Of a stretch of DNA of 31,658 bases, positions 1-31,658 are shown piece by piece (within the stretch, counting starts at the first letter, position 1; the number at the start of each line of letters is the position of its first letter). Location of the stretch: the IMG/VR virus record IMGVR_UViG_3300033406_000031, positions 1 to 31,658 of that record; one strand, 5' to 3'. The notes beneath the pieces are model-generated. The model searched no databases, was not told the origin of the DNA, and was given only the letters and a program-made list of their open reading frames with translations. This stretch comes from a virus. Taxonomy: Duplodnaviria > Caudoviricetes. The translations under genes and the position numbers were made by a program.

Positions 1-332
1 CTCCGACATAACTGAAAGGTTGTGGTACTGCCATCACCCGTTCCGAATATCTGTTTCGTGCATTGATAATCCGTAGTGTCTTGATAAAGGAAATCATCGT
101 GACTCCCATACCGGTTTAAATAGAACCCGACAATCTGCTGAATGTCATCGGTGGAAGCGGATTTATCTAGTAAATAGCTATAGGATAGGGTAAACGTCCA
201 TCGCGGGTAAGGCCGTAGAGATAATGACTTGACTATCCCTAACGCCGATTCATGTTTTAATGTGATAAACTCCGGTTTCTTTGTCCAATCCCATGCAACA
301 CCGTTGAGGGAAGGAAACACTGCATCGCTCAT
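1..332 (-). CDS. DUF2460 (TIGR02217-like) distal tail protein, runs off the window edge
   Basis: Manual translation MSDAVFPSLNGVAWDWTKKPEF...YPRWTFTLSYSYL...QQIVGFYLNRYGSHDDFLYQD...FGTGDGSTTTFQL; RBS AGGTGA; downstream of tape measure. Confidence 0.8.
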   Translation of the reverse strand, partial: MSDAVFPSLNGVAWDWTKKPEFITLKHESALGIVKSLSLRPYPRWTFTLSYSYLLDKSASTDDIQQIVGFYLNRYGSHDDFLYQDTTDYQCTKQIFGTGDGSTTTFQLCR

Positions 333-345
333 TTTATCACCTGCC

Positions 346-567
346 CTACTTTATTTCTTCCAAGATAAGACGCACTCGCTTTCCCTTATCAATTCCAATA
401 GCATCGGCAGCCTCTAAAATTGAGCCAGCAATACAATAGACACCGCTTTGAGTTACAATCTCAAGCCGTTCAAAAAAATTATTATCTGGATGTAAATTAT
501 CCAGCGATAGCGCACCTTCCAGAAAGAGGCTTTTCTCTTTACTACTTACTTTTTCTGCATCACTCAT
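346..567 (-). CDS. Hypothetical protein (73 aa)
   Basis: RBS AGGTAGGTGA; co-oriented with tail genes. Confidence 0.6.
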   Translation of the reverse strand: MSDAEKVSSKEKSLFLEGALSLDNLHPDNNFFERLEIVTQSGVYCIAGSILEAADAIGIDKGKRVRLILEEIK

Positions 568-584
568 ATATAATCACCTACCTA

Positions 585-611
585 ACAGGATTTATTTCCC
601 ATTTGTCGAAA
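585..611 (+). promoter_or_regulatory. Sigma-H-like promoter of the 638 moron
   Basis: ACAGGATTT-N11-GTCGAAA vs consensus RNAGGAWWW-N11/12-RNNGAAT. Confidence 0.55.
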
Positions 612-637
612 TTTACCACATAAAGGAGCGTGGTTAT

Positions 638-1258
638 GTGAAAAAAATCATACTTATTTTATGTTTATTGATTCTAATACCAGTTACAGCCTTAGCCGAT
701 GACTTTGACTTTAACCAGAATCATCATGGTTTTAATGTGTCTACAGAAGAAGAATATAAAGCACGCCTTACTAACTTAACTGGCAAAGATGTTTGGGCTG
801 ATCAATCTGTGGCTAAAGCCTATGACTTGAAATCACTAAAGAACTTAGAACATTTAGTTATAACAAGTATTGATATAACTTCTGGTGTTATAAAATTTAC
901 TAGAGATAATGGTGAAATCATAACTTATCAACCAATATTAATCAAATATGACAGAAATAAAGAGGACACCAATAAATATCCGTACTATATTTCATGCGAT
1001 CTTTGGTCTTGTTTCTTTCTAAAAAATCCTTATGAATTGCATCCCGACTGGTCAAGTGAAGTATGGGAAAAAATAAAAGACCAAAAAGTTTCTATCGGAA
1101 TGAGCCGAGAAATGTGTCTTTTAAGCTGGGGAACCCCACACCATGATTATCATAAAACTATCGATATTGCTGGAGTACACGAAGTCTGGTCATATTCAGA
1201 GGCACAACAACTATTTTTTACCAATGGATTATTAACTAGAATCGATGATTCATATTAA
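638..1258 (+). CDS. Secreted moron protein with C-terminal SmpA/OmlA-like IGMSxxxxxxSWGxP domain
   Basis: Signal peptide MKKIILILCLLILIPVTALA; AT-rich; opposite strand inside the tail operon; own promoter, RBS and terminator. Confidence 0.8.
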   Translation: MKKIILILCLLILIPVTALADDFDFNQNHHGFNVSTEEEYKARLTNLTGKDVWADQSVAKAYDLKSLKNLEHLVITSIDITSGVIKFTRDNGEIITYQPILIKYDRNKEDTNKYPYYISCDLWSCFFLKNPYELHPDWSSEVWEKIKDQKVSIGMSREMCLLSWGTPHHDYHKTIDIAGVHEVWSYSEAQQLFFTNGLLTRIDDSY

Positions 1259-1260
1259 TG

Positions 1261-1288
1261 AAAAGCCGCCATTAGGCGGCTTCTTCTT
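1261..1288. terminator. Bidirectional intrinsic terminator
   Basis: AAAAGCCGCC-ATTA-GGCGGCTTCTTCTT between convergent genes. Confidence 0.8.
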
Positions 1289-4200
1289 ATGTCAATCCCC
1301 ATCGTGTGGCGTTTTGCTTAGCCATGCTGCGCTGTACTCTATACAAACTTTGCGTAACTTGCCGGCTGTTATCCTTCAACACGCGGCCAACTCCCTTTGC
1401 ATCCATGGCCGAAACATTATACGTTGGTGAATGATTAACCTGAGCACTGCTACCGCCACTCGTACCGTTTGAGCCACCGGCCATCATACCCCTGACCGTA
1501 TCTGCAAAGCCACCTTTAGCCGGAACAATCATTTCGCCTTTATGCACCTTAGCCACAGTATCCGATGGCAGAGACCAACTGCCCACATCGTAAGACGGCA
1601 AACCGCTTACCGAATTAGATTGATAATATGTACCGCTTGCCCTTGTGGTTGTGGAGCTACTTGAGGAGCTGCCGCTTCCTAAAAGGGAAGAAATAAGATA
1701 GACAACGGCCATCATTTCAAGCATTTGTGCTATCTCTGTTCCTATGTCGGCAACAGCGGCTGTGCTTGTACTAGCATCATTGGCCTTTTCCTTGGCGTTC
1801 TTGTCTTTATTTATCGCTATCAATTGAGCTGCTTTAGCTTGTTCTTTTGCAACTTCCGCCGCGTCTGTAGCTGTTTTATTTGCCAATACTGCTGCGTCAC
1901 CTGTAGTTTCAGCGGTTTTTACTTTCGCTTTGTGAGTTGTCAATTGTTTATACATTTGACTTAAACTATCGGTCCATTTTTTAGCTAATTCACTGGTCCA
2001 TTGCTGAGATAGTGATTTAACCATAGAATTAAAAATGTTTTTCATAGCCTGAGAAAATGAAGTGGTTCGCTGTAGTATTCCATCCAACCCTTTAGCCATA
2101 CTGGATTCCATAGAGTCAAACGCCAGTTTTACATAGCGGTTAGTATATTGATAATCTTCTTGCCCAAATCCTTTAACAGCTTCTGAGTATTTCTTCCATG
2201 AAGCAATTCCCTTTTCGGCTGTTTTGGTTATATCTACACCTTTTTTGGCATTAGCTTGCATTTCACTAAGCAAACTTTGTTGCTCCATTTCATCAGTAGA
2301 TGCTAAAAATTTTTGGTACAGCTTAATTTGCGTTTCAAATTTTTCGGGATCGGCAGTGTCATGTTTTATCTGTTTTACCGTTTCGTCTTGCTCATTATCA
2401 TAGGTCGTTTTAGCCTCATTTTTTTTATAATCGTGAAGCTGTCGCTCCGTCATCTGCCGATTGGTAACGGCGTTCTTCATATCTATATCTTTCATTGATT
2501 GGCGAACAGAAGCCATTCCTTTGATTAAGTCTAACTGCTCTTTGAGTTGGTCTTTATATTTTTTGTTGAGCGTGGTTTCATCTTCTATAGTTTTGGTGCG
2601 AAGCTTCATTTGATCAACAGAGCCAGCTAGTGCATTATTTATTTTTAGGAAATCATTATAAATTTTCTGTTCGTCAGCAGTAAGAGGTTTGCCAGCAGCG
2701 ATTTTATCGTTGATTGTTTTCTCGATTTTTTCTTTATCCGCTTCTGCTATTTTAGTAAGCGCAAGCTCACGATCTAACTTGGCTTCTGTTAACGCAATCT
2801 CATCGTCATTCATTTTCTTTTTACGTTCGTACTCGCCTTTTTGAAAATCAAGCGTTTCTTGATGATGAGCATTGTCAAGCTTTGTTACATCTTTGAGATA
2901 ATATTCATAGAGGTAAAGATCATCATTGTCTGTCCATTTTTTCCCCTCAACCGCCTCGGTTTCATACTTTGCCTTTGCAACTGCGGTTTCGTATTCTTTC
3001 TTTTTACGCTGATACTCGGTTTCTTCTTGACCGCCTTTTTTATCCTTGCTTTTTTTGTTTGAGTCGCCAACGCCACTCCAGTCAACGCCGCTGGGACCGC
3101 CAGCAATTGAGGATGATGTATACCTTGGATCTACCGGAGCGTTATTGGTGTCTTGCATTCTCCTAAAATCCGCCATACTGTGGCCTGGGGTATTTGCCGG
3201 CTCTAAATTAATAGTTAGGTTTTTTCGCATGGTGTCGCCGATATTAGCGGTTTTCTCTGCTAAGCTATTACCCAAACTAGTAATTTTGCTAAAAAGGTTA
3301 TTTCCCCAGGAAGGAATGAAGCTGCTTACAAAGTTACTCAATATTTCTTTTGCCTTTTCAATCCCCTTACTAACGGCCTCAGCGAATTCATTCCACTTTT
3401 TTTCTGCTGCTGCTAACAAGCTTTTGATTCCTTCGATAACCCAATTAACAGTATCACATAGCCCTTTCCATAAGGATTTTAAGAAACCTATGATGTTATC
3501 CCAATTTGAATATACAACATAGATTGCAGCACCTAAGCCAGGAAAGAGGGCCAAAATTGTCCCAATGTGGTCACTAATAAAATTAACTAAGCTGTTCCAC
3601 ATGCTAATACAGAAGTTTTTGAACGCCTCCCAATGGGTAATTACCTCATAAACAATCACTGCGAGTGCTGCTATCGCCAGCGATATAGCAAGAATAATAG
3701 GGTTTATGTTCATAGCTACTGCCAAGGCTCTAAATGCCGCAGTTAACCCCTCCGTTGCCAGCGTGGTTGCAACCGCAGCTATTTGCGCCGCAATATTAGC
3801 CGCATTAAAGGCCCATGTCCCCTCCGCAGCGAGAGCTACTGCCCCTGTTTGTAACGAAAAGGCTATTGTCTGCAACCCTGTAGCAATGGCCGAGCCTAAA
3901 GCCGCAGTTTTAACAGCGACATAACCAACAGCAATACCAAAAAGCAACGGTCTAAGCTCCTCCACTGCCTGCGCAACACCACGAACAACGGTTGTTGCGG
4001 ACCGCATTGCCACAACGAAACCATCTACCAAAGCAGGGGAAAACATCGTTTTGAATCCCGCCGCCAAACCGCCTGTTTTCATAGCCGCCTGGAAATTTTC
4101 TATGCCTTGTGTGACTCTAGGCAATACTTCTTGAGCTAATTTATCAAATAAAGGCTGCACAATATCGCCGATAATAAATTGCGCATTATCTTTGATCGTT

Positions 4201-5042
4201 GACATTAAGCCTTGGAATGTTGTGGATTGCTTCTGCATCATATTGGGGAAACGTTCTTCCATCCCTTGAACTAACGCCTGTATGGCTTTATCAGCCGGAA
4301 TGACACCCTTTTCAGAGAGTTTCATAACCTCTGCCGTAGACTTACCCATAGACTGAGCTAATATATCCCAAGCAGGAATACCGGCTTCTGTGAGCTGAAG
4401 CATTTCATCCCCGGATACTTTTGTCTTGGCTCTCATTTGCCCCAATGCTAAAATAATCCGTTCGACGCCTTCTTTCCCACTCATTCCTAAGCCGCTTGCT
4501 GCATCTCCGACAGATTTTAACGTAGGTAAAATATCTTTAGCCGAAAAACCAAAAGCCAACATTCGCTTCGCCGCATTTTGCAAGTCTGGAAATTCAAAAG
4601 GGGTATCAGCCGCGAATTTTTTCAGCGAACTAATCATCTTTTCTGCCTCTTCCGCACTCCCGAGCAACGTTTGAAAGCTGATTGTCGCCTGCTGAATATT
4701 ACTATCAAAGCTTAACCCTTCTTTTACTGCAGTTACTACCGCGCCAAATCCTATAAAGCCACTTACTAAAGAAGTAAGATGCGAACGCAACCCGCTAAAG
4801 GCTGAGCCAATATTATTAACGGAGGAAGGCACAGAGTCCAGACTTGATTTCATTTTGTTCGTTGCCGAGCTGGATTCTTCAGCGGCTCTAGACATAGAAC
4901 TGCTGATGCTGGACGACATCTGACTGAACATACTGTTCATCTGACCAATAGAGCTAGTAAGCTGACTGATTGCAGCTTGCATACCTTGATTAAACTCTTC
5001 CGCTGAAGCACTTATTTTTACTTGAACTTTATCATCTGCCAT
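1287..5042 (-). CDS. Tail tape measure protein
   Basis: Tape_meas_1-like region (FAADTPFE..LGQMRAKTKVSGDEMLQLTEAGIP), TM segments, C-terminal FDVGSW..DT.AKVHKGEMIVP-like motif; start MADDK with RBS GGAGG. Confidence 0.95.
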   Translation of the reverse strand: MADDKVQVKISASAEEFNQGMQAAISQLTSSIGQMNSMFSQMSSSISSSMSRAAEESSSATNKMKSSLDSVPSSVNNIGSAFSGLRSHLTSLVSGFIGFGAVVTAVKEGLSFDSNIQQATISFQTLLGSAEEAEKMISSLKKFAADTPFEFPDLQNAAKRMLAFGFSAKDILPTLKSVGDAASGLGMSGKEGVERIILALGQMRAKTKVSGDEMLQLTEAGIPAWDILAQSMGKSTAEVMKLSEKGVIPADKAIQALVQGMEERFPNMMQKQSTTFQGLMSTIKDNAQFIIGDIVQPLFDKLAQEVLPRVTQGIENFQAAMKTGGLAAGFKTMFSPALVDGFVVAMRSATTVVRGVAQAVEELRPLLFGIAVGYVAVKTAALGSAIATGLQTIAFSLQTGAVALAAEGTWAFNAANIAAQIAAVATTLATEGLTAAFRALAVAMNINPIILAISLAIAALAVIVYEVITHWEAFKNFCISMWNSLVNFISDHIGTILALFPGLGAAIYVVYSNWDNIIGFLKSLWKGLCDTVNWVIEGIKSLLAAAEKKWNEFAEAVSKGIEKAKEILSNFVSSFIPSWGNNLFSKITSLGNSLAEKTANIGDTMRKNLTINLEPANTPGHSMADFRRMQDTNNAPVDPRYTSSSIAGGPSGVDWSGVGDSNKKSKDKKGGQEETEYQRKKKEYETAVAKAKYETEAVEGKKWTDNDDLYLYEYYLKDVTKLDNAHHQETLDFQKGEYERKKKMNDDEIALTEAKLDRELALTKIAEADKEKIEKTINDKIAAGKPLTADEQKIYNDFLKINNALAGSVDQMKLRTKTIEDETTLNKKYKDQLKEQLDLIKGMASVRQSMKDIDMKNAVTNRQMTERQLHDYKKNEAKTTYDNEQDETVKQIKHDTADPEKFETQIKLYQKFLASTDEMEQQSLLSEMQANAKKGVDITKTAEKGIASWKKYSEAVKGFGQEDYQYTNRYVKLAFDSMESSMAKGLDGILQRTTSFSQAMKNIFNSMVKSLSQQWTSELAKKWTDSLSQMYKQLTTHKAKVKTAETTGDAAVLANKTATDAAEVAKEQAKAAQLIAINKDKNAKEKANDASTSTAAVADIGTEIAQMLEMMAVVYLISSLLGSGSSSSSSTTTRASGTYYQSNSVSGLPSYDVGSWSLPSDTVAKVHKGEMIVPAKGGFADTVRGMMAGGSNGTSGGSSAQVNHSPTYNVSAMDAKGVGRVLKDNSRQVTQSLYRVQRSMAKQNATRWGLT

Positions 5043-5046
5043 GTTC

Positions 5047-5334
5047 TCACCGTCCTCCCGCCGCCGAAAAATCACTCATCAAATCGTCAAGGCTATTGGA
5101 TTCCTCGGGCGTTTCCTTAACATCGTCTTTTACTTCACACCCAAACCCTTGTATTAGCCCCTTAAGCAAAACATGTGTAGGCGGCTGATGTTGCCAATAG
5201 CCCAGGAGCCGCCTATACCTTGGAAATGTCATTGTGTTTCTCACATAATCATAGGTCCAGCCCGTAGCCGTAACGATAAAGCCGTAGATATCATTCCACG
5301 GTATTTCCGTTAAACTACAGGCGTCTGTTCCCCC
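5047..5334 (-). CDS. Tail assembly chaperone gpT-like segment (probably made by -1 frameshift)
   Basis: Frame open from the GGGGGAA sites: ..EIPWNDIYGFIVTATGWTYDYVRNTMTFPR..; position between gpG and tape measure. Confidence 0.75.
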   Translation of the reverse strand, partial: GGTDACSLTEIPWNDIYGFIVTATGWTYDYVRNTMTFPRYRRLLGYWQHQPPTHVLLKGLIQGFGCEVKDDVKETPEESNSLDDLMSDFSAAGGR

Positions 5335-5642
5335 GCACCTTCCCCCAGTACGAAACCTGAAGCACCCATGATAGCTGCCATGATTGTTTTCATGTTTCGC
5401 ATATCAATCATGTTTTTTACTTCATCAATCGTAATTTCGGGATAATTACGGCTAATGGCCGCATGGAAAATTTTTATTGTGTCCTGTATAACCTCTTTAG
5501 TCATAGTCTGGCCGGCTGCTTGGGTACTTCTCTCCAGTTCCGGCGCCAGGTTCTCAAGCTGTCCAAAGGAAAGAGCAGGGATAACATACTCCCTGCCTCT
5601 AATTTTTAGTGCAACACCTTCGTATTGTTCCTGTTTATTCAT
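5310..5642 (-). CDS. Tail assembly chaperone gpG-like
   Basis: Between tail tube and tape measure; ends in slippery GGGGGAA heptamers. Confidence 0.8.
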   Translation of the reverse strand: MNKQEQYEGVALKIRGREYVIPALSFGQLENLAPELERSTQAAGQTMTKEVIQDTIKIFHAAISRNYPEITIDEVKNMIDMRNMKTIMAAIMGASGFVLGEGAGEQTPVV

Positions 5643-5663
5643 CTTATCTACTCCTCATCCTTA

Positions 5664-6404
5664 TTACTCAACCGTACTCAGATATCCAAGAATCCCCGCT
5701 GAGTCACACGTTGCTACAAAATCCAGTTCTGGAACGGTAAAGTCCTCGACCTTAGTCGAAATCAACGACAACTTATTAGACACACAGGCATTCAAGATCA
5801 TGGTCACCTGTTTGCTATTGAATTTGCCGTTAAAAATCCCCGTCCAGTTTGTAGCTGTACCTGTCGCCGCGTTTTTCAGCGTGATGGTATTGCCGGAACT
5901 AGACGAGGTATAGATATACGAAATATATACCGAAGCCCCTGCATCGCCGGAATAAAAGGTATACACCCCATTAGCGCAGGTATATTGCCCTGCCGCCGTC
6001 AGTGTTGTTACCCTAGTTAGAGGCAGCCCAGTCGCTGAATAAATTACCCCCAAATCCCTATCAAAGGTTGTGCTATTAGCCACTGTCACCGTATATTCAC
6101 TCGCAGACGGAACCGTCCCGGATTCGTTTTGACTTACTAAATACATACTGTTAGTAGTCAGTGTTTGATTGAAAAAAAGCTTATTATATGCGTAAGCATT
6201 AATTTTTCCGAATTTCGCTTTCCCGGTAACCTTCATTTGCCCCTGCGCCGCTACATCAGAAAATTTGTTCTGTCCAAATAATTCTTTGATTGTGCTGGAA
6301 AAGTCTATTGTAACTTCCTGCAAAGTCCCGAACTGGACCGGCGTCGGCATTGTGTCTGTCGTTATCCCGTATAAACTACCTGAACCAAAATGATATTGTC
6401 CCAC
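5664..6404 (-). CDS. Major tail tube protein
   Basis: FGSGSLYG..P.QFGTLQEVTIDFS...KVTGKAK; synteny. Confidence 0.8.
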   Translation of the reverse strand: MGQYHFGSGSLYGITTDTMPTPVQFGTLQEVTIDFSSTIKELFGQNKFSDVAAQGQMKVTGKAKFGKINAYAYNKLFFNQTLTTNSMYLVSQNESGTVPSASEYTVTVANSTTFDRDLGVIYSATGLPLTRVTTLTAAGQYTCANGVYTFYSGDAGASVYISYIYTSSSSGNTITLKNAATGTATNWTGIFNGKFNSKQVTMILNACVSNKLSLISTKVEDFTVPELDFVATCDSAGILGYLSTVE

Positions 6405-6574
6405 TATTCATTCCCTCCTTCTTTCTCTTCAGGTAACAGCTCCATAAGAGCCGCTTTTAAATCGCCTAAAGCCGCCTGCAAGTGGTTATAGGCCTCCACA
6501 TTTTGAGACAGCGGCGAATTATGGATTTTGGTATGAAACCAGTTATCGATTGCCGCTTGAATTTTTTCCTCCAT
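6404..6574 (-). CDS. Small tail-region protein (56 aa, missed by ORF track)
   Basis: MEEKIQAAIDNWFHTKIHNSPLSQNVEAYNHLQAALGDLK..; RBS GGAGG; fills the gap exactly. Confidence 0.75.
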   Translation of the reverse strand: MEEKIQAAIDNWFHTKIHNSPLSQNVEAYNHLQAALGDLKAALMELLPEEKEGGNE

Positions 6575-6575
6575 G

Positions 6576-7010
6576 TCACCCTCCGTTTATTACCTCAATC
6601 TTAATAGGCACCACAGCCATACATTGATTGCCTTGCAGCCCCTCATATATTTCGACTGTGCCGTCAATATTGCAATTAAAAACCAGACCCCCGAGAGTCT
6701 GGTATCCTGTAACAATGTCCTGCTTCAAAGCGGTTTCCACAGCGTCGAGAATGGCATTTAATTGAGTACTGGTGGCAATGCTCGAATCATCCTCAGCATT
6801 GCAGTAGATGTACCACTCCGCATTCATTACCCAACTCGTAGGCAGCGCGGTGCGGGAATTGGCTGCTTCATTGACCTGCCGCTGAAAAATGGCCGGCTGC
6901 TCAAAAGCGGGTACATCGGCCCAATGTTTTAAATTGCGTCCTGTTGTGACAATGCCCGATATTCCTTGGACAAGCTCAAATAGAGCCGCATAAATTGGCT
7001 CCCGGTTCAT
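6576..7010 (-). CDS. Tail terminator/completion protein
   Basis: Synteny; QTLGGLV motif. Confidence 0.7.
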   Translation of the reverse strand: MNREPIYAALFELVQGISGIVTTGRNLKHWADVPAFEQPAIFQRQVNEAANSRTALPTSWVMNAEWYIYCNAEDDSSIATSTQLNAILDAVETALKQDIVTGYQTLGGLVFNCNIDGTVEIYEGLQGNQCMAVVPIKIEVINGG

Positions 7011-7498
7011 GCCTGTAATCCCTCCTGTACACCCAGCCGGATCTGTTCGCGAATCATTTCGGCGTCCTCTTTCAGCGTAGAGCGTAGGAAAGAGCGTTCA
7101 GGGTAATTGACATTGCGGGTATAGGCTCGGACCATAATTGTTTTTTCACCGCCCCTAAGTGCTTTACCAAAAACCTTAGTGATTCGGCGAGCATGGGCTT
7201 TCACATTTTCGGGACCCTGATAGCCGTATTCATGGATCGCGGCATACTCGGAGTTAGTGCCGACCGTGGCGCTAATCTTACCATTGCTTATTATTACTGG
7301 GTTATGATGAACGCTACGTCTAAGATTTCCTGTTCTAACATGTAGAGCTTGACCACTCAGTTTATTAGCCTTAATATCAGCCTCGACCTGATTCGCCGCC
7401 GCTTCTACTCGCTTTGCGACCGCCGAAATAATTTTATCCGGCAGCGACGTCAGCTTTGCCTCTAGCTGTTCCCCACCAATAATCGTTGCCTTAATCAT
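7007..7498 (-). CDS. HK97 gp10-like neck/tail component
   Basis: VRTGNLRRS...VGTNSEYAAIHEYG...PERSFLR. Confidence 0.8.
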   Translation of the reverse strand: MIKATIIGGEQLEAKLTSLPDKIISAVAKRVEAAANQVEADIKANKLSGQALHVRTGNLRRSVHHNPVIISNGKISATVGTNSEYAAIHEYGYQGPENVKAHARRITKVFGKALRGGEKTIMVRAYTRNVNYPERSFLRSTLKEDAEMIREQIRLGVQEGLQA

Positions 7499-8055
7499 AC
7501 GATTGGCACCACTCTTTTGTAGATCGACAGTAAATCCATATGGTCCTGTGACAAATCGCGCTTTGAATAACTCACTGTCTGACCGCCCAGGTCTTTCGAA
7601 TCTTCCCCTATACGGTCCCGGCGTTTATACTTATTAGCCACAAGCTCAATAACCACTTGCTCAAGCTCCAGTGGCACCGTTGTATATCCCGCCGTATAAT
7701 CAATCGTCACATTACCAAAACCATTCGGGAAGGAATATCCTTTAACGTAAAGCATTTTATCGTCAAACCAATACCCTGGACTTATTCCCGGCTGCGTACT
7801 TGCGGGGATACTATGGCCGTTAACCGTGAGCGAAGAAACTGCAGTAACAGGAGTGTTTTTCAGCATCATCCTGCAAGAGCCGTTTCCATTTCTTTGCTCA
7901 GTATAAGAGGCGCTCAACAGATCCCGTTTTACCCATGTAACAACGAACGCGCTCGCTGCCGAAATTAATCTCGACAGGAACGCGTCACTCGTTGTATTAC
8001 TTAGGTTTAAATATTGCTTCACATTGTCCAAGGTAGTAAAATCCACGGCAGCCAT
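7495..8055 (-). CDS. Head-tail connector (gp6-like)
   Basis: TTLDNVKQYL..DAFLSRLISAAS..YTAGY..VP.ELEQ. Confidence 0.85.
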   Translation of the reverse strand: MAAVDFTTLDNVKQYLNLSNTTSDAFLSRLISAASAFVVTWVKRDLLSASYTEQRNGNGSCRMMLKNTPVTAVSSLTVNGHSIPASTQPGISPGYWFDDKMLYVKGYSFPNGFGNVTIDYTAGYTTVPLELEQVVIELVANKYKRRDRIGEDSKDLGGQTVSYSKRDLSQDHMDLLSIYKRVVPIV

Positions 8056-8058
8056 AGG

Positions 8059-8238
8059 CTATTTCCCCTTATCGTCGGCTTTTACCGTTTTCGGTTTATC
8101 AGTAACCATAAACCCATGATCCAATAGCGGCAGATAAACAGCGTCGGGAACCTCCACAACGCCGTCTTTTACTGGATATTCAACCCCGCCTACCGAACAA
8201 GCCGAGCAATCTTCTGGTGCTTTTAGAAACATATCCAT
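8059..8238 (-). CDS. Small post-capsid protein (59 aa, missed by ORF track)
   Basis: MDMFLKAPEDCSACSVGGVEYPVKDGVVEVPD..LLDHGF; RBS AAGGGG; fills the gap. Confidence 0.75.
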   Translation of the reverse strand: MDMFLKAPEDCSACSVGGVEYPVKDGVVEVPDAVYLPLLDHGFMVTDKPKTVKADDKGK

Positions 8239-8246
8239 TCCCCTTT

Positions 8247-9788
8247 CTAGCCGTTGGCAATGTTAGTGATTGCGCCAAACGCAGGCAAGAAGTAGATCGG
8301 CATAACCTCACGGGCGTACACCCCATATTCATACCGACGTGTTTTAATCGGCCACGCAATTTGGTAGTAATCTCTCAAATACCGTATTTCCGCGATATTG
8401 GTAACATTGGATAACGGATACGGAATGGTTTTCTTTCGGAACATGATCGTCCCTTTCGGCATGTAAGGATGCAGCCGGACAGGAATCAATACGCCGCCAT
8501 CCATAGCGAATTTATTGAGGTACGAACCGACAATAGCTCCAGCCGTCACGGTAACGTCGGATGCAGTTCCATTTTGCCCGTCAACATTAAACCGGAAAAG
8601 CGGAGTACCGCCGCCTGCGATAACCTTATTGGTGATGTTCTGCAGCTCTTGGCTTGATACAACGATTTCATCTGGCGACAGTTTGTAATTTTCCCAGAAA
8701 CTCAGTAAAGCCTCATCGATTTCGGTTATGCCACCTGCGCCATTTGAGGTTAAGGTTGTTCCAGTACCAGCGGTCCCAGTGGCCAGCGATTTAAAGTATG
8801 ATCCACTATCCGAATTGCATATCTGGGTAAGGTAGCCATCAAATACTTTCGAATTAGTACTCCAGTCGCTGGAATCCAGGGCAGTAGCCAACTGGGAACC
8901 AGCAGCATCCGCCGAAATAGCAACACTGTTTATAGTAGTGATAGCACCCAGTTTTTCACTGCCGGACGCTCCCCAATACCAGGCATACCCAAAGGCACCT
9001 TGTACGGCGGTAACCGAAGCCGCAATAGAGCCGCTTGTTCCCGTAGTGGTTACTGTAGCGGAAGAAGACTGAATTGCAGAGCCGCCGCCGTAGGTGTCAG
9101 TAGATCCATCGGCGTTATTTCGGCTAATTTTATTAGGAACGCCGCCAGTTATTGAAGAATTCATTAAGCCGTCATAAGTAAGGGCTACGCATATAACGGA
9201 ATAGGTACCGGCAGCAAGTGAACCGGCAGTTCCTGCGGCTAAGGATGGAGTCGGTGTAGTTCCCAGCGATACACTGGCATTACCGCCTACAATGATTTTT
9301 TCTTCTCCCATCATCATGGACTGGAGCAAGCTCCGGCTGGCCAATGCCTTAACGTCCTCAAAGTTTTCCGAGGACTCATCTGCTTCAAAATTAACGAAGT
9401 TATCCAGACCAATACTAGCATAGGTAGCCAAGTAGTCTTTTTCCGTAATGCTCATGAACGCATTTCTTTGCCCTTCGGAAATACCCAGGGCCAAGTTAGC
9501 CACATTAACACCCGTTACCGCTTTCCAATGGGTGGCTGTACCGCCATTTCCCTTTACCCGCGGTAATTCATTACGAAATGGACTAAGCACCGGATACAAT
9601 AGCTTTGCACCCGCTTGCAGATCGTAATAGTTTAGCCCTGTACCAGTTGTAATACCTTGCGTGGTATTCGCTTTCTCAATACGGTTTTGCTTCTCGGTAA
9701 TCAAGGCTTTAAAAAGCTGGTTGACTTGTTTTTCCCGGCTTCTGTTCATACCAAACAAGCCGTTATGTTGAATTACATTTACATTCAC
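8247..9788 (-). CDS. Major capsid protein
   Basis: Follows protease/scaffold; YDLQAGAKLLYPVLSPFRNELPRV; C-terminal YEYGVY..P..FG.ITNI. Confidence 0.85.
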   Translation of the reverse strand: MNVNVIQHNGLFGMNRSREKQVNQLFKALITEKQNRIEKANTTQGITTGTGLNYYDLQAGAKLLYPVLSPFRNELPRVKGNGGTATHWKAVTGVNVANLALGISEGQRNAFMSITEKDYLATYASIGLDNFVNFEADESSENFEDVKALASRSLLQSMMMGEEKIIVGGNASVSLGTTPTPSLAAGTAGSLAAGTYSVICVALTYDGLMNSSITGGVPNKISRNNADGSTDTYGGGSAIQSSSATVTTTGTSGSIAASVTAVQGAFGYAWYWGASGSEKLGAITTINSVAISADAAGSQLATALDSSDWSTNSKVFDGYLTQICNSDSGSYFKSLATGTAGTGTTLTSNGAGGITEIDEALLSFWENYKLSPDEIVVSSQELQNITNKVIAGGGTPLFRFNVDGQNGTASDVTVTAGAIVGSYLNKFAMDGGVLIPVRLHPYMPKGTIMFRKKTIPYPLSNVTNIAEIRYLRDYYQIAWPIKTRRYEYGVYAREVMPIYFLPAFGAITNIANG

Positions 9789-9827
9789 TTATTTTTACCC
9801 CCTGTTAATAAAATTAATAGCGCTCAC

Positions 9828-10856
9828 TTAGTAAGCGCCAAGTTCTGAGTTTTCTTTTTGCATTTCATCCAAAATGGTATCTGCTTTTGAAATTACATCC
9901 TCTTCTTGAGCCGGATTTGCATCCTGGGCCTTTGTAATGGCAACGGCTGCTTGATTCGCTACGGTTTTACTAGGCAACGGATCAGCTTCCAGTTTTTCAA
10001 TTCTCTCCTTTAGCTCCGTTATAGCCCCATTTGTCTTTTGTACTTCTTCCAAGGTTTCCGTCAGCTTATTAATAGCTTCCTGAAACGGTGCGACAGTTTT
10101 CGCAATTACTTCATTGACCTGATCTAAAGCTTGTCCTTCGAGTTTATTCACGTCTTGACTTCCTCCTTCATCAATTTTGGCTACATTGCCGCATTTAGCG
10201 CATTTACATTCTGCTCCAAGATCTCTGGCATGATCATGCATGGCCTGTAGTTTTTCTTTATCGGATTTCGAATTGCGGGCGCCAGCTTTTTGAATGTCTC
10301 CCGCTGGATCGGTTTTTGTTTCCACGTTCAATTCACCCCCTCCCTCAACCGACTTAAACGGCCTTTGTTCTGTAGTGCCGTCTGTTTTGACGACCTCATA
10401 AAAAACAGCCGACGGCACACAAGGCTTGTCGGCTAGGGAAAGCTCATTCGGTTTTAAGGTGTAGCGCATCCCGCCCAAATCCGGATCGGGAACCTTCGCC
10501 CCAACGGATACCCCACCAAAGCTAAAGCCAGTATATACACCCTCAAGGCATTTATTCCATTCCTCATCATCTATCACTTTGGCGCAGACACTGACGGCCT
10601 TTTCTTCATCATGGAAAGTAAGATCCACCAACTTACCGGCACTTATCGCCTTGTGCATGGCCCTTAAGTTGCCTTTGCTCTTTCCGTCAGTCTTTTCCTT
10701 GAAATCCTGTGACCAGGCTTCAATATACGGCTTCGACTTCTCATAATCGAATATCTCCCGGGCATTATCGAGTTCCTCCCGGGAGGCTATGCCGTAGACC
10801 AGGCGTTTTTCTTCGTCCACCTTTGTGAGTGGTATGAACAGTGAAACATTACCCAT
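9828..10856 (-). CDS. Prohead protease/scaffold (XkdF-like)
   Basis: KVDEEKRLVYG..LRAMH..G.YTGFSFGG..ELSLADKPCVP; C-terminal coiled coil; RBS AAGGAGG. Confidence 0.8.
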   Translation of the reverse strand: MGNVSLFIPLTKVDEEKRLVYGIASREELDNAREIFDYEKSKPYIEAWSQDFKEKTDGKSKGNLRAMHKAISAGKLVDLTFHDEEKAVSVCAKVIDDEEWNKCLEGVYTGFSFGGVSVGAKVPDPDLGGMRYTLKPNELSLADKPCVPSAVFYEVVKTDGTTEQRPFKSVEGGGELNVETKTDPAGDIQKAGARNSKSDKEKLQAMHDHARDLGAECKCAKCGNVAKIDEGGSQDVNKLEGQALDQVNEVIAKTVAPFQEAINKLTETLEEVQKTNGAITELKERIEKLEADPLPSKTVANQAAVAITKAQDANPAQEEDVISKADTILDEMQKENSELGAY

Positions 10857-10883
10857 CGTCTTCCTCCTTCCGTTTTTGGGCAT

Positions 10884-10911
10884 AAGAAAACCGCCCTTAT
10901 TAAGGACGGTT
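10884..10911 (-). terminator. Intrinsic terminator after putative immunity gene
   Basis: AACCGTCCTT-AAT-AAGGGCGGTTTTCTT on - strand. Confidence 0.65.
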
Positions 10912-10930
10912 GCCAAAATCAATTTTTAGT

Positions 10931-11185
10931 TTAACAATATAATTCGATTTTTATCTGTTCAAACACATCGTTAAGGGTTACATTGCCATCAAGTTTATAA
11001 TCCTTAAACAGTTCTTCGGCTGATTGATATGTCTTTTCTGTATCCATTTTATCAAACTCAATAGCACTAATTCCTCCGTCATAATGCGTAATCGAATACA
11101 TCTTATCGTTATACATAAATTCGATTTCGTGTCCCTTATTAACATCTCTCACCATTTCATCTAACGATACAGTACTATTTAGCAC
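10931..11185 (-). CDS. Putative immunity protein for the MuF C-terminal toxin
   Basis: Small, acidic, AT-rich gene directly after MuF; GTG start with RBS GGAGGTG. Confidence 0.65.
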   Translation of the reverse strand: MLNSTVSLDEMVRDVNKGHEIEFMYNDKMYSITHYDGGISAIEFDKMDTEKTYQSAEELFKDYKLDGNVTLNDVFEQIKIELYC

Positions 11186-11186
11186 A

Positions 11187-12272
11187 TCAACCACCTCCAA
11201 ACATATCTTTATTTTGGCTATACTCATCATCAGTTAACGGTCTACCTTTATCCGGCTCCCCGTTTTTCCAATCATGTGCATGAGGCACTATCGGATGAGT
11301 CTTGGCATTACCATGGTTTGTGTTATGAATACTAAGGTTTACATGACCATTTTTATCATAATGCCACCTTTCTTTTATTATACCATTTTTGCCAGCCACA
11401 TCAATATGACTATTTGGTTTTCCTGTCCTCAAATTAGTATTTTTAGGTGCAAACCGGCCTTTTTTATCCCTGGGATGCTCGCTCTCACTAAATTTAGTTA
11501 CGGGATCGTTATCCAAAAGAACTGGTATCACATCGCACCTACAATGTGGATGAGCCGGAGGTACTATATTGCCAGAGGGAAACGCATCGTCAAGGCCAAT
11601 CACGCCTGCCTTTTTATTTATTGCACATTTTTCACACGCCCCGCTACCTACAATCCACTGCTTGCCGAGGTTAAGACCGGAGTTCTTATAGCCAATCATC
11701 CGTCCGTTACAGTCCGCAAAGGCGGTTTCTGTTCGGGCAATCATTTTGGCCCGGCTTTTACTAAAGGCCGTATTGTCTTCGAGTTCCTTCGTAAGCTTCT
11801 GCGGCGACCAGCCTTCTTCCATTGCATCCGTAACAGTACCACGTAGATACTCGCGGGTACTTTCTGTTATGGCCCATGAAGCGTTCGGGTTATCCACCAG
11901 TTTACCGTCAACCCACTTTTTGCCGACCATCTCAGCAGCCCGCTCATTCGCCCAGGCAACTGCATCCTCATTGACCAGGTTCGTAATATTTTGATCAGTT
12001 ACTTCCACCTGGGTCAAGGCTCTTGCCCCGCTATACTTTGCAATACGCACTAATATCGGCTGCACATCGTCAAACAAAATGGACCAGCCGTTAAAGTCCA
12101 GCTCGTCCAAAATTTGATCTATTAATTTACCCGCTTTCAGAGAAACAACTATGGTCCCGGCTAATTCCGGTGCCCGTTCTTTGAAAAACTCCTGCAGGAG
12201 TTCTTCAATTTCAGACTCAGAATCATTTAATACAGTTGTGTCTCGTGAAAGCGGGTCAAAGACTTTTTTTTT
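11187..12272 (-). CDS. Mu gpF/SPP1 gp7 head morphogenesis protein with His-rich C-terminal toxin-like extension
   Basis: RAKMIARTETA, CEKC, PPAHPHCRC; extension HNTNHGNAKTHPIVPHAHDW; frame open to ~12297 without a good RBS/start. Confidence 0.85.
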   Translation of the reverse strand, partial: KKKVFDPLSRDTTVLNDSESEIEELLQEFFKERAPELAGTIVVSLKAGKLIDQILDELDFNGWSILFDDVQPILVRIAKYSGARALTQVEVTDQNITNLVNEDAVAWANERAAEMVGKKWVDGKLVDNPNASWAITESTREYLRGTVTDAMEEGWSPQKLTKELEDNTAFSKSRAKMIARTETAFADCNGRMIGYKNSGLNLGKQWIVGSGACEKCAINKKAGVIGLDDAFPSGNIVPPAHPHCRCDVIPVLLDNDPVTKFSESEHPRDKKGRFAPKNTNLRTGKPNSHIDVAGKNGIIKERWHYDKNGHVNLSIHNTNHGNAKTHPIVPHAHDWKNGEPDKGRPLTDDEYSQNKDMFGGG

Positions 12273-13699
12273 ACCGCCTTTTTGGCTATAGCTCCGTCAG
12301 TATCAATTTTGCCAACGTCTGGATCGTCAGTTTCTTTGTCCTTTTGAGGGTCTTGTTCTTTTTGTCCAGGCTTACGATTATCATCCTTCTGACCATTCAA
12401 GACCTCAGGTATCGGCGGATTTAGTTTCGCCTGCTGTTCCGGTGTTAGTGGATCTCGGCCAAGTTCTTCGCGTACCTCGTCCGGATCTAATACCTTACAC
12501 TGTAAATAGATTTGATCAACCTGGGCCTTTTCAAACGGCGACGTTGCATCGGAATCAATCCATTGGAATTCTAGCTCCGTAAAGCCCATATATCGCTGAA
12601 TAATAGTGTCCATTAATTCTTTTATATAGTTTTTACGCGGGGCCATTCCTTCCGCTTGAGAAGCTTGTTGGACTGTTTCCGCTGTGGCCCTGTTAGTTTC
12701 TTTAACGAAAGGAGTTGGTGGCAGGCTTAGTACATACATAATCACCCGGGCCAGCCATTCGTCAACTTCTGCTTTAAGCTCTGGGCTCTTAAGTGTAAAG
12801 GGTGTAACGCCGCCTGGTATAAATCGCCCTTTACGCTTGGCGTTTTGATCTCCTTCAAAAAGACTATCCCAGTATGCCTGAAACTCGGCAACTTGCTCCG
12901 CCGTCCATTCTTCCGGACAGCCAAATGCGGTTTCCGGTATATTCCCTTCCGTGAAAAAGCCAAGCATATAGAGCTGTCGCCGTATAGCTATATCAATCGT
13001 AGTAACAATTTGCTCTACATACCCATACCCATAAACATGATTGGGGCGCGGATTACGAGGCAAATAGAGTAATTGCTCGGTTGTAAGGTTAACCGCCGGC
13101 ATTCCATATAGCACTTGCTGATAAGCTGGATCGGGCGACTGTGGCCGGTCCCCGTTAATATCGATTTTGGGCAGGATCGTCGCGCCGTCAACAATTTTAA
13201 GTCGCGCCACATCTCCGCCTCGGGTACGGATAACCTCAATACTAGGCGCATCCAGGATTATCATGTCTTCCATGATTTTACGCATCCAGCGTTTCCACGA
13301 CAGCCCATTTACCGGGTCGGGGTAAGCTAACAGGGCGTATGCCTTATCTATATTCGCCTGCTGCTTTTGCGTTGCGGCTCTTAAATCCGCCGGTTTCATG
13401 TTGAGTTTCTTTTTGGGACCAATACCCCATTCTAACGACTCTACTTGGTCTTTGCAGGTTTCAATACCGATGCGAAGTATGTCGCAGTTATCCGCTAAGT
13501 TGCGCAGCATACTGAAGTCTATTTCTTCATATACGCGCGGCAAGGTGTTTAAGTTGTATCCCACCGGATATTCAAAAGCTCTCGGCTGTGTTCCCGGTGG
13601 GGCCGTAGGTTCAATAGGCTTATCCGGTGTAAACCAATCAGTAGCCGTAGATTTTAAACTCTGATAGGCATCAGATATGTATTGAAACGGGTTTGCCAT
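12227..13699 (-). CDS. Phage portal protein
   Basis: Follows TerL; IVDGATI..AYQQV..YGYGYVEQ..FFTEGNIP..NRATAE..DEVREELG. Confidence 0.92.
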   Translation of the reverse strand: MANPFQYISDAYQSLKSTATDWFTPDKPIEPTAPPGTQPRAFEYPVGYNLNTLPRVYEEIDFSMLRNLADNCDILRIGIETCKDQVESLEWGIGPKKKLNMKPADLRAATQKQQANIDKAYALLAYPDPVNGLSWKRWMRKIMEDMIILDAPSIEVIRTRGGDVARLKIVDGATILPKIDINGDRPQSPDPAYQQVLYGMPAVNLTTEQLLYLPRNPRPNHVYGYGYVEQIVTTIDIAIRRQLYMLGFFTEGNIPETAFGCPEEWTAEQVAEFQAYWDSLFEGDQNAKRKGRFIPGGVTPFTLKSPELKAEVDEWLARVIMYVLSLPPTPFVKETNRATAETVQQASQAEGMAPRKNYIKELMDTIIQRYMGFTELEFQWIDSDATSPFEKAQVDQIYLQCKVLDPDEVREELGRDPLTPEQQAKLNPPIPEVLNGQKDDNRKPGQKEQDPQKDKETDDPDVGKIDTDGAIAKKAVKKKSLTRFHETQLY

Positions 13700-13702
13700 C
13701 CT

Positions 13703-14992
13703 TTAGCCTCCTTTCTGCGCGGCTTTAAGCTTTTCGGCTTCTCGCCGATAGTGATCCAGTAATCCGGTATTATACCGCCTGTATTGCTCAATACTGTACC
13801 GAAGCGCCGCCATAGCATCATCCATAAATTCAACTGGTTTATCCAGATAAAGACCAGTTTTACTATCCTTTTGCCATTTCCATTGTTGGATTTCTTTAAT
13901 CGTATTAAAGCAACGCGGGTGAATGTGTATCCTGTGCTGCTTTAGGTAGTCAATTTGAGCCTCTACGCTTCCCTGCTCCTTCTTAACCCCTTGGGCGCGA
14001 TAACCCGCTTTGGCCCACATCTTGATCCGGTCAGGCTCTGCGCAATCACAGTACATGATTAACTTTTTATTCAGGTTGTGAGCTGCCGCTATCTGGATCA
14101 ATTCCGTCGTGTCTTTCTCGTATTCATAGATTTCACCACAAACAAAAAGCTCACTGTCTTTAAAACCGACAGTGAGTATTGCATTTGCATGATTAAAACC
14201 AAAGTCCTGGCTCAATACCATAGAATCAAAACGACTCGGATCCACGTCAAATTCATGCACATGGTAATTATGCAGAATTAGACCGCCCGTTTCACCCCAT
14301 TCACCTAATCCATATACTTTATATCCTTCCGGATCTCGTTCTTTACGCATCATCATGCGCCGGTGATAGGCTTCATCAATAAACCGGTTATCCAGGTAGG
14401 TTGACTGATGGGTGAAGATGTCCGGATGCTCAATATCAAAGTATTTGGCTTTCAGCCAATGCATAGCGGAAACAGGGTTAAAGGTGAAAGTCATCTGATA
14501 GTAGAGATTCGGATTATCTAACTGTCCACGTAGACGATCATCCAGAATATCCACATCGGCCTCTGTCAGTTCAGTGGCTTCTTCAATCCATATCCAGGTT
14601 AACTTACCCCGGGCAAAGTTGATTGATTTTACTTTTTCCCGTTGGCGGTCATCGTTGACACCACGGAATATGACTTCGTTGCCTGTGATTAGGCAGGTCA
14701 GCCTGAGAGGGCTAAGGGTAATCTTCCAGTATAATTCCGAACGTTCCCCACATAGCCGGTTTATAGCCGCTGTTAGTTCGGCATAGGTTGAATCTTTATT
14801 AGACCCTTCCACCTTACGTACTACCAGAAGATTAGCCCCTTTGTATTTCGGGTCCATCAATTTAACAATATAATCCTGGGCGATGTTGACGCTTTTACCA
14901 CTACCGGCAGAACCTTTCATAACACGGTACCGTAAGCGGCATTCATTTACAGGCCTGAAAATAGAATTAAATTGAGCCATAACCTCAGACAT
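13703..14992 (-). CDS. terL: Terminase large subunit, PBSX family
   Basis: KGSAGSGKS, WIEEATE, TFNP, DFGF, DDAMAALRY. Confidence 0.96.
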   Translation of the reverse strand: MSEVMAQFNSIFRPVNECRLRYRVMKGSAGSGKSVNIAQDYIVKLMDPKYKGANLLVVRKVEGSNKDSTYAELTAAINRLCGERSELYWKITLSPLRLTCLITGNEVIFRGVNDDRQREKVKSINFARGKLTWIWIEEATELTEADVDILDDRLRGQLDNPNLYYQMTFTFNPVSAMHWLKAKYFDIEHPDIFTHQSTYLDNRFIDEAYHRRMMMRKERDPEGYKVYGLGEWGETGGLILHNYHVHEFDVDPSRFDSMVLSQDFGFNHANAILTVGFKDSELFVCGEIYEYEKDTTELIQIAAAHNLNKKLIMYCDCAEPDRIKMWAKAGYRAQGVKKEQGSVEAQIDYLKQHRIHIHPRCFNTIKEIQQWKWQKDSKTGLYLDKPVEFMDDAMAALRYSIEQYRRYNTGLLDHYRREAEKLKAAQKGG

Positions 14993-15761
14993 TGTTATCA
15001 CCGTAATCAATTTTAATGTTTAATGTAGGGGTGTCGTTTCCGTCCCCTTTCAGCTTCGTGATTTCGGCCTTCATTTTATCGATTTCCAGCTTTTTCTTTT
15101 CTCCAGCTAAATCCTCATACCGGGCAATCAGCCCCTCTAGCGTTTTCATGGCTCCACTCTGAGCCTTTAAGAACGCGGCATGCTTATCCCAGGCAAACTG
15201 CAATTCCCATTCCTTTTCGGTGCCGTTGTCCATATCTTTATGACGCTTAAGCATCTTGGTGGTGTCTTCCTGGTTTTCTACATACATTAACCGCTGCGCC
15301 CTGGCAATGGCCGTGTACTGAATGACAATGTTTTCCCACAGCATTTCCAGCGGGCTCTTAATATTGATACTCTCAACAATCGCCCTTATTTCTTCATCGT
15401 CTGGAAATATGCGTGAAAAAAAACCATGCTTTTCGGCATTCTTATTGCCTGGAAGTGCATAGCCGCCCTTATTACCTACGGCGTTTTTATTACCTTTAGG
15501 AGCCCCATGCCCCTTAGCATTTTGATTACCGGGTTTGGCTCCACACTTTTTGGAGTACTCCGTATTTTTCGGAGTACTCCGTTCATTTTTTTGGAGTACT
15601 CCGTTCCTCCGATCAAGCCAGTTATCTTTACATTTCCATCCTGACACTGTTTTTTCGGACAATGATAGCATTTCAGCAATCTTTCGATTGCTAATTTTGC
15701 CCTCTTGTTCAAGGTAAATCTCCAACGCCTTATCCCTATTTGGATCTCGATTACGCCCCAT
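14985..15761 (-). CDS. terS: Terminase small subunit (YqaS-like)
   Basis: N-terminal HTH (TVSGWKCKDNW), GAPKGNKNA repeats, NAEKHGFFS, LQFAWDK. Confidence 0.92.
   Translation of the reverse strand: MGRNRDPNRDKALEIYLEQEGKISNRKIAEMLSLSEKTVSGWKCKDNWLDRRNGVLQKNERSTPKNTEYSKKCGAKPGNQNAKGHGAPKGNKNAVGNKGGYALPGNKNAEKHGFFSRIFPDDEEIRAIVESINIKSPLEMLWENIVIQYTAIARAQRLMYVENQEDTTKMLKRHKDMDNGTEKEWELQFAWDKHAAFLKAQSGAMKTLEGLIARYEDLAGEKKKLEIDKMKAEITKLKGDGNDTPTLNIKIDYGDNNV
15552..15602. repeat. Three palindromic GGAGTACTCC boxes inside terS
   Basis: Copies at 15552, 15571 and 15593, separated by T-rich spacers. Confidence 0.85.
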
Positions 15762-15782
15762 GCTACATATCACCCACCTCCG

Positions 15783-16004
15783 TTATGGATCTTCACGTTG
15801 AAGCTTTAAATCAAGCTCAATAAGCTTTTTTAGATCGTCTACATTTTTAATCTCAATAAGCCCCTTCTGGAAATCGCTTATCCATTTTGCAATTCCCGCC
15901 CGGACAATTTTACGATACTTAGCCTTTTCCGCTGCAATATCCTCAGTAAACTGGGTTTCACCCTGTAATTTATTATCTTTCCTTACTATTGCCAGCACCC
16001 CCAT
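15783..16004 (-). CDS. Conserved-looking small phage protein upstream of terS
   Basis: KYRKIVRAGIAKWISDFQKG.I.IK.VDDLKKLIELDL; start uncertain (ATG 16004 or ATA 15989). Confidence 0.7.
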   Translation of the reverse strand: MGVLAIVRKDNKLQGETQFTEDIAAEKAKYRKIVRAGIAKWISDFQKGLIEIKNVDDLKKLIELDLKLQREDP

Positions 16005-16024
16005 TTATATAATAAAATGGTTGC

Positions 16025-16131
16025 GAGGTAGTAGCCCTTTGTAATCTGTGGCCACAGTGGAATCTACTATCTCCTGCCGGGGGTGCCCGGAACTGGGGTG
16101 GATGTTGACGCATCCGCCCCTCTATTTTTTT
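16025..16131 (+). ncRNA. Candidate structured small RNA
   Basis: Three stems with G-U pairs only on +, ends in a U7 tract; TTGCCA-N18-TAAAAT upstream. Confidence 0.6.
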
Positions 16132-16139
16132 ATAAAGGC

Positions 16140-16634
16140 TTATGCCCTTTTATACTCATAGGTTGCATCTTCGTGGAGTTGAGGCACTCGACGTATTACG
16201 CCTCTTGAAAGCAGCTGAAGCACCCGCTTAAGGGTTCTCGTCGCTGCCGGTATTACCGCCCGAGAGTAAAAGGCCCTTGGCTTTTCACCTTCACGAATTG
16301 CAAGTACTTCCTGTTCACAAATATCACCTGTATCTAGCCCCTCATCTGCCCAGAACCATGTCACTCCTGAATATTTTTCGCCTAAAGCAAAAGCCCACCT
16401 TATTGCATCAGGTCCTCTATGCCTCGGAAGCAGTGATGGATGAAATATTAAAGTTCCCAATTTCGGAAGCCGTATTTCCCGGCTACTCAGTTTTTGCGTA
16501 AGTAATGGGGCGATTGCCAAATCCGCTTTACAGGTTTCGTCTACAATTATAGCCCCAAATTCTTCAACCGTTTTCTTACACTCTTGAATAACCGGTAAAC
16601 TACGGTCGCCGTAAATATATATTTTTAGGCTCAT
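16140..16634 (-). CDS. Stand-alone formyltransferase (Formyl_trans_N)
   Basis: LIFHPSLLPRHRGPDAIRWA..GVTWFWADEGLDTGDI. Confidence 0.9.
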   Translation of the reverse strand: MSLKIYIYGDRSLPVIQECKKTVEEFGAIIVDETCKADLAIAPLLTQKLSSREIRLPKLGTLIFHPSLLPRHRGPDAIRWAFALGEKYSGVTWFWADEGLDTGDICEQEVLAIREGEKPRAFYSRAVIPAATRTLKRVLQLLSRGVIRRVPQLHEDATYEYKRA

Positions 16635-17758
16635 TATCTTTCCACCTCACCAATGTATTTAAATCCCTGTACGGCTCGAAAATGCCCTCCATAGCCGCAG
16701 GAAACATTACCTTTGGACGTTCGATTCATGCTTTGCCTTGATCTCGCTTTGTTGCCTCCAAACAGTATCGCGCTAACCTGCACCCATTTTTTCGATTTTC
16801 GAAGGGCTCCACAAAGCTGTGGATGGGAGGTATGAAAGTAAGTCGGATATTTATTGCCTTTCCTTCCGTAGCCCTCAAGGTGCAACTGACATACTGTTTC
16901 TAAAAACTTTAAACCACAGCCGGCACCTTGCCACTCCGGCATAGTGACCAATCTTGTTGCCCGGTATCCTCCAATTTCAAAGCGAGGACTTACAGCCAAG
17001 TGACAAACCAGCTCGCCGTCAGCAACGCCTACAAAGTATTCCGCTGCTATTGGCATCGGCAAGTCTAAATAATAATGCGGCTTAAAATATTTCCAGTAAC
17101 GCGAGTCTGTCTTGATAATCTCCAATTCGAATTTTGGTCGTCGAAGACGCCCCCTAGTAAAAGTTTTTTCTTTCGTATCGATAACCCAGTCAGGTTCAAC
17201 CCATTCCAATATGTCATAGTGAGGAGTAAGCAACACGCATTGATTCTTTCCGCCATTCTTTCGGCGCCAGGCTTTTTGAAATGCCTGAGATCCTATTTTT
17301 GCAATCTGCCTATCTATAACTGATGTAAATTCATCGATAACGACTTTTTCAGGTTTTTCACATATTAGCCGAGCCAATCCCGCCCTAAATTGTTCTCCGT
17401 TTGACAGAACATGAAAAGGACGTAACCAGGAAGGAACACTGCCAAGACCTACATTCGCCAACGCGCCAGTTACGCTGTCAAAGTCTCCTTCAGAAGCTAT
17501 TGCATCAATAATCGGCTTATCGCCTGGCCAATTTTTTGTATAATCATGAATCAGGTTTTCGCCGAAAATCACTTTTCCAATCGAGGTTTTACCACTTCCG
17601 CTTGGACCAACAACAACCCCAATTTGCCATTCAAAATCAAGTTCCGCGTCTATGTCTAGATCGAAATTGCAACCGCTCTCGGCATTAAAAAGGCTTTTTA
17701 CCCGCGCGGCCCGATAACTGTCAAAATCTGATACTCTATTTCTAACTTGAATAATCAC
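16634..17758 (-). CDS. ABC-type ATPase fused to GNAT acyltransferase
   Basis: Walker A GPSGSGKT, signature LSNGEQFR, Walker B VVIDE, His loop; GNAT motif A TRLVTMPEWQGAGCG; GTGA overlap with ParB gene. Confidence 0.88.
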   Translation of the reverse strand: MIIQVRNRVSDFDSYRAARVKSLFNAESGCNFDLDIDAELDFEWQIGVVVGPSGSGKTSIGKVIFGENLIHDYTKNWPGDKPIIDAIASEGDFDSVTGALANVGLGSVPSWLRPFHVLSNGEQFRAGLARLICEKPEKVVIDEFTSVIDRQIAKIGSQAFQKAWRRKNGGKNQCVLLTPHYDILEWVEPDWVIDTKEKTFTRGRLRRPKFELEIIKTDSRYWKYFKPHYYLDLPMPIAAEYFVGVADGELVCHLAVSPRFEIGGYRATRLVTMPEWQGAGCGLKFLETVCQLHLEGYGRKGNKYPTYFHTSHPQLCGALRKSKKWVQVSAILFGGNKARSRQSMNRTSKGNVSCGYGGHFRAVQGFKYIGEVER

Positions 17759-18348
17759 ACGCACACCACCTTGCATTCAAAGCCTTTCTCTTTAAGTTCG
17801 TTATATACTTTTTCCTGGTGTTGTTCATCTGTGCAAATTACTATTACTCCATACTGTTCATGGTAGGAAAACTGTGATCCCGTTTTATCTTCCTCAGGTA
17901 GTATTGGCTGTCCCAGAATCTTTGTTATTTCGGCACTATCAAATCCCGTTAGCTCCATATCAAATTCGCTAACGTCTAGTTCCTGTAATATCTCCTCTAA
18001 AGCAGTGGTATCCAAGACCGACAATTCCGCAATCTTGTTATCTGCAATCAGATCAGCCCATTCTGAGGCTTCATCTTCATAATCCTGCCGATCCACCGGC
18101 ACTTGATTAACACCAAGCCGCTGAGCCGCCATAAGCCGCCCATGACCACGAACGATAAAACCAGAGCGAGTGCTTACCGTAATCGGTGCGCGCCAGCCCT
18201 GGTTTTGAATTATCTTCGCTAATAGCTCTATTTGTTTATCGCTGTGTTGATTGGGGTTTCGTGGATTCGGTACCAGCTGTGTAATATCGGCCAGTTCATC
18301 AAATGCACAATAGACGGGAATTCCATCTGCAAGTATTTCCTTTGTCAT
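17755..18348 (-). CDS. ParB/Srx N-terminal domain protein
   Basis: PNPRNPNQH..GWRAPITV..IVRGHGRLMAA..IADNK; no methyltransferase domain attached. Confidence 0.9.
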   Translation of the reverse strand: MTKEILADGIPVYCAFDELADITQLVPNPRNPNQHSDKQIELLAKIIQNQGWRAPITVSTRSGFIVRGHGRLMAAQRLGVNQVPVDRQDYEDEASEWADLIADNKIAELSVLDTTALEEILQELDVSEFDMELTGFDSAEITKILGQPILPEEDKTGSQFSYHEQYGVIVICTDEQHQEKVYNELKEKGFECKVVCV

Positions 18349-18554
18349 TTTAGCACCCCTGTTACTTTACTGGACTTGTACTTACCACCGCGCCGGTGGC
18401 AGTTCGAATTAAACGGCTGCTCAAGCATCGCTTTGCCGATCCGAGGACGGTACTCGGAGCAATCGCCGCCTTTATTCAGCTTAATCCTTTTAGCTATGCA
18501 GATTTCGATTCCGTGACGTTCACAGTCTTTCCGTTCACACTCAACGGTGGGCAT
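18345..18554 (-). CDS. Small Cys-rich protein
   Basis: VECERKDC..IC.A..I....C; RBS GGGAGG; ATGA overlap with ParB gene. Confidence 0.7.
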   Translation of the reverse strand: MPTVECERKDCERHGIEICIAKRIKLNKGGDCSEYRPRIGKAMLEQPFNSNCHRRGGKYKSSKVTGVLK

Positions 18555-18582
18555 GGTATCGCCTCCCCCTATTTTTAGGCAC

Positions 18583-18605
18583 GAAAAAAGAGCCCGAAGG
18601 CTCTA
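18583..18605 (-). terminator. Intrinsic terminator of moron pair
   Basis: AGAGCC-TTC-GGGCTCTTTTTT on - strand. Confidence 0.7.
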
Positions 18606-18619
18606 TCTTAATTTAAATT

Positions 18620-18919
18620 TCATTTATCTTTTTTTATAAATTTTGAAATGCTATTCATTATTATCTCTCTTACTATTTTGGCTATCTGAACAATACACAA
18701 ACCGCTAACAACAATACTATTAATGTTAAAAGGATGGTAAGCACCGTATAACACTACGATCAAGAATGCGAGTAAACACCAATTCAAGACATCCACAAAA
18801 TGCGTCGATTCTTCTTTGTATTTTATCTTAAAATACGCTTCAGCCGCTATTATCGCTATATAGACAGCACCAAATAATCCATTCATATAATATTTAAACA
18901 TATAAAAAATTTCTTCCAT
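18620..18919 (-). CDS. Moron membrane protein (~3 TM)
   Basis: Hydrophobic, AT-rich. Confidence 0.7.
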   Translation of the reverse strand: MEEIFYMFKYYMNGLFGAVYIAIIAAEAYFKIKYKEESTHFVDVLNWCLLAFLIVVLYGAYHPFNINSIVVSGLCIVQIAKIVREIIMNSISKFIKKDK

Positions 18920-18961
18920 TATTCAACCTCACAAAAGAAGATTATTTCCAATGCTATAAGT

Positions 18962-19237
18962 CTAGTCTATTATCCCCAAGGCTTTTAGATTGTCAATTCC
19001 TGCCTGAGTAATAGTCGCCTTATCTAAAGAGGTGTCATAATACACATTCCCATCAAAATCTATGTTTGTTATTAATCCGTGTATTCTGAGGTAATCAACA
19101 ACTTCGGCAAAGTCCTTTAACTCCCAATTCAATTTACTTGCTCTTAAATTCGTCATATCTGAACCAGAATTATATTGTTCATCGTATATCTTTTTCAAAA
19201 GAAACTGACTTCGTTCATCTAACATCCATTTATCCAT
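18962..19237 (-). CDS. Small winged-helix protein (YjcQ-like)
   Basis: LLKKIY..DYLRIHGLI..ATITQAGID.L; RBS AAGGAGG; sigma-H promoter at 19295-19268. Confidence 0.7.
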   Translation of the reverse strand: MDKWMLDERSQFLLKKIYDEQYNSGSDMTNLRASKLNWELKDFAEVVDYLRIHGLITNIDFDGNVYYDTSLDKATITQAGIDNLKALGIID

Positions 19238-19322
19238 TTATGGCCTCCTTTGCCTATATTTTACATCATTCGGCAAAAAGGAATATAATTCCTGCAAAAT
19301 AAAATAGCCACTGCACATGGAT

Positions 19323-19610
19323 CTAGTTAGAAAAATCCATCTTATTATCCGAAAGGACTTGGTGTAGAACTTCTCCAAGCACACATAATTTGTGATGTTC
19401 TAACCTCAATTCAAGTCGATAATTTATCGCCTCTAGAACTTCATGTAATAGCACTTCATTCTTTCCACTTTGAGGAAGGTCTCCCGCTATATTAATCTCA
19501 TTTAGGTAATTATTACATTGACCAGTATTACCGCCGGACTGTGCAATATATTTATCTAAAATATTAATTTTATATTCATGTCCAAGTATTTTCACTGATT
19601 TCAAAGGCAT
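19323..19610 (-). CDS. Small zincin-like protein with degenerate HExxH (HEVLE)
   Basis: VKILGHEY..GQC....I.I....Q...VLLHEVLEAI; RBS GAGGTG. Confidence 0.65.
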   Translation of the reverse strand: MPLKSVKILGHEYKINILDKYIAQSGGNTGQCNNYLNEINIAGDLPQSGKNEVLLHEVLEAINYRLELRLEHHKLCVLGEVLHQVLSDNKMDFSN

Positions 19611-19684
19611 ACGTTCTATCACCTCTATATGGTATAATATTCCTGTACAAACCACTATATAATGTACAGAGAGGAGAAATATTG

Positions 19685-19849
19685 ATGGCCAAGAACACTG
19701 GTGAAGGATTCAGACGTGGAGCCGTTGATAACCGCAGCCAAACTCATGCCCCAAATGGCAATGCAATTAAACGAGACACCACTACTGGGCGATTCATTGA
19801 CCAAAAAACAACTCCAGGCGACTTTAAAGGCGTTCGCCACGAAAAGTAA
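19685..19849 (+). CDS. Small basic moron protein (54 aa, missed by ORF track)
   Basis: MAKNTGEGFRRGAVDNRSQTHAPNGNAIKRDTTTGRFIDQKTTPGDFKGVRHEK; RBS GAGGAG; TATAAT upstream; terminator downstream. Confidence 0.8.
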   Translation: MAKNTGEGFRRGAVDNRSQTHAPNGNAIKRDTTTGRFIDQKTTPGDFKGVRHEK

Positions 19850-19866
19850 ATATTTCTCTACTAGCT

Positions 19867-19902
19867 GAGCCGCACCGAGTCACCGGAGCGGCTTTTGCTT
19901 TT
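19867..19902 (+). terminator. Intrinsic terminator
   Basis: GAGCCGCACCG..CGGAGCGGCTTTTGCTTTT. Confidence 0.7.
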
Positions 19903-19954
19903 GTTAACTTGCAGATTATAGTTGTTTTAACGTCCGCCTCCTTGTTTTTGGGCA

Positions 19955-19983
19955 ATATAAAAGCGCCCATTTGGACGCTTCTT
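19955..19983 (-). terminator. Terminator of the DUF6338-peptide operon
   Basis: AAGCGTCC-AAAT-GGGCGCTTTTATAT right after the peptide 3 stop. Confidence 0.7.
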
Positions 19984-20124
19984 TCAGGTCTTCGTATTTT
20001 TGCCAGTTTTAGTCTCACCAGTACCGCCTCTGGGAGGTTTAATATTTCCACTTGACCCTTCAGGGCTATATCCGTCATGCGCTACTCCGCGTTTACCTTC
20101 TCCCTTACTTTTGGGTTTCATCAT
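19984..20124 (-). CDS. GYSP/PPxGG peptide 3 (46 aa)
   Basis: MMKPKSKGEGKRGVAHDGYSPEGSSGNIKPPRGGTGETKTGKNTKT; RBS AGGAGG. Confidence 0.8.
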   Translation of the reverse strand: MMKPKSKGEGKRGVAHDGYSPEGSSGNIKPPRGGTGETKTGKNTKT

Positions 20125-20260
20125 TTGAATTATTTCCTCCTGCTGATTCTCCAGTTCCACCTCTTGGTGGTTTTATCTTTCCAGAAGATGCTTCAGGACT
20201 ATAGCCACCGTGTATAATTCTTGGTTTGTCTTGTTTTTCTTTATTACTTTTTTGTTCCAT
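20105..20260 (-). CDS. GYSP/PPxGG peptide 2 (51 aa)
   Basis: MEQKSNKEKQDKPRIIHGGYSPEASSGKIKPPRGGTGESAGGNNSNDETQK; RBS GGGAG. Confidence 0.8.
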   Translation of the reverse strand: MEQKSNKEKQDKPRIIHGGYSPEASSGKIKPPRGGTGESAGGNNSNDETQK

Positions 20261-20393
20261 TACTTAAACTACTCCCGCCTGAAGACTCACCAGTTCCGCC
20301 TTTCGGTGGTTTTATAGTCGTTACCGATTGCGGGGAATATCCTTTTTTCTCTACAGGGCAATAGCCGTCAGTCAACACTTTCTGTTTGCTCAT
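20244..20393 (-). CDS. GYSP/PPxGG peptide 1 (49 aa)
   Basis: MSKQKVLTDGYCPVEKKGYSPQSVTTIKPPKGGTGESSGGSSLSNGTKK; RBS GAGGGGG. Confidence 0.8.
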   Translation of the reverse strand: MSKQKVLTDGYCPVEKKGYSPQSVTTIKPPKGGTGESSGGSSLSNGTKK

Positions 20394-20997
20394 GTTCGCC
20401 CCCCTCATAATTAGTATCAAAGAACTCTAAGTAATCAAAGTTTTCCTTACTTATCCACAAACCATATGTGCCTTCAACTTTATTCAGAAATGCTCCATTG
20501 TTATCCACTCGCCATACCTCTTCTAGATATAAATCCTCGGTATTAGGAAACGAAGAAGTATAAGATTTTTCGCTGAGATATAACCCACCAACCAATTTAC
20601 CATTTTTCAAGTGAATAAGAACAAAACAAGCCTTCCTTGACGAGAAAAAATGATCCCATGCTTTTGGTGTAGGAAGAATAACTTTATTTCTAAACCGCTC
20701 GCTTTCAATAACTTTTTTTATAATTATTGGCCATAAAATCGGAAGCACTAACAGTAAGACATAGATCAAAAATATAAAGGCGCCTGGATAATAGGGCTGT
20801 ATTTTCTTTATATACGCTAAAACCCACCATACAACTGCAAAATTGATACAGCCATAGCTCATAACTTCTAAGAAATAATCGACGGGCTTACGTATTTCTC
20901 CTGGAACTAATAGCTGCCATACTTTCCAAGATATAAAACCAGGAACAAAACAAAAAATAAATAAAGTCATCTTATCAATATTAAAAATATCTACCAT
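20368..20997 (-). CDS. DUF6338-like membrane protein
   Basis: FVPGFIS in TM1, 3 TM, P.AWDHFF...V.IHLKNGK.VGG.Y...S.TSSFP..EDLYLEEVW. Confidence 0.8.
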   Translation of the reverse strand: MVDIFNIDKMTLFIFCFVPGFISWKVWQLLVPGEIRKPVDYFLEVMSYGCINFAVVWWVLAYIKKIQPYYPGAFIFLIYVLLLVLPILWPIIIKKVIESERFRNKVILPTPKAWDHFFSSRKACFVLIHLKNGKLVGGLYLSEKSYTSSFPNTEDLYLEEVWRVDNNGAFLNKVEGTYGLWISKENFDYLEFFDTNYEGGEHEQTESVD

Positions 20998-21171
20998 GTC
21001 CCAGCCCTCAATACCAACTAAAGCGTTATTTCCTTATGCCTGTTTTCAACATAAGGAAATAAACTCCTGCAAAATTCATAAAAAATAGACCGCCCTTCAA
21101 GGCGTCCATGTTATGTAAACTCATTAAGTTGCAGACCAATTAATTTAAGTTTAGCATATTTGTCAAAAAAG

Positions 21172-21498
21172 TCAACCGTTAAAAGAGGCGCACTTTCCAG
21201 CCAAACCCACATTAATTTGGGCTAACGATTTCTTTTTCATGTCAGCCTTTCGGCTTCGCCCCTTGCTTTTACTGCCGCCACTACCTAGCAAAGCCTCTCC
21301 CGCTGGTAATGCTTCTTTGGCTGGCAAGTTAGCCTTGTATCTTTCACACATCAAGCTTGCAATTTCATCATTTTCCGCATTACTTGTTTCCGGCCAAACC
21401 TCAGTACCACATTCGGGGCATTTATAAAAATCTTGCTTTGAACTGTAAGTCATAACAACCCTGCACTCCTGACAAAACCAAGGTTTTCTAATCATCAT
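21172..21498 (-). CDS. Zinc-ribbon protein (possible late regulator)
   Basis: CQEC..CPECG; last gene of early operon. Confidence 0.65.
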   Translation of the reverse strand: MMIRKPWFCQECRVVMTYSSKQDFYKCPECGTEVWPETSNAENDEIASLMCERYKANLPAKEALPAGEALLGSGGSKSKGRSRKADMKKKSLAQINVGLAGKCASFNG

Positions 21499-21575
21499 AA
21501 CCCCTCCCAAAATAAATATCATTCAAAACACCAATAGGGCGACCTGATCGGCTGCCCTTTATCTGTAATTGCTGA

Positions 21576-21971
21576 TCATCGCCGCCCTACCCATGCTTGC
21601 AGTTCATCATCCCATTCCGCATTATATTGCGCTGGCAATTGTACCGCCATATTTAGCAAATACCTGATAACCGCTTTACATGCTACAAATTTACTTGTTG
21701 TTTTACTGCCTTGTGGCTTAACCTTTAACCCATTTCGCGCCTTCCTGAGAAGAATGATATTGCCTTTTTTGTTGATCAGTAACTCAACTTCTTCATTGTT
21801 CTTAAAGTGATTTCCGACAACTGACGAAATTGTAACCTTGTCTTTAGTTACTCTTATGTATGATCCCTGACTCAAACGGGAGTTAGTGGCATCAAACTTT
21901 ATAAAATCATTAAGATTTAATTTTACTTTGCAGGCATTGAAACTCTCTTCTTGTTTTTTCTCATAATGCAT
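21576..21971 (-). CDS. Hypothetical basic protein
   Basis: ORF with RBS GGAG. Confidence 0.65.
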   Translation of the reverse strand: MHYEKKQEESFNACKVKLNLNDFIKFDATNSRLSQGSYIRVTKDKVTISSVVGNHFKNNEEVELLINKKGNIILLRKARNGLKVKPQGSKTTSKFVACKAVIRYLLNMAVQLPAQYNAEWDDELQAWVGRR

Positions 21972-21983
21972 AATTTCACTCTC

Positions 21984-22085
21984 CTATATAATCAGTATTG
22001 CTACCAGTACCCCGGCGCTAATAGTTACCACCAACCCCGGTGGAGTGCAGAGCAAGAAATAAAATGTGTTAGTCAGTTTTTGTAT
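21984..22085 (-). CDS. Possible 33-aa membrane peptide with ATA start
   Basis: AGGAGG-N9-ATA; IQKLTNTFYFLLCTPPGLVVTISAGVLVAILII; fills the gap. Confidence 0.4.
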   Translation of the reverse strand: MQKLTNTFYFLLCTPPGLVVTISAGVLVAILII

Positions 22086-22509
22086 TGCGGGTCGCCTCCT
22101 TTGCTTTGGCTAGGGCTTCATCAATCAAGCTTTGTATTTCTATTGACCATCCAATAATGGCTTCAAAAGATTTATCATCATACATGCCTTTATTATCTAT
22201 AGGTATTGGTGTCTTATCTAGGTGATCATTGATCTGTTCTAACGCACTAACCAAATCAGCAACCTTTGACTCCGCCTTATCTGCTCTGATACCTTGACAT
22301 GTAGCATCAATATCTTTTTTCTCTAGGCGATATAGTTCTTCGTCTAGCACCTTGAATTCTTGTTCTAATTTTTTATATTTGGCTTTTTCTGCCTGTAACT
22401 GCATCCAGTATTCATATGCCTGTCGTATGGCAAATTTAAAATGATTGTCCGACATCTGTAGTTCATCTTTAAGCTGTTTAATCGTCTTCCATTGTGTCAG
22501 AAACAGCAC
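22069..22509 (-). CDS. Coiled-coil hypothetical protein
   Basis: RBS GGGGTGGGG; early operon. Confidence 0.7.
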   Translation of the reverse strand: MLFLTQWKTIKQLKDELQMSDNHFKFAIRQAYEYWMQLQAEKAKYKKLEQEFKVLDEELYRLEKKDIDATCQGIRADKAESKVADLVSALEQINDHLDKTPIPIDNKGMYDDKSFEAIIGWSIEIQSLIDEALAKAKEATRNTKTD

Positions 22510-22570
22510 CTACCCCACCCCCATTGTTTGTGTCGGTTTCACGCGCGCGGGACCATAACAATGAATAAAG

Positions 22571-22798
22571 CTACTTTGCTAAGTCCTTAACCTTCTTCAT
22601 ACACTTCGGGCAAAAATCCGTTTCATACCCCAAATGAGTAGCGCAGCTTTCGCATATCGGCCTATCGCATGTTACCTTTTTACCGTGTTTCAAAACCATA
22701 TGCGGAGAAATCCACTCGCCGACAGGATAGTCACAAAGTAACGTCGCCTTATTTCTTTTGCAAAAACTACACCTTTCGTCTGCTGGAATAATGTCCAT
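22571..22798 (-). CDS. Zinc-finger protein
   Basis: CSFC..LLCD..TCDRPICESC..DFCPKC. Confidence 0.75.
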   Translation of the reverse strand: MDIIPADERCSFCKRNKATLLCDYPVGEWISPHMVLKHGKKVTCDRPICESCATHLGYETDFCPKCMKKVKDLAK

Positions 22799-22802
22799 CC
22801 CC

Positions 22803-23234
22803 TCAGCACTCCTCAAAAATTAAATCCGAATATTTCTCCCTAAATAGCTTGATCTTGATCTTGTATACCTCTGTCCTGTACCCCTTGGTATCAATCCATA
22901 CCTCACTACCATCAGCATACAAAACCCAAAAATCTGGCGTATATGTAATCGGCTTTACCCATTTTTTCGTCTGTTGGCACATGTAACCATGCTGCAACAC
23001 AAAGGCTTTTGGATGATGCTTGAAGTCTATTACCTCGCCCGCGCGCTTTAGCAGCACCAACTCCCCGTACTTAGCGGCTTCCTTCTTGGAGTCGAACACC
23101 ATACCATCAAGCTGAACCTTCACATTGTTGTATTTGGCCCCTTTTTCAGCCTTACCGCTCAATTCGTCCTTAAGGCGCTTATTACGCCGCTGACAGTCAG
23201 GTGATAGGTTTTCCCATGAAATCGCTAATCTCAT
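22803..23234 (-). CDS. DUF1064 PD-(D/E)xK nuclease
   Basis: KYNN..DGMVFDSKKEA..ITYTPDF..IDTKG..T.VYKIK. Confidence 0.88.
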   Translation of the reverse strand: MRLAISWENLSPDCQRRNKRLKDELSGKAEKGAKYNNVKVQLDGMVFDSKKEAAKYGELVLLKRAGEVIDFKHHPKAFVLQHGYMCQQTKKWVKPITYTPDFWVLYADGSEVWIDTKGYRTEVYKIKIKLFREKYSDLIFEEC

Positions 23235-23235
23235 G

Positions 23236-24015
23236 TTAATCAACCGCCCTAACACACGGACAAGTCACTATGTTTACCTCTTTAGTCCCCTCGATCGCCA
23301 GCTTGAGCTTTCCGGTACCACCGCATTTAGTGCAGCCTTCCCGCGCTTTTCTCTTAACCGGATAAGCCGGTGTTGTTGTAAACCCATGACCTGAGTTTTT
23401 TACTTTCGGCTTAAGAATAGCGATCAAGTAAGCCAGCGGATCAGCAATCGGCATTATTGCCATGGCAGCCTTTAACTTAGCTATCCCACTAGTTACTTGA
23501 TCAGGCCCGAAGTTGTTGTACTGTTGACCAATCACCCCATAGTCACGTTGACCGGGGACGACACCGGGTATTTCCCGGTACCGTGCAACCAACTCAGCGA
23601 TTATTCCCTGGTTGGACGGGGCGCTTTCGCCTCCGTGAGACCGCTTTAGCCACTTAATTGACTTGCGGACGTCGAACACCTGTCCTTTCGGTGCCCTACG
23701 TGAACGGATATATCCGTGTTCTTCGAGCCGTCTTAAGTTTTTCTTTATCGTTTCTGGGTGAGTGCCCAAGTCGTTTGCTATGTCATTGGCGGTTATTGGC
23801 TTGCCTCCTAAGACCTTACCCCACCTAACACCGTCCTCTTCCTTGTCAGCCGTTGTCTTATCGATCAGCCAAAGGAACTCCCATAAGGCTGAACCGATCT
23901 TATCATGATGATCAGGGGTGATTAACCCATTTGACACGAGAAACGTATTCGTTTTTTCTTCCGTAGTCATCACCGCCTGCTTGGATATATATTTTATATA
24001 TCTATGTACCGTCAT
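23236..24015 (-). CDS. Phage replication initiator (winged HTH)
   Basis: IGSALWEFLWLIDKTT..VLGGKPI..IANDLG..TIKKNLRRLEEHGYI; adjacent iterons; start uncertain (~23970-24015). Confidence 0.75.
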   Translation of the reverse strand: MTVHRYIKYISKQAVMTTEEKTNTFLVSNGLITPDHHDKIGSALWEFLWLIDKTTADKEEDGVRWGKVLGGKPITANDIANDLGTHPETIKKNLRRLEEHGYIRSRRAPKGQVFDVRKSIKWLKRSHGGESAPSNQGIIAELVARYREIPGVVPGQRDYGVIGQQYNNFGPDQVTSGIAKLKAAMAIMPIADPLAYLIAILKPKVKNSGHGFTTTPAYPVKRKAREGCTKCGGTGKLKLAIEGTKEVNIVTCPCVRAVD

Positions 24016-24035
24016 CTATGTACCGTCTTATATTG

Positions 24036-24152
24036 GATAAAGCGATTTGGCTTTATCACTGGGGGTGTGATACAACGTTTTCGCTTTATCACTATTTCAG
24101 ATAAAGTGTTTTCGCTGTATCACTGGTACTGATAAAGCGTTTTCGCTTTATC
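24036..24152. repeat. Four palindromic 22-bp iterons (putative origin)
   Basis: GATAAAGCG-TTTT-CGCTTTATC consensus at 24036, 24069, 24100, 24131. Confidence 0.85.
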
Positions 24153-24540
24153 CCTCATTACTGCCCTGTGGATAACTGTCAAAACCTTTAAGTAGTCGAC
24201 CAACAGTTACTTGAGAAATCTCCAATATTTCCCGCACACATTTTTCTGCGTCAATAAAAACCTCTGTAGCCATAAATCGAATTACAATGTACCCCTGCTT
24301 GATTAAGTACCTTTCCCTGGTATAATCATCAAACCGTTGCTCTTTTGTCTTGTGAAATTCATGACCATCAATCTCAACAACATACCTTTTGCAAAATAGG
24401 AAGTCGACTACGTAAGGGCCTATCTGCACCTTGGGATTTAAAAAATATTCAATCGGTACGCCAGGTATTTCACCTTGCTGAATTTTACAATAAGCATCAT
24501 AAAAATGTTGTTCGATCTCATTAAGGTCTTTTGGATTCAT
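24148..24540 (-). CDS. DUF559/Vsr-like endonuclease
   Basis: IGPYVVDF..VVEIDGHEFH..D..R.RYL..GY.VIRF. Confidence 0.88.
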   Translation of the reverse strand: MNPKDLNEIEQHFYDAYCKIQQGEIPGVPIEYFLNPKVQIGPYVVDFLFCKRYVVEIDGHEFHKTKEQRFDDYTRERYLIKQGYIVIRFMATEVFIDAEKCVREILEISQVTVGRLLKGFDSYPQGSNEG

Positions 24541-24611
24541 AGGTTGCTTCTCCCCCTCAAAAGGAGGCAGCTCCCGCGTCCGCCTCCCAAACTCCCTATT
24601 GATAAAACTCT

Positions 24612-24842
24612 CTAACCAGCTTTCCCTGACACCGTATTTCTAGCGCACGCCGGGCAATCACTCATATAAGGTGATCCGCTCGGCGTCTTACACCGTTGGC
24701 AGATAGCCGACAGGGTTTTCCATTGACGTCCACAGCTTGGGCATTCCATTAGCACCATAGGTTTACTGTAGCCTGCCTGTACGCCCTGGGCTCCGCAATC
24801 GCGGCAAGTAGTTACCGTTGTGACACCCGGCATGCACTTCAT
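24612..24842 (-). CDS. Multi-CxxC zinc-binding protein
   Basis: Four CxxC pairs. Confidence 0.65.
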   Translation of the reverse strand: MKCMPGVTTVTTCRDCGAQGVQAGYSKPMVLMECPSCGRQWKTLSAICQRCKTPSGSPYMSDCPACARNTVSGKAG

Positions 24843-24846
24843 TAGA

Positions 24847-25188
24847 TCACCCCGCCGCTACCGGCAGCCCGCATATCTTGCAAAATTTATCGCCCTCGTT
24901 TATCTCACTGTTACTGCACTTAGGACAAATTTGCTCGGGCTCCTCACTCTCTTCATGGGTATCATTGCACCGCTGAAGTATAAATGTGGGTCCAAAAACC
25001 ACAGGCTCATTTTTTACATAGTTGTCAACCATTATGTTTAAGGTGTTCATGACAAAAAGGATTTCATCGACATTGTTGTGCCTAAAATTATGGTTTGGCG
25101 GATTACCTACTATCGCCTCAAAGCATTTCAGCGCTGTGGCCGCCAAGTGCTTAATTTTTGCCCCGTCACAAATTAACTTTTTATTCAT
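24847..25188 (-). CDS. Hypothetical protein with C-terminal zinc ribbon
   Basis: CPKC..KFCKICG. Confidence 0.65.
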   Translation of the reverse strand: MNKKLICDGAKIKHLAATALKCFEAIVGNPPNHNFRHNNVDEILFVMNTLNIMVDNYVKNEPVVFGPTFILQRCNDTHEESEEPEQICPKCSNSEINEGDKFCKICGLPVAAG

Positions 25189-26110
25189 GGTCCTCATCCT
25201 CCGCTTTTAAGCTCTGCGTCATTCTCCGGTGCTTCTCAACCATAGATTCCTGTACAGGCTGTTTGTCCGCTCCTGGTGCCTGTTCCTCGGCTTCCTGGGG
25301 TGGTTGTTCAATAACACCTTCGGCTTCTTCTACAGCCCCACCCTCGGCATCGATATAGTCATAAGTGATTTCCCCTGTATCTGCTTGCTGGTTGACCACC
25401 GCTTGATCAGACCGGAACGCAGTCTGCATTTCAATGGACAAAATACCGTATTTGGATAACAAGCGTTTCAATACTGTCTTTAAGCACATAGAATGCGGAT
25501 CAGTCTTCCATAATCCATTTTCCCGGTGAAAGGACTTACTGAACTTTTTACCGTGTGCCATTACTTCCTCAGTAGTCATGTAAAGGAACTTCTCAAAGCC
25601 ATTAATCAATTTGAAATACGCTACATAACCGATAATCTTATCTGACTGCTTGCCTTCAAAATCAAACTCGATTTCTCCGGTAATCCGGTTAGCACTCTTA
25701 ATTTCGCCCTCGTAGACTTCGGAAACGTTCATGGTTTTATATAGGCCTGTCCTCATTGCTAACTGGACAAATCCCTTATATCCCAATTGAAACTGCGCTT
25801 TTCCGCTATACGGGACTATGTAGGCAAACCCTAGATTAGGATCTACCGGTAAGTCCAATGTGGCCGCTATGGAGGCCGCTGTAATTACTGACATTTGATC
25901 ACAAGTTTTCAATGCATTATTGCCGTTAACTACATTGATAATGCTGGACATAAAGCCTATGGCCTTCTTGCCAAGAATCTCTTCAAACCGCTTTTTTATA
26001 TTCACATCAGCCAATAAAGCCTTAATGCCTTCTTGCTTGGCTGGCATATTCCCAGCCTGGTTATTTACTCGATTCATCAAGTGGGCATTACCACCGCTTG
26101 CATTTGCCAT
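25181..26110 (-). CDS. recT: RecT-family ssDNA annealing recombinase
   Basis: LDLPVDPNLGFAYIVPY..AQFQLGYKGFVQLAMRTG..M.LKTVLK. Confidence 0.95.
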   Translation of the reverse strand: MANASGGNAHLMNRVNNQAGNMPAKQEGIKALLADVNIKKRFEEILGKKAIGFMSSIINVVNGNNALKTCDQMSVITAASIAATLDLPVDPNLGFAYIVPYSGKAQFQLGYKGFVQLAMRTGLYKTMNVSEVYEGEIKSANRITGEIEFDFEGKQSDKIIGYVAYFKLINGFEKFLYMTTEEVMAHGKKFSKSFHRENGLWKTDPHSMCLKTVLKRLLSKYGILSIEMQTAFRSDQAVVNQQADTGEITYDYIDAEGGAVEEAEGVIEQPPQEAEEQAPGADKQPVQESMVEKHRRMTQSLKAEDEDHE

Positions 26111-26130
26111 GTTCAATTCCTCCCCAATAT

Positions 26131-27069
26131 TTACATTTCCTTAATGGAAAACCACCTAGACGGCTCTCCTACTTTTGCATACTTGGCATGCAGGTCTGGA
26201 AAATCAACTTTGAAGGTCTTACTATCAAACCGCTCCGGTGCTTTCCTCGATTTCCAATTTACAGCGCGTCCATTAATTTGACCGATTTCATTGTCACCCA
26301 GTAACTCTTCCAAAGAATGTTGCGCTTCCTGTTTCCGAAGCTTTGCAGCATCTTCATCTTGTTTTGCTGATTCATACTGAGTAATAAAGGATTCCGCTAT
26401 AGCCGGAAGAGCTACCATCTTACCGTTACTTTCCGGATATAAAGACTTGAGTGCATCGGCGCAAGCGTCCGATCCGTCGACCGCAGGCATTGTGCCATTA
26501 ACTACATGATCCCAAAACTGCTTTTGTACCTCAATCATTCGCTCAATAAAGGCATCATCCCGAACAACCACCTTATGTACAAAAGTGTTACCGCCAATCA
26601 GACAAGCAATATACCAGGTTTTATATCCGGTAACGGCCATATAGTGCTGACATTGTACATAGTAGGCATCCGGTACATTGTCGCCTTCCCAATCATCCTT
26701 CCGGTATGCACTGGTGGTCTTACATTCAAGTCCGGCCCGTTCTCCAACAATCATCCGGTCAATATTAGCAATCATGAAAGGATATTCGGAATGGGTCAGA
26801 ATGGCATTTTTCCGTTTTACCTTTAGCCCTGTTCGTAGTGTAAACTCACCTGCTACGATATCCTCTAGGCGTTGACCCCAGTATGCGTATTCCCCGACTT
26901 CCTCCGGTACTATTTGACCGGTCTTTTCAAGCCACAGGCCAACCGGACTTTTATACCGGCTTAATCCAAGGACAATCGGGGCATCACTACCACCGATTCC
27001 CTGTCGCCGAAGTTCAAGCCATTCGGCGCGCTCAATATCTTTGGTTTTTGCCAAGACGCTTACAGTCAT
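26131..27069 (-). CDS. yqaJ: YqaJ-family (lambda-exonuclease) recombination nuclease
   Basis: WLELRRQGIGGSD..ANID..GLECKT..YYVQCQHYMAVTG. Confidence 0.95.
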   Translation of the reverse strand: MTVSVLAKTKDIERAEWLELRRQGIGGSDAPIVLGLSRYKSPVGLWLEKTGQIVPEEVGEYAYWGQRLEDIVAGEFTLRTGLKVKRKNAILTHSEYPFMIANIDRMIVGERAGLECKTTSAYRKDDWEGDNVPDAYYVQCQHYMAVTGYKTWYIACLIGGNTFVHKVVVRDDAFIERMIEVQKQFWDHVVNGTMPAVDGSDACADALKSLYPESNGKMVALPAIAESFITQYESAKQDEDAAKLRKQEAQHSLEELLGDNEIGQINGRAVNWKSRKAPERFDSKTFKVDFPDLHAKYAKVGEPSRWFSIKEM

Positions 27070-27176
27070 TCGTCTTCGCCCTCCTCTTCTTCAGCCACCC
27101 TCTGCGCTAATGGACATCTATTGCAGTGACTTTCACTGGGTGGATTGCACATGGAGCATTGAGTTAATCCGTCCAT
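27066..27176 (-). CDS. 36-aa Cys-rich peptide
   Basis: MDGLTQCSMCNPPSESHCNRCP..; ATGA overlap with yqaJ. Confidence 0.55.
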   Translation of the reverse strand: MDGLTQCSMCNPPSESHCNRCPLAQRVAEEEEGEDE

Positions 27177-27178
27177 AC

Positions 27179-27424
27179 TCACGCCGCATCAACTCCCTGT
27201 CGCTCTGTTTCGTATATAACCTCCAGGATCACCATCGCCCGTCCAGCCGAAAATTGGTTATGCGCCAAAAGGTGCTTTGTTCTCAGTTCCCGCAGTCGGC
27301 TTACCGGATTCAGTCGATATAGACCACGAAATTCCGTTTCAGTGTGATAACCGAGTTTATATTCCTTGCTTGCCAGCATCTTCTCATGGATGAGCTGGAA
27401 GCATTTCATTGTTACTTGTGCCAT
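27179..27424 (-). CDS. Hypothetical protein
   Basis: RBS GGAGGGG. Confidence 0.65.
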   Translation of the reverse strand: MAQVTMKCFQLIHEKMLASKEYKLGYHTETEFRGLYRLNPVSRLRELRTKHLLAHNQFSAGRAMVILEVIYETERQGVDAA

Positions 27425-27472
27425 TCATACCCCTCCATTGACCGCGCTCACACCAAAGTGGTATAATTACGG

Positions 27473-27533
27473 TGATCTATAATTTATCTATTTGAAAGTC
27501 GTCTGTGTTCCCGCACAGGCGGCTTTTGCTTTT
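27473..27533 (+). ncRNA. Candidate short antisense RNA (OOP-like)
   Basis: Promoter TTGACC-N18-TATAAT with TG extension (27438-27467) and terminator 27498-27527. Confidence 0.55.
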
Positions 27534-28018
27534 GTTAAAAGACAACTATCTACAATTCCAAGCTTGTATTGATTTTCTAAGTCGATCAAAAGCTCTAACT
27601 TCCACTGCACATCATCACAAATTTCCTTTGATGCATTTACAACGCTTTGTCTTACGTCTGGTGTTAAATCACCAGGCCCGCTTTTGTCTAAAAGTATCCT
27701 TGGTAATGGCTTAATGGCCACATCAGCTTCTTCGTGCTCCTTAAAGACATGTTGGAAAACACTTTGTATATGCCGGTCACACTCTGGCCTATCAAAAATA
27801 CTGTAGTCGGTTGCCTCCGCTGCCGCCGCTAATCCTAACAATGGATGCATTTTGGCAAGTTGCTTTCTTGCCTGAGTCGGTATCGACCGCCCTGCATTGA
27901 TTACCTTATAAAAGGCATCTACCGAATAGTTACACTGGCTGGCGATGGCTTTTGGCTTTATTCCCCGTTCTTCAAGATCACGGAATGCCTGTCCAACCAT
28001 CCTGGCTACATTTGGCAT
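27488..28018 (-). CDS. HTH regulator, CII-like position
   Basis: N-terminal HTH (IASQCNYSVDAFYKVINAGRSIP); downstream of cro; RBS AGGAGG. Confidence 0.65.
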   Translation of the reverse strand: MPNVARMVGQAFRDLEERGIKPKAIASQCNYSVDAFYKVINAGRSIPTQARKQLAKMHPLLGLAAAAEATDYSIFDRPECDRHIQSVFQHVFKEHEEADVAIKPLPRILLDKSGPGDLTPDVRQSVVNASKEICDDVQWKLELLIDLENQYKLGIVDSCLLTKAKAACAGTQTTFK

Positions 28019-28141
28019 AAAATCCCTCCTTTTGTCCATACGGTTGTATTTAATCGGACATAATAAACTGCTAAACTAAATCCAGAGGTTAGCTCCTCAC
28101 CCCTTCCAACCTGTCCTCTCCCGGATGGGTTTTCTTCTTTA

Positions 28142-28234
28142 TTAGTTGACACAACATATCAAGGCAAACGCTATTACTCCTACCATCTCATACCATGGAA
28201 TTTGGAGTATATCGGTAATAATCTCTCGCAGCAT
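28142..28234 (-). CDS. 30-aa hydrophobic peptide
   Basis: MLREIITDILQIPWYEMVGVIAFALICCVN; RBS GGGGTG. Confidence 0.5.
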   Translation of the reverse strand: MLREIITDILQIPWYEMVGVIAFALICCVN

Positions 28235-28273
28235 CTTACCACCCCTTGCTTGTCCAATTTTACTGCGCCGGAA

Positions 28274-28405
28274 TCATCCGGCCCGCCTGTTACGTTGTTT
28301 CCGCTTTTCCAAGTATGCACGTATCCTAGCAAGGCGTCTTTGGTATATATCCCAACATATTCGTATCGCCGCACGCTCTCTTGCCTCACGTTCGGTCAAT
28401 CTCAT
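28274..28405 (-). CDS. 43-aa Arg-rich peptide
   Basis: MRLTEREARERAAIRICWDIYQRRLARIRAYLEKRKQRNRRAG; RBS GGGAGG. Confidence 0.55.
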   Translation of the reverse strand: MRLTEREARERAAIRICWDIYQRRLARIRAYLEKRKQRNRRAG

Positions 28406-28452
28406 CCCCTCCCATAGAATCTATGTATAAACGGTTTGTCTTAATTACCTCC

Positions 28453-28701
28453 TTACGCCGCTGGATGCGGGTCTGTTGAATTAGGTAAATTTTTAATTGA
28501 CCTTTTAGGCAAAAAATATTTCATATTCACTCCCAATATTTCAGCAACCTCTTCGACTTCTTGATATGAAAAACTACCATTTCTTTCTTTTTGAGCAAAA
28601 GCTTGTTTAGAGATAGCCTTTTTCATTTTTCTACCTACCATCTCAGCCGACCAGCCTTTTTCTCTCCGCGCTTCTCTTATGCGTATTCCGATATGATCCA
28701 C
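28453..28701 (-). CDS. Cro-like XRE HTH protein
   Basis: IGIRIREARREKGWS..; divergent from repressor; RBS GAGGAGG. Confidence 0.88.
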   Translation of the reverse strand: MDHIGIRIREARREKGWSAEMVGRKMKKAISKQAFAQKERNGSFSYQEVEEVAEILGVNMKYFLPKRSIKNLPNSTDPHPAA

Positions 28702-28721
28702 AAAATCGCCTCCTCAGCCAA

Positions 28722-28820
28722 GTCAATTATTTATTGACTTAATTATACAGTAAATAAATAATTGTCGTCAATAGGTTTTGTAAATTTTTAATTGACGTAG
28801 AAAGTAAACAAAAAATTTAC
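28722..28820. promoter_or_regulatory. Operator array, 17-bp GTMAA-N7-TTKAC
   Basis: Sites at 28722, 28750 (one mismatch), 28780 and 28804; additional copy at 28485. Confidence 0.75.
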
Positions 28821-28846
28821 TATACTATAACTCAAGAGGTGAGATT

Positions 28847-29434
28847 GTGAAAAAAGGTAATATGATCTTTGCTGAGCGTATAAAAGCATTTCGCGAGGAA
28901 AAAGGCGTTAGTCAAGAAGAGCTTGCCTCGAAATATGGATACACTAAACAAACCGTTTCTTCTTGGGAAAACAACGGACAAATTCCCAGAGATACGGTTC
29001 TTAGAAGTTTAGCTAATTTTTTTAACACGAGCACGGATTATCTTTTAGGGTTAACCGATGATTCAACTTTAACCACGGCACCAGCAGAACCAAAAAAGCC
29101 CAAAGACTTACTGAAACTCATTGAACAAGAGGACTATACTTTAAATGGTCGTTTAGCGACTCCTGAAGATAAGAAACGGCTACAAGCTATTATTATCAAT
29201 GATGAACTATCCTCCAATGCTTCTGACCCTGGAATCTCCAAGTTGCTTCATGATAACAGCATAAAGAAAATGAAAGATGTAACCGATCAAATACCAGAAG
29301 ATATTCTCAAAGAACTTGGTGTGGACGTTGCTTACCGTGAAGTATTAACAAACGCCAAAGAAGCTAGGATAACACCTGAAGAATTGGCTGCTCTCGTCGA
29401 TGCTGTAAGTAAAATAAAGAAACAGGGCGATTAA
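28847..29434 (+). CDS. CI-like XRE repressor (no S24 peptidase domain)
   Basis: RIKAFREEKGVSQEELA..TVSSWEN..LANFFNTSTDYLLG. Confidence 0.92.
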   Translation: MKKGNMIFAERIKAFREEKGVSQEELASKYGYTKQTVSSWENNGQIPRDTVLRSLANFFNTSTDYLLGLTDDSTLTTAPAEPKKPKDLLKLIEQEDYTLNGRLATPEDKKRLQAIIINDELSSNASDPGISKLLHDNSIKKMKDVTDQIPEDILKELGVDVAYREVLTNAKEARITPEELAALVDAVSKIKKQGD

Positions 29435-29466
29435 ACCCTGTTTCTTTGTAAAACCATCTATTTTTA

Positions 29467-29607
29467 TTATGAGTATATATATAGGATTCTACCACTTTTT
29501 ATCCATAAAAGCCCATTAAACTCAAAAATTACTGTCTCTTTCGGAAGTTCTTTTACATCCAGCTTCCTTTTCTCACTCCTATCCTTTCGCAACCCATTTT
29601 TAGCCAT
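29467..29607 (-). CDS. 46-aa basic protein with sigma-H-like promoter
   Basis: MAKNGLRKDRSEKRKLDVKELPKETVIFEFNGLLWIKSGRILYIYS; RBS GGGGGT; GAAGGAAAT-N12-ACAGAAT at 29707-29680. Confidence 0.55.
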   Translation of the reverse strand: MAKNGLRKDRSEKRKLDVKELPKETVIFEFNGLLWIKSGRILYIYS

Positions 29608-29820
29608 ATTTAATACCCCCGCACATTGATTATATTTGTTGCGGTACCGCGTATTTTTATTCCTGTACAGTATTAAGAAATTCTGTGTATTTTCAGAAAT
29701 TTCCTTCCTTTTATGTAAGTTGATTCAAAATAAAGTAAAATTATGGAGTATATAGGGAGATTTTGCTATAATAATAACTAAATATTTTACAACCGGGAAT
29801 ACTTTAGGTATAATGGTGAT

Positions 29821-30070
29821 AGAATATATAAACCAAAACGCCCTGCTGCAAACAGGACGTTCGGTTGAGTAGCGGAGGCTACCTAAACCAGAGCGTGATA
29901 TGATCTGGCCTTAGTAAGATTATTGTTAGGGCAATAATCAGCCAGATAATCACACGTGGAGAAATCCACACGGGCGTCACCTCCTCTATTCAGTTTGGGA
30001 GAGCTTATCCCTCTCCCAAAAACCATTATAACAGCAGCCGGTTGGAATATCCAACTGGCTTTTATTTTTT
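29821..30070 (+). ncRNA. Putative type I antitoxin RNA
   Basis: TTTACA-N17-TATAAT (29786-29814); terminator AGCCGGTTGG-AATAT-CCAACTGGCT-U tract; spans the toxin ORF. Confidence 0.6.
29879..29971 (-). CDS. Putative type I toxin (30-aa single-TM peptide)
   Basis: MWISPRVIIWLIIALTIILLRPDHITLWFR; RBS GAGGAGGTGA; TGnTATAAT at 30033-30025; 5' hairpin; terminator ~29836-29862. Confidence 0.7.
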   Translation of the reverse strand: MWISPRVIIWLIIALTIILLRPDHITLWFR

Positions 30071-30086
30071 CTATGAGGATGATTAT

Positions 30087-31535
30087 ATGAAAGTAGCAGC
30101 TTATACTCGCGTCAGTAAAGAGGAACAAGCCGAGAAAGACTTATCCCTTCCGGCGCAAAAAGAGCGCATACAGATGTATTGCCAATCGCAAGACTGGGAG
30201 ATATACGACGTTTATTGTGATGACGGATACAGCGCCAAGAATTTAAACCGGCCAGAAATGAAACGCATGATTCAGGATGCAAAAGCCGGTCTATTTAATG
30301 CTGTCGTTGTCGTCCGGCTTGATCGTATAAGCCGCAGCCAAAAAGACGTTCTGTATTTAATCGAAGATGTATTTGAAAAAAACAATGTTGGCTTTAAATC
30401 CGTAACCCAATCCTTTGACACTACCACAGCCTTTGGTAAAGCGGCGATAGGCATGCTGGCCGTATTTGCCCAACTAGAACGTGATCAACTTATAGAGCGT
30501 ATTACTGACGCTAAACGAGAAGCAGCCAAGCAGGGGCGGCATGGAGGCGGTTTTACCCTTTATGGATATTACAACAACCCTGCTGCAAAGAAACTTGAAA
30601 TTAACGAATTAGAGGCTAAAACCGTACAGTTTATTTATAACGAGTACATCAAAGGAGATAGCTATCAGACCATATCAGAAACCTTAAACGCAAAAAAAAT
30701 TCCATCACCTAAGAATAAGGAATGGAGCCGGGTTACCGTTCGAGATATATTGTTAAATCCCAAATATACCGGGAAAATAAAACACAAAGGAAATTTGTAT
30801 GAAGGAAAGCACGATGCTATTATAACTCAAGATGAATGGGAACAGGTGCAAGCAATAGCAAAATCAAAAACCAAGTTCCTGCCAGGGGCAAACCCCGGTA
30901 TGTTATCCGGCATTATTTACTGCGGCGAGTGCGGTATGAAAATGCGCAAAAAAGCCGTATGGCAAAACTACCCTAACACCAATCCCAAAAAGGTTACAAA
31001 TTACTATGTGTGCTATAACCAGGACGGCAGTTATTTATCAAATAAAAATTGCACCTGCGGATATAAGCACGTAGAGGTCATTGACAAAAAAGCTGTTGAT
31101 AAACTATTGATGTATAGTATTAATCCAAAAACTATTAAAGAAGAGTTATCCAAAATGTTTGATAAAACATCTGATAACACTAAGGCTATATCTCAGGCCA
31201 AAAGAGAATTATCACAGGTAAAAATGAAGTTGGACAAGTGGTATCTTGCTTTTGAAAAGGGCGCACTCGATCCTGACGAATTGACCGAACGGGTAAAAGA
31301 GTTAAGGGAACAGCGGTCATACTTGGAACAGCAATTAGTCAGTTTAGAGGTTCAAACAGGCAAAATGAAGGAAAAAGACCGTCATTTAGAGCAATTTTAC
31401 ACTGTTTTGAAGAACCTGAAAAAAACCTGGAAAGGCGCGTCGCCAGAGGAGCGAACGGCGCTCTTTCATAATTTAGTAAAGAAGGTGTCCGTTACCCTTG
31501 AAGACCGTGTGTCTATTGAGTTCTTCGAGGATTAA
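30087..31535 (+). CDS. Large serine recombinase (integrase)
   Basis: YTRVS catalytic Ser, RLDRISRS, recombinase domain, CGECG zinc ribbon, coiled coil. Confidence 0.97.
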   Translation: MKVAAYTRVSKEEQAEKDLSLPAQKERIQMYCQSQDWEIYDVYCDDGYSAKNLNRPEMKRMIQDAKAGLFNAVVVVRLDRISRSQKDVLYLIEDVFEKNNVGFKSVTQSFDTTTAFGKAAIGMLAVFAQLERDQLIERITDAKREAAKQGRHGGGFTLYGYYNNPAAKKLEINELEAKTVQFIYNEYIKGDSYQTISETLNAKKIPSPKNKEWSRVTVRDILLNPKYTGKIKHKGNLYEGKHDAIITQDEWEQVQAIAKSKTKFLPGANPGMLSGIIYCGECGMKMRKKAVWQNYPNTNPKKVTNYYVCYNQDGSYLSNKNCTCGYKHVEVIDKKAVDKLLMYSINPKTIKEELSKMFDKTSDNTKAISQAKRELSQVKMKLDKWYLAFEKGALDPDELTERVKELREQRSYLEQQLVSLEVQTGKMKEKDRHLEQFYTVLKNLKKTWKGASPEERTALFHNLVKKVSVTLEDRVSIEFFED

Positions 31536-31541
31536 TCTATA

Positions 31542-31658
31542 TCATGTTGTAAGAATTGCTTTCGCATTATTTGTCGGCATACTATACCGCTGATTGAGAT
31601 ACCGGAGCGAAGCCGACAATTCACCGTCAGGACCACCATATTGGGTAATAACTAACTT
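31542..31658 (-). pseudogene. cotJC: 5' part of host cotJC (Mn-catalase family spore coat protein), truncated by the prophage
   Basis: KLVITQYGGPDGELSASLRYLNQRYSMPTNNAKAILT-T-stop; CotJC continues ..LLTDIGTEE. Confidence 0.85.

Follow-up and report, generated by a model that had tools for sequence, protein, structure and literature searches.

A phage ABC ATPase-GNAT cassette with an exchangeable donor gene: a candidate system for DNA base acylation

Introduction

According to the cited passage (PMC7824862), Iyer et al. (NAR 2013) predicted an uncharacterised acylation of DNA bases for a GNAT domain coupled to an ABC ATPase, with Tenacibaculum phage pT24 given as a carrier. This ABC-GNAT combination is very common in phages, yet its product chemistry has so far only been predicted. 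Related activities are described in passages from several other sources. Mom uses charged tRNA, and TmcA acetylates cytosine N4 in tRNA with acetyl-CoA (PMC13219725), while the T-dioxygenases of phages need ParB-N, which activates them (PMC13229309). As for formyl transfer, FDH hands its formyl group to a phosphopantetheine thiol, and HypX to CoA as proposed, not directly shown (PMC6802093); the Asn found at the site of FDH Ile104 is crucial in FMT, ArnA and GART (PMC4388273). Finally, PanD combined with a beta-alanine CoA-transferase (Act) is an established engineered route to beta-alanyl-CoA (PMC13042692).

Here, we describe a phage cassette in which a module of small domain and ABC-ATPase-GNAT is followed by an exchangeable donor gene, a formyltransferase in the locus under study. 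Our tentative reading, which we hold at slightly less than even confidence, is that the cassette would act late in infection in an ATP-assisted transfer of formyl groups from formyl-CoA to phage DNA bases, thereby blocking host nucleases.

Results

The window, i.e. the whole stretch of 31,658 nucleotides that was analysed (a 31.6-kb virus record), encodes serine recombinase, repressor, RecT/YqaJ, terminase, portal and tape-measure genes by profile search, a gene content that marks it as a temperate phage. The cassette lies on the minus strand at the head of the late operon, among the following features:

18589-18604, minus strand: hairpin resembling an intrinsic terminator, directly 5' of the Cys-rich gene (consensus scan)
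18345-18554, minus strand: Cys-rich gene of 69 aa, first gene of the late operon (from cassette-less relatives)
17755-18348, minus strand: ParB-N with a small C-terminal domain, first gene of the cassette (PF02195, E 1e-5; phrog_620/498)
17758-17880, minus strand: 40-residue beta-alpha-beta domain (phrog_28816, E 6e-12)
16634-17758, minus strand: ABC ATPase-GNAT fusion (phrog_11143, E 1e-146; motifs; AlphaFold model)
16140-16634, minus strand: short formyltransferase of the FDH-hydrolase type (PF00551, E 5e-20; FDH alignment)
15783-16004, minus strand: phrog_1476 gene, 73 aa, between cassette and terS (phrog_1476)
14985-15773, minus strand: terminase small subunit, given as context (NF040601, E 3e-74)

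A sequence-only reading had taken four overlapping ORFs as one coupled cassette. All four are present on the minus strand (18345-18554, 17755-18348, 16634-17776 and 16140-16634), joined in order by ATGA, GTGA and TAATG overlaps, each of these overlaps with a GG-rich ribosome site 5' of it; three of the genes belong together, and the Cys-rich gene is excluded. The Cys-rich protein matched no family in profile searches, and in 4/4 related loci its gene comes without a cassette and continues directly into HNH/terminase (terS) genes, so that the three-gene cassette looks inserted behind it. For these two reasons, the Cys-rich peptide was rejected as a cassette part and as a Com-like regulator. The terminator-like hairpin found by the consensus scan is a putative terminator that would close the moron genes. 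At the other end, terS is indeed downstream, but not immediately so as had been claimed, since a 135-bp gap and the 73-aa phrog_1476 gene intervene after the formyltransferase; the latter gene is present at only 1/83 related loci and was rejected as a cassette member on that ground. No known RNA family was matched in 14500-22500 at E<=1, and in the search for known defence systems the matches were limited to mad3, through the ABC signature, and to methyltransferase models, through ParB.

The predicted ABC-ATPase-GNAT fusion was confirmed, its ATPase half by Pfam (PF00005, E 3e-7) and its GNAT half, weak by Pfam (E 0.015), by an AlphaFold model in which it is clear (pLDDT 88, with 44 sequences in the alignment). 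Residues 1-201 of the model match ABC ATPases (Z 14.1) and residues 208-369 match GNATs (Z 15.2, rmsd 2.7, 137 aligned), the best fold matches of the GNAT half being generic small-molecule and protein N-acetyltransferases. The ORF at 16634-17776 gives 380 aa from the ATG at 17776, from which residues are numbered here, and the true start is likely the GTG at 17758 (374 aa), as it overlaps the ParB stop and agrees with the starts of relatives. The ABC motifs are all present (Walker A 57-64, LSNGE 124-128, Walker B 145-149 with Glu149, D-loop and His186) and intact, with no membrane partner gene in the window. In line with the earlier reading, no permease family was found in the 28 window ORFs scanned, from a record about 40% complete (CheckV), nor was a permease seen adjoining the ABC-GNAT gene in annotated relatives. 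The GNAT half is basic (28 K/R vs 13 D/E) and carries HYYL at 234-237, Arg275 and a full motif A with the Q-G-x-G-x-G CoA loop at 283-288. This loop is conserved among ABC-GNAT relatives, which argues for acyl-CoA, not charged tRNA, as the probable donor. Such relatives are abundant (5892 among the 8000 candidates scored; 71 annotated phage records), and a tblastn search with the window protein matched phage pT24 (36% identity, 77% of query, E 3e-39), a match made at the level of the phage, whose carrier protein has the accession QAX98348.1. This match, together with the printed prediction of DNA acylation by ABC-GNAT (PMC7824862), means that the cassette core was already known, as a prediction, just as the sequence-only reading had suspected of similar neighbourhoods.

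Neighbourhoods were surveyed in 297 pooled loci, 290 of which gave an ABC-GNAT match and 284 a near full-length one, yielding 194 clusters at 90% identity; because the best 80 were kept per scan, relatives of the window protein are over-represented. ParB-N had been regarded as a core part. In the window, the ParB-N protein has 197 aa, with the ParB-N part at about 17899-18306 and a GHGR motif at residue 68, and its C-terminal end is a previously unnoticed 40-residue domain (phrog_28816). Upstream of ABC-GNAT, the 40-residue domain is present in 163/186 untruncated clusters (fused to ParB-N in 75, alone in 87 and split in 1), ParB-N without a detected 40-residue domain in 5, and neither in 18. 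The constant upstream partner of ABC-GNAT is this small domain, not ParB-N, which is present in only 81/186 clusters and was rejected as the cassette core given the 87 clusters that carry the small domain alone. Cys172, Glu175 and Gln178 of the domain are near-invariant, the Gln being kept in 167/168 copies and the Cys in 152/168, with Val, Leu or Thr in the other 16/168. An ESM Atlas search with the small domain returned unnamed clusters only. As no conserved Gln was seen between Walker A and the signature motif in the ABC-GNAT alignment, and the small domain has one in nearly every copy, our guess is that it may supply the Q-loop Gln in trans.

Downstream of ABC-GNAT, the 194 clusters have a formyltransferase (116), a CoA-transferase with PanD (8), a CoA-transferase alone (3), a 70-aa gene (14) or no recognised gene (44), and 9 are truncated; the two donor types, formyltransferase and CoA-transferase, occur together in 0/194. 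The 44 'other' loci, read by eye, mostly run straight into terminase-like genes or unrelated DNA, and L098, a locus with two copies of ABC-GNAT, was scored as 'other' by the second of them, although PanD and a CoA-transferase accompany the first. Of the named phages, Gordonia phage Axumite and Pseudomonas phage Komp_PAO1_1 are of the formyltransferase type, and Arthrobacter phage EastWest and Leptospira phage LE4 have no donor gene. The 70-aa gene of formyltransferase-less clade I loci had no Pfam or PADLOC match and was on that account rejected as a replacement enzyme.

The CoA-transferase variant is exemplified by Rhodococcus phage Jace, whose donor slot is occupied by PanD (PF02261, E 2e-33) together with a family III CoA-transferase of 227 aa (PF02515, E 2e-8). 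For a reciprocal search, an alignment of 10 such transferases was run against two collections; its seeds came from ABC-GNAT loci, and ABC-GNAT was not required in the hits. The 113 new loci comprised 70 strong matches preceded by 700 bp or more, 20 strong matches on short contigs, 22 weak ones and 1 unscored. ABC-GNAT was present within 1.5 kb upstream at 67/70 of the first group, PanD at 58/70 and a formyltransferase at 0/70; at 90% identity, ABC-GNAT accompanied 40/43 and PanD 34/43 CoA-transferase clusters. Among weak, ordinary family III matches with enough upstream DNA, ABC-GNAT was present at 0/16. A Gly-Asp motif at the expected site, which we take from family III enzymes to be the catalytic one, is found in 60/62 long CoA-transferase matches. 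By analogy with the engineered route, the PanD and CoA-transferase pair suggests that this variant would supply beta-alanyl-CoA as donor and hence a different mark. A literature search on phages with aspartate decarboxylase and CoA transferase found nothing relevant.

The formyltransferase of the window, read from the sequence as a stand-alone enzyme, proved to be so: it has 164 aa and matches Formyl_trans_N (PF00551, E 5e-20). Among solved structures, the FDH hydrolase domain is its best relative (E 2e-26, against 3e-12 for the next family), and a long-type relative compared over its whole length gave the same result (E 2e-31 for the FDH hydrolase domain vs 3e-16 for amine formyltransferases). 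Ile63, His65, Ser67 and Asp101 align with FDH Ile104, His106, Ser108 and Asp142, i.e. a His-Ser-Asp triad with a non-Asn residue at -2. The catalytic Asn, two residues before HxSLLP, is found in 0/115 readable relatives (of 116); its site is occupied by Gly in 89, Ile in 16, Val in 5, Ala in 4 and Ser in 1, and the His is kept in 115 and the Asp in 114. Membership of the amine N-formyltransferases (FMT, GART/PurN, ArnA) was rejected on this residue, and the active-site alignment classes the window enzyme as an FDH-hydrolase/HypX-type formyltransferase. Long-type relatives have an extra conserved His (94/116), absent from the window's short type, which is also missing about 45 N-terminal residues that they have in common with FDH. 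The absence of the Asn and the FDH-type active site point to a thiol as the likely acceptor, most simply CoA, giving formyl-CoA, as the neighbouring GNAT has a CoA-type motif. Without the Asn, the enzyme could also be a plain hydrolase.

A FastTree tree of 172 ABC-GNAT sequences, with clusters of ORFs under 300 aa left out, placed 96/96 formyltransferase carriers in one group and 11/11 CoA-transferase carriers outside it (support 1.0 for the enclosing branch and 0.68 for the node itself). The acyl-site positions of the GNAT also differ, with His259, His315 and His365 in the formyltransferase group and Phe259 and Asn314-Val-Val in the CoA-transferase group. The donor gene thus tracks GNAT clade and pocket residues, a pattern that fits different donors and is confounded by descent. 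Within the formyltransferase group, a subclade of 14 clusters keeps the GNAT pocket residues despite the loss of both the formyltransferase and ParB-N; a PF00551 gene was found anywhere in 0/5 of its near-complete genomes (positive control 3/3), and 15 further clade I clusters have no formyltransferase nearby. This suggests that the formyltransferase is dispensable or that the donor is supplied by the host.

The same loss bears on a different division of labour, in which ABC-GNAT draws the acyl group for phage DNA from a host acyl-CoA (by default acetyl), leaving the formyltransferase either to act afterwards on the modified base or simply to hydrolyse 10-formyl-THF. Donor-less cassettes are common (44/194 plus 14), the formyltransferase was lost with no change in the pocket, and the extra His of the long-type enzymes could replace the Asn. 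This last point does not carry over to the window's short type, in which, as in FDH, Ile takes the place of the Asn and the extra His is missing, and a CoA-transferase in the same slot of another clade speaks for donor supply, not product tailoring. We consider this division of labour unlikely, although it retains some weight, and formyl transfer from formyl-CoA is the reading followed below.

That DNA is the target is suggested by exchange with Mom. Porphyromonas phages 008a and 014a share their final 93 bases as well as their tail genes (86% identity across 3.1 kb); between these flanks, one has the small domain, ABC-GNAT and formyltransferase, and the other a true Mom (PF25680, E 6e-56). 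In phiE255 and Komp_PAO1_1, the cassette follows the tail-fibre genes at the right end, the com-mom position in Mu. ParB-N, for its part, also partners Mom in phage Dropshot, DNA methyltransferases and the T-dioxygenases of phages, and the basic charge of the GNAT half points the same way. The ABC-GNAT proteins themselves do not belong to the Mom family: 0/41 GNAT-domain members matched the Mom profile PF25680 at E<=1, one full-length relative (LE4) gave E 0.059, under the cut-off, and hhalign against Mu Mom returned a probability of 0.1% (single-sequence template). Mom (8BV8) was not among the 50 structural matches listed for the two-domain model. A coupling to packaging was rejected as a requirement, since related copies lie at the right end of Mu-like genomes or amid replication genes. 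Base acylation as anti-restriction is the best-supported role by context, through the printed prediction and the Mom swap, and the formyl idea gains a candidate mechanism in formyl-CoA.

Acylation of a protein instead (host RNA polymerase, or a ribosomal, defence or virion protein) on Lys or the N-terminus seems distinctly unlikely. The structural neighbours do include the protein acetyltransferases RimI (Z 14.5) and Naa/Ard1 (Z about 13), but these scores tie with many unrelated GNATs; phage GNATs acetylating RNA polymerase are described in the cited passage (PMC7824862), against which stand the one-for-one swap with Mom in the same slot and a ParB-N partner common to DNA-modifying enzymes. 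A tRNA or other RNA, a free nucleotide or a signalling molecule as target, in a TmcA-like or anti-defence detoxification role, is improbable: it draws on cytosine N4 acetylation in tRNA by TmcA (PMC13219725) and on a weak similarity of motif A to that of NAT10 (E 0.013), which is limited to the CoA loop and ranks beside unrelated GNATs, and the Mom exchange favours DNA.

Discussion

Formyl transfer to phage DNA could proceed in four steps, the chemistry of each being a proposal; the anatomy, motifs, co-occurrence, donor exclusivity and Mom exchange described above are observed. The formyltransferase would move a formyl group from 10-formyl-THF to a thiol, most likely CoA, judging by its active-site type. 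The GNAT half would take the acyl-CoA and acylate a base at an exocyclic amine (adenine N6 or cytosine N4). The ABC ATPase, by analogy with TmcA, would clamp on or open the duplex so that the amine, a poor nucleophile, becomes accessible. Activation would fall to the 40-residue domain as a subunit, with ParB-N helping in loading where it is present. TmcA uses ATP, and its ATPase, like that of NAT10, is helicase-like, not ABC. A variant in which the conserved Cys in the 40-residue domain, as a mini carrier replacing that of FDH, bears the acyl group instead of free CoA is very improbable: the Cys occurs in 152/168 domains, the domain nearly always adjoins ABC-GNAT and the FDH acceptor is a protein-bound thiol in the cited passage (PMC6802093), but the Cys gives way to Val, Leu or Thr in 16/168, the GNAT keeps its CoA pyrophosphate loop, and CoA is the substrate of CoA-transferases.

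With free CoA as the carrier, a broader and more doubtful extension would make the cassette a programmable DNA acylase, in which an ATP-driven GNAT chassis with a plug-in acyl-CoA maker yields an N-formyl base in the window clade or an N-beta-alanyl base in the Jace clade, the small domain giving the Q-loop Gln in trans. Neither N-formyl nor N-beta-alanyl bases were found in our searches of the phage-DNA literature. N-formyl bases may be labile. The donor-slot pattern makes two exact mass predictions, +28 Da (formyl) and +71 Da (beta-alanyl), which are testable in cultured phages. If the proposal is true, it would bring new DNA bases, a stand-alone enzyme making formyl-CoA and an ATP-dependent acylation route for double-stranded DNA, with possible uses in shielding DNA from nucleases or labelling it.

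The cassette can be compared with known systems part by part. The formyltransferase resembles the FDH hydrolase and HypX N-terminal domains in having Ile for Asn, a His-Ser-Asp triad and a Tyr near the C-terminus; unlike them, it is a stand-alone 164-aa protein with an N-terminal deletion and has no acyl carrier or dehydrogenase domain. The gene pair of Jace and relatives suggests the same two activities as the PanD/Act route, although the phage CoA-transferase has only about 227 aa, its substrate is a prediction, and the pair occurs in relatives, not in the window. TmcA/NAT10 likewise fuse an ATPase to a CoA-type GNAT acylating a base amine, but act on RNA to give N4-acetylcytidine. Mom of Mu has in common with ABC-GNAT the GNAT fold, a late/right-end slot and exchangeability at one locus, and its His58-Tyr59 pair and Arg111 are, by eye, placed similarly to residues 235-236 and the beta-4 Arg275 here; it differs in being one enzyme that lacks an ATPase and draws on charged tRNA, whereas ABC-GNAT keeps its CoA loop and does not match the Mom profile. 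Closest of all is the system of Iyer et al., with an ABC domain coupled to a GNAT and a pT24 carrier homologous to the window protein; the formyltransferase, CoA-transferase, PanD, small domain and chemistry are not named in the cited passage (PMC7824862). A literature search on ABC ATPase, GNAT and formyltransferase together found no paper, and Iyer 2013 and its supplement may already name such partners. The ABC-GNAT core is not new, and what is added here is the donor-slot pattern, the type of the formyltransferase, the 40-residue partner and the exchange with Mom.

Putative regulatory signals around the cassette

Two of the following signals lie between the cassette (ParB-N/small-domain, ABC-GNAT and formyltransferase genes) and the phrog_1476 gene, and the third lies ahead of the late operon:

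15989-16018, + strand: promoter-like site, opposing the late operon
16095-16120, + strand: strong terminator-like hairpin, opposing the late operon
18589-18604, - strand: terminator-like hairpin, just 35 bases 5' of the first late gene

The first two form a pair (window 15989-16128, +) that possibly specifies an antisense small RNA of ~100 nt; this interval had no Rfam match. On the - strand, the gap between the cassette and phrog_1476 has a folding z of -2.85. As the third hairpin stands so close to the first late gene, cassette expression may rely either on antitermination or on a promoter located very nearby. In Porphyromonas phage008a, the leader from the last tail gene to the small-domain gene contains a long inverted repeat (L083:4640-4760), possibly a regulatory hairpin. 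Elsewhere in the window, three short ORFs 3' of the DUF6338 gene (19984-20420, -) each carry a similar Gly/Pro-rich peptide unit.

Predicted donor genes beside ABC-GNAT

In Rhodococcus phage Jace, PanD and a minimal 227-aa family III CoA-transferase (gp87-gp88, L088:5137-6248) immediately follow the ParB/ABC-GNAT cassette on its 3' side, as do PanD and a minimal family III CoA-transferase in L305-L419. The pair is very rare without this cassette and is predicted to be a beta-alanyl donor. In L061 (7152-7370) and 13 related clusters, which form one gut-phage subclade also lacking ParB-N, the place of the formyltransferase is taken by a conserved 70-aa gene that belongs to no known family.

ABC-GNAT itself varies in copy number and annotation. 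Two copies sandwich the PanD and CoA-transferase genes in L098 (4001-7261), and likewise in L097 and L099-L103; L327 and L396 carry an additional stand-alone GNAT copy. In P335 (L086), pT24 (L087) and TR-TP1 (L137), the annotation splits the protein into separate ABC and GNAT genes.

Comparison with Mom

In Microbacterium phage Dropshot (L300:1969-3228), a gene of the Mom family adjoins ParB-N and a tRNA annotated as tRNA-Gly. Since a published paper connects Mom with glycyl-tRNA, this adjacency suggests that Dropshot may carry its own donor tRNA for Mom.

Follow-up and report, generated by a model that had tools for sequence, protein, structure and literature searches.

What does a phage-borne gene for a membrane protein of the DUF6338 family do together with the three short, overlapping peptide genes that follow it, and why does the motif shared by these peptides recur on unrelated phage proteins? 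The window analyzed here, that is, the whole stretch of 31,658 nucleotides of a virus record, appears from its ORFs, assigned by eye, to be a temperate phage or prophage fragment whose right end carries an integrase and a repressor; recombination and replication genes are present, and to the left come the genes for terminase, portal, head, and tail. The DUF6338–peptide unit is situated between the early and late genes and is low in GC (0.34 in the DUF6338 gene), and a locus identical to that of the window was found in a genome labelled Bacillota (L001). Its features are as follows:

21091–21104, minus strand: terminator-like hairpin (z = −4.0), closing the upstream gene and isolating the unit
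21043–21070, minus strand: promoter-like site, sigma-H-like by a consensus pattern fitted to this site
21026–21062, no strand assigned: perfect 13-bp inverted repeat with an 11-nt spacer, over the promoter-like site (z = −5.0)
20368–20997, minus strand: DUF6338 gene, 209 aa (PF19865, E = 1.3e-36)
20244–20393, minus strand: peptide 1, 49 aa, a pair of GYxP units ahead of IKPPKGGTGE; shares 26 nt with the DUF6338 gene
20105–20260, minus strand: peptide 2, 51 aa, GYSP-x6-IKPPRGGTGE; overlaps the peptide 1 gene by 17 nt
19984–20124, minus strand: peptide 3, 46 aa, GYSP-x6-IKPPRGGTGE; overlaps the peptide 2 gene by 20 nt
19959–19982, minus strand: terminator-like hairpin (−14.4 kcal/mol, z = −3.7) with a T-rich run after it, directly past peptide 3

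Layout of the unit and its three peptide genes

A preliminary description of this locus, made from the letters alone, had placed three ORFs of 46–51 aa behind a DUF6338-like gene, and all coordinates hold: each peptide gene overlaps the gene before it (by 26, 17, and 20 nt) and has a purine-rich ribosome-binding site, which for peptides 2 and 3 is formed by the Gly-Gly codons in the tail of the preceding peptide. Over the 14 codons of the core, the pairs of genes differ by 7, 6, and 9 synonymous and by 1, 1, and 0 nonsynonymous changes, as expected from the selection on the peptide that had been claimed; judged by their sequences, the three peptide ORFs are real and under protein-level selection. 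The absence of a Sec signal was likewise confirmed, the highest 15-residue hydropathy among 56 peptides being 0.9, with no transmembrane segment. None of the Pfam, PHROG, or PADLOC families matches the window peptides, and PADLOC-DB 2.0 returned 0 families for 6 proteins at E values up to 1.

The single terminator ascribed to the unit is the hairpin past peptide 3, found by folding and absent from the list of a consensus terminator scan. At the other end, the promoter-like site is one that we take to resemble the sigma-H consensus; the pattern, which was fitted to this site, occurs twice in the window, where 0.18 matches would be expected. The second match (585–612, plus strand) has CAGGA...TTTATTTCC in common with the DUF6338 site and lies 26 nt ahead of an accessory-looking gene of 206 aa, which encodes an N-terminal hydrophobic segment and runs in the opposite direction to the tail genes; from this resemblance, both accessory genes may depend on a common sigma factor or regulator. 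The inverted repeat is a candidate operator or 5′ hairpin, and no further exact copy of it occurs in the window.

Three other stretches of the window should be mentioned. A 54-aa ORF (19682–19849, plus strand) is convergent on the peptide unit and matches phrog_12550, of unknown function, with an E value of 6.5e-23. At 16140–18348 (minus strand), a ParB-like gene is followed by an ATPase/acetyltransferase-like and then a formyltransferase-like ORF, which by eye resembles a phage DNA-modification cluster. A head morphogenesis-like protein with a C-terminal extension is encoded at 11187–12110 (minus strand) and followed by a small acidic ORF (10931–11230, minus strand); by eye, the two resemble a MuF-type polymorphic toxin and its immunity gene.

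DUF6338 and its peptide across homologues

To follow the unit beyond the window, we collected DUF6338 relatives from 28 loci in genomes and 75 in metagenomes, to which genome searches added 19 (122 loci in all). Of these, 110 were scored by the profile; the 12 without a profile match were left out, as were 3 loci of the window's own DNA and 7 truncated ones, and grouping the remaining 100 at 90% identity gave 71 clusters. A GYxP...PPxG[GR][ST]G peptide is found directly downstream of DUF6338 in 61 of the 71 clusters by regexes chosen after inspection of the first 28 loci (56 have PPxG[GR][ST][GAV] in the 250 nt downstream of the gene, and 61 when the pattern is loosened), and the co-occurrence that the preliminary description had called for thus exists, with controls of 0–2 (reverse strand 2/71; 1 kb further 0–1 of 50; upstream 0/54). 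The shared core that it had described is real, and a motif of this kind is family-wide, but the exact regex of that description matches 0 of the 71 clusters, because the spacer is mostly 9 residues. Three tandem peptide genes, true here, are an exception elsewhere: two peptide genes occur only in L020, that is, in 1 of 61 other loci, and three in none.

Of the 10 clusters missed by the regex, 5 show a divergent form of the peptide on inspection by eye. An NPPP-type peptide is present in two distant members, downstream in L110 and upstream in L109; L108, also a distant member, has no recognizable peptide. Neither of the two close homologues that have no peptide is an intact gene: L100 has no membrane half, and L042 runs into another ORF. 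All five split DUF6338 genes retain the peptide. An asymmetry of loss (6 broken DUF6338 genes with an intact peptide, none intact without one) was considered and set aside as too small once gene size is allowed for.

The 62 homologue peptides measure 49–93 aa, usually with one copy per locus, and carry 0, 1, 2, or 3 GYxP-like units in 5, 32, 21, and 4 cases; 60 of them have an ATG start and a site resembling a ribosome-binding site. A terminator heuristic, which is probably too strict and therefore uninformative, scored 0 of 52. In 2 of 150 profile matches the peptide is fused in frame to the DUF6338 C-terminus, with the full motif in P0023 and GYxP units in P0141; both fusions could be assembly or stop-loss artefacts.

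Searching with the DUF6338 profile gave 2987 clusters at 50% identity, and the family is rare, with 7 of 401 genomes over the cut-off. The units occur on mobile DNA, a prophage here and phage and plasmid records elsewhere. Defence-type neighbors (restriction–modification, SIR2, HipA, Fic, AAA_21, MrfA-type) were seen in 12 of 50 loci, a count that has no baseline and in which 3 are related contexts, and most neighborhoods in the 50 loci consist of housekeeping genes.

A gene pair of this kind is already in print. Meier-Credo et al. (2023; PMC10433244) described "operon 9" of Pseudomonas stutzeri ATCC 14405, in which the DUF6338 gene Pstu14405_RS12030 stands with SEP1, SEP5, and SEP2; the three small proteins were detected by mass spectrometry with 44–114 PSMs and 98–100% coverage, whereas the membrane protein was not detected, membranes not having been analyzed. 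In the sections of that paper drawn on here, the small proteins are held to be species-specific and not conserved, and no function, fold, binding, or phage-borne copies are given. The preliminary statement that no function had been described therefore stands, but the pair itself was not new. As in the window, a DUF6338 gene is followed by three unannotated, cytoplasmic, hydrophilic, and proline-rich peptides of <50 aa; unlike the window peptides with GYxP...PPxGG[ST]G, those of P. stutzeri, as presented there, belong to an NPP...RP...PPPPKK class without GYxP and PPxGG[ST]G. A Klebsiella phage and two plasmids have more distant members that retain GY[QT]P and lose GGSG, and these link the window class to the P. 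stutzeri peptides; GYQP together with a PPKKP end forms such a bridge in Klebsiella phage pJN2-26 and a Fluviibacter plasmid. The peptide class shifts with the DUF6338 clade.

The protein itself matches PF19865 over residues 7–194 with 126.5 bits against a cut-off of 26.5. Its AlphaFold2 model (pLDDT 92.7) has three long N-terminal helices and a beta-domain at residues about 107–196. Every row listed by Foldseek for it is an Sm, LSm, or Gemin chain (best E 2.6e-3); in VIA-align, Sm/LSm/Hfq chains fill almost the whole top 50 (best Z 7.8, where values under 8 are middling, with rmsd 2.8 over 69 aligned residues), and a structure search of the Atlas also matched the beta-domain to Sm/LSm/Hfq. 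The DUF6338 profile found nothing better than E 0.3 among PDB sequences. As modeled, the C-terminal domain is an Sm/LSm/Hfq fold, a helix and a five-stranded bent barrel, including the strands that pair between subunits; it differs from those proteins in the three membrane helices in front, in barrel insertions, in an identity of 10–27%, and in being net acidic on average (9.3 Lys+Arg, 12.8 Asp+Glu). N52, D115, S145, Y157, and E191 are its invariant polar residues. The first loop has on average 3.2 Lys+Arg, the second loop 1.0, and the stretch past helix 3 has 3.5, indicating an N-out topology with a cytoplasmic Sm domain; the helices are thus predicted to span the membrane and to place the Sm domain on the same, cytoplasmic side as the signal-less peptides. 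MscS, a heptamer, likewise has three membrane helices and then a cytoplasmic Sm-like domain. DUF6338 has the same order of parts and predicted topology, which is a resemblance only, and is without the C-terminal cage domain of MscS; no MscS or other channel chain is among the listed fold matches, the rows being filled by the Sm domain.

A complex of three DUF6338 and three peptide 1 chains was predicted with a score of 0.39 (0.41, 0.39, and 0.38), against at most 0.01 in three controls. In a calibration that this job is unlike, 116 of 157 solved complexes and 2 of 215 mismatched pairs passed the mark used, but only 18 of the 157, along with both mismatches, passed it with a score of 0.60 or under. 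The runs agree in at least 66% of contacts, with a partner pLDDT of at least 48. In the AlphaFold2 model of the natural fusion P0023 the domain is confident and the peptide tail has a pLDDT of 50–66. Searching the PDB by sequence gave no like complex and 0 matches to the peptide profile. The complex prediction weakly supports direct binding of the peptide to DUF6338. That the two form a dedicated pair, as first proposed, is well supported by their co-occurrence, the fusions, and the weak complex prediction.

Several single loci deserve mention. In L059 (891–4723) the DUF6338–peptide module lies within a type I restriction–modification operon, and in L015, L081, L088, and L090 it adjoins Eco57I/TaqI-type genes. 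L003 has a ClpP-like SDH-type protease gene (1952–2905) directly 5′ of DUF6338 on the same strand, seen in no other locus, and in one plasmid hit (H10) the DUF6338 match overlaps an annotated Mov34/MPN/PAD-1 (JAB) gene, a single case.

The motif on phage proteins and in cell genomes

To see where the motif occurs regardless of DUF6338, we searched viral contigs for the DNA form of YxP-x7–12-PPxGG[ST]G and obtained 97 loci. DUF6338 stands upstream of 0 of 99 matches, and a protein pattern found none in the viral contigs. The motif is in frame in 57 of 82 distinct viral matches, where chance would give about 15 for the 25 out of frame, and a Gly before the Tyr, which the search did not ask for, is present in 42 of the 57 in-frame and 3 of the 25 out-of-frame matches. 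Forty viral carriers have the whole motif; 38 were kept, L185 and L199 being dropped as likely chance matches in low-complexity sequence. When the 38 records were searched whole, DUF6338 was found in 0 and the peptide profile in 38, and since only 4 of the records are at least 90% complete, DUF6338 could lie on their missing parts.

With the motif masked, the carriers form 36 families of 47–496 aa. The motif is N-terminal in 8 of the 38, C-terminal in 16, and internal in 14, and in 5 carriers it directly follows a membrane helix and basic residues. Eight carriers match a PHROG (two terminase small subunits, an endonuclease, a ParB-like protein, a DNA methyltransferase, a glycosyltransferase, a nucleoside deoxyribosyltransferase, and UvsX), and in these the motif falls either in a linker or beyond the domain that matches. 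For the terminase small subunit, 424 homologues were found; of the best 120, 4 have the full motif, in a variable linker, and 18, counting those 4, have a P[PSL]RGG-type piece. The motif may thus in part arise or decay in Pro/Gly-rich linkers. No neighbor and no Sm-like gene within 1.5 kb is common to the 38 viral motifs. The peptide profile gave only single-member matches in the PHROGs, at E 0.03 or worse, and one unnamed cluster in the Atlas, at 0.75; a word-index search for longer proteins with the motif, a weak one, gave none.

Matches in cells are of a different kind: in 802 cell genomes of two phyla the peptide profile matched 15 times and hit no housekeeping protein, and of the 14 matches other than the identical one, 10 stand beside DUF6338 (including 3 that were already part of the profile), 1 at a contig edge, and 3 do not. 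The NPPP-RP-PPP class shows a similar pattern: of its 65 distinct viral matches, 11 are microproteins encoded next to distant DUF6338 genes, frequently more than one at a locus; others are N-terminal grafts or lie behind a membrane helix, and many of the rest look like polyproline noise. By eye, L131, L163, L168, and L216 have both motif classes (GYQP...PPxGGSG and an NP...P...RP type) in one carrier.

Possible roles of the pair

The reading that we tentatively favor, at a little under an even chance, is that the peptide is a labile antitoxin restraining a membrane effector and that phages carry mimics of it; it is proposed because in cells the motif goes with one membrane protein, and phages without that protein have gained it repeatedly. 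Starting from the genes, their selection and linkage, the fold, and the spread of the motif, we infer toxicity, an oligomer, a trigger, and mimicry as follows. A disordered cytoplasmic peptide, translationally coupled behind DUF6338, would bind the Sm domain through GYxP...PPxGG[ST]G; DUF6338 would assemble through its Sm domains into a membrane oligomer harmful to the cell, and the short-lived peptide, made in excess (the three genes here serving as a safety margin), would hold it off. An infecting phage that stops host expression would let the peptide decay, so that the effector aborts the infection. The prophage would carry the unit against competitors, and phages of module-bearing hosts would create antitoxin mimics by adding the motif to proteins of their own or to membrane anchors. 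Since DUF6338 is rare, 36 independent grafts would need local, strong selection. A two-gene coupled unit on mobile or defence-rich DNA is also a feature of type II toxin–antitoxin and abortive infection systems. In most type II pairs the antitoxin gene is not downstream of the toxin, whereas the putative antitoxin here is. Of the three mechanisms offered in the preliminary description, the best fit is an effector restrained by peptides, since the motif appears on unrelated proteins of phages that lack DUF6338; a RiPP precursor and an exported signal are disfavored.

The main rival, unlikely in our estimate, takes the motif to be a docking tag for a widespread host factor (e.g., Hfq/LSm or a protease adaptor), with DUF6338 and its peptides a nontoxic, membrane-tethered competitor or partner in that pathway. 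It would explain how phages without DUF6338 profit from the tag despite the rarity of DUF6338 and why the carriers are functionally unrelated, and Sm folds are able to mix into hetero-rings, which also counts for it. However, no housekeeping protein is matched in the 802 cell genomes and 10 of 14 matches lie beside DUF6338; a tag for a universal factor should exceed 4 of the best 120 (of 424) terminase homologues; and the peptide class follows the DUF6338 clade, while the complex prediction lends its weak support to DUF6338 as the partner. The linkage, fusions, and binding evidence apply equally to a nontoxic signalling pair of membrane receptor and intracellular ligand, for example in superinfection control or lysis timing, in which the peptide is an activating or tuning ligand that phage motifs jam or trigger; the unit's own promoter-like site and terminator agree with this, as do copy number and internal repeats that vary like a dose. 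We regard such a pair as rather unlikely, given that DUF6338 has no output domain and no conserved third gene, that a ligand cotranslated with its receptor carries little information, and that a trigger would be counter-selected in phages and not gained 36 times.

The repeated GYxP units and the Gly-Gly pair resemble precursor architecture, DUF6338 has invariant polar residues, and DUF6338 is reported to occur in biosynthetic clusters (PMC10433244), all of which would suit a RiPP-like precursor or exported peptide with DUF6338 as its processing enzyme or exporter. This is improbable in view of the rest: among 107 of 150 listed neighbor ORFs at 50 loci there is no recurrent tailoring enzyme, peptidase, or transporter; the fold is Sm-like and that of no known peptidase; the motif is embedded in proteins such as terminase, recombinase, and methyltransferase; and the P. 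stutzeri peptides, by the coverage of 98–100% given in the same source (PMC10433244), are near full length in cells. Export of the Phr/AimP type is further opposed by 56 peptides with no N-terminal signal or hydrophobic segment. That the conserved element is instead an RNA or DNA hairpin, or a selfish in-frame mini-element with the peptides as by-products, was suggested by the self-complementary PPxGG codons, over which three small hairpins were called, and by the unrelated places of the motif in phage genes. We consider it very improbable and largely refuted by codon use, the lack of covariation, and in-frame enrichment: wobble positions pair in 19 of 52 cases against 19.6 when shuffled, all four codons are used at each Pro and Gly and AGT is included at the six-fold Ser, the viral matches are enriched in frame with the unrequested Gly, and 60 of 62 peptides have an ATG and a site like a ribosome-binding site.

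Returning to the antitoxin reading, there are precedents for the mimicry. DarTG is reportedly countered by a phage-borne mimic of its antitoxin, and Dmd of T4 is said to be a phage counter to a toxin–antitoxin system. The nearest precedent is the pseudo-ToxI of phage phiTE against ToxIN (PMC3594212). Such systems share with this unit an effector gene that precedes or follows a repeated, dose-variable neutralizer, and look-alikes in phages without the system. They differ in that the neutralizing part would be played here by a short linear peptide motif and that of the effector by a membrane protein with an Sm fold, while the mimics would be grafts spread over many unrelated proteins. The wider proposal, that DUF6338 is an undescribed family of antiphage effectors, membrane-anchored Sm-fold oligomers silenced by a short linear motif that phages graft, as a portable antidefence tag, onto the termini and linkers of arbitrary proteins or onto membrane anchors, gained dozens of times and with a separate motif class per effector clade, is possible but in our judgment doubtful.

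The gene pair was thus known and unexplained; new here are the fold, the predicted binding, the two fusions, the family-wide motif, and the viral grafts. The DUF6338 fold, the family-wide motif, and its phage spread were not found in the literature searched, and defence-screen tables outside that literature could list DUF6338. Three small proteins that proteomics had taken for species-specific become a family over many phyla, with a predicted fold and a candidate interaction. Were the mimic reading true, it would add a new type of membrane effector and counter-defence by a transplantable tag of 20 residues, and antidefence function could be predicted from motifs carried in the tails of otherwise ordinary phage proteins. 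Should DUF6338 prove nontoxic, a linear motif common to microproteins and 36 unrelated phage proteins would still need explanation. One DUF6338 match over the cut-off is in Haloferax volcanii, a genetically tractable host.
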